Of a DNA stretch of 64,000 nucleotides, positions 1 to 64,000 are shown piece by piece. Each line of letters begins with the position of its first letter. Position 1 is the first letter of the stretch. This DNA comes from Oikopleura dioica (lineage: Eukaryota > Animalia > Chordata). Where the stretch lies: assembly GCA_907165135.1 (NCBI GenBank), contig OU015569.1, positions 7,998,001-8,062,000 on the forward strand, read 5' to 3'. The notes under the pieces are model-generated. The model did not search any database and had not been told where the DNA came from. It worked only from the letters and a program-made list of their open reading frames with translations. A program made the translations under genes and the position numbers.

Positions 1-3000
1 TTCAACGACCCTGAGTGGAAGAACCAGTGGTATCTTAATGGCGAAATCTGGAAAAATCAGGCAGGGACTCTTCATCCAAATTTCTGATCTTTATTTGAAA
101 TCAATGAAGACTCCTTTCAGCGCCTTTCAATGCGCGTCTTGGACGCATGGGCAGCAGGATATACTGGCAAAAACGTGACTGTTTCGATTCTTGATGATGG
201 CGTGGAGTATACTCATCCTGATCTGAGGAAAGAGATCTCAACTACAAAACAAGAAATTATGATAATTATTTCGTTAATAACAAAGAAAACTCAATCAAAG
301 AGATAATTACAATGCCCAAGCGTCCACGGATATCAATGATAATGACAATGACCCAGTACCACGATACGATGCCAACCACGAAAATAAGCATGGAACTCGC
401 TGCGCGGGAGTTATTTCGGCCGTTGCCAACAACAAGAACTGTGTGGTGGGAGCTGCGTTCGACGCAAAAGGAAATGTTCTCGAATCAAAGAGTCTAATTA
501 ATTGGCCTCGGAGATTTTATAACAATTTGAAAGTGGCAGGAGTACGCATGCTTGATGGCGATGTGACGGACGAAGTGGAAGCTAACTCTCTCAAGTAAGA
601 ACAGTTATTTATAGCTATGACGTAAGAAACGACACGTAACCTTTCATTCTGGAGCTAAATGCCATGTTATCTCCAAAATGCGAGAATATAAACAATTCAC
701 AAGTTTGACGTACTTCAAGCGTAATATTTATTGCCGCTCTGCCAGATTATTAATACGCGTTAAAATCGCACATTTTTTACGTTTTGCAATAAACGTAATT
801 AGCGACAGATGGAAAATTAGGGTGCATTATTACGTTACTTTTGACGGCCGGCTGTCTGTGAGCGCACTCCACAGACCTTGCGACGCCCGGTTATTATCTT
901 CTGGTGTTGAAATTATTTTCTGGGCTAATTGATCGACAAAACCGACCCAGAGAAGATACTCAAGCATTGCCAATGCTGCATTGGCGATTCTTAACTAGAG
1001 TTTTTATTAAACCAAAATGAAGATTTTTTTCACACCCTTGATATGACAACATTTTCTCAAAATATTATTTGTTTTGATGGTTGCAAAACTAAATACTTTC
1101 GCGAAGAATATTGATTATCCAAATACAAATTTCTTGCTAATGAGCTGTCGAAGAGTGTGGGAAAGATTAGTGCGAAGAGTTGCACGCATAATTGTTTCGG
1201 ATGGATTCATCTTCGGCTTCCTTTTTCGGAATTCTATATTACACAAGTTTTCGTCATGCCCTTTGACTTTAGCCTGTCCGTTCTTCCCTTTCTCATGCAG
1301 CTCAAAGATTTAAAGACTCCCATTTTGTTTAAAACTTATCCCCACTAAGAGTAGCTGTCTATCATGAAACGTATCTGAATGTTTGGAAAGAGTCTGTCCT
1401 TAAATGACGCATGAAATAATATCGAACACCTGGCAAGCACTTGAAAGAACAAGAATTCTTTCAGATTAAGGAATTTTCACGGAATTGTTAGCCACTTAAT
1501 TCGCGTTGTGAAGCATTTAGCGAATACACCTGGGCTGCAAGCCGGTCGATTTGATCACAAGATTTAACCAGATCAACTCAAGTGTCGGGAATAAACACTA
1601 TCATACTGAAGGATTCGTCTCAATATCACTGAAGCGAAATTTGATAGCTGATTCTTGAGCACTATCAGTTCCCGAACACAGTAAACCAGAATATAATTGT
1701 TCCACTTCCGAGTAAAATAGCGTTCGGAAAACAAGATAGCATCATGCCGATGCAATCACCGTGTGTAGCCATCGATGAAGGAATGATTGAAATCTAGCTA
1801 GGGAAAGGATGCTTTCCGTTGTGGATTTTTACCATATCGCTTTCTCTGAGCTGTGGATAGGCGATGAAGATCTTGGCGCCCATCTTGGGCTAAGTCGGCG
1901 TTAATCCGGCTGACCGACCAGTTGTCGAATACACACAAACTAATTAGAAACGCCAAGTCGCCTCCTCAAGCCTCGATAGGTTAAACAGGCCTTATTTATT
2001 ATCCAAGATAACTAATCCGACAAATGGCCGTCGAGCCACACATCCGACTTTTATTTTTGCGCAACACCTTCTTGGTTCCTTAATTAAGCCGACGCAAAAT
2101 TTTTACTTATTGAACAAATTAAGATTCGCCCGTGGAGTAGTGGACATTTACTCGGCCTCCTGGGGTCCTGATGATGACGGCAAGAAAGTCGACGGACCAA
2201 GGCTCATGGCACAGCAAGCATTCATCGATGGAGCACGATTTGGACGCAACGGCCTTGGCGTGGGGAGCAGATCATCCTTTCTCAAGCCTACGGGTTGGCG
2301 CTTGTCCATATGCTCTAACCCGAGTACAGATCTATTTTTGTATGGGCGTCCGGCAACGGTGGTCATAACCAAGACCATTGCTCCTGCGATGGTTATACAA
2401 ATTCGATTTATACTATCAGGCACGATTTTAACTCACATATACTTTATGCAGCATATAATATGCTAAATCTGATATTCAATCATTGAAAGTGTTTCCGCTA
2501 CAACAGAACTCGGCAATCGCCCTTGGTATGCCGAATCTTGTGCTTCTACTATGACAACTACATTTTCTTCTGGTGAAGGGAACGAAGGAAGCATCTACAC
2601 CACAGATTTGAATGCGTACTGTACATCTGAGCACACGGGTACATCCGCGTCTGCACCTTTTGGAGCCGCGATAATTGCTCTCGCTCTTGAAGCTAATCCG
2701 CAATTGAATTGGCGAGATATGCAGCATCTCATTGTTCGTTCTTCATCTTCTTCTGGCTTTGTCGCTCGCCAGAAAACAACAGAGTTTGAAACCAATGGAG
2801 CTGGTTTCGCGGTCAGTCACGTCTTTGGTTTTGGCCTCTTGGATGCATATGCTCTAGTCTCAATTGCAAAAACCTGGAGAACTGTTCCGCAGCAGAGGAT
2901 TTGTTCTATTCAGTCGATTCCAATCCAAAGAACGGCCTACAATCAACCAAATAACAAGTGCAGATCAAATAACTTCCATTTCAAGTAAGATTTTCTCACT

Positions 3001-4808
3001 TTTTTGAATGTGATTTTACAAAAACATATACGTTTGTCGATGGAGACAATCTCACTCTATTGTGAAAAGAGCGCGGGATTTACTTCTGCTTAGCGGAGTC
3101 AAGCGAACAGTACTTCTTTACATGATTTTAGTAACTGCCATTCCCAATGCAACGGCGGCTGCTGTGGGCCAAAAGAAACAGACTGTGTGTACTGCAGCAA
3201 TTTTATCGAAAGCGACGGTGTTACTTGCGTGGCCCAGTGTCCTCCTGGCTACGAAGTCCTTGCAACTGCTAGAGCAGCTAAGCAATGTCAAAAGGCCGAC
3301 CGCATTATCCGGCCTCGCAAAGAAACTCGCCATTATATCAATGTCAGAAGAAACTCGTGCAAAGCGAGCGATAGCGTCCGATTTTTAGAGCACACAATTT
3401 TGGAACTAACAATTGGTATTTTAAGCATTTTGATGAAGTCCTTAATGCGGAAATTAAAGAGCATTCGCGGCGAGGAGACCTGGAAATCAAACTGCGATCG
3501 CCTAAAGGAACTCTTTCGACCTTGTTGGAAAGACGCTCATTTGACAGAAGCGCAAAGGTTTGTTTTACCTCAACTAGTATATATATTCTGATATTTCTAG
3601 GGATTTCAAAAGTGGAAATTTATGAGTGTTCATTTCTGGGGCGAAGATCCTGAAGGCATTTGGGTACTGACGATTCTCGATGTCCCAAGTCAGCGAAATC
3701 AGCAAATGTGAGTGAAATAATAAGTTGAGGTTAATAAGTCGATTTTAGAGGTTTTCTTGAAGAATTTACTCTTCATTTACATGGAACATCAACTCATCCT
3801 CAGCCAGGCTGGACAATGCCACCTCTTCTACCCAAAACGCGGCAAATTCAAGGTGTCCAGCGTGAGGACTTCCATTCGGCAATAGACTCCTCTCCACTCA
3901 ACCATAACTGCGCAAGTGTATGTTTTTGAAAATAACGCTCAATTTTTTATTGAAATTCAAGTTCCAAAATCATAACTGCCACGAGTTCTGCACAGGAGGA
4001 TGCTGTGGACCACATCCTTTGCAATGCCGATTTTGCAAACACGCGATGAGCAAAGATGGCAGGTTTCAATTGGATCTGCCTATTCAAGATGATCTAAATT
4101 AATTTTAGCACATGTTTACAACAGTGTCCGTACCGACAGTTTCTGAATTCAAAACGCCAATGCCAGGATTGTCAACACCCTTGTGATCACTGTGCGAACC
4201 AGCCGGACGTGTGTACAAGATGCGTAGCTGGGTACACTTCCGATGGCCGCGGCGGCTGTGATAAAGAGGTCCGTTTAATACACGGATTCATAAATCCAAC
4301 ATTCTTAGTGCGAGCTTGGAGAATACACGCACCCGGAAACTCACGAGTGTCGCAAGTGTCACCCTAGCTGCTCCCGATGCTCTGGACCTTACGCGAATGA
4401 GTGTCGCGCCTGCACCAGCGAGTTTACTTTTCTCGAAGCCGGTGTATGCCGCACACGCTGTCAAGATGGCTTTTACCCCGACCTATCAAGTAAACAGATT
4501 AATACAGAACTGTTCTGAAACTATATCAAATAGCACATGTCTGTAACAAATGTCATGACGACTGCAAAACATGCACTGGAGGCTCTGCAAGGGATTGTAC
4601 CTCCTGTCATTACAATAGCCTTGTTCAAAATGGGCAATGTCTGCAAACAGGTAAAACAGACAGAATGAGCGCAAGTAACTAATGCTTTCCAGAGTGCGAA
4701 GACATGATGAAAGTTAATTTATGCTACAATGTACTCGAGTTTTGCGAAGTCGCCGTAGTCGCAGATTACTGCTGTTCGACGTGCAGAACGAATAGGTGTG
4801 AACCTTAA
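1..4808 (+). CDS. PCSK5/6: Proprotein convertase PCSK5/PCSK6(PACE4)-like, 5'-truncated, multi-exon: subtilisin domain, P domain, furin-like Cys-rich repeats, C-terminal PLAC domain
   Basis: Spliced translation gives [23 protein letters not shown] (Asp), KHGTRCAG (His), [18 protein letters not shown] (oxyanion Asn), HTGTSASAP (Ser), RRGDL in the P domain, CxxC..C..C repeats, and a terminal [34 protein letters not shown]-type motif, stop at 4806-4808. No TM segment seen. Confidence 0.93.
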
Positions 4809-7769
4809 AATTAGTTTGGTTAAAATTTAACGAATTTAATTCTAGACTCGCCAACCGAAACAGAAGGGCGCTGGAAAACTCTCCATAGTGTAAAATGAAA
4901 TTGACACTGAGCATTGTGTCGTTTTGTTCTGTATAATTCTTATAATTGGCCGACTTTGTACTATCATTTATCGTTATTATTGGTGCTCGTTCGTTTTTGA
5001 CCCTTAACATTTGAAAGAAATTCAAATGGACCAAAGAGTAAATAATAAAACTTATATAAATCGAAAGTGTTTTTAGAGAAGATCTATCGATGAGGATAAA
5101 GCGCAGAAAAAGTTTAAATAATCGCATCTAACGGACATTGCTTTATCCTGGAGAGATTTCCAAGGCAGCGGAAGTGCACCGGCTCATCCATAAATCCTCA
5201 ATAATCCAAATTTTGAATGCTCCTTGCTCAGCAGGGCTTCGATTTAGCACTAAATTAACCGTATAGTCGACTGTCACAAGCGCGAAACGCATTTTGTACA
5301 GTTCAGGATTCCGTTTATCCCTTTTTGATAGAAAAATTTCAAAGAAATGGAGACCCCAATTTGTTAATTGTGTATTGTGTGTAATACTGTTTTGGCGGTA
5401 AGCGAGGAGCTTTGTTTTGATCTGCCGCAGCACAGGTGTTGCCCGTTTCGAAGAGAGAGAAAGACCTCATCCCTCTGATGCTCGAACTTGTTAAGACTGC
5501 TCTTTTGTGAATTTGGGTCACCTGTTACGCTCTTCCGCGAACAGTTTGTCAGGAGAGGGATGAGCTCTTTCAACTGAAGCCGAAACGGAAAAGGCTTACT
5601 ATTTTTAAAGTAGTTATCTTTCTTGCATCATTTGGCATTTTTCAATATTCATTTTTTGATACTGCTTCTTTTTTATTGTTATTAGTTAGCGGAAGAGCAA
5701 ATGGAAATTTTTGACAGTCGGAAGTTCCGCCAAAGACGCTCCAGAAGATGAGCGAGCAGCCACGATATGTCGACCGGGAAAAAGCGAGATGGTGGAGACG
5801 TTTATACAACGGTTCAAAGATATCTAAAACCACCATCCATAACCTTCGTCTTTATGGCTGACAATGGATGTGCTTGACACTTTTATTTTTCTAAGCACTC
5901 TTCTGATTGCTTTTTGAGAATAGAAAGCCGATAAAAATAATGATTGGAAAACTGTGTCTGAACCTGTCTAAAGTGTGCCTAGATTGATGATGGCGGCTCC
6001 GTTGCAAGTCGACAAACTTCTAAACGCGCGCTTGAAATAATCAATCTCACTTGAAACTTTTCTAACTTTTCAATAAAGTAGTCTTCTGAAGTGGCCGAGC
6101 GTTTTTGAGTGTGTGATTAATACTGCAATGCAAAAATCGTTGGAAAGCGTTGCTTTCTTGCCAGCGTCATTACAATAAGTCCCCAGTTTTACGGCTGCAC
6201 AAAATTGATAAAGAACTTGCCAATGCGAAGATCAAAAGGAAGCAAGAGCAAATAGTAGTAAACTTGAGCGCGTGCGCATTCTGCCGAGAAGTCGTCTTCT
6301 TCTAAATGCCAAGTTATAGGATGAGTATTATGTAAACTCACCCCAACCAGTGAAATTTCAAAAAAAGTAAAACTAGTTCCGCGAGCCGCAGACGACCTTT
6401 AATTTTCGCGCGTCAAAACAGGAATTAGCTCACGCGGTGATCAACTTCAAGACATTCTTTAAACTTTATTCTTCTATCAGTAACAGTCAATAGCTTATGT
6501 ATTACAGAATCTGTAAGAAGTAGGAGCCAACAAGAACAGAAACAGAGAGCGCACCAAAAGAATTTGCTTCGGAATCCCGCAACGATTGTGTAATAAATCG
6601 CTTTGTTTGTGAATTTGGTACTTTAACGCGTGTTTCAATTGCTCTCCACATTTCGATGTTAATTTGCAGCGAGAGGCAAATTTGAATGAATTGTGCAAAA
6701 TATACAAACCAGTTCCACTTTGCAAGAAGCAGTGCAGCATAAAGAGCAGTGCTGCTCACTAATGACTGTGGTATTTCCAAAATACAAAAGCTGCTCGACT
6801 GCGAAATTGGCATCGTAATTGACCATTTAGCCGCGAACTCGAGTACCGCTGAGCACGGGCAATTAATCTTCTTTTGCATTAAAGATTTCATATATTTCAC
6901 CAAAAAAGCACGGTTTTGTTGTATTCTTCTGCAAACTTATCTGAAAGCTAGAAAGGTCGATCTTGTATCTGATTGGTATCGAAAATGCAACATGTGTTTT
7001 CAAAAGTTGTATGTTTTCTTAGGGAGAACATCATTCACTTAGCATTAGTTAGGTGGAGCAACATCGATAAGTCGGCGGGAGTCTGAAGTGGTGTCCATTT
7101 CTGGCGATAGGAAAGTGGCTGTCATCGCGAAAATGACGCCGATAACGCGGCTCAGCCCTTTTGATAAATGCGCTCTTCAAATATTCGCAATCGGCTTTAT
7201 TTGCAATGAGATTTCGGAAAAATTGATTTCTTTCGGAGACCAAAGGGAACTCCAACCATAAGGTGTTGCAAAGGCTCAAGGGGCTTATCGGGTGCTTCGA
7301 AAGTGCAAAAGGCTAAAGCAGATGTACTGTTTTGCCGTACTGTTTGCCCGGCGAGCGTCAAAATCAGGCCAGATCCAACCAGATAACAACGGGGTAATTA
7401 CTTTCTTTCACACGCTCGGCTTGCCACAAGCGTTCCATTTCTACTTCTTGAATTCGCTTTTGCTAATTCCTGCTTCAGTTTTTTGAACTAATTAACTTAT
7501 TCTAAATTTATGTTTTGCGAATTAAGAAAGTTTTAAAAAATATTTTTTTTTTGATTTTTATTCACATGAGATAAGGTATGTACAAGACGAATTTGCGGAA
7601 AAGATCAAAGGTAGGGTCGTTTTTCCAGGCGTTGAATTTAGGAATGTTTTTTTTTGTGGTTCATATATGCGTGGCATCCAATCTGGCAGGAAGCGGCGGC
7701 TTCGCGTTTGATACTGGACAGCTTTTTGTACAAAATACTTATTAACAGTTTTGAGAGAAAGAGATAGTA

Positions 7770-9202
7770 TTAGAGCGCAATAGATAAGGAAAGATTGAAG
7801 TTAGCCACCGACTTGACCTTCTTGCGAGCTTCGAGGGAGCTACGTCTTGAGACCATCATCGCGAAACTTCGTCTGCGAACGCTCTTTGGGGTGGTACCGA
7901 CGCTGCTCAAGTCTTCCATTGATTCGAAGGCAGTCAAGCTAGTGGAGGATTTTCTAGAGCTGCGAAGTTTGAAGGCATTTGATCGAGAGAGGCGGCGCTT
8001 TCGAGTAGGTGTGTCTGCAACTCTGGATCCCTCGTTGATGACAGGAAGTGTCGTCTCAAGTTCAGAAGCAGCTGGGACGGAGTGTTCGTCAATGGCGTCT
8101 AATTCTCCGGCTGGCTTAGAAGAAGATCGTCTTCGCATGGATCGTCGAAGGTTCTTGGGCACCAGTTTCATCAGGTTCGAGCCCGAAGTGACCTTTGCTT
8201 GTTTGGGGTTAACGATGTTGAGGTCAGTTTCCGAATTACAACGTTTCATGCATCGCGTGACTTTCGGCGCACCTGAAAAACTAAGTGTTACAAAAATAAC
8301 AACACAGAAGGCATTATTGTTATTCAAAGGGAGAACATGCAAATTTGGGAATGGAGCGAAAGGTACTAATCCATTTGATAAGCTCAGCTGAGCTTAATTT
8401 GACTGTTGAAGAAATCGATAGCAGTCAAGAGTTTATGTTGAGCTTGCTCAATTCAAAAAATCTCAGATCGATCTCAACTCAAGAGGCTCCTTCTGTCACC
8501 ATCCAAAAACTAGCGAGCTTTGGATCGCGCAGGTTCACCGGTTGGCTGCCCATGTTCCTTAAGCCGGCGCGGTTTCAAGGCTAGTTCAGGCTCAAGCTCT
8601 AATCCCTTATCAAAACTCACGGTCATGTCAAGATCAAGATCGACCCTGTTTGGCCTAGAAAATTACATGCCAAGTTGCTCCCTGAGAATTAATTTTTCGA
8701 AACTTAAAAATTGGACTCACCAATGAAGTCGTTATTTTCGTTGAAGCGATAGAACGCAAATTTGGAGTCTGCAAAGTTGATCTTGAGTTGGCTGGCTTCT
8801 TTGGCATTTGCTGGTAGGAAGACGCGCAGGTCAAGAAATCGCTGGCACAGTCGAACGCAGTTACTGCGGCCGAAGTTCTGGTTGGGGAAGAGTTCTGGGT
8901 TCGTTCGCACATGACGCAGCAGAACATCGACGGCGTTCGCTCCTGTGAATACGGATTCTGCGGCAGTGCGCACGATGTATCGTCGTTTCATTGTAACCTT
9001 GAAGAATAAATTAGATCTGTATCAATTTCAGAAGTATTTCTTTCATAGCGCTATTTTCTGGATATTTAAATATTTTCTCTGAACTTACTTTATCCTGGAG
9101 AAGAGTGATGAGGTCGATCCAGACCTTGGTGAAGGGAAACCGCCGATTCTGGTTCATATCTTGATTTTGCTGGGCGGCGGGGAACTCTCTAGTAATAGTC
9201 AT
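7770..9202 (-). CDS. DEP-domain protein (DEPDC1/4/7-type DEP) with a basic Ser/Arg-rich tail
   Basis: Exon 9202-9089 (PFTKVWIDLITLLQDK), GT-AG intron, exon from 8997 (VTMKRRY..VFTGANAVDVLLRH..SNCVRLCQRFLDLRVF..FADSKFAFYRF) matches the DEPDC-type DEP pattern. Its phase-1 donor joins in frame to the acceptor near 8271 (GAPKVTR..), which runs to the stop at 7770. The last junction is inferred. Confidence 0.72.
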
Positions 9203-9661
9203 CTTTTTCGCTTTTTGATTTTCTGATATAGTTTTTGACTCGAAGAGGAGTGTTTAGGGACTTGTACTGTCTGCGCTCTTTTGACGTTTGAATCGAGCGC
9301 CAACGAGCGCCTTTTCGCCACCGTTTTCGAAAGATGGCGCCCTCGCGATCCCAACTCTAGCAACGCGTGCAGCCAGCGATAATCGCGTAAACGCCATCGA
9401 TTGATCTGAGCAAGAATCTGATCTAAACACGCGCTTTAGAAGGAAGTTTAGCCTTGCCACGCTCAGGAAGTGCCCCAGTCAGCACGCTTCTTATCGCTCC
9501 ACTGAAAATAATCCTTTTCAAACTTAAACTTTTAGGTATACCATCGACTTTTATAATATTATTATAAACATAATTTTTAACATAACTCATGTCAAATAAG
9601 ACTTACGCCACATAAAGGAAAAAGCAATTTCCTAAGGCAAGATCCTTACGAAAGAATTCTA

Positions 9662-9706
9662 TATTGGCCGGAAAAAATATAAATTTTCGATTTTGACGAA
9701 AATTTC
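9662..9706. repeat. Solo fragment of the MITE end also present at about 62.9-63.4 kb
   Basis: TATTGGCCGGAAAAAATATAAATTTTCG (9662-9689) is identical to 62911-62938. The following ATTTTGACGAAAATTTC matches the reverse complement of about 63334-63351. Confidence 0.75.
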
Positions 9707-11689
9707 GCCTTTGACAGAAATCATTTATAGGGTTATTTTCATTGCTTCATTCTGCAAAAGATTTTGCTAATAAATAAAATGATTATCAAACGCCAACTAA
9801 AGTTTACGAGAGAAAACGTTTAGAGTCACAGTCATGAGAGAAGAAGTAAGATGTTAAAACGTAAATATGAATTTATACACATCATTCAAAGTACATATCA
9901 TAATTTTATACGAGTGAAGAAATAAGCAGAGCAGAATACCCTTAACTTGCGTGAACTCACTATGAAGATCCTGCACTTAATTCACCTTTGAGGTTGAGGA
10001 TAAGGGCGTAAGGAGTGGTGTCTAACTGAAATGGAAATTATGGGCAGAATCCAAACGGACTCAATTTAAAGTCAAGATTAATTAAATGGCCCCCATTGAG
10101 ATGCTGGAGAAAATTGGTGGGCGAGGGCCAACTGGCGACGGTCACTTCCGCTTTTCAAAGTGTGCAACTGAAATTCAAATTCAATATTTCCAAGGTGGCC
10201 AACCCAACCCAACTCTTCTCCTAACCGACTAATTATCCTCATTCACCCGTTTACCAAAATTTAAAATCTTATTTTTTTCGTCGAGTACAATAATCTTTAT
10301 TTTGTGGATAGAGGGTGCGAATATTTCGTGGATTCTCGCGAAATTCTGTGCTAAAAGGGTGAAGTAGCTGCTAAGTGTATCTACTCAAGAACAAAATGCA
10401 CAAAAATGAAAAGCAGTTCTGATAAAAGGAATGTTCTGAAAGACTCGAAAATGTGTCAAGCGAATGCTTTGCGGAAGTTCCATTCCAGATTCCTTAAAAA
10501 GAGTTTTTCAGCTCTTGAGAAACAATTAGCATTTGCGTTCCTAGTGAATTCAGAGCAGCTTGGTTAGATTTGTCTTTAAATTTAAAGTGCTTGAAATCAG
10601 TTTCCTGGGCGCATCTGGGCTCAATTTAATCCTGTCAATGTGTGAGAGAGAGCCCATATGGCGCCTGGCGCAAGTATTTCGCCTCGAATAATCTGAGAAA
10701 AAAAACGGTAGTCTGATCCGCTCGTGATCCCATTTCTCATATCCGGTCAAGGCACGAGAATAGGATTAGACGCCATGCTTGTAACCTTGAATCAATCGAA
10801 AACTCTTGTTCCAACTGGTCTTTGGCGTCTCACCAGAATTAAATAGAAAAATTTTTTTGGCTACCGTCGGATTTGCCTAGCCTCGGACTCGCCAATATAT
10901 GACGTAAAAATTGAAAGAAATTGTTGAAGGCTATTTTCAAAGCATTGATTCTGCCGCGCTTTAAAACATTTTCATTTTAGAACATTTCAAGCGGCTGAAA
11001 AATGGAAAGGAGGATAAGAAATAGCACTCGATCTTAAACAATTTCCCGGGATCTGTTCACCGGATGAGCCTCCTCCGATGGGCTATTACTTTTACGTATT
11101 CAATTTATAATCAAGGGAAGCAACAGATAATCGAAGCGCGAGAAATTCATGTTGTCAAACTTGGTGAGGATGAAAGAGATGCCGGTCAAATAGACTTCTT
11201 TACGTGAAGAAGTAGCCACGAGTTCCAGAGGAACGTAAATTGGCGGCGACTAACAAGTACGCTGGACACCTGTACTCGGCGGCAGGTTCCAATTATCACT
11301 CGCGCCGCCGCCGTCTCCAGAGCAGAGCACTCTCCACCTGCCTTCTAGTATGCTTCAGTAATTCCCCTCAAGTCCCATCTTCTTTCTCGCTTTTCTCTTC
11401 CTTGTTCTCGATTGTCCAATTTCCTCATATTCTGAGTCACTCCGAAGAATTTTTTCTCGTCCAATTAGGCGTCAGTACTCAGCACATTTTTTTGCATTCA
11501 CATGGATCGGACAACTGGTCAACAAAAATCACAGAGAAGAGCTTTGGAATTGAATTGTTGAGTTTAATTTTTAAAATGTCATTTTCATTTCGAGCAGTCC
11601 GCATATTTTCGTTGATTGTCGGCGATTTTGTTACTCATTAGATTTTAGATTCTAAAATTTAGAACGACAGAACTCGGTTGCTAAAATCA

Positions 11690-12189
11690 ATGTCCTCCCA
11701 CAATGAAAACAACTCTGATGTGATGTCGAAGAGGAGAAAGAAATCCGCACTCACAGTTCCGCTTGTTCCTTGCGCTCTTCCAGAGTCCATGCGCCAAGTT
11801 CTCGGCGCTCGAAGAAACGAGAAGAATTATCCTCATGTTATAGCTATCTCAGATTCCGATGAAGGTGAGTTTTTCAAGAGTTGCGTTTTTATCACCTGCT
11901 TGATTTAGAAATTGAAATCATAGAAGAGAAATCCACGCGCCCGAGAAAACGATCGAGCGAGCAAATCCGTTACACAAGTGACCCTGACGACATTCCATTG
12001 CATTTGCTGATTCCAGCTCTAAACCAATGTCAAAATCGAGCAAGACGAAGTAAAACTTCAGAAGTATGTAGAGTTGACTTAACTCTCGATGATGAGGCCA
12101 GTCAGAACTCACAGAACCGTCCTCCAAGGAAGATTCTGGAAGAAATAACCGCACGTCAGCAAACCCGAACAACCACTTTCTCGCACTAA
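11690..12189 (+). CDS. Small two-exon uncharacterised, probably nuclear protein with SIM-like motifs
   Basis: ATG 11690; a 44-nt GT-AG intron (11865-11908) joins the two ORFs in frame. Contains KRRKK and RPRKR basic patches plus VIAISDSDEE, IEIIEE and VDLTLDDE. Confidence 0.7.
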
Positions 12190-12659
12190 TATCGAATAGC
12201 GATTCCTGTCACTTTTTTTAAACATATAAAGAATAAATACAATATGAAAAAAGCTTTTCGTTCTTTTCTCGAAGATTGCCTCTTCCCAAAGAAAGAGAAA
12301 AAATGCGGAGGAATCAACGAGGACTCACTCCTGCTCATAAACGCACTTTTTGGCTATTCTATGAAATTGTTAAGTAAGATAGTTTTACACGTTTAAATAA
12401 GCGAAATGGAAAGCTGACTCTAAAATAGAGGTGCTGGCGACAAATTACAAATTTGTCGATTCCACGGCAGGTTCCTCGAAAGATCTTTGATGGGGGAATG
12501 ATAAGAGTGATGGGCGTGAGCTGCGGGAGTGAGTAGAGTCGGCGGAGAGAGCTTCTCCTTGCTGCAGTTAGTTCGGTCCTCTTTGCCTTTTTCTGATACA
12601 CGGTTTCGGCCCTTTCTTAAAGAGTGGTTCGGTCCGTATTTCTATTTGTCCTGAGCTGG

Positions 12660-12725
12660 GGCTGGCCAATGAGGAAGGCCAATTGGCGAATAGAGCGCCT
12701 GGATTGGCTTCCCTGGCCATTGCTC
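12660..12725. promoter_or_regulatory. Cluster of CCAAT boxes in a GC-richer island (putative NF-Y promoter)
   Basis: GGCCAATGAG, GGCCAATTGGC and GGATTGGC occur within about 60 bp. Confidence 0.3.
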
Positions 12726-14443
12726 TTGGGCTGCCTCGCTAGCCTCCCTGTGGCACTTGGTTCATCGACTAGCTCCTAATGAACCTGTTAGTATTTAGCT
12801 AGGCGAGGCCTGGGCAGGAGTTGTTTACGAGAGCGTTTCTAAAACTATTCTAGATAAGTGGTCGATCTCTCTCGTCAACCGCACAAAGAAAGAAACTCTC
12901 GAGAAAATGAGGGAAATAGAAGAAAGATCAGAATCGAGGAAGAAGTTCGACGAAATATAACCTATTGCCCCACACAGTTGACGATAGTTTTCCATGTCCA
13001 GCTGAGGATGCATCAGTCGGAGGGAATACTTGAGCAGCTCGCTAGAGTAGTCAAAGGTGAGACAGAAGTTGCCCCAAGGCGCCCCCGTGTGACTGGGCAT
13101 ATAGACGACGGTGTATTATCCACCACCAACTCCGAAAAGCAAACGAAACAACAATCTTTCCACGGGGCATACACTCTTTAGCCCCCATCCCCGCCTCAAC
13201 CTCGTGACTCTATCCGAAATAGATAGACTCGCAGTTATTTTTACGGTTTGAAGCGTCGTTTCAATTTATGGTTTATGTCATTAATTCCGTCTTTTCCCTT
13301 GAAGACTATAAACTTTCGGGCTCATATCTATTTCACTTTTGCTGATCCGAAAAGGGACCCCTGCTGCTCTCGTCTTTGACAGACAGTGATGTCCAGAATT
13401 GATTTCGGGCTGGTTGAGTTTCGGCTATTGTGATTTTGTCTGTCGGCGGAGGATTTCTTTCCTTTGTGTGCTCAATGCGGCCGAGGCGCTTTTAACCACT
13501 CGTGCTGAGTTGGTTTCTTCCACCAGAAAAATACGAACACGCGTTTTCTGCGTCGTGTCTAGAACCATCAAAATAAATGTCCAACTTTTCGACTTGTCGC
13601 CCACCCACTGCTTTTCTCCCAAGCTCACTTCCATAAGCGACAAGACAAAACTCACACTTTGAGAATTTTTTTACTTTTTCAACTTGGATGGGAACGTAAC
13701 GAAGCAGCTTTGAGTTCTGATAAAGGCTCGGAGCTGCGTTTTTTACTTTTCCCGCCAAGACAAGCCGCCTAAAACAAAGCTAAAAACTTGACTACGCCTG
13801 GACGTAAACTCTTTGTAAGAACGAGAGATTTTTTATTTCAAACTTGAAGCTGTTTATTTGAGAAATAATACTAAAAGAAAGCTGTTAGAGCTCTCTAAAA
13901 CGCACGAAGGGTAGAAATTAATTCAGTCACATGGTTCCATTGAATTGTAGACTAAATGCTTATAAATCAAAATAAATGTCGCGAAATGATACTTTCTAAT
14001 GTCTTGAGCCACGTTGAGCGCTCAATATTGTGATAGAATTATGGCGACGAGAGAGTGAAGCACGTTTGGCTATTCTGACTGTCAGAGTGCAGATTAGAGT
14101 CAGACGGGTGCGAGAAACATTGGCTCCGCGCCAGACGACCCTAGTGCTATTTCTTTCAAGTTCACTTCTCACGTCCGTTGTTAATCTCATTTACTCAGTA
14201 AAAATTTTAAGTAATCAGAAAATCTGTCCTGAAACAATTGTTTGAGTATATATTATGCAGCATAATTTATGCTTCCCCGATATCGTTTCTTTTCGTTTAT
14301 GGCCATTCTAGGAAACTGAAAAATTAGCAATCAGTTCAGGACGTCTTTTAGTCTCGACCCACTCTATGTCTGCTTCAACGACATAACCCATTAACATAAC
14401 AATATATGGTTCCTGTCGTCAGGAAATGTAACAATTTCTTCAG

Positions 14444-16591
14444 GCAATCGGCTGGAGACGAGCAAAAGTATACCGACAATTCTAGGCGATGGATCATCGA
14501 ACCTCAGAAATTGCAGCCGCTGTCGAACAATTAGCTACCCAGCCGCGAGAAACAACCCTCAGCAGGTATGATGCTCGAGAGCTAATAAACGCCCTAATTA
14601 AGAAGGGAGTAACAGAAGTGATTTAGACGCAAAGTAATTATACAGTTGATCTGTACGCAGCCAGACGAACACGACGTGTGCTAATAGAACGATGGAAAAT
14701 GACTTTAAAACAAGAGCCGGCGCAGGACGCCGCAGCTACACCCTCATCAATTCAACTTCGACAAAGCGTTTTCTACCAGGCCCTCAAAAGCAGCCTTCAT
14801 TTTTCAACCATCACAGCAATCCTCAAAACCGAGTTCAGAGTAACAATTCAATCTAGGTAAGGCATCGCCGCAATGAATTGTCTCGATTCAACCTTTTCCT
14901 CTAGCGAGCGATCAGGGGATTTCTTAGACCCTAACTCCCAATTTCAATTCTCGCCGAACGTCCAGAAACTTCCAGTTGCACCGCTAGATGGCGGGAAAGA
15001 ATTGCTTGTGTCCATAGAGTCTTTGCCGCGCACAACCGTGCCGGATATACTCTCCATTCTTTCTGCTTCGGCCGATCTACCTCATTTCGCTTCCACTTCG
15101 GATTGCTTTGGGCTTTCTCCTAAAAACCCTCCGCCGGCTACACCTGAGCCCATTCGACCAAACCATTCAATCCGCGCTTGTTCTTCCTCCTCATCTCGTA
15201 AGAAAGAGATTGATTTTCCTCGCTAACTCGATTATAGCGAAGACCGCCAAGTCAAGTCCTGCTCCTTCAAAAAGATTATCCGGGTTGCTGGACGACTCAG
15301 GATATGCTCATTCTTCGAACTTTTCAGCATTGGTAAGTAACGCCTTTTATTTCGTGAGTGACTGCATTTAACTTGCACGATTCCTTTAACTAAACACAGT
15401 TTTCTCTGTAGGACGATGACCTTTACTCACCCCCTTCCAAGATTACTCGACGAGAAATTTCCTCAACTACAGGCACAGTCAGGAATCTACTCACAAGTCC
15501 AGTAAGGGATCTATTTATAATCTCTTCCTTGATTTCATTTTTAGCCGATTGAAAGACAACTCAAATATCAACCTGAGGGACCTTTGCAATCGCGCAAATC
15601 ATTTAAGTTTCCAACTATCCGCAGAAATGTATCACGCTCGCTCCTTGTCAACTTCGAGGTAAATCAAGGAGCATACTTTCCGACATCTATTCCCTATTGA
15701 AGAGTTGGCATAACAGATAATAATCCTTCAGGAATCTATTTTACAAGAGCGTCTGCGATGTGTCGGAAATTTGGAAGGATTTTCAATCGATATTGGTGCG
15801 ATTGGAAGCTTCTGTCCAGCCCACCTGAGAAAGGTTTTTACCTTAATTTAAAATCATGTTTACATTTTTGTTTTAGAACCTATCTGTGCGGCATTTTGCA
15901 ACAGACGAGGACTCACTTGTAGCTCTACCTTCGCCTTACTTGGGGACAGTGAAGCTCTCGCGAAATATGAAACCTAAATCCGGCTACCAAATCCCTAAAT
16001 CTGGATACATTCAACTGGTAAGATAACTGCATTGATCAACAATTAGTCCTATAGTAACTATAAACGAATAGAGTACTAAAGATCTTCTTCAGACTTTGCT
16101 CAACCCAGAGGGCTCGGTCGTGCGCCTCTTCTCGATTTCTTACGACTTCAACGATATGCCTCCCTCCTCGCGAACATTTCTTCGACATCGCACCGTGCAC
16201 AAAGAAACAAAGAAACTACGATACCTCATCCAACTTAAGTGAGGCTATTGTCTATCAACAAAAAACTTAACGTCGGTATTTAGAGCACTAAGTTCCTTGA
16301 AGGGAACGCGATTTTACCTACATGGCGAAGTCAAGGTCGTCTTCTCAAACAGTTACAAAACTCAGGCACTTGGTGACGAAGAGTTCCAATCCTTAGTGGA
16401 GTATCCTTCTCCCAAAGTAAGTCGGTCTTGGACAAGCGAATTGCTATTATTCCTTTCAGTATTCGACCATTTCAAAGCCACCCTCAGTTCCATCGGTAGT
16501 ATCCTCCTCTGCTGCCGTCCAACGTGTCAAGAAAAATCTGACCTTTGAAGTGTCTTCCCCTGCATGTTCGGCTTCTCAGTTTGTGCCCTGA
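14444..16591 (+). CDS. ATOS (FAM214): Atos/FAM214 homolog, about 11 exons, 5' end uncertain
   Basis: Spliced product contains VLIERWKM..ALKSSLHFS..LVSIESLPR (N-terminal conserved block) and RSLLVNFEESIL..EGFSIDIGAIGSFCPAH..PSPYLG..GYQIPKSGYIQLTLLNPEGSVVRLF..YDFNDMPPSSRTFLRHR..LRYLIQL..FYLHGEVKVVFS, matching the FAM214 C-terminal domain. Introns are GT-AG; stop at 16589-16591. Confidence 0.88.
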
Positions 16592-17482
16592 ATTCAGAAA
16601 TTCCAGCGAAAGTTCATCAAGTCAGTTATATCATGTATTCGAATTATGCTATGCTGTTCTTTATGTAACGCCTCAAAAAGGTGATATTTTTTATCTAGAA
16701 ACCCATATCAGTTCCCGACTAAGTATCCAGTCACTGTTTTAGACTGTACTTTCACTAGCTACATTAAGTAGACCTATCCAGATGGATCAGCGCACTGGTT
16801 AAGGATGTATTACCCCATAATTTTCAGAGGTCCTTGCAATTATTCTCATATAAATTTCTCCATCTTCAAGTTTTTTGAATCCAGAACGTTAGTCTTTATC
16901 TCAACATTAGATATAGGCGCACTAATTTACTTTTCCCGGCGATTCTTTCTTTATGTTCGATAATCCCATCAAAACACCGCTATAAATTTCTTCTGGCTAA
17001 CGAATACGAAAAGAGCACCCGCTACCTCTTCTCAGTATTCACCCAAGTCGATCGTAATCGAAGTATCTTTCCTTACTAAAAATTTTTGATATGAAAACTC
17101 CAATAATAGATCAAACTGGTTTCCTGATGGCATAACCGGGCATAAAGCTTCCCATAAACCCTGCTTGATTCTCTTTCTGTTTCTCTTTTATTGTTACGCC
17201 GTCATAAACTTGCTTTCAATGGTCAAAGTATAACTCTTTTACTTTAAACGTAGCCAGAACTTTCAAGCTTACAAATTACAAGTTCTAATGGAACAATCAT
17301 GTACCAGTTCTTCTTTTCTTTTTCTTTACTTTACTTTCTTCGCCCAAGGTTGTGCATCGTGCACATCCAAAGGACTCACCATTCAAAGTATTCCCAACTT
17401 AATATTCTAATAAAACTCCTTTCATATATTCAAAATAGTATTCGCATGGGATATTTATTGCAGGGTTGAACTGTTCAGGCAT

Positions 17483-20400
17483 TTAGAAATTGCTAGCATT
17501 CTTGTTGAACTCAATGTGGGCACATTCATCAGGTTCGCGGCAGCGGAGCTCGTTTAGGATATCAGTCGTTATTCCTTGTTCATTAAAGACAAGTGGTCTT
17601 GCAATTATCCCTTTTATTCGTTCAAAAGTATACCTTGCAAAGTATTAATGCACATTAATTATGACTTGAATTTCAAAGGGAATCTTTTGAACTTTTCCTT
17701 GGAATCCATCGCCGCCGAAGACAAGTGAATGGTAGACCTCGTTTCCTTCACAGTCAATTTCAAATTGAGAATTAGACCCATCTGATCGAGAAATTTCGAC
17801 GACTGTATGACTTCGCGAGGTTCGTCGGATAAGGACGACGTGCTCGATGTCATCGTTTATTGAAAATGAGCTTACTTCTCGAGATGAACAGCCAGATACT
17901 TCAGCAAAATCAGAATTGATAGAGAGTTGTACTGGTCCGAATCGGGCAACTGAACCGACTGAATTCTCGCTCTAAATTTTCTTGTTTACAAAAGATGCAT
18001 AAAATAGGTGGTGGTTTAAACTTTGAAGTTCGTATGTGCGATAAGAACTTCGGGTGGCCTAAACTTTAATCGTTCCTATGTGTGACTCTTTGAGAAAGTG
18101 GCCTAAACTTTGAATTTCCCCGGAGGCGCTTCTGCCATCGGTGACTAGAGCACTGCCTGCTAAGGCCACTACGCTTTAAGCAGACCAATTAGGTTTACGG
18201 TTTTCATTCAAGGTGATGACACATGGAACTAGTCAGAGCGCCTCAGGGGAAATTCAAAGTTTAGACCACTTTCACACAGAGGAAGAATCAAAGTTTAGGC
18301 CACTTTCTCAAAGAATCGCACATGGGAACGATCAAAGTTTAGGCCACACGAAGTTCTTATCGCACGTAAGAACTTCAAAGTTTAGACCACCACCTATTTT
18401 ATTGAATGCTCACGTGGAATGAAAACGTTAGTTGATCTTCTTTGTTGAAACGTTCTACTTCGAAGTGCATTATATCTTCCGCTTCCAAGTGGAAGTTATA
18501 ACGGTCTGCTGTGTCTCTATGTCGGTGAATGCCAACACCGTCAATTGTGTTGTATACTTCAGCGTTCCTATTAATTATTGCGTTTACACCAAATACAAGC
18601 TAAAAATCAATCAAACTTACAGTGAATCGTCGTTGATATTAATTAATCGCAAACAAGCAGCCAGTGAGCGTTCCGGTGCCGAGAAAGAATCAAGTTCAGA
18701 CTCAATCCACGAAGGTATTCTCAAGTGATGACCTCCAAAAATCAATGGTGACTCGCCGAGACTGTCCGATAGAATTTTCCAAGTAACTTGTGAAATTTCT
18801 TGAGTGACAATGTCGCTATTCGTCTTCCCGTCTTCATCAGCTTTTGCATAAACCACAGCGTAGAATTTATCTAGATAAAATAAGATAATGGTGCGATAGT
18901 TTCACTTGCCTTTCCCTTTTCTGTAAATTCCGAAGTAAAGCCTAAGGTATGAGTCGTCAGTTTGAGGTCCAGCGATGTCTTCCACAACGACAGTATCTTC
19001 ATCCCAGTTAGGTCGGAACGAGAAGCGGAAAAGATTCCCGAACTTTTCTAGTGCCAAATATGAACCGAGATCTTCATTGTAAATAAGAGTAACAAGTGCT
19101 GTTTGAGTTGGTGCATTTTGGATGAAGTCCACTTGCACTTGGAGACGCTGATTGTAAATCATTTGCAAGTTAGACGCGTCAATTTGGAAGTAACTCTCGT
19201 CGCCATCGAGGCACACGCAAGTGTCAATAGCATGGTGCTGACTCTTTCCGAAGCCGTCGACTTCTTCAACACTATTGCTGAAGATGTTGTAGCAAGTGGC
19301 TATCAAGATTGACAAATATTTTTCAAGCTTTGGTCCACCTTATCACTTACCAGTCCTGGTTTAATCATATGTTCAATAATTGTATTCGGATACCCTATTC
19401 AATTGTCAATCTGTGCCTGTGTGAATGATTGGCTCATTAACAACCAACTCATGATTTGTATCGACGTCTAGAATGGTCGAGTCGTAAAGTCCAACTGCAA
19501 GACCATTGACCATCGGATTTGAAACAGCAAATAAGTTGTCCCGGCCACTGTATCCTCCTCCAAAAGTCATTTCGTAATCATCGTGATCTGAGTCAATGTG
19601 CCAATGGCGTGAACTTGCGTCCAACTGTTTATACGCAACATTCGCTTTGGGATCACAGGGATTTGCAGCACCTCCATCCTCACGCTCTAGATCAAGATTG
19701 TTTCCAAGATCATCACAGTTTAGAACGTAGAATTGCAAAAACATGGCAGATCCAGAAGATGAAATTTTTACACGAGTCCATATGTTTCTAATGAGAGGAT
19801 TGCCAGTGGAAAGCACGATCGCTTCGTCAAACTCCACGAGCTTTGCAAATAGCTCACCACGTCGAGTTTCCACAATAAGTTGAGACCCGTCTCCATCTTT
19901 TAGAGTCAAAATGTTGTTTGAAAGAGAATCAAGCTTTAGGTTGAATTCCAGCTCGAATTGATGGTGTCCGTCAAATGGAGGTGGATCGTTGATCTAAAAA
20001 ATGAAATAAAAACGTTCGATTGAGATAAATGATACTTCAACAGACTGCTTTCCAGAGAATTTCATTGAGTTCATATTATCGTCAAATCGACTCAAAAGAC
20101 CTCTTGAAGAGTCGACCAAATGTTCCAAGTACTTTAACTCCTCCTCAAAGTCATCCTTCGCCTTCAGATATTTTTCGAAGTCGGCAACAATGTTATCCTC
20201 TTCATTTTCATTAACCAGGTTTTCTGTCTAGATTCAGATTATTGCTGAGTAAACGATGTTAAAGAGTATTACCAGGGGGAGATCATTAAATTTTAGGCCT
20301 GGCAGTTGTTCGTCTTCTGCAATCTTTATGATTTCATTCATGTAGTCGATTATATTATCTGGTTCAGTATCAAGATCGAATCTATTTGCAAAGTCAATAA

Positions 20401-23400
20401 CATCTTCCATGTTATCACGCGCCGCTCTTATTTCTTTGGCTGGTTCCAGAACTCCTTCGAGAATGTCTGCCTCAGCTTTTTCTGGTGATAGCTGTTTAGG
20501 CAAGTGCGACGATCCAGGCATGAGATCAGAAAATGTTTGTTCAAAGTATTCAAGCTCTCTATCAACAGAAAATTCGACTTTTCCAGAGCAAATGTCTTCT
20601 CCAATTTTATTCGCTTGGCGCGTAGCTTCCGTCCATTCAGGCCCGGTGAACCTAGGATCATTAAGATCATAACGAAGATCCTCAAGGGTTCTTTCAGTTT
20701 CTACAATATCCTCTGCACCGCTACGAATATGGAAATCTGCGTCTCCTATAAAGCAGTGAAACTGTTGCTCCTGATCTTCGCCAAGCAAATCAACCAGAAC
20801 TCCATCACAACTTTCGTAATTCCGGATGCCAGACCCAAGTGATACTGGCGTTACATCTTCACAATAGACATTATTTACGTCAGCCCAGCAATCTGATTGT
20901 AAAAACTGCTGGAATTGTTCATCCAGCTTTGCTAATTTCGCTCGAACTTCATCCATAGCCCAAGTGAATTTTATGCACAGAGGTTCATACAGATTCTCAT
21001 CTCCCAAATTCGGGATTTGGAGCTCGCCAAAGTCGATGTTTTCACACATCCACTGCCGTTCTAGCTCTTCGAGTTTCTGCAGATAATCATTTTGGAGCGC
21101 TTTAAATGATTCCAAATTAATGTCTTTGAGCAAGATTTCAGCTTCATCGAGTTCTTTGACGTATTTCCGGAGAGCTTCCAGAGCAGCTTCAGCGTCATCC
21201 ATGTTCGCGCTAATCTCAGCCCATTGTTCACTCGCTTTAGAAATATGTTCATCGTTTTCAATCGCGCCCAGAACATGTTCAAGTCCTTCCATTGCAATTT
21301 CTGACTTAAAGCTTGCCTCGTTTACCGACAAGTCGATGGACCCGATGAAATCTGTCAGGTTTAAATATGTTTCCATAATCACGTCGACGCAGCGTGCCTG
21401 ATCAGCGAGCCAGCCATAACGCGGCCACTGCCAATCGTATTGAATGACGTCGGTGAAGTCTTCGTCGCTTACGCCCTCGAAAAACTCCCGATAAGTTGGT
21501 GCAGGATGGATGATAGAGGCGGGGTCGCGGTCAGGCCGATGCACAATGTGCCGTCGCTCTCGATGGTGGGAAAGTTCGGTACATAAGAAAGATCCCTCAC
21601 TGAAATAAAGTTGAACTTTGTTTTTGAGTTGAAATACTTACACATCGCAGCGAACAAGTCCGATTTGCATTTTTCCCTCGACCTTTTTCACCGCCAAACA
21701 GCCATTGGTGGCGGCCCGATCTTCTGATAACTTGATGTCGTGAGCAATTGTTCCATCAACCCATTGCCATTTTTCCTCCGTGTCGCCGCCCTTAGATTTG
21801 AGTCCAATCCAAGCCGAAGCGATCTTTGAATTTTGTTTGAATACATCCAGAAGGGCTTCATCCTGTTTTTCGGTAGCAACTACTGCTAGAACACGACGTT
21901 TTTCTCGGCATCCTTTCACGGCCTGAGCGTATGTCGCTCCTCCTCCAACGATGGATTGAATGTAGTATCTGTGCTTACCCTCTCCCGTCTTTCCAAGACA
22001 AACATAATGCGACAGCTTGGAATCGCAATTTTGAGTTATCCATCCTGTAGCAGTGGCAGCAACGCATCTTTTATCAGGATTAGCCGCTGGCTGATCATTT
22101 GCCCAACCATCTTTCCACGGGCTGATAACGTTTCGCGCTTCCCACGTCCAAGGAACTGGGTAAATGCCAAATTTCAATCCGAGAAATACCGGCCCGTCGA
22201 CTTCTTTGTCACTAATCTTCTCCACTAGCGCATTAAGATTTGCGGTGTTTTTAATCACGGCAAGAATTTTTCCATCTTTTGAGCAATGAGCCGAAGCTTC
22301 TTTAAAACCGTCGACGGTTCTAGACAAATCACCGGTCACCGTGTTGCCGTTCTCGAATTCAATGAAGAACTGGTCCTTCGTGTTGGAACTCTTTCTTGAT
22401 TCCAAGTTATCAAACTCGATGATGAAATCGGACTCTTCCAGCCAATCTACCTCCGGAAAAAATCCCGATCAGCAAGTGGTGCCTTTGAGAACCCAGCTGA
22501 TCCTCTGAATTCAACGGGCACGAATTCAAAGTCAGACTCTGAATAGCGGTCGATAGTTTTCACTCCTGTGCCATCGCTGAACCAACATGTTCCTTCTTCG
22601 GAGGCTCTTCCAAAACGGTCCAGAACGACTTTAAGTAGATCTGAGGTGTGTTCAGCTTCAATTTTCGAATCTTCTAGGATTGTTGACCAGAGATCTTTGA
22701 AGTCATTTTCTTTCTCCTTAAAATATTATGTTTAATAAAAAGTCTTGATATCTTAAACATACAAAAAGCTTGGCGACAGTCGTTTCTAAACGTTGAATCT
22801 GAGACGGGTGAACTTCCTCGTGAAGACTAGATTTTACAGTGTCCATCTCGTCTTCTAACTCTTGAAGAACATCTTGGACACTTTGGAATTGAACTTCGAG
22901 CTTTGCAAGTGTTGAATCGATTTGAGCCTGCATTTGATCGTTGATTTGGCGCGAGCGGATAAACTGGCTTCGCGACGCGGAGCTCATTGATGCCACTAAA
23001 GTCAAAACTGTCTGCAAAAGGGATGGAAAGCCGCTTCCAAGCGGATTTCTCACTAATAATTTCACCGACTAAAGAAGCCTCCTTGCGTAATTGCGACTCT
23101 CGCTATCAAAGGCGAGCGCACACAATTAACACACATTAACTCATATGCGCGCTTGACAAGCCAGACATTTTGGAATTAATGGAGTCAAAAAATATTGTTG
23201 GTTACGTAAGAAAAGACATATGCTTACATCCCTTTTCTTGACTGGTTGAAGTTTCACATTGTACTTTTCTTTGATTGCCTCAAACTTATCGACGAAATTT
23301 TTTGTGATTTTGGCAAGTACTTGTTGCTGATCTGGCTCTTCCATTCGTGTTGATCGTGTTAAAAAATCTTGCAGCGCAGATTTTGAATCGCTTATTTGAT

Positions 23401-25816
23401 TCTTGAGAATCTCTGTATATGGGTTTTCAACTTATATTTTCAAATAAATAGCACGAAATTAATCAAGTTCATGAAACCAAAACTTCCGGCGTTAGCTCAG
23501 AGCATCGACCTTCATCTGTGTGGCGTGAGTTTGCCCAGGCAAAATCAAGTAGTAAGCCGCTTGTCTCTGAAGGGATCGTGAGTTGGACGCGTACCCGACG
23601 AGAACATGTTGCCAGCGACGAGTCCGAGATGAACCTTCTTTAGATGGTTTTAACAAAATGACGCGAAATTTCCAGAATAGAAACCAGTCAGAAGACTCGT
23701 CATTTCATTTTTACTGTCAAACCGGTTTCCTATGTATGTGATCGCCAGTTTCTAGATTTGTAAAAGTGGCAAAGCCGCCTAAGTCCTCTAATGTCTTTAG
23801 ATTTTTCACATTTAGTCTAATTGATGATTGACGACTCGATGTTGATCTATTATCGAGAATAAACGAGCACTTCTGGAGCTTGCGCACAAAATTAGGCTTT
23901 TCAGGGACAGGAAACAGTCGGTCGCATTGGAATTAATTTATCTTGCAAAGTGACATTTTGAAAATCCGATATTCTCCTGCCCCAGCCTTAATGCTGACAA
24001 TACCGCAGGAATCAGAAAGAATGAGGCCAGCAGGACAGTCATACGAGTAATCTTGACATACTTCTTCCACAAAAACATTGTCCGGTTTTTTATCTTCTTG
24101 CTCGACGAAAGCTTCGGGTCTTGAGTCACAGTTCTCCCCTGAGTAGCCATCTTTGCAAATGCACTGGCCCATCGTATCGCACTCAGCGGTTCCCTTCTCA
24201 TCGCATTGGCAAGGGATACATTCGTTCAATGTATTTCCATTCGCGAAGTAGAATCCGCTCTTGCAAACATCACACTTGTCGCCTTCTCTGTTTCCGGTAC
24301 ATCTAACACATGAGACTTTGTCTTCCTCGTCATTATAGACGCATTGATTGCTAAACCCAGAGCACTGACACTTTGGACAGTCGCCTTTATATATCTCGTT
24401 CAGAAATCCCTCGCAAAACTGACACTCTGCTCCATATCTACCGCCATTGCACTTTTCGCATTTAAGTTTTTCGCCACTTTCCATCATGCAGGAATTAGCT
24501 TAAAATTATGTTTTTCTTACGTCGGTCTTTCGCCGTCGATAAAAAAGAATCTCTTGTACGTACAGAATCCATGACAATCGCATCTTCCGAAGAGCGCTAG
24601 TCGCCGGAGCGAGTAAAATGCGTTGTTCACAGTCGTGTAGTCGTCTTTGAGCAGTTCTTGGAAAACAAGTCGCAGCTTTCTGCCTTTGATGAAAGCAGAC
24701 AATTTGTCGGACGTTGCCAAGCTGAATTGACTCGGTCTACGAGAAAGAAAGTTCACGTAAACTTCCCCGTTTGCTCTTGCAGGCTCGTTTTGACAGATCT
24801 CCTGCACGTCTTAATGCAAATGTATTAATAATGCTCTACAGAAACTTTCTGCGAAGCATTGACTTACCTGAAATTTGAAGTTGTGTTGCATCGCACTCGC
24901 CGTCAAAGTTGACGCGTGCCAGACGTTTGACGTCACCCGAGCTCTCTTCCAACTCTTGATTACATGTTAAGTACATCACATAGATATTATCCAATATCTG
25001 TGCTCTCAGATGAACCAGAATGGTTTGCGAATATAAGCAACATAACTGCACTAACCAATTGTCAGCTTCTTGGGCGTTATTCCTGGTCCAAGTTGAAGAT
25101 AGAGTCCACTCAACTGATAATCAGCCTGTAAGTTCACGGTCACTGAAGCCTTCGCTTTCGCCTGCGTGTTCTGGATAGCTGACGCCCAGAACTTGCGTGA
25201 AGGAAGAAGCACTTCACTGATATCGTGGCCTGGCGAATCCGACGAGCATTGGAAGCACGCACCATCGGAGCCGCATAAACGAGGGAATTTTTTTCCAACT
25301 CCGCACCATGAGTCCGCCGTAACAGTTGTCGCATCTTGAAATGAAAAAAGCTGCTGCTTCAGCGTTTAAACTTCTTTACTTACAGGAGGAATTGGCGATA
25401 TTAACAGCAGCTGGCACGCGACCGTGGTCCCCGAGTCGCGGGAAATCCAAAACTCATCCCAGATCAGCGCGATTCAAAGTAAAACGTATCTCCTTTTTAT
25501 ACATTTACTTTATATTCATTTTATCTTTCTGTTAGTCCAAATATACAGAAATAGATAGCAACCCCAACTACTCTAGGCTTTCATTCGCGAGATCCATTCC
25601 TTTTATGTTTTCATCAGCAATCAATTGATCCTCCAAAATCTCTTCCAGCGCATTGAATTCGAAGTTTTGCCAACTTGTCGCCGTCGTTTGGCCTTTTCCA
25701 GATTACAGAATCTTCCTCAATTATGATTCAAAGAAAATGAACTTCGTTGATAAATCTCTTGATTATTCAGTAATCCTAACAAGAAGAAACAAGAATGAGG
25801 ATGGAAAAACCCTCAT
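17483..25816 (-). CDS. Large secreted laminin-alpha-like chimera: LN domain, 3 LE repeats, coiled coil, 2 C-type lectin domains, helical region, several LamG-like domains
   Basis: Candidate signal MRVFPSSFLFLLV (ATG 25816). LN motifs VTADSWCG and GEVYVNFLSRRP..LRLVFQ..FYSLRRLALFGRCDCHG. LE repeats in ORF 23933-24487, heptad exons at 22.7-23.4 kb, tandem CTLDs in ORF 21638-22405 (AWIGL..WQWVDG), a 436-aa helical ORF, then SMKFSG and LamG-like strands at 17.5-20.0 kb. Several junctions are unresolved, so two genes cannot be excluded. Confidence 0.7.
18007..18394. mobile_element. Non-autonomous MITE with long TIRs built of GTGGCCTAAACTTTGA subrepeats; TA target duplication (Tc1/mariner-like)
   Basis: The left arm GGTGGTGGTTTAAACTTTGAAGTTC.. 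is the near-perfect reverse complement of the right arm ..GAACTTCAAAGTTTAGACCACCACC over more than 110 bp. Flanked by AAAA-TA and TA-TTTT. Intronic in the laminin-like gene. Confidence 0.85.
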
Positions 25817-26832
25817 TCTAGCAAAAAAGAAAACAGGAAAACTAACACTGCGCGGGAAAATCAATCAAAAAGTCCAGCGAGGGAAGAATTTAATGGATCA
25901 TAAATATTAGAGTGGGAATTTACAATTCCGGGCCTATAAAAACCCGATCAGCTGCGAGTTATGCTGTGGACGGAGAAACCATAATCCAGTTTAATTACCT
26001 ACCGATGAACTTATGATTGGCTTACAAAAATTGTACATTCTAGACATTTCAAGACCTCATTTTAGGAGTTTTTCTGGATGATCGAGTTGTCAAGGACTTC
26101 ACGTATTCATTGTGAAAGAAGTCTTTTGTCATTGGGATAGAATTATGGTTCCCACGTGTTTTCGGTAAGATGTGCTTCATTCTAAATTCACCTTTTATCA
26201 AATTATCATGCATCGGTCAATACATGTCTTAGGCGTAATGGATTTTTTCATGCATGCGAATAGCATAAATGCATCTTTAGCAAACTACAGAGAAGTAATA
26301 ATTGCCATTAGTCTGTAGCGCCATCGCGTTAGCGCAACTCGCCTCGGGCGCTCTCCGAATCAGCTCGAAGACTTTTCCTTCAGAAAAAAGGTATTTATAC
26401 ATTTTCAAGATCGATCTGGCCAAGAAAGCCTAGAAGTAGCTGTTAATTGCCAAATGAATATCTGGAAATGACGAATCTCTACGAAGAGGCAATCATAGAG
26501 AAAATACGAACGACATCTGAGCCCGATTACTTTCAGCTCACCACAGGACAGGCGTAAGTTCATCAATGTTTTTGCTTTATTACACCTCCTTGATTTCAAT
26601 CGTCAATTTTCGTTCGTTCATTAAATGCACGCCACACTCGATAACTCTTGACAGCCGTCTGTGAGCATCTCAGTCTCTTTGGTGAAACTGATATATTTGC
26701 ATGTAAATTATTTTGGAAATATTTTGAAAAAAAGCTATCCATTGATAAATTCTAGCAGGATTTTAGCAGATTTCAAGAAAGGAACTTTTCAAAAAGGTAT
26801 TCAAAAGGAAAACGGCGCGTTTCCAATTTGAA

Positions 26833-28493
26833 ATGAGCTATCAAGAGGGGAAAAACGTTGTGTAGTTGAGTAATGGCTTTGGGAATAAAGGCTCGCTCGC
26901 CTTAATTCGCTCATAAATAATTTTGATAGGGACTTGGAAAAACTGACGGAAGACGATGTTTTCAAACTACTGATGTTTGCGGCGCGCGAAGGGGAGGCTG
27001 AAATCGTCCGAAAAATTGCAAAGTTTGAAAGATTTCAGCAATGGTAATTCAAAAAAAAATCGCCGATGTTGTAAGCTTTACAATATAAAGATAAACATAT
27101 GAGCGTGATATTATTATTGAATTAGCTTCAACCGGATCGACAAAAACGGCGAAAATGCAGCAATGAAGCGGATCACAGATCGATTACGTAATCGATAGAA
27201 TTATCCTTAAAATACAGAGATGACGAGTATTTCAAGTTCAACGACAAGGAATAAAATAAACAGAAAATCGTTATAACGCGAACCAAGAACTTAGACAGCA
27301 ATAAGGAACTACTGTGAAGCTAAACTAATGCACCTCTAAACTAATAACTGCACTTAATATTTGATAAAACATGTGACTTATACGAAAAGACGGTAAAATT
27401 TTTGATTTTTGGCGAAAAAACTTGATTGTCGACGGAACGAGATTTTGATCTGTCGAATAGGCCGCTTCTAAATACGGCTGGAGTGGAGTTTTCCGTCAAC
27501 TAATTGAACTTGCAACACAAGAGCTTGACACACAAGACAATGAAGGGAATACGGCTTTGATTCATGCAGCTCAAGTATGAGACTTTATATTTACCGTTCG
27601 AAATGAATCTAGGCTGGTCATTACGAAGTCGTGGAGCTAATTTTGACGCAGAAAGTGGATCTGGATCGACGCAACCACTGTGGCTTTTCCGCCCTGATGA
27701 AAGCTGCTATTCAAGGTGAAAGGATTGATTTAGTAAAAATGCATTATTCACATGCAACACTTCCAAAAAGAGCGATTCTTCTTAGCTCAGAGCGAGAAAC
27801 AAACTTACGCATTAAAGTTTAGGGCAGATCGATACAGTTCGGCTACTTCTTGCCCATGGTGCCGATCACTCAATTACTGATCCGACTCGTGGCATGTGTG
27901 CTCAAGGTAATTCTTATTCAATATTGATACTATCATTATCATATTTTAATTGGCTAGGTTGGGCGCAATACTGCAATCGACACGAAACCGCTTCTGAAAT
28001 CGCTGAATACCATCGCCGCCCCAGTTCCGTCCGCCTCAAAAGCCATCGGAAGGGCCAGCAAGGCTTGGTCCTTAAAATACACAAACTCGTTTCTTGCGGC
28101 TGCCGCAGCCTCAAACCAGGTATTATTGAAGTGCATTGCCTTGGATAATCAAATACCGGTCAGATCTACCTCACGAGGGAGCCAAGAAAGAAAGAGAGCA
28201 ACTCTCAAATAGTATTAACTGTCATATGGAAAAGTAAGTTCAGCCTTTTATTCACGTGATCACATTATTCGAAGAGGAACCCAATACCCCGAATGCCTGA
28301 AGTCCTATCGAAGGAAAGGAAGTGTTTTCAGCTCACCCCGAAAAAACTCAACTGTTTCTGTACCAAAAGTCGAAATAACCAAAGGTACGCAATCGCTCGA
28401 AATTACACCGGTTGATTTGGAAGAAATCAAAGTAACATAGAAAGTTTAGCTATTGGAGGAAATGCACCTTCTTTCGACACAATAGAAAATTGA
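26833..28493 (+). CDS. ANKRD33B: Ankyrin-repeat protein ANKRD33/33B-like, start uncertain
   Basis: Spliced QDNEGNTALIHAAQAGH..RRNHCGFSALMKAAIQGQIDTVRLLLAHGAD..DPTRGMCAQGWAQY..R and a distal VSVPKVEITK match the ANKRD33B pattern as recalled. Confidence 0.8.
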
Positions 28494-29352
28494 GACAATT
28501 GATGAATTTTCGATTGGGTAAGTGTTGACGGCCCTAGACGATTGTAAAAACTTCAACGAATCTGTACACTTAATAAATCGTTGACATTTTGATTCTGCAT
28601 TACGGACGGCTGCACCTCGTAAAGTGCATCCAAATTATTTCCAACGTACAACGACGTCTTTCGTGAAAACGTGCAGGAAGAGAGCATGCAAATTTTGCGA
28701 TTCGTTTTTCTTCTCTTCAAGTTTTCCGATGCGCAGCCAGAGTCAGTCACCATTCCAATCGAAGATAGGTGCAGAGATGGCATGGTCCAAAAAGAAGTTC
28801 TGTGAGGAGATTAGTTTTAATTTTGAGAGATAATTTTGTTGAAGGCTTGAAAATGAGATGACAATGGTCACTTGCGTTGAGTCAACTGCCTTCACTGTCA
28901 AGTAGGATAATAAAGGATCCTCGTCAATTCCATTTTCTAATATAAAAATATAAATCACTAAAATAACCAGCGATTATCCTTCAAAAGACACCGATAAACT
29001 CCTTTATACATAATAAGAACTCGTCAAACGAAATTCGAACCTCCGACTTCATGATCTTTATAGGCCTTTTTTTCTTCGTGCAATAAACAAATATAAGACA
29101 GTTTTCTACTTCAAGATAGATTAGTGAGTATTATGAGGAGATGATTATCAGCAATGCAGGAGATTTTTGAACTTTTTTAGCAAGATCTTTGACAACCTAT
29201 CTAGTCTGATTTCAAGAGATTGCTATCAATGATGGCGCACTTCGCTGGGTCACTATAAAAGCTCTCCTACAGTACTGTTTGTGAGAAACAAGTATTTTCA
29301 CTAAAAGAAGTTAAAGCACAGGCCAAAAGAGCAAAAAGAGCGCTCTTCCGGA

Positions 29353-29619
29353 ATGCGTTTTGATCCCGAAATGCTCATCGAAAAGCTTGAAGCTGCCAAG
29401 GAGAAGATCGAAAAAGAAAACCAAGAGGCAATCGATGTATACAGACGACTGGCCAAGCTTCCACAACGCTGCCGAGTTGATTTGGGAATGATCATCGAGA
29501 ACGTCAAGAAAAATCAAACCAAGAAAGCTGATGTTGGATGCTGCAAATGCGCCACTCGGGTGCTCACCCAGAAGAAGGAAAATCTCCAGATTCTCGCGAC
29601 CAAAGAGTGCCCCTGGTAA
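29353..29619 (+). CDS. Small uncharacterised charged helical ORF, possibly the last exon of a short gene
   Basis: 88-aa ORF with a heptad-like charged segment (EKLEAAKEKIEKENQEAI). No family recognised. Confidence 0.35.
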   Translation: MRFDPEMLIEKLEAAKEKIEKENQEAIDVYRRLAKLPQRCRVDLGMIIENVKKNQTKKADVGCCKCATRVLTQKKENLQILATKECPW

Positions 29620-29905
29620 AACGTCAAAAACTTGCGGACAAAGCAACCTTCGATGCTCGACCCTTAATGTAAAGGCATATAAATTATACTCTTCCTGTTA
29701 ATCAGAATATCTTAATTTATTTCCAGTTATAATAACTAGAATATGTACCTACTGCTTTCTAATCATATGGATACTTTTTTAAATAAACACTTGATAAATT
29801 AGTATTTTGTCTTATTTGTGCAGATTTCAAAATAAAAACTAATGAAGAAGGAGAAGGTTAGAATGACGTAGATTGAGTACTTCCGCTTGATTTTAAAACA
29901 ACATT

Positions 29906-32900
29906 TTGGAAAAAAAATCAAACACATTGCCAATTTTGATGAATTTATTAGAGAAGCTTGACTTTTTCTTTGGTGAATTACTTGATTTTCTCCATGTTGG
30001 CGACGATGATTCGATTTACGATTTATCCAGAAAAGTGCTTCTTCTGCTGCAAGATCAGCAAGCCCACCAACTTCTTCGAAAATACTATAAAGATCAAAAA
30101 CGAACCAGTTCTCTTCGTCGAAGTTTTTCAAGAAAACCAAATACTCTCGAACATTTGAGGAGATGCAAGTATTTGTGGGAGTCTAGTGACTCAACTGGCC
30201 TCTCCGGATTATACGCACGGGATAAACGTATTTGATAGATTTTATAAGACAAATTTATGCTTATCAATGATGGGCTATCAAATTATATGATTCACTTTTT
30301 ATCCTGCTCTTTAGTGTATCAACAGAGCAGACATTGGAAGCTGTAAGAACTTAGCATCGCCGATCACCTTCTTCGTTTTGCTAGAGATCGACACATATTT
30401 CGATTTGTCCCCTACTCTTGTTGTCCAACATGTCGCTCAAATCGGTGCTTTTCACATCCTTTTATCAGGTAAAAAAGGGAAGCAAATATTTTTAATGTCT
30501 GAAAGCGGAGTGGGAAAATTATGCGATCGATTTCACGAAAAAGAACGAGCGTAACGAGTCGATATTCAAGTCATTGTTTTCCTCTGTGTACAATATAGAT
30601 GCAGATCAGTTGAAAATGCTCGAAGAATGTTTTGAGGTGCTTTTAGCTAGATTTGAAAAGTCAACTCCTCACATGGTGTCCTGCATTCTCGAAGGTAATT
30701 GATCAGCCATTCTTGAGCAGTACTATTCTGATAAGAGCCCGACTACAATGGAGAAACTATATTTTATCATTCTTCCCGGGTTTCTGAGAGAATCTCCAAA
30801 ATTTTGCTGAAAAAACGAACTCTCAAATTCAATTTCGTCCGCGAATTTACGACGCCTAGTTTCAAGTTTGGCAATTTGACGAAAAAGATGCTAAGAAGAG
30901 GCATCAGTCCGTTCGTTGTAGATTCGAATGGAATCCGACAATACGAAGAATTCAGAGATAATTTTCAAGGAATTAAGTCAGACTTATTGGGAGCAAATGG
31001 TGTACATTCATTTTACTACTCGTCAGTCGAATCGAAATGTACTTCGTTCTGCAGTTCGTCATGTAAAGATGGTGCTCTAGCATTCGAGTTGCAAGCTGGA
31101 GCCAAGATAAAGGCGAGATTGAGCAGTTATTCGAAATTTCTAACAATCATTCAGGAGACTCCCAGCAACTTAGTCTTTAAAAATTCCGCCTCAATCGTGC
31201 TCAGAGGAACTTGGCATGGAGAACCAGCGGCATTTAAACATATTTTGAAACGGATTGAAATTTTAATTTCTAATCAGTCCCAACTTGGGACTTCCAAGTA
31301 TTAAAATCCGAGTCTCAGAACACAAAAACGGGGCCCAGAAGACTTAGCAGATCAGAAGCTCTACATCAGATCACACTCCGTCAGGAAAATATCCTTCCTG
31401 TCTATGGGTACTACTGGCAGCAAATTAGTGGGCGAAACTATCTGGTTATTGTGAGCAAATTGTGCAGACTTGATTTAGCAGGTTTCTTGGCCAAGTATGA
31501 GTTCAACTTTTGTCTACTACTGAAGTTTCTTCTTCAAGCGTGTAATGGATTAAAAGCAATAGCTCGGGCGAATTTAACTCACGGTTAGGGATGCTGATTC
31601 TTGTTAGCGAAAATATAGAAAAACTGATAAAAATTTAAGGGAATTTCATAGAAATAAATTTTGTAAGTTGGGAGCGCTTTTCATCCCAACAAAAGCGATA
31701 TAAAACCAGAAAACCTTCTAGTCACTTACATTGAAAGAAGCAAAAAGAAGATGAAATGGTTCAGAAGAGGAAACACACAGAAATGTACTGAGGAACCACA
31801 TCTATATATAGCTGACTTCGGACTGGTGAATAAAAAAGGAGGAACGCCTATTTATATGGCTCCAGAAGCTTTTGTGCGACCGGTTCCCGGACTCTCTGAT
31901 GTATACAGCTTGGGTTTGCATTCTTGCAAAAAGTTCTCTGATATATTTCTAGGGATGACGCTTCTATTTGCCGTTTCCGAGCCGAGAGTTATGACGATAC
32001 TACTGTATTACCCCGTCGATCAAAGTTTCGCCTATTCTGCGGACAAATTCGTCGATTCATTCGATGTGCTCAGACTGGTCCGCAGTATGGTCCAGCCTCG
32101 ACCGACAGAAAGGCCCTCAATCGATAAAGTCAAATCGGCGATAAGTAGTTTGCAATGGGGTGGCTTCAAAATAGGTTGGTCGAAGAGATTTACTCTTATC
32201 AGTTCTTGAGAACATGTGTTCGACCAAAGAAAAGCACTTGAAGATTTACAGGCTATTTTCGAAAATCCAGCAGATCTAGATATTCCAGCTTTGGCCGAGT
32301 TAGGTCTAGAAACGGTCTACAATAATATATGCGTTGGACTGACTCCTGCAAAATCGGTGATTCTCAGAAGGCGAAAAACGTACACTTCGATTCCTTGGCT
32401 CGAGAGCAAATTAGTCTCTAACATGCTCCATGATCAAGGGGATTCCTGGAGCTGCTGGGCATTTGCAATCACCTCAAGCGTAAGAGGCTCACTGAGACAG
32501 CTGCTGCAAAAAATAGAGTCTAAAATTGACGAAGAGACCAAGAATTCTTGGGAGCGAATTTTAGATTTCGGGCTACAATAAACATTCTATTCTTAGTAGC
32601 ATTGGTTTCGAAGCATCTTATTTGGAGCCCGAAACTGAGACGATCCTGCTCATCATCGTCAAATGCGCGCTGAGTTAATGATGACTATCATGCCTAGACG
32701 GATAAATAGGGACGGGATGGAACAAACTGCTTTTGTTTTGCCGGTTTTTAAGAGAGTAAGCTTTGTTGAAATAATTTTCGGTAATATTCGTAGATGTGCT
32801 ACCGTTCAATAATACAACAAGAGGGGGTATTTTTGATGGATTCTGTCACCTCACTTTTGGATATGTTGCCCTGGAAAGTGGCGCCAGTGCTTCATTCCTT

Positions 32901-33342
32901 TCATCATCCTTTCCTTACTTCGAAAGAAATGGATTTCTTCAGGTTCGATCGTTTTTATTATTCTAAAAAGCCGTGTTTGCGTAATATTATTAACAAGTTA
33001 ATAGTTTCAATTAACCCGTAAATTATTTATGAACCAGATAATTTATTTAATGCCAGTTCTGGAACGTATTCTGGCAACTTACATGACGCTTTGGAAGAAG
33101 GCTACTTGCTCACATGCGACATTCACAGCGACTCACAGAGTGATAGCGTAAACCATTGTGTTCTACTGGTCGATTACGACGATGAAAGAATGCTCGTTTT
33201 CAAAAACTCGAGCTTAGAAAGACCGATTATAAAAAAGTCAATCGATTCGCGTGCTCACTTCCTTTTGAGCGACGAAACGAAAGTCTCACTGCCAGACCCA
33301 TGTGAAGGCTTCTGCATCGAGTTCGTTTTGTTAGACAAATAA
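29906..33342 (+). CDS. Protein kinase fused to a C-terminal papain-like (clan CA, C1-like) cysteine protease domain; unknown helical N-terminus
   Basis: Kinase: AAFK, SEALHQ, HG-DIKPEN, IADFG, GGTPIYMAPE, SDVYSLG, RPTERPS. Protease: DQGDSWSCWAFA, VNHCVLLVDY, VFKNS. The two are joined in frame by a 36-nt GT-AG intron (32175-32210). Stop at 33342. Confidence 0.85.
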
Positions 33343-33456
33343 AATGTTAAAAGAAAAATGAGCTGTATACAATTGCAATTAATACGAGCAATCCGTGATT
33401 TAGAATAATGGAGATTTTATTGGACAAAAAGAATACAGAAAAATAAAACCTCAACA

Positions 33457-36400
33457 TTATTCAGCAACGCCTATTCTAGCTTTTACAGACTTCTTATACC
33501 ATTTGCTAGCCAACTCTTCCGCTTGACTTTGAAGTTCCTCATCGCCGGCTTCTTCTGCTTCTTCCTCGTCCATAGTTTCTAGTAAAAGTTCCATCCAATA
33601 CCCCTTCGTTCTTAATAAGGTTGTTTGGCTTGTTCTAAAGAAAGCTCTGCCACCTTTGTTGAAATTCTGGTTCTAATTCAGCATGAAATGGATCAGGATG
33701 AGAAGGTTTCAATTTTTTTCGCGGTGTCGGGGCCGGCTCTTCATCAGATGATTCTTCTTCAGACTCGGCTTCAGACTCACTTCCTGCTTCTAAAATGGTA
33801 ATGAGCATTTATTTCTTCAAAATAACAAACCATCATCCGAGCCTTGCCAGTCCATGCCTTCGCAAACGACAAGTTGTTTCCATTTGTCAAGCTTTTTAAC
33901 ATCGATGGACCAAAGATCGTTTAGTGTGTAACTTCTCTCCCCTTGCTCCAAAATTCCTCCGTATAAGAATAGTTGACCGCCTTAAAGGTACAGAGCCAAG
34001 CTTCATCTACATGTCTACCTTTGATTGCCAGTTGTGCATTCATTCTCGGGCCTGGTCGACGTTTAGAATCGTCATCCTTGGAATTAACGTTTGCAACGAA
34101 CCATCGATTCGTCTTTGAGTCGAAAAAGTGCATTTGGTCGGAGAATTCGGAAGAAAGGTCGTCATCGTTGTCTTCATCGTCAGCGCCACCAAAGCTAACG
34201 ACGCGATGGTCGCTAACCGTCGTCATCGCCGTTCCAGATCTAGGGTCGGGCTTTTCTCCACCTTGCTTTGCTAATATGAGGTTGAATTTCATGGCTCGAT
34301 CGACAATTTACCTTTCTCCCATTTCCACGCTTTTTTTCCACTGTCGAAAGCAAGCATAAACGCATCGCTATGTATTTGGCCCTTGTCTGCGTCTTTGGAA
34401 GCCTTTAACTTTGAGAATCCACCGCAAATGAATATTCCAGAACTGACGACGCCCATTTGAACTCCAGACCGACCACTGGGCGCTTGTCCAGCTGGTTTCA
34501 AAGTTGTCCATGTTTTCGAAATAAGATCAAAACTAAAATCAAGTCAATTCTGGAAGATCAGTATCACCTCGTACCTGAGAACATCACTAAAGTAAACGTA
34601 GTTCTTGACAGACTCATGAAAACCACCAAAAACTATCAGTTGTTTCTGGAAGTAGGCCATGCGATGACCTGACCGGGCGCTTGGAGCTCCTTTGACTTTC
34701 ACTTCTTCCCAATTCGACTTTTTTCCGTCGACCGACAGACACCAAAAGTCTTTGTAGTGATAGAACTGTTCACCGTTTTTAGAAGAGAATTCGCCTCCAT
34801 GAATCCAAATTTGGCCGCCTCCTTGGGGCGCTACTGCTGACGCGTGTCCAGACCTTGGAGCTGGACCGTGTGGTACAAAGAGCTTCGACCAGCTGTCTTT
34901 CTAAATGAAACACTTGATTTACCGTCATAGAACTATCTTTCGACAAGGGCAGTCTCTTTTCAGTAATAAATTTATAAAAAGGGCCACATGCTCTAGTCCC
35001 TCTTGGTGAAAACTAAACATCCTCAGCGAGGGTTGGTATTTCTACAATTCGCTTATTAATATTCTATTCGCCCAACCTTGAATGTGCCATCAATAGATCT
35101 ATATCCACATATATACTAACAGGCTCATCAACTAACAATAACACTTTCTCGATGCATCATTGTTTTTATCATTCAAGACGACAATATTTATAAGCTTGTC
35201 CTGACTAAAATCGACAACCCATCAAATTCGATTTCTTAGAGATTGCGCGCTTTTCAATCTGAGCAAGATCTAGGGCCGATTTCAGGCCCCTGCGGTCACG
35301 CTTAGGTTGATCGCCTGGTGTGAGATTGCGTGCGTTGCGTTGTAGAGCGCGCGCGAACCGCGTTCACCCACGCACGGTCGCCCATTGAGCCAGCCAGGCT
35401 CTCTGTCTGAAAGTGGCTCTTTCCAAAACAGAACCCCGTAGTAGCTTGAGCTGAAGCTAGAGGCTCGGTAAACAACGACTGTGCAAGATTTGCACGAGTC
35501 ACGATAAAGCAACGCCCCTGTACATTAATCACAACGACTGTAAATAACGCCAAGGTAGAGAGCCCTCTAAGAAGAAATATTATTAACAAGTAACAATTAT
35601 AAATATTATTTGTGAAATGATCACCTTTACTGCACTTTTAATGAAAGCGAGTCATCTTTTAATCAATGAATTAGCTATCAGAAACAGCAAAAAAAGAAGA
35701 GGATGACGATCTCAACGGGAAGATGCGTTGTGTTGATTCTGAATTCGATATTTTGGGTAGCGCTGGTGCTCTTGTCCCTGCTCTTATTTATTCATCACGA
35801 TAAAGAGCTGGACATTCCTATTTCATGGATGAAGTCACTAGAGCTTCCGTTCGGCAAGGTTTAACACTTTTTATTATAAGAGAAGTTTATGGCAGATGAA
35901 TGCTTTTCTTCCTATTTGTGTAACTAAATATTTTCCATCGTCCATTTTACATTTACAATTGTAATTTGCGATTAAGGAGATTATAAGTTTTCTAAGAAGA
36001 GAGACTAATAGTCTCAGAATATTCAAGATATCAATGAACTAGACAGACGAGAAAATCGCGCCATATCTCCCTTTTGTTTCTCAAAATTGAATTGAGCCAT
36101 AAAGTATCGCCCCAACGAAAAACAGTTTTATGGCTGATCAAAAAAAAGTTAAACCATGAAAAGGCATAAGCATGATCGTTCTAGTCGTACTCTTTTTCAC
36201 CGGTTTGGCCGGGTTACTTGTCGTCGTCATGGGCGAAAAATTTCAGAAAATCTTTATCGCGATATTCAGGTATTCTTTGTTTGCTTTTTCGAAATCAAAA
36301 ATCTTTGTTCAGTTCTATGCTGATACTGCTAACATGTCTATTGACAACCCTGTCGTACATGGAGTATTCTCACCATGAAGAAATTCGCGGCGAGTATCTG

Positions 36401-37427
36401 ATGCAGTTCGACGAGTCGATTAAAAACTACAACTCTAGTCGGTGAGTCTTCGTTATGTGAGCTCTACCTCGACAGTTCATTATATGAACTCAAAAACCGA
36501 AAACGAAATTCTAGTTCGACAATAAATAACTCCACAAACGACGACTGGTCGAATGACGGAAGCATATACAACGCCGAAGACGTGGACAGAATTCAGTCTA
36601 TAATGAAATGCTGCGGCTCACAGAACTACACAGACTTCGAGGAGTCACCCTGGGGAAAGAAGCACACAGATATGGCGCCCGAATCGTGCTGTAACGTCGA
36701 CCTTATGCAAAAAAATAATATGGTGAGGAAGGCGTTGAATTAAATCATTCACCAGGGATGACTTTTAGACATGTCGAGCGTTAAATTGGAAAGAAGAAAG
36801 TGAATTGATCTACGCCCGAGGATGCCACGACATCGTGGATGCGGCATTTGTCCACTGGCTAGACACACTTATCGTCATCCAATGTTTTCTAGTGATTTGT
36901 ACAGTAATTGCCCTTTTCGGCAGCTCTATTTGGATTCGTCTAAACAGGCAAACACGTAGCCAAACCGGTATGTCCCCTCGTATAAAGACCCTTATAAGTT
37001 ATAACATTTACACAGATTACGAGCCCCTGCTCGATGAAGATTAAGCCCAACTGACGAAAATGAGCTTGAAAAGATATACCTTGATATTGTACAATATGAC
37101 ATCATTGAACATTTCTGTACTTTTTCCGTCGAAGTACTCCCCTCCGAAGAGTACCAATAAATCTTTCTCGCAATGTGCCACAAATGTGCAGTGAGACCTA
37201 CAAATTCAATCTCTACCGTTGAATTGTCACGCAGAGAGTCACCTTTGTGAGGGTGCCTGTTCCATGGCAGTTTCGGCGACGGTGTTTTCTTTCGCGTCTT
37301 GTTCTTGGTAAGACTTGATCAGCGCTTCCAACTCGTCGAGGCCTTCTTCTTTCTTGGAAGCTTTCTTGAGCGCCTTGGCCTGCGCTTTCTCCGCTCCCTT
37401 GCCCTTCTTCTTATCTTTTTTGCCCAT
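33457..37427 (-). CDS. KLHDC4: Kelch domain-containing protein 4
   Basis: MGKKDKKKGKGAEK..LEALI, LFGGEYFDGK, PQGGGQIWIHGGEFSSKNGEQFYHYKDFW, PSARSGHRM, FGGFHES, PGPRMNA, acidic tail and RTKGYW C-terminal block. A large intron spans about 34.9-37.08 kb. Confidence 0.95.
35703..37044 (+). CDS. Tetraspanin nested antisense inside the large KLHDC4 intron
   Basis: TM1 VLILNSIFWVALVLLSLLLF, TM2/TM3 at 36.17-36.35 kb, large extracellular loop with MKCCG, PESCC and GC, TM4, tail DYEPLLDED. Confidence 0.9.
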
Positions 37428-37537
37428 TCTACAAGCAAAACGCATTATTTCAAGGAGCACTATTGCACGAAGCATTGTTCAGATTGTCCTTTGAGTAGAA
37501 AGAGTAGGCTGATGGATCTGTGTTGCTTTGAGAGAGG

Positions 37538-38232
37538 TTACGAGTCGAAATCTTCGTCGTCGTCTTCGTTGGGCTTGAAGTAATCTTGAGACGGGACAGG
37601 AGAAGGTAAAACTTACCCTTGATAAGTCCAGACTTTGAAAGTGCTGACTGGATGCGAATTCGTTTTGCTCCTCCATCAGCTGATGGTTCTTAGCCGCGTC
37701 GATAAGTGCTTTCTGTTGTCTAGAAGCCAACTCGTCCAAACTTTAATATTAAAGCGACGCTATCACCTGTAAAGTTCTTCCTCTGATAGCCCCGAGTTAG
37801 ATAGTTTATTTGGTTTCTTTCGTTTCGCGTTTTCTTCCTTGCAGTCGATAAGCACTTTCTCGCACTCGGGGACCATTTCGTGAAAGCCGAGCATTTTCAG
37901 TGCCTCCAACACGTGATCTGGCGCAATCGTCTTTTTATCAGCAGCCTCGCACATCTAACGGATGTAGTAATAAATCATGCGAACGGTTTGCGTCGGTTGT
38001 CCTACCTGCGAAGATGTTGTTGCCATGTGGTGGATAAATTGCGTGCAGCAGTCAGCGACTAATTGTCTTGCGTCCTTTGAAATCTTAAATGGTTTAGCTC
38101 CGACCATTCCCATAAGAATCTTACTCGTAAGTTCGGGATAGTTTCTTTGATAAATTTGTTTACGGCGGCTTGAGGTAAAGATAGGTCATCGTCGGTCCCA
38201 CTTCCCAAAAAGGGATCATTCATATCATTCAT
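37538..38232 (-). CDS. DR1: Negative cofactor 2 beta (DR1)
   Basis: DDDLSLPQAAVNKFIKE, ISKDARQLVADCCTQFIH, KKTIAPDHVLEAL..LGF, GLSEEELYRQQ, acidic end NEDDDEDFDS. Confidence 0.93.
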
Positions 38233-38394
38233 TTTGTATTGATCTGAACAGGCGTATTTTAAAATTGAGAACTATTCTGTCGGAAATCGAAGGCAGTGAA
38301 TATATTCAGGCCAAATTAAATCAAATAATACAAAGCCATTCTAGGTATAAATGATAATGTCTTTCAAATAGTCGAATACCAGTCGTGATTTTCT

Positions 38395-39682
38395 TCATCT
38401 GACTTTCTTGAATGCAAAAACGACGTAGAGAGAGGCACATTCCCATTCCTGTCTGGAAAGTGAGCCAACTTGATAAGTAGAATTATCGCATACGTCTTCT
38501 GCATGGGCGTACGTTAGTCCCTAAAAAGAATCAATCAAGAATGGCTTTATTTTCAGGGACTTTACTCGTCGTGCTTCTCTCGGTCCGTTTTCCGTGACTG
38601 TTTCAAGGGCATCCATTCTGTAGAGCAGGTCCATATTATTTTCTCGATTCTCTTCGAAGAATCTTTTAAACGACTTTCGCATGACCACTTAAAAGTTCAA
38701 GCTATTTCGCCAAATAGCACGACCCAAGAGCTTACACTCGAGGCCGTATTCTTTGCAGATGTCTTCGAAAACAGGCTGAAAGACGAGAAATTCCTCTACA
38801 TTGACTTGCTCCTCGAGTTGAAAATGATAGGTCGCCCCGAAAATTGGCGGCGGGTCTCGAGCTCCTCTGGCAAAAGCTACTTTGTAAACTGAATTCCCGA
38901 ATTCTTCCTTCCTGTCCACTTTTTTAGCACGCCGGTATCTAGAGTGGATCTCAAAAAATTACCAAAGGGGATCAATTGTTACCTTCGCATGATCTCTTCC
39001 GACCAAGGCGTAGTTCCAAAAAATACAGCACCTATTTTCATCTTTTTGGAGGCATTCTTTATGAATTGACGGCACTGGTTCTCGGACTCAAAGCAGTAAT
39101 GTAAAGCGAATTGACAAGAAACACAGTCGAACTCAATCCCATCTCGCAACGGAGGACTCCATTTATCGTACGAAGCTCTACACTAAGGCTCAACTTTCGA
39201 CGCTTTTGTGGAAAGAATTGCGAAATATATTTGAAATAAGTCTATAAATGTTCCTAGTAAATGTTCCATAAGTTATACAGTATAAGCCTTTCCTGGTCAA
39301 ATCAGCCTGGTGAAAACTGGCGGAGAAGCTCTTCGAATGGCGACTTTGATATCTTTCTTTTGATTGCTCAACAGACTCCGCCGCGACGTCCACAAAAACC
39401 ACATGCTGAGCCCGCTGTATTTTCCATTTATTCAAATCTCCCCCTAAAAGTTAAGTAACATGTCATTCTATAAAAACAGTCATTACCTTTTCCGGATGCT
39501 AAGTCCAGGCAAGCATCTCCCTGTTTGACGTAAGTATTGAACAATATCGACTTCATGAAATTGTTAAAATTTCGCATGCGGATGATTCTTTGTGTTTGAC
39601 GTCGCTCGATTCCTTCTTGGCGGACGTTCGAGTAGAACTGGCCGACTTTTCTGGCGTGTCCATGCGCTGTCGGAGCGGCCAT
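38395..39682 (-). CDS. RNMT: mRNA cap guanine-N7 methyltransferase
   Basis: IIRMRNFNNFMKSIL, CLDLASGKG (SAM-binding motif), GATYHFQLEEQVNVEEFLV, C-terminal GSLSRQEWECASLYVVFAFKK. Confidence 0.93.
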
Positions 39683-39811
39683 TCTAATCAACAACCAATG
39701 AATCTCTCGTTAGAATGATTTTACTTTGAATAGGTGCATGAATGTGAAAGAATAGAAAGAGGGAAAAGATGCGGCGTTTATGTCTGTTTTCTATTCTGGA
39801 AGAAGGATCAG

Positions 39812-40606
39812 TCACTCTTCTGTCGAGGATATGGAACCGTTGTTCGATTTGTAAAATCTCTGAAGAAACACTACGTGAAAAGAACTATCTTTCGAAGAGA
39901 AATTTACGTTTAGTTCTGCTTCGTCGGATGTGACGATGAGAAAAAGCTCCGTCATTTTGTCGGATAGTAGTTTCTGAATGAAACAATCGTCAAATATCAA
40001 ATAAGACGGAGATGGATTTACCTTGAGGTAGTCGATTAGGTTCGATGGGTCACCGATTTTCTCGGGCGTTTTCAGCTTCGAGTCTAAATTCCAGTACTCG
40101 CCGTCGATTGATTGAATGGCGATCCAGTGTCGTCGCCGAATAGGCAGCTTTAGCACGCCAATAGAAACCGATGAGAGGGAATTGATTATGAAGCCGGAAC
40201 ATCTACCGAGGTCGATCGACGCTGGCCTTTTCCTCTTGTCATGCCACACTGCTTGGTACGAACGGGACTGGAGAGCAGCTAGACACACAAATATTATTAA
40301 GAGCAGAATGGGGACAGTTTCTTTACCCATTATAACATTTATGTCGTAGTTGCCGGTTCCGAGAAACGACTTGTGAGGGTTGAGTACTGACGCCGGAGCT
40401 AGCCGGTTACAGACTTGGTCCAGTTCGTCTACCCTGAATGATAAATTCTGGTTTTGGCGACGTAGAATACCTTTGGTGAATTCTTTATGCTGAAAGACAT
40501 TATTTAATGCGTGCAAAGCGCACAACTCCCGCCGCTGCCTTTCGTGGAAGATTCCGTTGATCATACAATTCGAACCCGAGACTGAGTTCTCAGTCAAGCG
40601 CGACAT
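39812..40606 (-). CDS. JOSD1: Josephin-domain deubiquitinase
   Basis: FHERQRRELCALHALNNVFQ (catalytic Cys), LGTGNYDINVIM, RRHWIAI (His), YWNLDSKL (Asp). In-frame ATG at 40606. Confidence 0.92.
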   Translation of the reverse strand: MSRLTENSVSGSNCMINGIFHERQRRELCALHALNNVFQHKEFTKGILRRQNQNLSFRVDELDQVCNRLAPASVLNPHKSFLGTGNYDINVIMGKETVPILLLIIFVCLAALQSRSYQAVWHDKRKRPASIDLGRCSGFIINSLSSVSIGVLKLPIRRRHWIAIQSIDGEYWNLDSKLKTPEKIGDPSNLIDYLKVNPSPSYLIFDDCFIQKLLSDKMTELFLIVTSDEAELNVNFSSKDSSFHVVFLQRFYKSNNGSISSTEE

Positions 40607-41668
40607 TCTCCGACGGGCAATGTAGTAGCCAGCCACCACCACAGCCAGTGCAGCAAGTCCGACCTCGCTCAGGGACTGATCTACCCCCGAACACCAAATT
40701 ATCACGAGTTCTGAATTTTCAGTATAGGACCATTTTCCTGATAACTGCAGTTCGATTCTGTTTTCAGCCGATAAATTACGAAAGTCTGCCCTCTTGCAAA
40801 AGAGTTTGGATAAATATTATGCGGAAAGAAAAGAGGAGTTTCTGCCTCGGATGAGAACATAATTTTAGTTTGGAGTGATGAATAGTTTATTGTCAGTGTG
40901 AAAAGATGCGTATTTGGTCGAAGTTTATCGATGATCAGGAAAATCCAGATTGCAATTAATGCAATCTGTCTTCGCTTTAACCGGTCGCGGAAAATCTTCT
41001 TTTGCTGTCGACCATGCCGGTCAGCTTCTTTGGCTAGACGGATCCTCGGCTGCAGTCCTGAACTAGCCACTATATGGCTAGTTAAACAGGATAAATGCAT
41101 TTATCCTCCCGTCTTCAGGTTCTCCTGTCTCAAGCTAAATACTGTTTATACTGAGTCGGAAAAGGAGAATTACGCTTACTTCTGAGACACGCTCCATGCT
41201 CATTTCTTCCCACAAGAAATCCAAGACACCAGCTTCTTGCGCCAAGGCAAGTTCCAGCATGCCACAAGGTTATATCCCGCACCTCATGACACAATGAGAA
41301 CTGCTGTCAAATGCTGAAGACGATTGTCGCAATTGATTGGCGTTCAAAACTGGCGTACGAAGAAGTCTCGCATCGGGCTCATTTTCGATATCTAAAATGA
41401 AAGCGTTAGAAATAGAACTGGTAAATTGTAGGTTGTAGAGAGAAAAAGTCGCAGAAATGGAACACTTAATTGCCAAAATCTCTGAAAAAAGTGGAAACTT
41501 TTGATCCGAAAAGCGGGAAACTGGAATGGCGAGACGAGGAATGCGAAACGAGTGGCACATGGGAGGGGGGCCAATCAGAGCGGCGCGCTCCAAACTCAAA
41601 TGAACACCTCCACAATGGACAATTGACAACTTGCGATCTTCTAACAACTACTTAGTCTAAGTCTTTAA

Positions 41669-42117
41669 CTTCTCAATACACGGGCGCGCGACTAAGCGCT
41701 CAAAACACGGGGTCGGGTGAGCCTCACCCGGTGAGGGGACCACAATGCATTATTCAGCCCCGCGCGGCGCGCAAAATTCGGAGTGTGACAAAGTGCGCTC
41801 AAGACTTTAAGCTCTAACTTGCGTTTCCGGCAAGCAAAAAAGTTACTATACATATCGATGGAAAGCTTGAACACTCACCTATCAAGATTTACAATTAATT
41901 TTGCAAAACACTTTTTGGATTTACGGCTGGAGAGTGAAAGATAAATCCAGTGCAAAACGCCACCACTTTTGAGAAAACTTCCAAAATTTCACAAAGTGGT
42001 TCGTTTTAGTGATCTCAGCTCACATTTCAAAAATCAGGTCAAATGAATTATCACAAGAGAAATTACGGCGGCTCAAAGTCGCCGTGGTCGGTTCAACCGA
42101 CCACGTGTATTGAGAAG
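41669..42117. mobile_element. 449-bp non-autonomous element with TTAA target duplication (piggyBac-like MITE)
   Basis: TTAA|CTTCTCAATACACG at the left and CGTGTATTGAGAAG|TTAA at the right form perfect 14-bp TIRs plus TTAA. Subterminal hairpin CGTGGTCGG-TTCAA-CCGACCACG. Confidence 0.85.
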
Positions 42118-43569
42118 TTAACTGTTGCAAATTGCAATAATCGCAAATGTCGATGTGGATGATTCGTTACAGTAGTTCGATGGGTTCGGATTCTCTAATT
42201 CTGATTCTCATAGTTCAAATCAGAGTGTCAAAAGTTAAATCAGAAATCCTAGCTGTGACGAGTTTGGTAAATCCTCTCAATGTATCTGTTGCTCGAGCTC
42301 TTCAGTAGAATAAGCAGAATGGTTCCTTAAAGATCTTTACGTCTTCATATCCCTAATAATTACCGTATTTGATAGCTAACGAGATGCATATGATTAGCCC
42401 TGTCTTATCCGTTCAAAAGATTTATGGATTCAAAAATATGACCCTTATTTGCGCGAGTGTTAAAACTTCTCTTGTGAACTTTTCCGAAGACATCAATCTC
42501 GTTAGGATGATCGCTCGTTAATACAGCGACGGAAATATTCATCGACCGAGTAACTTTTAAAAACGGGGGATATTTGAATCTCGTTTTAGACTTTATTATT
42601 CAGCGTACTAATGTTTCTTTAGATAAATGCATGCGTCCGTTTTTGATGAGCTAATGCGAGAACGCTCAAAAGTGTCTGATCCGATCGATTAGCCTCCCAA
42701 GATTTCCATTTTCACAAATGAAAGCAATAGGCCTTTACGCAAACAAGAAACTTTTCTCGCTTGGGAGGTCATAGTTTAGACCAAATTACGGTCGTCGCAG
42801 AAGATACTGTTTTATCATTTTGCGTCTTCGGAGTCTCATTTCTAAGACTTTCTCGGCTTACTGTCTCGCCAACATAGAGGAGAGAAGAAAAATGACCCTG
42901 TCTCTCAACATAAATCATCATCGAAATGAAAATTTAGCCGACAAGATCTTGCATCAACAAAATCACAACTTTTTAAATTATCATGACTCGTGAATACCTA
43001 CCATGTCAGAAAATGGCGAAAGCAGCCGGAAGAAGACAGTCCAGATTCCATGTTTGCTTGTATTCATACCTTATAATATTTTCCAACGTTTTAATTTCTC
43101 ACAAAAATCGTGTAAAAATCGTATACTTGTTTTCCGTCGAACCGCCATTGTTGATGGAAGAGGCCGACATTGTTTCCAAACATATTTATATTGGTTGGCC
43201 AGTTTGGTCGAGTTTTTCTGCAACTTACGTTTTTTTTCACAAATAACACGCAATAATAATATCCCGGTCAATGGCGATCATGAATTCTTTACGTGCTCTT
43301 CGTTGTGAAATTGACTTTTAAGGCATGTGACCCAACTTTCTAGCGCCACTGTCTCCTCCTTGTAAAATTGGTTATATCAGGAGATAACGTCGAGTCTTCA
43401 CAAAAGGTTTTTCTTCCAAAAGGAAAGCCGATCCAGAGATACACTACAGGTTTTTCTGCCGATAGTTTTTTTCTCTAATTTTAGCGGACAACTTTTTAGT
43501 GATTATTTTTTCTGAAAATAATATAAAAAATTCAGCTCAAGATACAGTTTGTCAGCATCAAAAAGAAAA

Positions 43570-43976
43570 ATGGCCTCAAGTGCTTCATTGTATGCGTTGA
43601 ATGCAGTTAAGGTAAGATGCGAAATAAAACTAAGATTTACGAGTCTTTCAGAACACTAAAATCGGCGAGCCCATTCCAGATGAGTCGATGCAGGCGCTTA
43701 CTACGCAGCGTAAGAATGGTGCAGGATTCACTGACCGGTTAGTAGAGCAGTTTCAAAATTAAAAATTCGAAAATAGAATCAACGTGTTTTTAACGTCTGA
43801 ATTAGCAGATTGACAAGTTATCTAAGATTGACCCTAATCAGAGGGTCACAATACTATTGAGTGTCATTTCATCTTTCAGATTAAAGACTTCAATTTCGTC
43901 TTTCTTCGCTTTCGAAAATCCACTTTCTGCTACTGTCGCTGAAGTAAACACTGCCGGGTTGACCCCCCATCTTTAG
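43570..43976 (+). CDS. Small three-exon uncharacterised gene, may have further 5' exons
   Basis: Two GT-AG introns (43612-43651, 43738-43879) splice in frame: MASSASLYALNAVKNTKIGEPIPDESMQ..AGLTPHL. Confidence 0.4.
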
Positions 43977-44305
43977 GGTTCCGACTGGTACCGTGGTATT
44001 CTTATATGAACTTATATAAAATCTCATATTCAAATACATATTGGTATATGTATTTTCTATGCAACCCTGTATATCTCATATATGGAGACCATATTTCGAT
44101 AAATTCTTGGTTTTGACACGGTACGGACCCGACCTCGCTCTTTCTAACTCCTTTACTTTCTTCTTTTCATTACTTTCATTTATTACTCTATCAAAACTAA
44201 ATTGATTTAAAGCGCCGAGACTCGGGGCATAATAAACCTTAGTGCTGATGACTTTTGCGATCTGGAGCAAGTTGACATTATTGAAATATTTTGTGTTGCA
44301 GGTTT

Positions 44306-47300
44306 TTAAAGGCAGGATTTCACAGTATTTATAAGTGGGAACGGTCCATTTCCACAGAAGTCGCCATACATATCGTCGAGAGAAGTATCCCAGAACATAG
44401 CACCTGCTAGTCCATGTTCTTTTATCCAGTCGCAGCGTTGCGCTAAAGTTGCTTCGTTTTCATAACCGACCCATTGCTAAAGTGATCGATCAATTTCTGT
44501 TAACGTGAGTTCAACTTACTGTAGAGCTGTAGGCATACATGGAAGACGTAGATGTATCTTGAACAGCGGTCCATCCGTTGTTTGCAATATTGTCACAGAT
44601 CTCATAGTAAGCAAGGAAACCTGCTGTCTTTGTGTAGGTGCCAGCGGTACCTGCTCCGGAAGTTGGCGATCCTGGAGTGTTACTTGAACCAGAGAGGGTA
44701 AAAGACTTGCCGTAAGCAGGCAGGCCAAAAACTAATTTTGAAGCCGGGCAGCCACCATCCATCCAGTACTGCGCTGCGTAACGAGTAGATAGAACGTCAC
44801 CTGCTGGATCGCTAGCGTGGCCATCGAACTGACTGTGCCCGAAAGCTTGATTCTCCCAGCTTCCATGTAAATCATAAGCCATAAGATGAATGTAATCCAG
44901 AGCAGCAGAAATGCGTGGAATATCATAAGCCGTGTCTATTGTCGATTTTCCAGCAGCAACGGCAGCGGTGAGTAAGAGCCGCTCTTTCCCAGTATTAATT
45001 GCCTCTGCTTCGAATGCAAGACGAAGTTCCTCGCAAAGAAGAGCAAATCTTTCTTATTTTGGGATAAACATCGTCATTGTCGTTTAAAAATCATTGCGAT
45101 TTTAATTCATAACAATTCTAATTTGAAATTGCGAAAAGTATCCCTTTCCTTTGTCGATAGCTGGCGATCCTCGGTTCGCTGGATATTCCCAATCTAGATC
45201 AAGTCCGTCAAAGTTGTATTGCCTTAAATAGGAAATAGAGTTTGCGATGAATTCGTCTCTATTGGCTTTTGTCGATACCATCGCCGAGAAAGTTGCTGTG
45301 CCGTGTGTCCAACCGCCAACAGCGAGAGTCATCTTGAGTGTTGGATTTTGGTTTTTTAATTGTGCCATTGACGCGTACAGCTGCTCATCATTCCACTCAT
45401 ATGGAGCAAGGTCATTCTGGCCTTCAGGGATTTTAGCGAATGAGTAAACCAAGTGAGTACAGAGGTCTGCTGGTATATCCTGGGGTTTTTGTTGAACACT
45501 TGAAGGGGTTCGATACTGGGCCCAGTTCGTAAAATAACAAACGAGAACGCGATCAGATGAATTTGGTGTAGTGGTTGTTGTGCTCTGAGAAGAAGAAGTA
45601 GATGATGATTGGGATGTTGTAGAAGATGTTGGGACAGTTGTAGAAGTTGTCGAGCCGGAGCTTGTAGTGCTGGAACCCAAAGTTGTAGTAGTTGATGGTG
45701 GGTTTGTTGGCGTGCTGTTACAGTCTACATTCTGTGGCCAGTCGCAGAGTGAAAGGGCGGGGTTAAACATGAGACCAGACGAACAAGTTTTAATGAAAGT
45801 TGAGCCAGCAAAGCACTGATAAAATAATTATCTGATGGCCCTCCTTGGGATATTTTCCTCGGCCCCGGGTAAATTAGGATGAGGCAAAGGATAAATCTAT
45901 TACCGAATTATTTGATTCGTATTACCTGGTAAAACTTGCTACAATCTGGATGAGGATAAAGACTGTCGTCTTTATCGACGCAGAAATTAGGGTCTTCAGT
46001 TCCACCACCGCCGCCGCCGGCAGAGCTTGTTGTTGTTGAGCTTCCAGGAGATGTTGCAGGTGATGTTGCAGTTGTAGAAGTAGCGGTTGTCTCTGTTCCA
46101 GGGCATTTCACATTAATAGCCCAGTCGCAAACATTGTATACTTGATTAAAAAGAAGTCCTGATGGACACGTTTTAATCGCAGTTGACCCTCGATTGTAGC
46201 ACTGGTAAAATTTATCGCATTCAGGATGCGTGTACCTAAAAAAGTAAAATATAAAACAATTCATCCGCAAAAAACATTACAGTCCGTCTTTCTTTCCAGA
46301 GCAAAAATTTGGGTCTTCTGAAACTGGTGCACCAGCAGTCGTTGTTGTCGTTGACTAGAAAAATATTACGAAAATGAAAATATATAGAATCCGAAAGGTC
46401 AGTAAATTCTCACCAGAAAGAATAACGCAAGTTTCATTGATAAAATTCAATTTCTCTTAGGAGAATAATCATTTTACCACTGTTATATATCATGGCCCAA
46501 GCTTATAATTTCGAGTCGCCTTATAAAACTACACTGCCGTAAAATCACTCAAATAAAAGATGACGTGAAATCTAATCCAATAATATTATTAAGAGAATCT
46601 TACCGGCGCAATAGTCGACGTTGTAGTTGTATTGAATTCACCAAAATTAAAGTTGTTTTCCAAAAGACATGACATATCTTCATGTTTGCCAGGCAAATAG
46701 AAAACTCTGTAAGGTGGAAGCAGTGCTCGTGATGCTCCGGAAACAACGAAGAGAATCGGGTAAGATTCTCCTGCTGCAATTCCTGTATTCCAAGGCCAGT
46801 TCGTCAGCGTCGCTATTTGACTATTTGCGGAAACTGTTAGCTGGGCTTCCCAAGTGTGGAATTCAACATTCTTGTCAAGTGGCTCGAAGAAGTAGAAAAC
46901 CACCGTCCATTCGTTCAGATTGATTTCTGGCTTTAGGCGAAGTAGGAGTTGGAATCCAGTAGGCCATTCCTTTTTCACTAGCACATATTTCTTCTTATTT
47001 AGATTGTAAGTGTCAGGGCATGGATTCTGGCAGCTAAACGGACTATCTGCCTCCCACAAACCGGATCCTCGACACTGAATTCCTGTTCTTGATTTCCAGT
47101 CAGGAACTGACGGATCTTCAAAGACCATCTCATACGTTTCTGGACAAGTCAGAAAGCAATACGAAAGTTTCTCGCCGAGGTGACCATTTGGCGACTCTGT
47201 GCAACCAGTGGGATTTTTATCGGTCGTTTGAGGACTCATGTCGAGAATGGCGTTTGGAAACTGCTCTTGCCATGAACCACACTTTTGTCCTTCTGCAAGG

Positions 47301-48106
47301 GTCGTTGGCTCTTCTGTAGTTATTGGAGGCGGGGTGAAAGTTACTGAAGAATCGTCAGGAGTTATTTGGATATCGGCGCAATTCATGAACTCTTCTTGAT
47401 ACCCTTTTCCAAGTCCGCAATCGTCTGGCGCGTCGCAACCCCAACTATTGCCTGCATGGTATCTCCAACGAAGGACACATCGATCACATTGAATATCATC
47501 CGGTAACTTGACCAAAATGTCGTACCAGTAGCCGCCATTGTTATAATTACTATTGTGGGTGTCTGGCAAATCCCATTCATATCCTGAAGTTTTATAGTCG
47601 ACTCAAGTTTCTTATTGTTCAATACCTTGATCGGTCTCGAGTGGATGTGCAGAGAGACAATCTTCAAGTGCGTCTTGGCCACTGCCAAGTTCTTCAAGGG
47701 GGCAAAGATTGAATTTTATCCAGCCCTTGTGGTGGGCAGTAATCTGCACTTGTGTAATAATTGTGCTTCCGGATGAATATTGCCCAGAGACGATCTTCTT
47801 ACCATACTTACCACCATCTTCATGTAATCGAGGCTGGCTGGCTCCATAAGGATCGCCACATGGCCCACATTTATATCCCTGGCTTATTTGATAGCTAACA
47901 CCGCCGCAGTTTGAGCCCATGTCATTGTAGTTTGCTTCGATAACGCTACTGTACGGCGCCAATAGTGGATTTGTGTTGATGAAACGGAAAAGAGATCCTC
48001 GTCCGGGTGGATCCATAAGACGACCATGCCCGTACACAGCCGGAATAATTGCTGAAAAGATATTAGCTTAATCTCCTTGACTCTCTGTTATACCTAATCC
48101 TTTCAT
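44306..48106 (-). CDS. Secreted multimodular enzyme: AA15 LPMO, sushi-like module, CBM2-like module, 2x chitin-binding type 2 (CBM14), GH18 chitinase
   Basis: Short signal then mature N-terminal [28 protein letters not shown] and [10 protein letters not shown] (AA15). Two C..C..C..CPxGLxFN...CDW CBM14 units. GH18 [36 protein letters not shown]. Introns linking the modules are GT-AG and in frame. Confidence 0.93.
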
Positions 48107-48597
48107 TCTGCTGCGACTGTGCTTTGATTGAGCTCGTTGAAGAAGAATGGGAAATCGAGTGACTCTTCAACATTATAACGAACTCCGAATTATCCACAGC
48201 GGTCGAGAATCAGACACGCTTCATTATCTCTCAGTCATTTTCTACGATATGTTAATTATGTAACCGTTAAAGAAAATATTTCTTCGCACAGAAATTAGTC
48301 CACTCGCTACAAGTTGTAGCCAACAACAAAAGAATAAAATAAATTTTAAATAACAGTATGTATCTTCTTGGATTTACAAGGAGAAGGAGAAAAGGAGAAT
48401 TTGAAGCAGCTTCATTTTTTAGTGATCTTAGAATTCGACGAAATCGTTAATGGTTCTATAAAACATGAAGAGTCATTGAGTCTTCTCTTTCTTGCTATAG
48501 CAAGGACCTTTGCAAAGGATTCAAATGGCTCATTCGAGTACTGAAAATTACCCGAAACAAAATGTTTTAGATTGATTTGAACCTGTCCTTCGACTCC

Positions 48598-49271
48598 TTA
48601 ATTATTCCAGTTCGCCCAGTTTTCCACTCCTTGTATTCTTCTTGCTGCGCAATTAATTGAGAATAATGAACCTAAAAATAACTTTCATAGTGCCATAAGG
48701 TAGCGATTACTTTTTCGCCATCATCAAGTTTGCACTCTACTTTTGATTGATTAATCTTACTGGCCGATGCCTGCATAGCGATCCAAAGCATTCGCCTAGA
48801 AGCAGCCTCCAACAGAGTTTCTAGCATGATGACAGTATCACGAGGATCTGGAAAATCTAATTTTTCACTCGACAGCTAAAATAAGATTATCATTTCGACA
48901 TGAAAAAAGCCATACTTTGAGTCCCTTTGCGAAGTACTTCGGCTCATGTCTGTGAAGATTTACAATTTCAGGATCTGCTCTGAGAATAGACTGAAATCTT
49001 GTCGTGTATTCTTTCGGAAATTCGTGACGCACGAATTCAGTCATTGATTCCGCGAGCCAGAGAGGTAGTTCAATTTTTTTTCCTTCGTCGAATTCCTCTG
49101 GAACGCTGATTTTTTGAGTCATTATCATTTATCAATATTTTGCACCTACGAGTGAAGGTCGATGTTCTTCAAGTGAAAGCGAGACCGACAGGGTATTTTT
49201 GAATCGCTCATGACAATGTCTTCGAGGTCTAGGTAATTTCCCGGCGAGCGATCTACCATCGATAGATCCAT
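48598..49271 (-). CDS. GINS3: GINS complex subunit Psf3
   Basis: NYLDLEDIVMS..KIP, KIELPLWLA, ILRADPEIVNLH..PKYF, LDDGEK..EYKEW. Confidence 0.88.
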
Positions 49272-49405
49272 TTTCGTCTTTACTGTTTCTTTCTTAGCAA
49301 ACTGTATTCAAAACATGATAATTGAATTTAAACGATCTAGAACGCAGAAAGTCTTTGCTGGATATTTTATTCAACCGATATGTGATGTCAACGATGAGTG
49401 ATCAG

Positions 49406-50196
49406 TTAAACATGATGAAATTGGGACTGCATTTGCTTCTGCATAAGTTGTGATCGACGTTCTGCTCTGGATTCTTTTTCTTGGTGTGCTTTGAGTCGCT
49501 TGACTAGCTCGTGGAAAACTTCGAAGATGAAATTTCTTAATATTTTAAGTCGCCCTTGAATCGCTTACGTTTCAAGACGTTATAATTAAGCTGCAAAAAG
49601 GTTGATTAATATTTTTTCCACATGGATATAACTAATTCCTTTTTATTAAAATAAACCTTAGCTTCGTGGATATATCAATATAAATTCGTTTATCGCATTG
49701 CTTTTTACTCTCTGGATTGAAAAAATGAAGCTTATCGGCAAAATTTGCGACGAATGCAATAATCGGTTGTCTTTTCTTCGAGCCACTCAAAATCGAGCTA
49801 ATTGTATAAAAGATTAAATCTAACTGTCAAATAATTACTAACCTTACGGAGGTTCCCAAGCCAGAGATTTTCCTCCGCTGGATCATCGTATTATGATGTC
49901 TTGTGAATATTTTGTTAAGATGAATGCGCGAATTGGTTAGTTATATCTTGTAACAATTTCCCGAAGTAGGAGACGGAAACTGCTGCTGTCTGCATTCTGT
50001 TTTCAGGAGCTGAGCTGTTCTTGGTTTTTAATTTTTCTGCGCGAACATCCCAAGAACACCCTTTTTCTTGAATGGCAAGAGTTGATATACTAAATTTTAG
50101 TAGCTCAACTGTGAGCAGTATATTGACAGATTAGAGTATTACCTCCACCAAGTCGAGAGCGTATTCCTCACAGTGTGGTTCTGCACAATCAAACAT
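49406..50196 (-). CDS. Uncharacterised multi-exon gene immediately upstream of GINS3
   Basis: Protein-like exon segments bounded by GT/AG (YDDPAEENLWLGNL; SILSGSKKRQPIIAFVANFADKLHFF; SFHELVKRLKAHQEKESRAERR). Full frame not resolved. Confidence 0.45.
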
Positions 50197-51175
50197 GAGT
50201 AAATATTTGGTTTGGGAAACTATTTTTGCAATTTAAAATAGAAAGACGATGCGTTTCAAAGACCAAAATCAATATACGCATCGTAAGATTTGAAAGAAGC
50301 TCCTACGGTCGTGTGCTGGGAGGGCGTTCGCCGCTTTGTCTCGGATTTCGAGAGGATAAATGGATTTAACCCCTGACTTGTCGCAACTCATATTAAAAGG
50401 TGTAGCATAAGACACCTCATGTAATCTACTGAATTTCAAGTCTTATACTATAAAGCCAGTTTTATAGAGTTCGTTTGACTTGAACGACTCTCGAAGCCCG
50501 CCAATGCGTCCATTTGTGTTTGAGAGATCTGAAAAAAAAGAAATATTTCATCGCCAAAACAATGCAGCGTTGCTACAGTACCTCTGTAAACTGAATATCC
50601 ATGAGCTTTCCATCTACAATCGCTTGAATAACATAGAGTTGCCGGTCGTCGTCAAATGTCATGTGACTCTGACTCTTTTTTTCAGTCTCGAAAGTGTAAA
50701 AAACATGATTTCTTGAGGCTAAGGTCGACCGAGCCTTAAAAGGATCTTCATCTGCTAGGCAGCTGTTTAGTAATCTTGAAACGAATGACGATTTTCCACA
50801 GCCCTTTATTCAGATTTTGAAGGAGCTTCAGATTTTAAACTTTAGAAAGAAACAAATATTTTGAGTAAATCATTGCTTGAAGCCAATTAATGCAACCCTC
50901 GAGACTTTCATTCTTTCTCTCTTTTGAAATCCTATACGTTTGAATATTTACCTCTCTCTTTTTTGCTAAAAAGGTTTGGTTGACCTCCAAATTGGCAGTT
51001 ACAGATCTACTCAATTACGTCAGTGCTGAGAAAAGACTGTAACAAGCAGTTTGCATTGAATGTTAAATACGCTGATAATCGAGGACAATACCAATTCAAC
51101 TTGAATAGTTCAAACACTAGACAGTGCGAGTCGTTCTTTTTCGACTGACGAAAGTTTTTCGAAATAGTAAAAAAA

Positions 51176-51610
51176 ATGAGCTTGTCGCGAAGAGGATCCT
51201 TTTTCGAAGTTGAGATTTCGGAAGATGAAGCCGAACAACCTAAGAGTGAGTTTTTGGACAGGGTTCTCGAAGAAACTGAAGAAAAAGATGAAGTTACGGA
51301 ACTTAAAAACTCAAAATTGAAGGAAGATATTTTCGATGCTTCAGGAAAGAGCTTGATTTTTTATTCTTTTGGAAAGAAATACTATCAGCTTCTATAAGAC
51401 CGCCTTCGAAGCGCAAGTCTCGCAAACTTAGGTAATAGAATCTTGCTTTGAACAAACAAATGAAGCTTGGTAGGCTTAACTGACGAAGTAGCAGCCACAG
51501 GAGGAGATGGCTATCAAGCTTGTCTCGAACTGAAGGACTTGGTCGAACAAATCGTTGAAAACTTCGAAATCATAAGGAATCTTGAAGAAGAGATCGTCAA
51601 CCAGTCATAA
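51176..51610 (+). CDS. Small acidic uncharacterised multi-exon gene
   Basis: MSLSRRGSFFEVEISEDEAE.. first exon; last exon GYQACLELKDLVEQIVENFEIIRNLEEEIVNQS-stop. Confidence 0.5.
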
Positions 51611-51682
51611 GTTTTCAACTTATATTTAATCATTCAACAATAAATTTTCGATGTTGGTTTAGTTTAATAACAGTCATTCATC

Positions 51683-52805
51683 TTAACTGGAAGGAAATGC
51701 AAGGGCCCCCTGTTGAACAGTTGGGCAGTCGAAGCTGCAAGTGACGGGGCCACCCATGACGACGCCAGTTGCTGGACTGTGGCAAAAACAGTCTCCCGTC
51801 CACATCCAACTTTTTTCGCTGAAAAGAGCCTCGTCTTCGTCATTGCATTCAGTTGGCGTAAAATCCGCTAAACTCTAAATTAGAATCTATTGCCGACTCT
51901 AGAAAGCGGAATCGCACGGAAATGTTGTTTGGGCAAAACATAATCGCGGTTGAGGGTAAAAATAAACTATTCCGTTTAATTTTCATCGAGATATTCTGGG
52001 TTCCCGTTCAAATATGAAAAATAAATAGAAACCCGTATCTATGAGAACTCTGTCTATAAAAAGTCAATTTAACTTTTGTGTTTTTACCGATGTAATGTCC
52101 ATTATTTTGAGCGTCTTCTAGCATTCTTAAATCTGCGTCCCGCTTTTCTTTACACGTCTTGCCAGCTTCAGACGGACACGATTCAGAGCATGGTCGGTTC
52201 CAGCGGGTCATCTGTCCGGTGAATGGATCGTGGCACGTGCAAATTGAATCTTTTCCCTGTACTGGGCGGCGAAGGGCAAATTGAGATGGATTTGCTGCAT
52301 CGCATAATTCAGACTGAACTGATGAATCAAGTGAGCAATCTTTGACTCCGAAGTACACGGCGTTGTAAACAGGCAAAGCTGGCATAGGGGGCATAGGTGG
52401 CTCCTTGACTCCTTCCGAGTTTTCGCCATCAACTGGTGGCGGCGGTGGGGGAGGCATGTTTTCCGGGTAACGAACTTCAGGCTCACCAACCATCGTTAAA
52501 ATCACATCAGGTTTTCTACTTATCATTAAAAATTAAGATAAAAGTGATCTACTCACGGAGGAAGATCTGGTTCACCGATCGTAATTTGTGGCGCAGTTTC
52601 CTCAATCTGCCTTATTCTATGTTGGGCTTCTTGAAGCAACTCTCTTATAATTGCGATCAAATTTACATTAACAATCTTTTTCTCAAAAGTTGCCACGTGT
52701 TTAAATAATTAAAATTTCATAATTTGATCTCTCTTTCCTGGCGTCTTTTCCTCTGAGATCTTTTCCATTGGCAAGAGCAATCAAAATCGCAGTGGAGAAT
52801 TTCAT
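51683..52805 (-). CDS. Secreted Pro-rich protein with two copies of an unrecognised Cys-rich module (oikosin-like candidate)
   Basis: Signal MKFSTAILIALANG, polyproline linker, modules ..ICTCHDPFTGQMTRWNRPCSESCP and ..DCFCHSPATGVVMGGPVTCSFDCP. Confidence 0.8.
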
Positions 52806-53085
52806 TTTAATTAATGATTGAAAAAGAGACTCTGCGCCACTATTTATCAGCCTCTGTGTTTACTCGTCTGATTCCAACGAGAATCTAAAACAACTTTCAT
52901 GGCGACGGAAATCTTAATCATGGCCAGAGACTCATCTTAGCACGTTATTTCTATTTTCGTCGCTTCTACTTGCTAACGATGGCAGAATTAATTCGGACTC
53001 ACTTTTCAGTGTTTCATATATTTTAATACAGTTTCGTCGAAAGCAAGGCATGGAGAACAAATAAAACAGAAAAGTAAACTTTTAT

Positions 53086-54286
53086 TTACTTGGGGCCACC
53101 AACGAAAATAGGACCAAGGACGACGAGAACGTGTTCGTCGCTACTGGCAGATCTTCTCTTTCGGGCGCCCACGCTGGAGCAGTCTGGTACGCATGATTCC
53201 TGATTTGGGTCGCAGATTTGAACCTAATTAAACTTAATGCTTGAATGAAAACACTGAAACTCACATCACAGTGGAGGAAGATATCGCCACCTTCTTCGCC
53301 CTGGAAGTTGAAGGACTCGATCGAGAAAGTAGAAATTCGGTCAAGACCGTTGGCCTGAACATCCAGGGACTGGTAAACGTTGACTTCGTCGTGGCTGCCA
53401 CACTTGTTCTCCAAAAACGTGTATTGGGTGGGGTTGGCGGGGTCGGAGCTAAGAAAATGTAGTTATTATCTCGGCCAAGGCTTCAATTTAGCTCGGCAGT
53501 TGGGTTGCGTTATCTTAGGAATTCTGACTTATTTCTTGTGACTTACTCGGGAGTAGCCCAACAAGTCTCGAGAACAGTGACCATGTCCGTCTCGTCGGTG
53601 ATACCGATGGCTACGTGAAGATCGTCTGGGATATTGACAGTGAAAGTAGAGTCAACTACAGTAGCGAAGCTGGCATCTGAGTAAAGTCCCATTTGAACGT
53701 CGAAAACACCCTCCTCTGAACCAAGGTCGAGCTCGAAGTGAGTAAGGACGGGATTGATCGCGTTGGCAGCGGACAGAGTGACCTCGAGTGGGAAGGCACA
53801 GGAGAATCCGACTTTCATGTCTCGTTTTCGGGTGATGATCTTGTTCTCGGTACCGACAGTCGACTGAACAGCATTCGAGTAGGTCACAAAAGTGCCGTTG
53901 TTCTCCACTAGCGAGCCACACTCCGAGATATCGTTCGACAAAGTGAAAACCCAGTTGTCAGAGCCTGCGTCGAAAGTACCGGTGCAGTTATTCTCGACAT
54001 CGGCAACAAGCTCGCCGAAATCGACGCCGGCAAGGTACGCGCCTGCAGCGTCCATTCGAGCGTTTGCGAAGGCGCAAGCAGGGACTAAATTATTTAAAAA
54101 AGGCTCTTTTGGAAGATTTTTATTGTCCGAATCGGGCGCATTTATGTAGTTAAAAGCGTTAATGAAAAACTTACTTTCGATGGTCATTTGATTAGGCGAG
54201 CAAGTAGTTACGGCATCGTCGAAGCTCTCAGATCCTGTGCAAGACTGGGAAAAAGCAGTGGAAATTATGGCGGAAAAAAGCTTCAT
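53086..54286 (-). CDS. Secreted zona pellucida (ZP) domain protein
   Basis: Signal MKLFSAIISTAFS; ZP-N (CSPNQMTI..ISECG..YSNAV..FSCAF) and ZP-C (LETCWATP..FNF..IFLHCDVQIC); furin site RKRR then a short hydrophobic patch; no TM. Confidence 0.92.
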
Positions 54287-55102
54287 TTTATATTGTGTTA
54301 CGTCTCTCTCTTAAGATTTGACTTTCAGCGTCGGCTGCCGAATACTCTGATATAGTCAGAACGGCGGTGGCGCGCGAGAGAAAAATTACTCGAACCAGCG
54401 GGTATTTCCATGCACCTCATATCTTCTCCATATCTGCTATCGTGTCTGTCCGAGGCTTGAAGAAATTCAACGTTTTTCGATAAAAATCAATTATAATTCT
54501 AAAAATTCTAGCTTCGCGGAAGTTCCGAAAAGTAGATATCATCTCTATATATGCGTAAAAAGCGAATTTTCTCCAGTTCTCCTAGAGAAGTTCTTTTGTA
54601 TCAATGTTGTTTTTTTATCTTTTAAATTCAAAGCTATTCATATATAATATATAATGTTATGTAATGTCGTAGTTCTATGTGACATAGACTATGTCTGACA
54701 TAGAATTTTATATGTAAAATGAAGTGTCCATTTTAGAACAAATCTCAACGCGTGCCTTTTGGAGTCATTTTTTAGAATTGCTCCGTGTTTATCGTGATGA
54801 CAAAAGTGCTTGTTTTTGATGCAAAGGATGAAAATTGATTAACCAAAATATGGATCAGCGATTTTTGAATTCGATAGTTTTACATTCGTTACTGCCGAAG
54901 TAAACTTGTTGCCATAATTTCAATCAGATTTCATGCATCAAATTCATTCGACAAAGATAGGACCAAGCGGACGTTCCATCGTAAGCAGATTTTTACGAGT
55001 AATCCTCGTGGCGTAATCTTCACTTTTAGAAGTCGTAATGGAGCACGAATCAAATGTCATGCCTTGGATCATAAAGTCCGAGAAGATTCAAATTTATTCC
55101 TT

Positions 55103-57603
55103 CTACGCAGATGGGAAAAACTCCTTGAAAGATCGAGTCATGAAATCAACGTTGCTTCGCCAGAGATCAGTAAGTTCGAAATGAATGAACTGGTTTTTGC
55201 TTTTGATAATTTCTTCGTCGCCATATCTTTGGCAGCTGAAGAAGCTATTTCAAGTAATTCATATATTTTAAGTGCATACCTCAAAGCATGGGCGGTGTCA
55301 AAGTCGGTCTGGTCTCTATCCCTGTTTATGAATCTGCCCAAAGTATTCGTTCCTGCGCAAAGAGCAGCAAAATCCTTGTCTTGTTCGCTTACCAAGGTTT
55401 GAATTTGAATATTAGTATTGTTTTATTTTCAATTAAGAAGTTTTATTTGATGCCTGATTCTGTGGCAATAAAAATCGCATCTTGAATCCGTTCCTGTTGC
55501 AGCTGCGAATGAGATAGCTATAAGCAGGATTGAATCCATTCTCTTTGCCGTGCTGGATGACTTTTTCTGTCATGAATTCGGCCATCTTATTTGCGCTTCC
55601 GCCCTCGAATTTCGGAAGGTAGCCACTGCTCGCGCCGTTGACAACAGCGTTGCTAATGAAGCCGTCCGAGCCGTCTCTGCGCGCCATTCCATGCTGTTGA
55701 AGATGAATGAAATCGTGCTCCCCGTCGAAAACTCTCGTTTTCGTATCTCGCCACATCTCGTGCACCTCTTCGTTGTAGTACTGAAAGAATGACTCCGCTT
55801 TTTCAACAGTTTGCCAAATTTACGTTTTTTCAATCCGCTTTGACGGAGCTTACTACTACCGCGTAAAAATATAATCTTTGATAAGGAGAGCAAGAGCACG
55901 TTGGCTAGTGCGAATTCAGCTATAATTTTTCTGAACCGAAAAAGCATTGATAATACTCCGGAATTTCAAGGCGCCTATCTTATCTTGCCTAGCCGTGTAG
56001 ATACATAAGAAACCGTCACTGTTGGTGGTGGTGCTTATCGCGTTAAGTGCGCCAAAATTTTTCGCAAGAGGATTTACGTGGTAACACTCGCAAACCGTTT
56101 CCTACATGAGAAGCGTCTGACATTCTAAAGGGCTCTGATTGCCCACAGACGGAGGTTTTGCCACTGCAGTTGCTAAACTCTTCGCTGAAACAGCGATGCG
56201 TACCAGTCACTGAAAACGTTCGCGTTCCGTGGTCAAACAGAGATGCCATTATATGACCCACTTTGCCGTCGAAAAGCGGATGTGACGCAGATGTAGCTAG
56301 ATTACGGCTTACATTCTCGCTTGGTCTAAGAAAGAAGTACCCGCGTCTATAGCCAAATAAGATGAAAACTCGTAATTAAGATATTTTTACCTCATCGTGC
56401 CAAAGCCGAAATCGTTCTCGCTTTCAATTTGACCGAATTCTCTAGCGGGCACCATTCCGTACACGGTTTCATTCGCCAACTCCAACTCCAGAATCTCGTA
56501 ATTAAGAGGCTCCAAGCAAAAGTTCGCCTGCTGCCATTGTTCACGTAAGAAAAACTGGAAAGTGTCATGATTCATGAAGAAATTTCATCGAAAATTTTAT
56601 GCATAATTGAATCTACAGCTATGTTTTTACCCTTGAACAGACTCTAAATACACGCTCTTCGAGACGACTTCATTGGAGTTGAATTTCAAGTGTTGAAAGT
56701 TGTTAACGAAGAGAAATCAAATCAAATTACAACCCTTAATCTTGGCGTGGAAAATATTTTTCTGCTCAGTTTAAAATCATTCGTTATAATGTCAGGAAAA
56801 AGTCGCCCGAGATAAAATTGATAAAAGGTCAACGGAAAGGGTTTAAATTAAAGTTTCGAGCGTCGATTCGAAAATATACGATTATATAATTTCAACCCTT
56901 ATCGAAAAATTCTTCTCGGTTCGCATGATAAAGGTGAATAACTGGATGGTACGGTGATAAGCGCCTGGGGATAAGGTGAGAACTAACAGGGCCTTGAGGA
57001 AAGCAATAATCTTCCTTTTTTATACTAGAAAAAGGGATGGCGATTTATAAGCAGCTTTTCTCTGATGAAAAGATCTTACCAGGGAGCATTGATAAAAGAT
57101 CAGCCGCTCAGTTTCAGTTATCTCCAAGAACACACCAGGCGGAAGCGAATTTTTCTTAAAAAACAAACGTAATTACATTGCTCTTCATTCAATGAAGATT
57201 TTTATGCTTAGTTTATTTTGCGCCTTTCGAATTACTTTAAATCTATTTCCTGTGCTCAGAGAGCTAATAAAATCCAACAGAAAAACTGAACCAAGGATTC
57301 CTCACCCTGGCAATATCTGGATAAATATTGTCCACGAAGAAGTTATGAAATGAAGCCGCATAATCGAATCTATACGCCTGCGCCAGGTGCATTAGAAGGG
57401 GTGACAATTTCATTATTCGCGCTTTCAGTCTCAAGTTCTCGCTTTTGATTTCGTTTATTAGAAGTCTTCTGCAGAAAGCACTCTCTCGACTGATACGGTA
57501 AATCGCAGAGCAAATAAAGGATCAAGGTTAATAGTATTATTAAATAATGGAGAAGAGATATAATTCCAGCAAAGAAATTCCCCAATTTTCCAGCTGCTCC
57601 CAT
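55103..57603 (-). CDS. Putative type II membrane or secreted Zn-dependent hydrolase of a mostly microbial family; 5' exon linkage uncertain
   Basis: Spliced motifs SHPLFD, GTHRC..CSGKTSVC..MSDASH, FIHLQQHG, FISN, LCAGTNTLGRFIN and QFIHFE (after GT-AG intron removal), stop at 55103. Upstream ORF MGAAG..IISLLHYLIILLTLILYLL supplies a candidate N-terminal TM. Confidence 0.65.
56810..57123. promoter_or_regulatory. Cluster of GATAA cores (candidate GATA enhancer)
   Basis: Eight GATAA/TTATC cores at about 56811, 56820, 56899, 56927, 56956, 56970, 57091 and 57118. Confidence 0.3.
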
Positions 57604-58391
57604 TTTCTGAAGAAAGTCACTTCTGATAAGAACGAGATCTGATGGAAAACAGTCGTTCAAACAAGCGATAAAACAGCGAAGTCAACTCTAAATTCTTTGC
57701 ACCGAAATTAAAGATATGCTCGTGCGAGTGAAATCAATGGTCGAAAGATGGAACCGCCCAGGTTTCTATGATTCTTACGGAATTTCGCAACTATTTCGTT
57801 TGCCCGTGAATGAGCGTCCAATGGGTCGTGGCTGCTGCATCAAAGCCCTTCTTATGCGAATTCCAGTGCCAGACAAAAGCTGCCCCAGTAAAGCAGATTT
57901 TGCTCATCCAACTTGCTGGTTTGAAAAATTCAATTTCGCTTTCGCGTTATTAATTTTGGGGATCTTCAATTGGTTTTGAGATTTTTCCTGAATCAGTAAA
58001 ATCAGATTTTACTCGTAGCACATGTCGACTGGGAAATAGAATATTGCGTGTGAAATCAAGCCTTGATTATCAAGGAGGAAATTTTAATGATATTTAGACT
58101 CACGTGTTTAAAAGTAAAGTTATTATCGAGGACATAAAAAATTCAAGAGCTTGAACAAGGCTGGCAAGTGGCAGGTTTGGGATTATAGAAGCTAAATTAT
58201 GAGTTTATAATCTGCACCAGATTGCGTTCTGTTAGGAGATTGTTAAAGTTGGATTTATTATTCATACGAACTACGGCTATGAAATGGCCACTTGGGAAAC
58301 TTTGCGGAATGAGCACGGACAATCTTGTCCAACTCGCCGTGAACAAGAGATACAGTAGAAGACAGCAACCGAATTTTTACTTTTCCCCATC

Positions 58392-60875
58392 ATGGGCTGG
58401 CATCTTGTCGAAAGAGTCGTCGATTCAGGTGAGCGAGAATACAGTTAACTTTTCTGCTATTTTGAAGTTTCCGCTTACGCAACTCTCACTGGAAGGCTCT
58501 GGACTACAGTGCTCTTTCTTCTACGAATAGTCGTCATAACTTCAATCGGGTAGGATTGAGACGGGAGCTTTTCCAGCCATTAGCTTTTCCAGCCGTTAGC
58601 TTTTCCAGCCATTAGCTTTTCCAGCCTTGCTGGAAATTCTAATTTGCTGGAAAAGCTAATATACTGGAATAGCTTCTTTCAGATTGATATTTTTCTAATG
58701 AAATATAAGTTGATAAAATAAGTACTATATTTATTAAAAAGTCTATTTACTTAGACGTGCTTTTTTTAAGGTTAACGAAGTTTTCCAGCCCACTTCCGCT
58801 TTATAGACCGCTGAACACCATATATTTTTAGAATCAGTAGAAAATTTTAAGAACTTTGACGGTTTAAAATTCTAGAAAACTCCACTTCCGGTCGATTCTA
58901 GAGCCGGAAATTGACGTAATTAAGGTGTCATGGTGAAGTTTGACCTATCAAATTGATGATTTGACGATTTCCTATCATTTTAGAAAAGAATAAAGACTAA
59001 CCGCGGTCAAACCATCCGAAAAAAAAACTGAAAAAAATTTCATCAATTTACGCCTTTTTTACATAATTTTGCCGGTCGGTTTGACCACGTTTGGGACTGT
59101 TTCTTCTGATACATTGATTATAGGATGACTCAAAATCTTCCGAGCATCAATTTGATAGGTCATACTCTACCATCACACCTAAATTTCGTCAACTTCCGGC
59201 TCTAGAATTGACCGGAAGTGGACTTTTCTAGAATTTTAAACCGTCAAAGTTCTAAAAATTTTCTGCTGATTCTAAAAAGGTATGGACCATACCGTATGGT
59301 GTTCGGGGGTCTATAAGGCGGAAGTGGGCTGGAAAACTTGGTGAACCTTAATATAAGCACGTCTTAGTGAAATATAATTAATAATAATTTATTATTAATA
59401 CATAATCGTCGATTAGTATAAAATTTATCGAAAGATCGTTTTCAAAGGAGGTCGGGATTTTTGGTACTCCTTGTTCCGATTTTGGTACATGGTGAGTACT
59501 GCGAGCATGGCTGTTGATTTCGGAGCGTTCGCGTTTCTCAGAAAACGATCTCTCGATAATTCTTATATTAATCGACGATTATTAATTAATTATGATATTT
59601 CACAAAGTAAATACACTTTTCAATAAAAATAGTACTTATTTTATCAAACTATATTTTCATTGGAAAAATATCAATCTGAAAGAAGCTTTTCCAGCCATTA
59701 GCTTTTCCAGCCGTTAGCTTTTCCAGCCTTGCTGGAAATTCTAATATGCTGGAAAAGCTAACGGCTGGAAAAGCTAATGGCTGGAAAAGCTCCCGTCTCG
59801 GTAGGATTAAATCAACGCCCAACATCATTTAATTTTGCTTAACTAATCTAATAATTTCCTAGAGAGCATGTTTACGGCGATGAGCAGTCGGCTTTTGACT
59901 GTAATACCAAAGAAACCGGTTGTCCAAATGCATGCTACTCAGGTACCCCGCTTTTACTATTTTTTATTATGTTAAATTGGTAAGCCTTTGCACCTATTTC
60001 ACAAATACGATTCTGGGGTGCTCAAATAATTTGCGTCGCTACACCTGGTGCATTCTTTGTTGTCTACTCAATCCAAAGCAAAAACAAATTATCAAAATGC
60101 GTGAGCCATGCGCATCCTGCCAAAGCTGAAGAAGAAGTAAGATCAGCTATTCCTAAGAGAAGAAAAAGGTTCGAAGAATAAGTATACAATGACCATCGAA
60201 TTCGACGAGAACCCTGTAAAGACCCTCGCATGCTCTCATTACTCTTACAAGTCGTGGCGCAACCGATGACGGAAAAGATGAATGCCAAGTGCGCGAGAAG
60301 AAATTATTACGAGCGTATTTTGTTTACTGGGATTGAAATTTATAAAAAAAAGCGTTATCTTAGCAATTATCAATTTGCATCCTTTCTCAAGCGCAAGCTG
60401 TTGCACGACTATTACTAGAATGCTGCTTTTTCTATGGTCAAATGCTGCTTTATGGAACAGAGTAAGATCAGTTTCACCTAACGAGTCATAAAGAAAACTA
60501 AGAGTTAACATGCTTTATATTTGCGAGCAGTCGCCTTGTCCTCTTCCAACACAATGTTGGGTTTCGCGTCCAATGGAAAAGACGATTTTTCTCCGATTTA
60601 TGACGATAATGAACGCCTTTTCAATTCTTCTCTCAATGATCGAGATCCTGCAGCTAATGTCTCGCCGAGCGCGCAAGATGATTTTAAAGCATCGGATCAA
60701 GAAACTCCAAAATGCTCAATCGTTCGATGACCTGAGGTACGAGACTTCTTATCTTTCTTTTAATCACTTTCAATTCAATAGTACCTCGAGCGCAAGCTCT
60801 TCTGAAATCCATGAAAAATATGCAATATCGGAAAACGAGTTTAAAAAGCCTATACGAAATAAATTCTACGTTTAA
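58392..60875 (+). CDS. Connexin (gap junction protein), intron-containing
   Basis: [34 protein letters not shown]; extracellular loop 1 [33 protein letters not shown]; extracellular loop 2 [25 protein letters not shown]. Confidence 0.95.
58558..59799. mobile_element. Foldback/Mutator-like non-autonomous element with long TIRs, 9-bp TSD and a nested smaller palindromic MITE (about 59368-59604)
   Basis: Ends GAGACGGGAGCTTTTCCAGCC.. and ..GGCTGGAAAAGCTCCCGTCTC, with TSD GGTAGGATT on both sides (58549-58557, 59800-59808). 15-bp AGCTTTTCCAGCC(A/G)TT subrepeats. Arms pair over several hundred bp. Confidence 0.92.
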
Positions 60876-60927
60876 GATTTTCAATTTTATTTAGCAAATG
60901 TAAATTGTATAAAACAGGGTCAAATTT

Positions 60928-62846
60928 TTATTTGATGATGATTTGGGGAGCTGGTCCAGCAGCATGCACCTGAAGGAACAATTCAAGGAGAATCGATTCT
61001 TGAATAAAACTTACGGATTGATCATGGATGCGGGGAAGTTGAATAACATATTGAATAACTTTATCATTCGTTTGATGCGGTGGAGCTTGCGAGACTGAAC
61101 GCTGATCCACAACAGATGGAGCGTAGCCGACAGTCTGGCTTGGTAAGACATTTGCAGTATGCTGATGATATTTAAATAAAATGCCATTCTCTTTCAAAAT
61201 GCTTACCATTAGAGGAGCTGGCTGATGATATTCATAAGGTCGGTTATACTGCTGCTGTGGAACTGTAAAAGTATGATCTTGAGGAGCGTATGAAGCAGCA
61301 GGATAATAATTCTGAGGCGGTGGTGCCATTTGCTCGTTGATGGGTGGCTGAGCGTATTGAGGAATGTGATTTCGGAAATGCCCTGGATGTTCTGGTATGG
61401 GAGCTGGCTGGTGGATTGGCTGCTGCACAGAGCGCCGGTGAGCGGTACTATCATCGTAGTAGCCTCTCTGTGGATATGATTGCGGAGGAATAGCTTGTCC
61501 AACGACAGAAGGAGCCATTTGAGAAGGCTGAATTTTTATTTAGCAAGAACCTAGAATAGCTAGCTCTACGGGATTTTGGTCATTTATTTCTCGATTAAAG
61601 TTCTCTGCATCTTCTAGTGGCGGGGTAAGAGGTGGCATCGGAATATTACTCTCTCGGTGGGTGGGGCCTAAACGGCCGTAGTTAACGCGATAGATGGGCA
61701 TTTTGCACGAGAGTAAAGGGATTTGAGTTTATCTCGAAAACGATGCGCAAAAGTAAAGATTGACTTTTCTCAGTTCGAAGTGTTACTTGCCTGTGCTGAC
61801 GGAGCTCGATTATGACTTCGCGGGGGAACGCTTTGCTGATTCGATGAGTGGAGAGGCATCCCTTGGAACTGGGATCCAGAGGAATGATAGGCGTAAGACT
61901 TTCCTTGAGTCCCTCTTTGATTCATTCCTTGTGCTTGATGAACCGTCTGAGGCGGATTATGTTCTGGTTGAGGCTTCGCGGGTTCTCCAAAAATGTCGAT
62001 TTTTGGTTTTCGGTGGTTCGGAATCTAGGAAGATGGTAACAGGGATTATTTCTAGGGAATTTGACCTTGAATCTTTTCACAGTTCCAAATTTCTTTTCAT
62101 TGCGAGCGAAATCTAAGCCATAATTGCCAGTAGAAGTATCGATTTCGCCATCGGCTTTCTTCAAACTTCGTTTATTTGCCGCTTCAGCTGCTTGAGCTGC
62201 AATATACGAAATCGAAGGAACGTCCTATATTTTAACAAAATAAATTTGAAGACAACTGTCTACCTTAGATTTTGGAACACCCATAACTTCCGACTCTCTA
62301 ACTTCTGGGGCCGGCTTGAAAGCCGAAAGAGCTGGGGGCGCTGGTGGAGCTACAGGTGGGCGTTCTTCATCTGATGATGGTTCCGGCTTTTTCAAGTTAA
62401 AAATCCAAATCAAGATTTAATAATTTCAATTAAAATTTATAATTTAGATGTTAATATTTAACTTGGCTCAGGCAGAGGCTCAGGATCGGAATCAAAGTCT
62501 ACTGGAGTGATTACACGAGTTTGAGAAGTTTGAGCTCTTGATTCAACAATCAGAGGCGGTGTTGGTGACTTTATTGGCGGTGGAGGTGGCGTTTTCTCAA
62601 CGGGTGCGGGCGTTGGCGACTTAGGACTAGGCGTCGGCTCTTTTGGTGGGGGAGGGGTGGGCGACTTCGATACTAGCACTGTCCTCCTGACTTCTCGGGA
62701 TGGTTTGCGAGGCGGCTCTTCGTCCGAAGACTCAGAAGAGGATTCGTCCATTTTAGTGACTACAAATCGTATGATTGCTGTTTAAATTTACAATTTTTAA
62801 ACTTGCCTTGATTTGTTGGAGTAACAGGGGCAATTTTGCGTCCACC
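60928..62846 (-). CDS. Pro/Ser/Gln-rich low-complexity multi-exon protein, possibly the 3' part of the PDZ gene
   Basis: In-frame exons GGRKIAPVTPTNQ, AIIRFVVTKMDESSSESSDEEPPRK..SPTPPPP and MAPSVVGQAIPPQSYPQ.., stop at 60928. Confidence 0.65.
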
Positions 62847-62908
62847 TGCGAAATCGAAGGAATCTTTTCAGGGTTCTGAAAATTCAATTTCCCGACTCAA
62901 AACTTTTC

Positions 62909-63380
62909 ATTATTGGCCGGAAAAAATATAAATTTTCGGCCTTCGAACAGCCATAACTCACGTGATACTCTTTGAAACCAGATGATCCAGGTATCAATGG
63001 AAAGCTCAGATTCTGAGGATTGGGGGAAAGCAAAAATTTTTCCGAAAAATCGGTTTTTGCTGATTGGCCAAAAATTAAAATATTAATTTTCGTCATTCAG
63101 AATCGATTTTTTTCAAATTTCTTTTCTTTGCCCCAATCCTCAGAAGCTGAGCTTTCTAAAAATATATCAATCACGTGATTTCATCATCTGTCACGTGAGA
63201 TATGGCAGTTCGTATAAAATTCATGAAAATGGCCTCAGAATCGCCCCAGGCTATGAAAACAAGTTTTTTCCAGGTGTTTTCTAGAGTTTAGACGATGACA
63301 AAAACGGTCAAGATAATGATTTATCCCCAAGTTGAAATTTTTGTCAAAATTGAAAATTTATATTTTTTCCGACCATTATT
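62909..63380. mobile_element. MITE-like element with outer and inner inverted repeats
   Basis: TATTGGCCGGAAAAAATATAAATTTTC pairs with GAAAATTTATATTTTTTCCGACCATTA. An inner pair GAAAGCTCAGATTCTGAGGATTGGGG / CCCCAATCCTCAGAAGCTGAGCTTTC spans about 63000-63157. No clear TSD found. Confidence 0.7.
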
Positions 63381-63504
63381 TTCCCAGGCTGAATATCCGA
63401 CTGGCGCTATTCAAGAGATGTGTTCTCATGATGCGCGGGCCAATGAGGAAGTCGATCCATGCTAAATCGAGACTGGGAAAAATGAAAATTAATTTTTCGC
63501 GACC

Positions 63505-64000
63505 CTAATCGATGGAAGAAGCTTCGGTTTCTGATTCAGAGCTATCAAACTCCGCCAAAGGAATTTGAACTGCATCAGATGGGTCGATCATTCGTTGCTG
63601 TGAATTAAATTACAGTTATTTTAGAAATAAGAAATAAACAATAAGTTAATTACCCGATCGAAATGCCAATCCATGGATTCTAAATCAGCCAGCAGCAGAA
63701 CCATTCTCTTGCCAGCGTTTTGAATTAAAAGCTTCAAATCATCATGGTTTTTGCCTGCGACGGGAATTTCATTGATTTCCAGCAAGTAATCGCCGACTAG
63801 ATATAAAATAACGAAGAATTCGACCTTTCGTGCTTACTCCTTGCAGAAGTTTTTGCGGCAGGTCCCGACGAAGCAATTGAAATAAGTCGATGCGAGCTGG
63901 CTCCGAATTTATCGTCTTCCGTACCAATCTCGATACCAAACGTTTGATTTTTCTTCTTCAACAAAACCAAACGAGGAAGAGGTTGGGGCGTGTTTGGCAA
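63505..64000 (-). CDS. PDZ-domain protein (NHERF/PDZK1-like PDZ), continues beyond the window
   Basis: RLVLLKKKNQTFGIEI..SGPAAK, VGDYLLEINEIPVAGKNHDDLKLLIQNAGKRMVLLLAD. Confidence 0.8.

Follow-up and report, generated by a model that had tools for sequence, protein, structure and literature searches.

Within the window (the 64-kb stretch of DNA that was analysed), a single stop-free ORF, running on the + strand from the ATG at 29939 to a TAA ending at 33342, is assembled from 12 exons in a hand-built model (Table 1). The predicted product is 879 amino acids long, or 888 with the alternative start of exon 7, and comprises an N-terminal region without database matches, a divergent kinase domain, a conserved linker and a C-terminal papain-like domain, in this order. 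All the motifs named in the original prediction are present on this strand, and the start of the feature, previously placed at 29906, is corrected to the ATG. The gene comes from a eukaryotic genome in which introns are very short, and the window contains neither a paralogue of it nor a canonical cathepsin. The comparisons described below show that a single protein-coding gene encodes both the kinase and the papain-like domain.

Table 1. Features of the predicted kinase-papain gene, with positions in the window
Feature	Position	Strand	Remarks
Exons 1-4	29939-30227, 30355-30468, 30506-30694, 30736-31112	+	
Exons 5-8	31155-31252, 31339-31583, 31695 (or 31668)-31913, 31953-32174	+	
Exons 9-12	32235-32570, 32640-32755, 32794-32942, 33057-33342	+	
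N-terminal region, ~323 residues, exons 1-4	29939-31112	+	no recognisable family
Intron	31113-31154	+	42 nt, GC..AG; in frame, stop-free
Protein kinase domain, exons 5-8	31155-32174	+	co-linear Pfam matches, motifs
Kinase Lys (AAFK)	31236-31238	+	
Intron, strand beta3 to helix alphaC	31253-31338	+	86 nt, GA..AG
Probable alphaC Glu	31354-31356	+	
Intron between ...LTHG and DIKPEN	31584-31694 or 31584-31667	+	GT..AA or GT..AG, respectively
DIKPEN	31697-31714	+	
DFG	31814-31822	+	
APE (GTPIYMAPE)	31859-31867	+	
Junction intron, kinase to linker/protease	32175-32234	+	60 nt, GT..AG; in-frame TGA at 32204-32206
Conserved linker, ~50 residues	32235-32386	+	LEDLQAIFENPADLDIP...GLETVYNNI..GLTPAKSVIL; kept in orthologues
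C1-like (papain-like) domain, ~244 residues, exons 9-12	32387-33339	+	
Putative oxyanion Gln (QGDSWSCWAFA)	32435-32437	+	
Putative catalytic Cys (QGDSWSCWAFA)	32453-32455	+	Cys658
Intron after ...WERILDF	32571-32639	+	69 nt, GG..AG
Putative catalytic His (VNHCVLLVDY)	33154-33156	+	His818
Putative catalytic Asn (FKNS)	33205-33207	+	Asn835

Family members, exon boundaries and the kinase-protease junction

The gene belongs to a multi-copy family, whose members known so far come only from this genome and from marine metagenome contigs, with at least five of them in the metagenomes; contigs L002-L011 represent the family. Searched exhaustively with HMMER, 1.84 billion representatives yielded only five real relatives, which are short metagenome ORFs, none of them full-length or named; word-based searches added P0008-P0014, and the scan of metagenome contigs added short contigs only. 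P0009 and P0005 were rejected as continuous ORFs, the gene callers having taken TGA as a sense codon, and in contig L011 the stretch that separates the kinase tail from the Cys motif contains three in-frame TGAs. The exon ends were compared with the orthologous contigs L001, L009, L014 and L015, exons 1 and 2 with their introns lying outside this comparative support. The intron at 30695-30735 is confirmed by P0013, which reads uninterrupted through the site.

In the alignment with L001, the gap corresponds exactly to the 60 nt of the junction intron in the window, and the junction of L009 equals that of L001 in length; in both contigs, the kinase C-lobe and the Cys motif belong to one uninterrupted ORF (...GGFRI-T/M-LEDLL...). 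The in-frame fusion of the original prediction is thus upheld, but the canonical 36-nt intron through which it was supposed to occur is rejected as the main form, because it is exactly 60 nt that are missing from the orthologues; the 36-nt acceptor, which is also in frame, could be an alternative site. In the distant paralogue P0010/L010, the kinase-protease join is likewise uninterrupted; a single BLASTP segment shared with P0008 (E 2e-12) reaches from the tail of the kinase as far as the Cys helix. By these comparisons, the join is ancient and constrained. Among the orthologues, synonymous sites are saturated (pS 0.69-0.87) while pN stays low (0.01-0.30; for the protease domain overall, pN 0.15 and pS 0.78), so that both domains are subject to purifying selection.

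These data bear on a different reading of the locus, namely, that the kinase stops at the TGA within the junction intron and is followed by a downstream cistron, for example, a trans-spliced one, or that the gene is a pseudogene. Compatible with this possibility are the in-frame stop itself, several non-canonical splice sites, one of which has two options, and the observation that none of the reads from four RNA runs, searched at 90% likeness, fall on the gene. However, the 60 nt that include the stop are precisely the ones missing in the orthologues that read through, no ATG that could start a downstream cistron is found ahead of the Cys motif, strong purifying selection acts on both sides of the junction, a complete ORF assembles, and non-canonical introns are common in O. 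dioica genomes, at 11-12% (PMC8008620). The existence of two genes or a dead gene is, accordingly, extremely improbable. The only reads that these four RNA runs yield map to the neighbouring gene, at 33399 and beyond; as they are only 90-95% identical, a diverged lineage is the probable source of the runs, which are uninformative on the expression of the kinase-papain gene.

The downstream junctions had been predicted to stay in frame, which holds inasmuch as the complete ORF assembles, but four introns depart, or possibly depart, from the GT..AG rule. The 42-nt intron that precedes the kinase domain is exactly missing from L014/P0013, and L015/P0014 has a stop-containing intron at the same site; being in frame and stop-free, this intron is easily mistaken for coding sequence. 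For the intron that separates strand beta3 from helix alphaC, the DNA similarity to L015 and L014 ends immediately after ACG|GAT in all three sequences and returns at RLSRSEAL; the GT at 31298, considered as an alternative to the GA donor, was rejected because it is not conserved. The intron after WERILDF has no GT ahead of an in-frame stop, and the corresponding site in L001 reads GA; the exon that follows (DPAHHRQMRAELMM...) is 97% identical in L001 and is contiguous with the Cys exon in the paralogue P0002. The remaining case affects the catalytic loop of the kinase. The motif HGDIKPEN, originally read as contiguous, is divided between two exons, with HG forming the end of exon 6 (31580-31585). 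A contiguous HGD demands a non-canonical intron, GT..AA or TT..AG, whereas the sole in-frame choice of the G*-AG type, 31584-31667, separates the His from the Asp by 9 additional residues (VGSAFHPNKS ahead of the Asp). At this donor, L015 has GC where the window has GT, followed by the same TAGGGAT, and the acceptor is spanned by no contig. The locus illustrates how in-frame or non-canonical mini-introns, together with the presence or absence of introns between lineages, can fix gene models without RNA.

The N-terminal region and the kinase domain

The N-terminal region has no match in Pfam or the PDB but is conserved in the orthologues, with 74% identity to P0013 and 75% to P0014. As originally predicted, no signal peptide is apparent: there is neither a hydrophobic N-terminus nor a transmembrane segment (the top 19-residue hydropathy is 1.48), and for this reason the protein looks cytosolic and soluble. 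The accompanying claim that an inhibitory prodomain is lacking also stands, Pfam Inhibitor_I29 being unmatched on the pieces scanned, and the papain-like domain sits behind ~635 residues of cytosolic-looking protein.

The kinase domain was recognized in Pfam scans of separate exon pieces, which gave matches on three co-linear pieces, to PK_Tyr_Ser-Thr (PF07714; positions 49-125, E 0.004-0.011) and Pkinase (PF00069; positions 123-258, E 6e-7, 29.5 bits), each piece alone falling under the whole-protein cut-off; the corresponding piece of the L009 orthologue matches Pkinase with an E of 2e-5. Of the motifs AAFK, DIKPEN, ADFG and MAPE of the window, the last three have the counterparts DIKPAN, GDFG and MAPE in L009, and subdomain XI is represented by RPTERPS close to the end of the domain. 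The best solved relatives are RIPK1 (E 0.16) and, more generally, RIPK1 and RIPK3 (E 0.16-1), a weak similarity.

The glycine-rich loop had been described as degenerate, and indeed, all three glycines are lost in the window (FKNSASIV, in the context FKNSASIVLRG), with a glycine-less loop of the same form in the orthologues P0013 and L015. Since this loop is lost and the His-x-Asp motif hangs on a non-canonical splice, the domain is a possible pseudokinase and may phosphorylate nothing, in which case it would either fail to bind ATP or bind it with no phosphate transfer and would serve only as a scaffold or an allosteric switch, with the cysteine hydrolase as the sole catalytic activity. In addition to the conserved loss of the glycines and the residues that the canonical splice inserts before the catalytic Asp, this possibility is in line with the short spacing between the beta3 Lys and the alphaC Glu, only 11 residues in the best-supported, comparative model. 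Conversely, the Lys, the Asp and Asn of DIKPEN, DFG, GTPIYMAPE and subdomain XI are all retained, the C-lobe is under purifying selection, and some active kinases have degenerate glycine loops. On balance, a pseudokinase appears possible but doubtful.

The linker and the papain-like domain

Parts of the linker that follows the kinase recur in the paralogues L002 and L003 as GLETVYEN and SPIKSPIL. The domain downstream of it shows the papain hallmarks that had been noticed originally, and these motifs are both present and conserved; membership in the C1 family, however, is not demonstrable with PF00112 unmatched, so that 'C1-like' is the appropriate designation. The Gln and the Cys are 6 residues apart and the His and the Asn 16-17, compared with 6 and 16, respectively, in papain. 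The Gln and the Cys-Trp-Ala are invariant in 5 family members, the His and the Asn are conserved in L001, L002/L007 and L010, with the paralogues at ~35% identity, and all four residues are retained in every family member for which the relevant part was sampled. Another candidate papain motif, 'GGIFDGFC' in frame C at 32820, was rejected because L001 has a stop in that frame.

The similarity to C1A peptidases is most apparent in the N-terminal half of the domain. Although the PDB matches are weak (E ~0.1), 43 of 44 are to C1A peptidases, aligned from the mature N-terminus through Cys25, with the Gln and the Cys placed on Gln19 and Cys25 of cathepsins L and K; when the family profile is used, the matches, again with E ~0.1, are C1A in 29 cases of 29. 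By language-model features, the nearest family of the N-half is PF00112 (0.96, 191 shared), and that of the C-half is Peptidase_C39_2, Mac-1 and similar (0.96, 180 shared); the features of a paralogue C-half also point to papain-like peptidase families.

The domain is too divergent for PF00112, which has no match at E <= 1 on the window exon pieces, P0001, P0002, P0005, P0008-P0010 or the L010 C-half, no other peptidase family in Pfam matches any piece, and a PHROGs search yields nothing significant; in PDB searches with sequences and profiles, the His/Asn half, the paralogue C-half and a three-sequence profile are all without a match. The structural models are of half-domains and thus unsuitable as a test of the papain fold: the L010 C-half folded alone reaches a pLDDT of 44, and the N-half model (P0002, 12-row alignment) consists of three confident helices for which Foldseek finds only generic helical matches in the PDB (E > 1, none at E <= 0.001). 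In the C-half alignment, MAFFT misplaced exon fragments.

Given that every E-value is weak and that no profile or family method reaches significance, the resemblance to papain could be thought to reflect motif convergence or chance, with the C-terminal region adopting an unrelated fold. Such an explanation would have to account for three motifs in the right order and with the right spacing at the conserved positions of the family, for weak PDB matches that concentrate in one family, and for papain-like peptidase features obtained independently from both halves and from a paralogue, and we consider it highly unlikely. If the fold is papain-like, the domain might nevertheless be something other than an endopeptidase and act as a deubiquitinase or isopeptidase, as an amidase or acyltransferase, or as a catalytically silent binding module. 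The feature neighbours of the C-half, which are not C1 but the C39_2, Mac-1, C70 and ACTMAP-like clusters, the unmatched PF00112 and the many chemistries found among members of the papain-like superfamily (PMC10318531) all point in this direction. The N-half, on the other hand, is specifically C1A-like, with the oxyanion Gln at -6 and Trp after the Cys, and the Gln, Cys, His and Asn are kept throughout the family, so that this alternative is unlikely as well. A whole family of papain-like domains seems to escape the current profiles, and automatic annotation would label the respective proteins plain kinases.

Possible function and comparison with known systems

The best explanation of the locus as a whole, and in our estimation a moderately probable one, is that it encodes a papain-fold cytosolic cysteine hydrolase with the kinase as its regulatory or targeting module. 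Under this scenario, the C-terminal domain would take the papain (clan CA) fold and function as a cytosolic cysteine hydrolase, most likely an endopeptidase of limited proteolysis, and the kinase directly upstream would regulate or target it, either by phosphorylation (of the kinase itself, the linker or a substrate) or through a conformational switch that depends on nucleotide or on dimerisation, for which IRE1 and RNase L are examples. A phosphorylation-gated protease switch, as suggested originally, can be hypothesized, and one can only guess at a role in signalling of stress, immunity or cell death. It is conceivable, although rather unlikely, that this lineage, probably the larvaceans, evolved and expanded bifunctional cytosolic enzymes in which a RIPK-like kinase fold directly gates a fused papain-type protease by phosphorylation or a nucleotide-dependent switch, a lineage-specific module of signalling, immunity or cell death without a counterpart in other animals. 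Post-translational switches include kinases and proteases as two of their major classes, and these are normally coupled only via complexes, as with RIPK and caspase-8; a single-chain kinase-papain protein that occurs naturally, in several copies, and is conserved and under selection would allow the control of a cysteine protease by a kinase fold to be studied in a simple system. If the organism is a larvacean, the family adds to the fast-evolving inventions of that lineage.

Among the known systems, the C1A peptidases (cathepsins L and K, papain) are the closest to the C-terminal domain, which is similar in length, has the His (NHCVLLVDY) and the Asn (FKNS) at papain-like spacing and aligns at its start with mature cathepsin L, from the N-terminus of that enzyme through Gln19 and Cys25-Trp26 (SIPWLES..HDQGDSWSCWAFA here, SVDWREK..NQGQCGSCWAFS in cathepsin L). 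Unlike the C1A enzymes, the present protein lacks a signal peptide and any match to the I29 prodomain, and its peptidase-like domain lies behind a kinase and is presumably cytosolic; Trp, Phe or Tyr stands in place of the Gly that precedes the Cys, Ser, Tyr or Thr takes the place of the Trp of NSW, and the conserved C1A disulphide cysteines appear to be absent altogether. Bleomycin hydrolase (C1B) is a cytosolic papain-family enzyme, also without a signal peptide or a prodomain, and Peptidase_C1_2 is among the weaker feature neighbours of the domain; however, that enzyme is a self-compartmentalising hexameric aminopeptidase without a kinase, and the domain has no specific sequence match to it.

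With regard to the pairing of activities, RIPK1 and RIPK3 with caspase-8 similarly combine a kinase with a cysteine protease, and these kinases are, weakly, the best solved relatives of the kinase piece, but they are separate vertebrate proteins, the protease is a caspase (clan CD), and the likeness is too weak for family placement. IRE1 and RNase L, in which the kinase fold binds nucleotide and dimerises and thereby activates the effector, resemble the predicted protein in layout only, with a kinase or pseudokinase fold directly upstream of a hydrolytic effector, and offer a model of how it might work; in their case, the effector is the C-terminal KEN ribonuclease rather than a protease, and there is no sequence relationship.

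In plant Raf-like kinases, the kinase is preceded by the EDR1 domain on its N-terminal side, whereas the papain-like domain described here is C-terminal; furthermore, the EDR1 domain lacks a C1 signature, and PF14381 has no match on any of the pieces scanned. Such kinases, EDR1 and CTR1 among them, combine in one cytosolic protein a PF07714 kinase with a domain (PF14381) of the papain-like superfamily that belongs to its C71/C93/transglutaminase-like branch (PMC10318531). The original prediction knew of no described animal fusion of a kinase with a C1 protease, and we, too, found no published description of a combination of a kinase with a papain-type protease; the joining of a kinase to a papain-superfamily domain as such has its nearest precedent, among those found, in plant EDR1. 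The two fusions are probably independent.

Continuity of the kinase and the protease-like domain

The original prediction had a kinase spliced in frame through a 36-nt intron to a papain-like protease; the in-frame join is borne out, and the coordinates of the intron require correction. An exhaustive HMMER search of 1.84 billion representatives with the exon carrying the Cys motif yielded only five true relatives. The orthologous protein P0001 (metagenome contig L001), 64% identical to the window gene, runs unbroken from the kinase end ...ERPSLDRIKSAISNLQWGGFRI into TLEDLLELFEEPEGLDIP...HDQGNAWSCWAFA, and in the DNA alignment L001 lacks exactly window positions 32175-32234, 60 nt that open with GT, close with AG and contain an in-frame TGA, the flanks of this gap matching the window codon for codon. 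The junction intron is thus 60 nt instead of 36 nt long, and the 36-nt acceptor, which likewise keeps the frame, might be an alternative site. A second orthologue, P0008 (contig L009), carries DIKPAN, GDFG, MAPE, subdomain XI and the Cys motif in one frame, with a single intron, in the place of the window intron 31914-31952, and no junction intron; for P0010 (contig L010), a distant paralogue, a single BLASTP segment shared with P0008 extends from the kinase tail as far as the Cys helix (E 2e-12). Given the unbroken L001 and L009 and this one-segment alignment, the join is real, old and common to the orthologues and the distant paralogue, as comparative genomics establishes.

Comparison of the window with L001 or L009 reveals saturated synonymous sites (pS 0.69-0.87) and few non-synonymous differences, with pN of 0.13-0.30 in the kinase C-lobe and 0.15, versus pS of 0.78, in the protease domain. 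The exon DPAHHRQMRAELMM... retains 97% protein identity, and introns are impossible to align between orthologues. Gln, Cys, Trp and Ala, along with the HDQG before them, are invariant in five family members, and His and Asn are retained in L001, L002/L007 and L010 (about 35-75% identity). As judged from the sequences, this pattern is that of a working gene and, by the same token, the active site is probably working as well.

Gene model and intron turnover

The gene (window 29939-33342, + strand) consists of short open stretches with very short spacers between them, and 12 exons assemble into one stop-free coding sequence of 879 amino acids, or 888 with an alternative acceptor at 31668. The introns are 37-127 nt long: seven are GT..AG (eight with the alternative acceptor), and GC..AG, GA..AG and GG..AG occur once each; counting the intron before DIKPEN, 4 of the 11 appear non-canonical. 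This intron style, short and partly non-canonical, fits larvacean genomes: in Oikopleura dioica, introns reportedly have a median length of 49 bp, and 11-12% of them lack GT/AG ends (PMC8008620).

Non-canonical introns, and exons downstream of the junction
Feature	Window coordinates	Strand	Basis or property
GC..AG intron	31113-31154	+	42 nt, in frame, stop-free
GA..AG intron	31253-31338	+	placed by comparative model
Intron before DIKPEN	31584-31694	+	HGD obtained only with GT..AA or TT..AG ends
GG..AG intron	32571-32639	+	69 nt
Downstream exon	32235-32570	+	L001 used as guide
Downstream exon	32640-32755	+	L001 used as guide
Downstream exon	32794-32942	+	L001 used as guide
Downstream exon	33057-33342	+	L001 used as guide

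Because the GC..AG intron is in frame and contains no stop, ORF-based callers read it as coding, as in P0012, a protein of the window's own species. The His-Gly due before the catalytic Asp closes one exon (31580-31585) and DIKPEN starts at 31697; the sole in-frame G*-AG option for this intron (acceptor before 31668) adds VGSAFHPNKS, and the orthologous contig L015 has GC instead of GT as the donor at HG and stops short of the acceptor. Orthologues with saturated synonymous sites differ in their introns: L014 is devoid of two found in the window (30695-30735 and the GC..AG intron), and L001 and L009 both of the junction intron. Such presence and absence shows rapid intron turnover, and the precise absence of an intron in orthologues provides RNA-free proof of its boundaries.

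The neighbouring gene (- strand, from about 33457) is expressed in all four RNA runs, with reads at window 33399-33500. Because the identity of these reads reaches only 90-95% and all similarity is lost before 33446, where the loose ends have one consensus, the runs, although labelled as the same species, seem to originate in another lineage than the window's.

Domains of the encoded protein

The N-terminal region (29939-31112, ~320 residues) has no match to any family or solved structure; it is 74-75% identical in the orthologues P0013 and P0014 and includes a Cys/Ser-rich patch, KCTSFCSSSCKD. The kinase exon pieces are co-linear, matching positions 49-125 of Pfam PK_Tyr_Ser-Thr (E 0.004) and 123-258 of Pkinase (E 6e-7), and an orthologue's kinase piece reaches E 2e-5. 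The beta3 Lys (AAFK), DIKPEN, DFG, GTPIYMAPE and the subdomain XI Arg (RPTERPS) are kept, with FKNSASIV in place of the glycine-rich loop, as in P0013 and L015. Just 11 residues separate the Lys from the presumed alphaC Glu, owing to the comparative placement of the GA..AG intron. The strand ...LRGTWHGEPAAFK resembles the motif G.WHG..AVK found in Raf-type (TKL) kinases, a lead only; the closest solved kinases, RIPK1 and RIPK3, match at only E 0.16-1.

The protease-like domain (~244 residues, beginning IPWLES...) has Gln652 and Cys658 six residues apart, followed by Trp, and His818 (in NHCVLLVDY) 17 residues before Asn835 (in FKNS); the papain spacings are 6 (Gln19-Cys25) and 16 (His159-Asn175). 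When the Cys exon is run against the PDB with phmmer, C1A enzymes account for 43 of 44 weak matches (E from 0.1), in alignments spanning the mature N-terminus through Cys25, and for 29 of 29 matches of the family profile. By language-model features, the N-half adjoins PF00112 clusters (0.96, 191 shared features) and the C-half, like that of a paralogue taken separately, adjoins clusters of papain-like peptidase families, namely Peptidase_C39_2, Mac-1, C70 and ACTMAP-like ones. In contrast, no exon piece matches PF00112 at E <= 1, the His/Asn half finds nothing in the PDB by sequence or profile, and the disulphide cysteines and the Gly preceding Cys, both typical of C1A, are absent. The domain is therefore named C1-like or C1-derived, membership in C1 falling short of demonstration; as a protease assignment, the Gln/Cys half has good support, and the entire domain is plausible. 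Also against C1 membership, it has no signal peptide, and no I29 prodomain was matched. Predicted models of the half-domains are poor or uninformative. A look-alike of the papain GGIF..C..H..GY motif, RGGIFDGFCHLTFGY (window 32802-32960, frame of 32802), is a coincidence, given a stop in L001 in that frame; the conserved frame reads CYRSIIQQEGVFLM.

Family, possible mechanism and precedent

The metagenome contigs contain at least five family members: the orthologue group (P0012, L012 and L013, at 99% identity the same species as the window, with L001+L015, L009 and L014), L002/L007, L003/L004, L005/L008/L011 and L010/P0011. Because L010 is intron-free over 1026 bp, compared with at least two introns in the same stretch of all genomic relatives, this contig probably derives from cDNA. 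Its one-base frame slip in an A7 run (530-545), between the Cys part and the remaining protease-like domain, is probably a homopolymer error; a true frameshift is possible. P0009 (L011) and P0005 (L005) were rejected as continuous ORFs, their contigs having no such translation in the standard code: the gene caller translated TGA codons, and the long ORFs it drew through the introns of a eukaryotic gene are false.

The comparisons show a predicted soluble polypeptide with two domains, each constrained, and a conserved ~50-residue linker, whose motif [ST]P.KS..L, located just before the protease begins, is found again in paralogues. Such a protein could be a cytosolic cysteine hydrolase, its activity or targeting governed by the preceding kinase fold. 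Control might involve true phosphorylation; given the loss of the glycine-rich loop, a pseudokinase-type conformational switch, modelled on those of IRE1 and RNase L, is a serious rival. The linker could, speculatively, be a cleft-occupying or cleavable segment.

Database searches returned no named or full-length relatives, and in full-text literature searches neither a kinase-C1 fusion nor this kinase-papain-like family turned up. The gene represents an undescribed, lineage-restricted, multi-copy architecture. Among documented proteins, the plant Raf-like kinases with an EDR1 domain come closest in joining a kinase to a member of the papain superfamily (PMC10318531). The EDR1 domain, however, differs from the one described here in belonging to another branch of the papain superfamily. 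The domain order differs as well, the kinase here preceding the protease-like domain.

Follow-up and report, generated by a model that had tools for sequence, protein, structure and literature searches.

An AA15 LPMO and a GH18 chitinase in one predicted secreted protein of Oikopleura dioica, with a probable internal start

Does a single gene of Oikopleura dioica join an oxidative and a hydrolytic polysaccharide enzyme in one secreted chain, and on which polysaccharide would such a chain act? Natural single-chain fusions of an LPMO and a glycoside hydrolase are rare and are of interest for enzyme synergy and biomass conversion. The stretch of DNA analysed (the window; 64,000 nucleotides of contig OU015569.1) contains an 8-exon gene on its minus strand from 48106 to 44306, XSR.g15641 of the Okinawa assembly OKI2018_I69. 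Its product of 1,057 aa consists of a short signal peptide, an AA15 LPMO, a CCP/sushi-like module, a CBM2, two CBM14 modules, and a GH18. The limits given in an earlier note made from the DNA letters were exact (ATG at 48106-48104, TAA ending at 44306), and its domain order of AA15, sushi-like, CBM2-like, two CBM14, and GH18 agrees with Pfam matches and fold comparison, the sushi-like module by fold. The exon model is the same as the deposited protein CAG5098407.1 (P0296), in which each exon translation was found verbatim. Exon-wise references and the database proteins P0296 and P0297 were used for searches and folds, and concatenated exons were used solely for an equality test against these two proteins. 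Feature coordinates are given in Table 1.

The introns have GT..AG ends in six cases and GA..AG ends in one. The boundary of the latter is forced because DKERF is uninterrupted in L010 genomic DNA, in the L016 mRNA, and in P0296. Exon 1 is kept in L010 and has an identical splice in mRNA contig L016. Exon 4 requires an upstream exon, since an in-frame stop lies immediately 5' of its acceptor. Contigs from metatranscriptome X1 were identified for LPMO and GH18 exons with 95-99% identity; one spans 47650-47833 within exon 2, and contig joints back the introns at 45925-45816 and 44519-44477.

Table 1. Features of the AA15-GH18 gene and of its putative internal start (positions in the window).
Feature	Position	Strand	Basis or remark
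Exon 1: ATG and first 4 1/3 signal-peptide codons (MKGL-)	48094..48106	-	matches P0296
Exon 2: end of 12-residue signal peptide, AA15 N-terminal part	47626..48051	-	Pfam LPMO_10, 5MSZ alignment
His13 codon	48028-48026	-	exon 2
His112 codon	47731-47729	-	exon 2
Exon 3: AA15 C-terminal part, CCP/sushi-like, CBM2, Thr-rich linker	46604..47583	-	sequence, folds
AA15 C-terminal part	to 47357	-	exon 3
Phe212 codon	47389-47387	-	exon 3
CCP/sushi-like module	47284-47021	-	exon 3, fold
CBM2	47020-46637	-	exon 3, sequence and fold
CBM2 Trp353	46966-46964	-	exon 3
CBM2 Trp391	46852-46850	-	exon 3
CBM2 Trp411	46792-46790	-	exon 3
Linker intron, 249 nt, GTAAGA..TAG, phase 0	46355..46603	-	spliced out of fused mRNA
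TATA box TATATAA, putative internal promoter	46483..46489	-	46 nt upstream of alternative ATG
Alternative first coding exon MKLALFFL, then GTGAGA donor, phase 0	46414..46437	-	equals P0297 N-terminus
Exon 4: Thr-rich linker, start of CBM14 no. 1	46281..46354	-	
CBM14 no. 1 module	46306-46100	-	Pfam CBM_14, 1.2e-12
Exon 5: rest of CBM14 no. 1, Thr/Ser/Gly linker, start of CBM14 no. 2	45926..46235	-	
CBM14 no. 2 module	45982-45720	-	Pfam
Exon 6: end of CBM14 no. 2, long Ser/Thr linker, GH18 N-terminal part	45149..45815	-	Pfam
DGLDLDWE	45209-45186	-	exon 6
GA..AG non-canonical intron, 96 nt	45053..45148	-	homology
Exon 7: GH18 middle part	44520..45052	-	Pfam 3.1e-36; X1 contigs over exon
Exon 8: GH18 C-terminal part, TAA	44306..44476	-	Pfam

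The LPMO domain was identified by a match to the full length of the Pfam LPMO_10 profile (residues 13-218, 1.8e-15, 58.5 bits), and TdAA15A from Thermobia domestica (PDB 5MSZ, 2.4e-33) was its only match among solved structures. His13 occupies position 1 of the profile, directly after a 12-residue hydrophobic leader that is a predicted, very short signal peptide and is kept in the orthologue mRNA L016. Alignment to TdAA15A pairs His13, His112, and Phe212 with His1, His91, and Tyr184, where His112 is the second His of AHH. The His brace is intact, as the earlier note stated, and so is the chitinase motif DxxDxDxE, which reads DGLDLDWE at residues 804-811. The predicted axial residue, Phe212, belongs to QEEF as had been suggested; AA15s with an axial Phe have been linked to chitin specificity (PMC8393829). 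The closest solved relative belongs to the Thermobia pair TdAA15A and TdAA15B; it shares with the Oikopleura protein the His brace, an Ala that precedes the second His by two residues, and QEE[YF]xNCADI. The Thermobia enzymes are single-domain, whereas five more modules follow the AA15 in Oikopleura, and TdAA15A, active on cellulose and chitin, has an axial Tyr where Oikopleura has Phe. Neither GH18 nor CBM2 was found in any of the long AA15 representatives (508-2,159 aa). Among the best 150 AA15 representatives, the combination with CBM2 occurs only in appendicularian-looking sequences.

The module after the AA15 is predicted to resemble CCP at the level of fold only. Pfam gave no match for it, and none to the Sushi profile at E <= 1 on residues 240-345. 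Its AlphaFold model (pLDDT 87) produced Foldseek top matches that are all CCP, with modest scores (best E 0.012, 60-72 residues aligned), and all 50 of the 50 VIA rows are CCP/sushi modules (Z 3.7-5.9). The module has six Cys and one Trp that 11 homologues retain. The next module had been described as a beta-sandwich resembling CBM2 or CBM49. The first of these assignments is borne out by fold and by CBM_2 (PF00553) scores of 32.5-34.7 bits against a cut-off of 24 (28.8 bits with the whole protein as query), and the second was dropped, with no CBM49 match in Pfam. The AF2 model of the CBM2 has pLDDT values mostly of 94-97 per 10-residue block, falling to 88 and 78 at the edges, and its best Foldseek matches are 6QFS, 3NDY_E, 2RTT, 1EXG, and 2CWR (TM 0.60-0.66 by target). 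Surface residues W353, W391, and W411 pair with W17, W54, and W72 of 1EXG (Cex CBM2a), a triad that we take to be the binding residues of this cellulose-binding module. Both chitin and cellulose are ligands of CBM2 modules.

Two copies of the six-Cys module CBM_14 (PF01607) follow, with 3.3e-25 on the whole protein, and GH18 covers profile positions 2-317 of 317 (Pfam, 6.6e-93). By analogy, the product is probably one secreted, multi-modular enzyme of O. dioica that degrades chitin. Cleavage of the signal peptide would free His13 to serve as N-terminal copper ligand of the AA15, and the chain would continue through the CCP/sushi-like module as a spacer, the CBM2 with its three surface Trp, Thr-rich linkers, and two chitin-binding CBM14 modules to a catalytically intact GH18. 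The CBMs would anchor the chain to crystalline chitin, the LPMO would nick the crystal surface by oxidation, and the tethered GH18 would hydrolyse the loosened chains, so that LPMO-chitinase synergy could take place inside one molecule. Synergy between LPMO and GH18 is known (PMC5823890).

Dual targeting of cellulose and chitin, as proposed in the earlier note, is one possibility that we consider unlikely. In this reading the CBM2 would attach to cellulose made by the animal itself, in the house or pre-house, CBM14 and GH18 would be directed at chitin, and the LPMO may also oxidise cellulose; the enzyme would then remodel a cellulose-chitin house composite or sit immobilised on the cellulose filter. 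PMC5823890 reports activity of TdAA15A on both substrates. The house may contain chitin as well as cellulose, given the expression of chitin synthase genes in perioral and giant Eisen cells of the oikoplastic epithelium (preprint 10.64898/2026.03.31.715263). The three-of-three Trp pairing with Cex CBM2a favors cellulose, as does a CBM2-GH9 cellulase (L008; G000 C4:13488019-13489743) in the same genome, in which a CBM2 with the Trp triad is likewise joined to a polysaccharide hydrolase. However, that enzyme is a cellulase and not a chitinase, and its CBM2, which lies at the N-terminus, shares only 26% identity over 90 residues with that of the fusion. Cellulose-binding CBM2s (6QFS, 3NDY, 1EXG, and 6F7E) are among the best fold matches, but chitin-binding ones (2RTT, 2CWR, 2CZN, and 5DHD) score about equally, and the two CBM14 modules and the GH18 are chitin-directed. 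Cellulose targeting is unproven, because a CBM2 may bind either polymer and AA15s with an axial Phe, as here, are thought to be chitin-specific.

The linker intron between the CBM2 and CBM14 exons is unusually long and conserved in part, its first ~125 nt being about 80% identical to L010. The earlier note overlooked a putative internal promoter and an alternative first exon in it, both conserved in four lineages: the TATA core is invariant in the four, and L010, L014, and L015 have equivalent mini-exons with ATGAAA and a GT donor in phase 0. The alternative model is the same as the annotated and deposited isoform t2 (P0297, CAG5098408.1), which has 592 aa and consists of a signal peptide, two CBM14, and GH18. 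There are no contigs on record for P0138 and P0297. We infer that the TATA element acts as a promoter. Judged from sequence, the locus probably makes an extra, chitinase-only enzyme through this second promoter, and it would thereby have a built-in route to the hydrolase alone. It is also conceivable, if improbable, that the CBM2 tethers a chitin-attacking LPMO and GH18 to the animal's own house or pre-house cellulose and that the internal promoter switches to a free chitinase-only form. If true, the secreted cellulose device would carry a programmable enzyme coat, or the animal would have a tool for remodelling a chitin-cellulose composite house.

We also considered whether the Okinawa lineage has two separate genes here and the deposited fused model is a prediction artefact. 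An AA15-CCP-CBM2 gene would end at a stop four codons past 46604 (VRFS*), and an independent gene for a signal peptide, two CBM14, and GH18 would start at 46437. The window, L010, and L011 all have a stop shortly downstream of the donor, the first ~125 nt past the donor are conserved in the manner of a 3'UTR, and the TATA box and signal-peptide mini-exon are conserved, all of which would fit. For the Okinawa lineage, no read or contig was found that bridges 46604|46354, and the two introns confirmed by X1 do not include this junction. Bulk oligo-dT RNA runs with the same species label (X7-X9, n = 3) gave zero reads on the gene; the few nearby reads are only 90-95% alike, pointing to another cryptic lineage, and the identity of coding DNA from one lineage to another is only about 74%, so the missing reads are uninformative on expression.

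Evidence against two genes comes from L016, a spliced, polyadenylated mRNA contig (Logan, 3,290 nt) of the Atlantic-lineage orthologue that has LPMO and GH18 together. It contains a library adapter and a short 5'UTR, has exons 1 and 2 spliced together, lacks introns, bears both AATAAA and a poly(A) tail, and encodes 1,057 aa. Exactly the linker intron, 238 nt in genomic L010, is spliced out of it. The GT donor is in phase 0 in five lineages, whereas the would-be tails differ (VRFS, VRFL, VSDLMK, VGLIVQF, and TV), and a Thr-rich linker makes little sense as the extreme end of a protein. In another appendicularian (L013/P0017), the end of the CBM2, the CBM14, and the GH18 lie within one exon, with the CBM2-CBM14 junction in one open frame, and this is also the case in P0135, P0143, P0158, P0178, P0138, and the in-genome paralogue L023; one exon over the junction is the ancestral state (L013 and L023). 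Finally, the deposited t1 model used RNA-seq hints: the Okinawa annotation came from AUGUSTUS, run with hints on introns and transcripts from RNA-seq (PMC8008620). LPMO and GH18 are thus on one transcript in the orthologue and, for the Okinawa lineage, by the hint-based model t1 only. Two genes as the sole state were rejected on the L016 splice and the one-frame junctions and are very improbable; the second start is retained as an extra isoform. Least credible of all is a non-enzymatic role, as a matrix protein or lectin in which neither catalytic domain works and whose modules cross-link fibres of chitin and cellulose in the house or the lining of the gut. Non-catalytic relatives built of CCP-CBM2(-CBM14) alone (L024 and L025) do occur in the genome, but every catalytic residue tested in the two enzymes is intact and conserved across lineages with only 40-87% protein identity, and GH18 matches its full profile at the E value given above.

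The chitin-degrading fusion is the preferred reading, and its gene is solid, already known, and deposited. Sabbadin et al. reported fusion of AA15 with GH18 in tunicates in 2018 (Nat Commun 9:756, PMC5823890), and the earlier note was correct on this point. According to that paper, all O. dioica AA15s carry CBM14 and O. dioica models match the AA15 HMM alone (Supplementary Data); its text and figure legend were not found to mention a CCP-like module, a CBM2, or an internal start. The fused O. dioica models deposited as CBY09167.1/E4XC42_OIKDI join AA15 to GH18, represent the same gene as CAG5098407.1 or its orthologue, with no difference in the gene itself, and are most likely the tunicate fusion of that paper. 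Such models (CBY09167.1 and others) were deposited before PMC5823890, and the statement that "this one adds" modules was therefore misleading. The Atlantic-type full-length product P0289 (from L016) has the same 1,057-aa length and architecture, compared with 1,036-1,037 aa for the deposited Bergen models, and P0001 shares 87% identity with exon 3. UniProt labels the protein as "chitinase" only. A word search with exon 3 and an all-library search identified no full-length fusion among representatives, the full-length proteins occurring only as cluster members. A literature search found no paper linking AA15 with Oikopleura, oikosin with cellulose-binding, or, relevantly, Oikopleura with CBM2. 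The increment over this is modest: annotation detail and a testable isoform hypothesis.

Parts of this architecture are known elsewhere. In bacteria, CBM2 is joined to an LPMO in ScLPMO10C (AA10-CBM2, 6F7E) and to GH18 in Streptomyces Chi18aC (CBM2-GH18, 2RTT), and the folds of these two CBM2s compare with the Oikopleura CBM2 at TM 0.61-0.63 by target. The bacterial oxidase (AA10) and hydrolase (GH18) are separate proteins, whereas Oikopleura has an animal AA15 and a GH18 in one chain with eukaryotic CBM14 and CCP. Vertebrate acidic mammalian chitinase and chitotriosidase also have CBM14, and their GH18 is 45-56% identical over the aligned part, but their CBM14 is C-terminal and they have no LPMO, CBM2, or CCP. 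The gene is an LPMO-glycoside hydrolase fusion in a chordate with an extra binder of crystalline polysaccharide, the CBM2, and it bears on the question of whether chitin occurs beside cellulose in larvacean houses or gut linings.

A second tri-catalytic paralogue exists.

The gene lies on the minus strand and, as read by eye from the sequence, runs from an ATG at 48106 to a stop ending at 44306 in eight exons. Its seven short introns comprise six GT..AG introns and one GA..AG intron. All eight exon translations are present without change in P0296, a deposited protein of 1,057 aa (CAG5098407.1; Oidioi.mRNA.OKI2018_I69.XSR.g15641.t1), so the interval 44306-48106, first delimited without databases, coincides exactly with the coding sequence of an annotated X-specific-region gene. 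The genome searched (G000; 19 contigs, 64,281,565 bases) agrees with the 64.3 Mbp and 19 scaffolds published for Oikopleura dioica assembly OKI2018_I69 (PMC8008620). A genomic contig of the Atlantic-type lineage (L010) is without four of the seven introns in 44306-48106 and has one of its own (L010 4588-4631) that is absent from the window. Comparison of these two sequences indicates heavy intron turnover between cryptic lineages.

Domain scans were run on single exons and on P0296. The full Pfam LPMO_10 profile aligned to residues 13-218 (1.8e-15), and the sole solved relative of the AA15 part is Thermobia AA15 (5MSZ, 2.4e-33). Further matches in P0296 were CBM_2 at residues 349-431 (32.5-34.7 bits against a cut-off of 24), two CBM_14 domains, and GH18 at residues 692-1035 (6.6e-93). 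With all 1,057 aa as query, Pfam did not report LPMO_10, and residues 1-240 alone scored 58.5 bits; Ser/Thr-rich linkers probably depress the whole-protein score. The automatic name "chitinase" probably misses the oxidase because the LPMO went unreported on the whole protein. The earlier note had described two intact catalytic centres and a putative Phe axial residue, and the alignments agree. His13 is profile position 1, directly after a 12-residue leader, His112 (the second His in AHH) aligns with His91 of 5MSZ, and the GH18 motif DGLDLDWE occupies residues 804-811. Phe212 (in QEEF) lies opposite Tyr184 of 5MSZ; Phe at the axial position of AA15 enzymes has been linked to chitin specificity (PMC8393829).

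The region between the LPMO and the CBM14 repeats had been proposed to hold a sushi-like and a CBM2-like module. Residues 238-339, folded separately (pLDDT 87.1), matched only CCP/sushi modules in Foldseek (best E 0.012) and in VIA (50 of 50 rows, Z 3.7-5.9, 60-72 residues). The sushi-like assignment therefore holds as a fold-level resemblance with modest scores and not at the level of sequence, where Pfam gave no Sushi match in this region. The CBM2 assignment is borne out by both the above-cut-off Pfam match and the fold. An AlphaFold model of residues 238-473 (21 homologues, pLDDT 86.6) had among its best matches cellulose-binding CBM2s (Cex, 6QFS and 1EXG; C. cellulovorans EngD, 3NDY_E) and chitin-binding CBM2s (Streptomyces Chi18aC, 2RTT; Pyrococcus, 2CWR), with the cellulose-binding CBM2 of ScLPMO10C (6F7E) lower among the matches and TM-scores by target of 0.60-0.66. 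In the alignment with Cex, W17, W54, and W72, which we take to be the binding face, pair with Trp353, Trp391, and Trp411. On sequence and model, the module reads as a genuine CBM2 that fits either ligand, cellulose or chitin.

Whether the LPMO and GH18 share one transcript was open to doubt because the linker intron (46603-46355) is 249 nt, long for this genome, the frame past its donor ends after four codons, the CBM14 exon has no possible start of its own, and the intron holds ATG AAA CTT GCG TTA TTC TTT CTG followed by GTGAGA. The note had named separate transcripts as a refutation of its reading; the single transcript is upheld by a spliced, polyadenylated mRNA contig of the Atlantic-lineage orthologue (L016). 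This contig of 3,290 nt opens with library adapter and ~20 nt of 5'UTR, carries the exon 1-2 splice, has all L010 introns removed, the linker intron included, ends in AATAAA and poly(A), and codes for 1,057 aa. The CBM2-CBM14 junction is intronless in more distant appendicularian contigs, one of which (L013) encodes the last CBM2 strands, linker, CBM14s, and most of GH18 in one open frame. In this group CBM2 also continues into CBM14 in P0135, P0143, P0158, P0178, and P0138, and the junction is likewise intronless in a paralogue on C4 (L023). The phase-0 GT donor of the linker intron is kept in five lineages, and the would-be tails differ. One mapping of RNA reads and contigs gave no bridging of the linker junction in the Okinawa lineage, for which the hint-based deposited t1 model and homology argue for the fused form.

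Two side observations concern neighboring and related sequence. Bulk oligo-dT RNA runs X7-X9 have reads that align to window 43800-44140, where their identity is only 90-95% and their ends stay unmatched over long stretches; these reads probably represent the neighboring gene's transcript from another cryptic lineage. In contig L011 (2100-2505), the linker frame stops (TV*) and is followed by AATAAA and tandem ~30-nt repeats, whereas in its close relative L013 the frame goes straight into CBM14 at 680-720; possible explanations for the L011 stretch are insertion of an element, gain of an intron, and truncation of a paralogue.

The intronic ATG belongs to a mini-exon deposited as isoform t2 (P0297, 592 aa), in which it is followed by two CBM14 domains and GH18. 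Three further lineages have an equivalent mini-exon, whose GT donor is in phase 0 and lies 50-100 nt upstream of the same acceptor. A TATA box precedes every mini-exon in the four lineages, and the TATA core and ATGAAA are invariant in a four-way alignment. We infer an internal promoter that would yield a secreted chitinase-only enzyme. At the start of the linker intron, ~125 nt (46479-46603) show ~80% identity when the Okinawa and Atlantic-type lineages are compared, more than the ~74% of flanking coding DNA; this stretch may control splicing or the promoter, or mark an alternative 3' end.

The product is a predicted secreted chain with two intact catalytic centers and three or four carbohydrate-binding modules. 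The CBMs would anchor it to crystalline chitin, the LPMO would make oxidative nicks, and the tethered GH18 would hydrolyze the nicked chitin. LPMO-GH18 synergy has been measured with TdAA15A (PMC5823890). House remodeling and digestion are both possible, since, according to a 2026 preprint (10.64898/2026.03.31.715263), chitin synthase is expressed in perioral and giant Eisen oikoplast cells and chitinase is induced in the gut following tailshift.

The observation in the earlier note is confirmed and its interpretation partly supported; the core, an AA15-GH18 fusion gene, is already known. According to Sabbadin et al. 2018 (PMC5823890), such fusions occur in Chlorophyta, diatoms, and tunicates, the last of which the note had named, and every O. 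dioica AA15 has CBM14 attached. Bergen-strain models of the gene are also deposited (CBY09167.1 and others, 1,036-1,037 aa). A literature search found no mention of its CBM2, CCP-like module, or internal start. What this analysis adds is the assignment of the CBM2 and CCP modules, the conserved putative internal promoter, and a tri-catalytic paralogue.

Features of the window gene, of its counterparts in other lineages, and of related loci in the same genome (G000)
Feature	Location	Strand	Content or basis
Non-canonical GA..AG intron	window 45148-45053	-	boundaries set by homology and deposited model
Mini-exon	window (Okinawa)		MKLALFFL
Mini-exon	L010		MKIPLLFI
Mini-exon	L014		MKIKFLAALASHAMSR
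Mini-exon	L015		MKIKFLVALASHAMSR
Paralogue	L023 3910-8600; C4:1958909-1963599	+	AA15, CCP-like, CBM2, CBM14s, two GH18, one frame
CCP-CBM2 cassette and terminal CBM14	L024 5128-6211; C5:4383127-4384210	-	no AA15 or GH18 by tblastn
CCP-CBM2 cassette only	L025 5195-6166; C5:3960194-3961165	-	no AA15 or GH18 by tblastn
GH9 endoglucanase gene	L008 6020-7744; C4:13488019-13489743	-	signal peptide, CBM2, acidic linker, GH9
Tandem single-exon AA15-CBM14 genes	L007 6960-7991 and 8507-8812; C5:9574959-9576811

Both GH18 domains of the L023 paralogue contain DGLDLDWE, and its predicted product has one oxidase and two hydrolases per chain. No AA15 or GH18 was detected by tblastn in the fetched L024 and L025 loci; they may encode matrix or house proteins without catalytic function, and metagenome proteins P0138 and P0158 look like orthologues of this type. 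The L008 gene places an animal cellulase bearing CBM2 in the same genome. The first of the tandem AA15-CBM14 genes encodes 343 aa, with the leader MKLFASTLVASALG ahead of His1.
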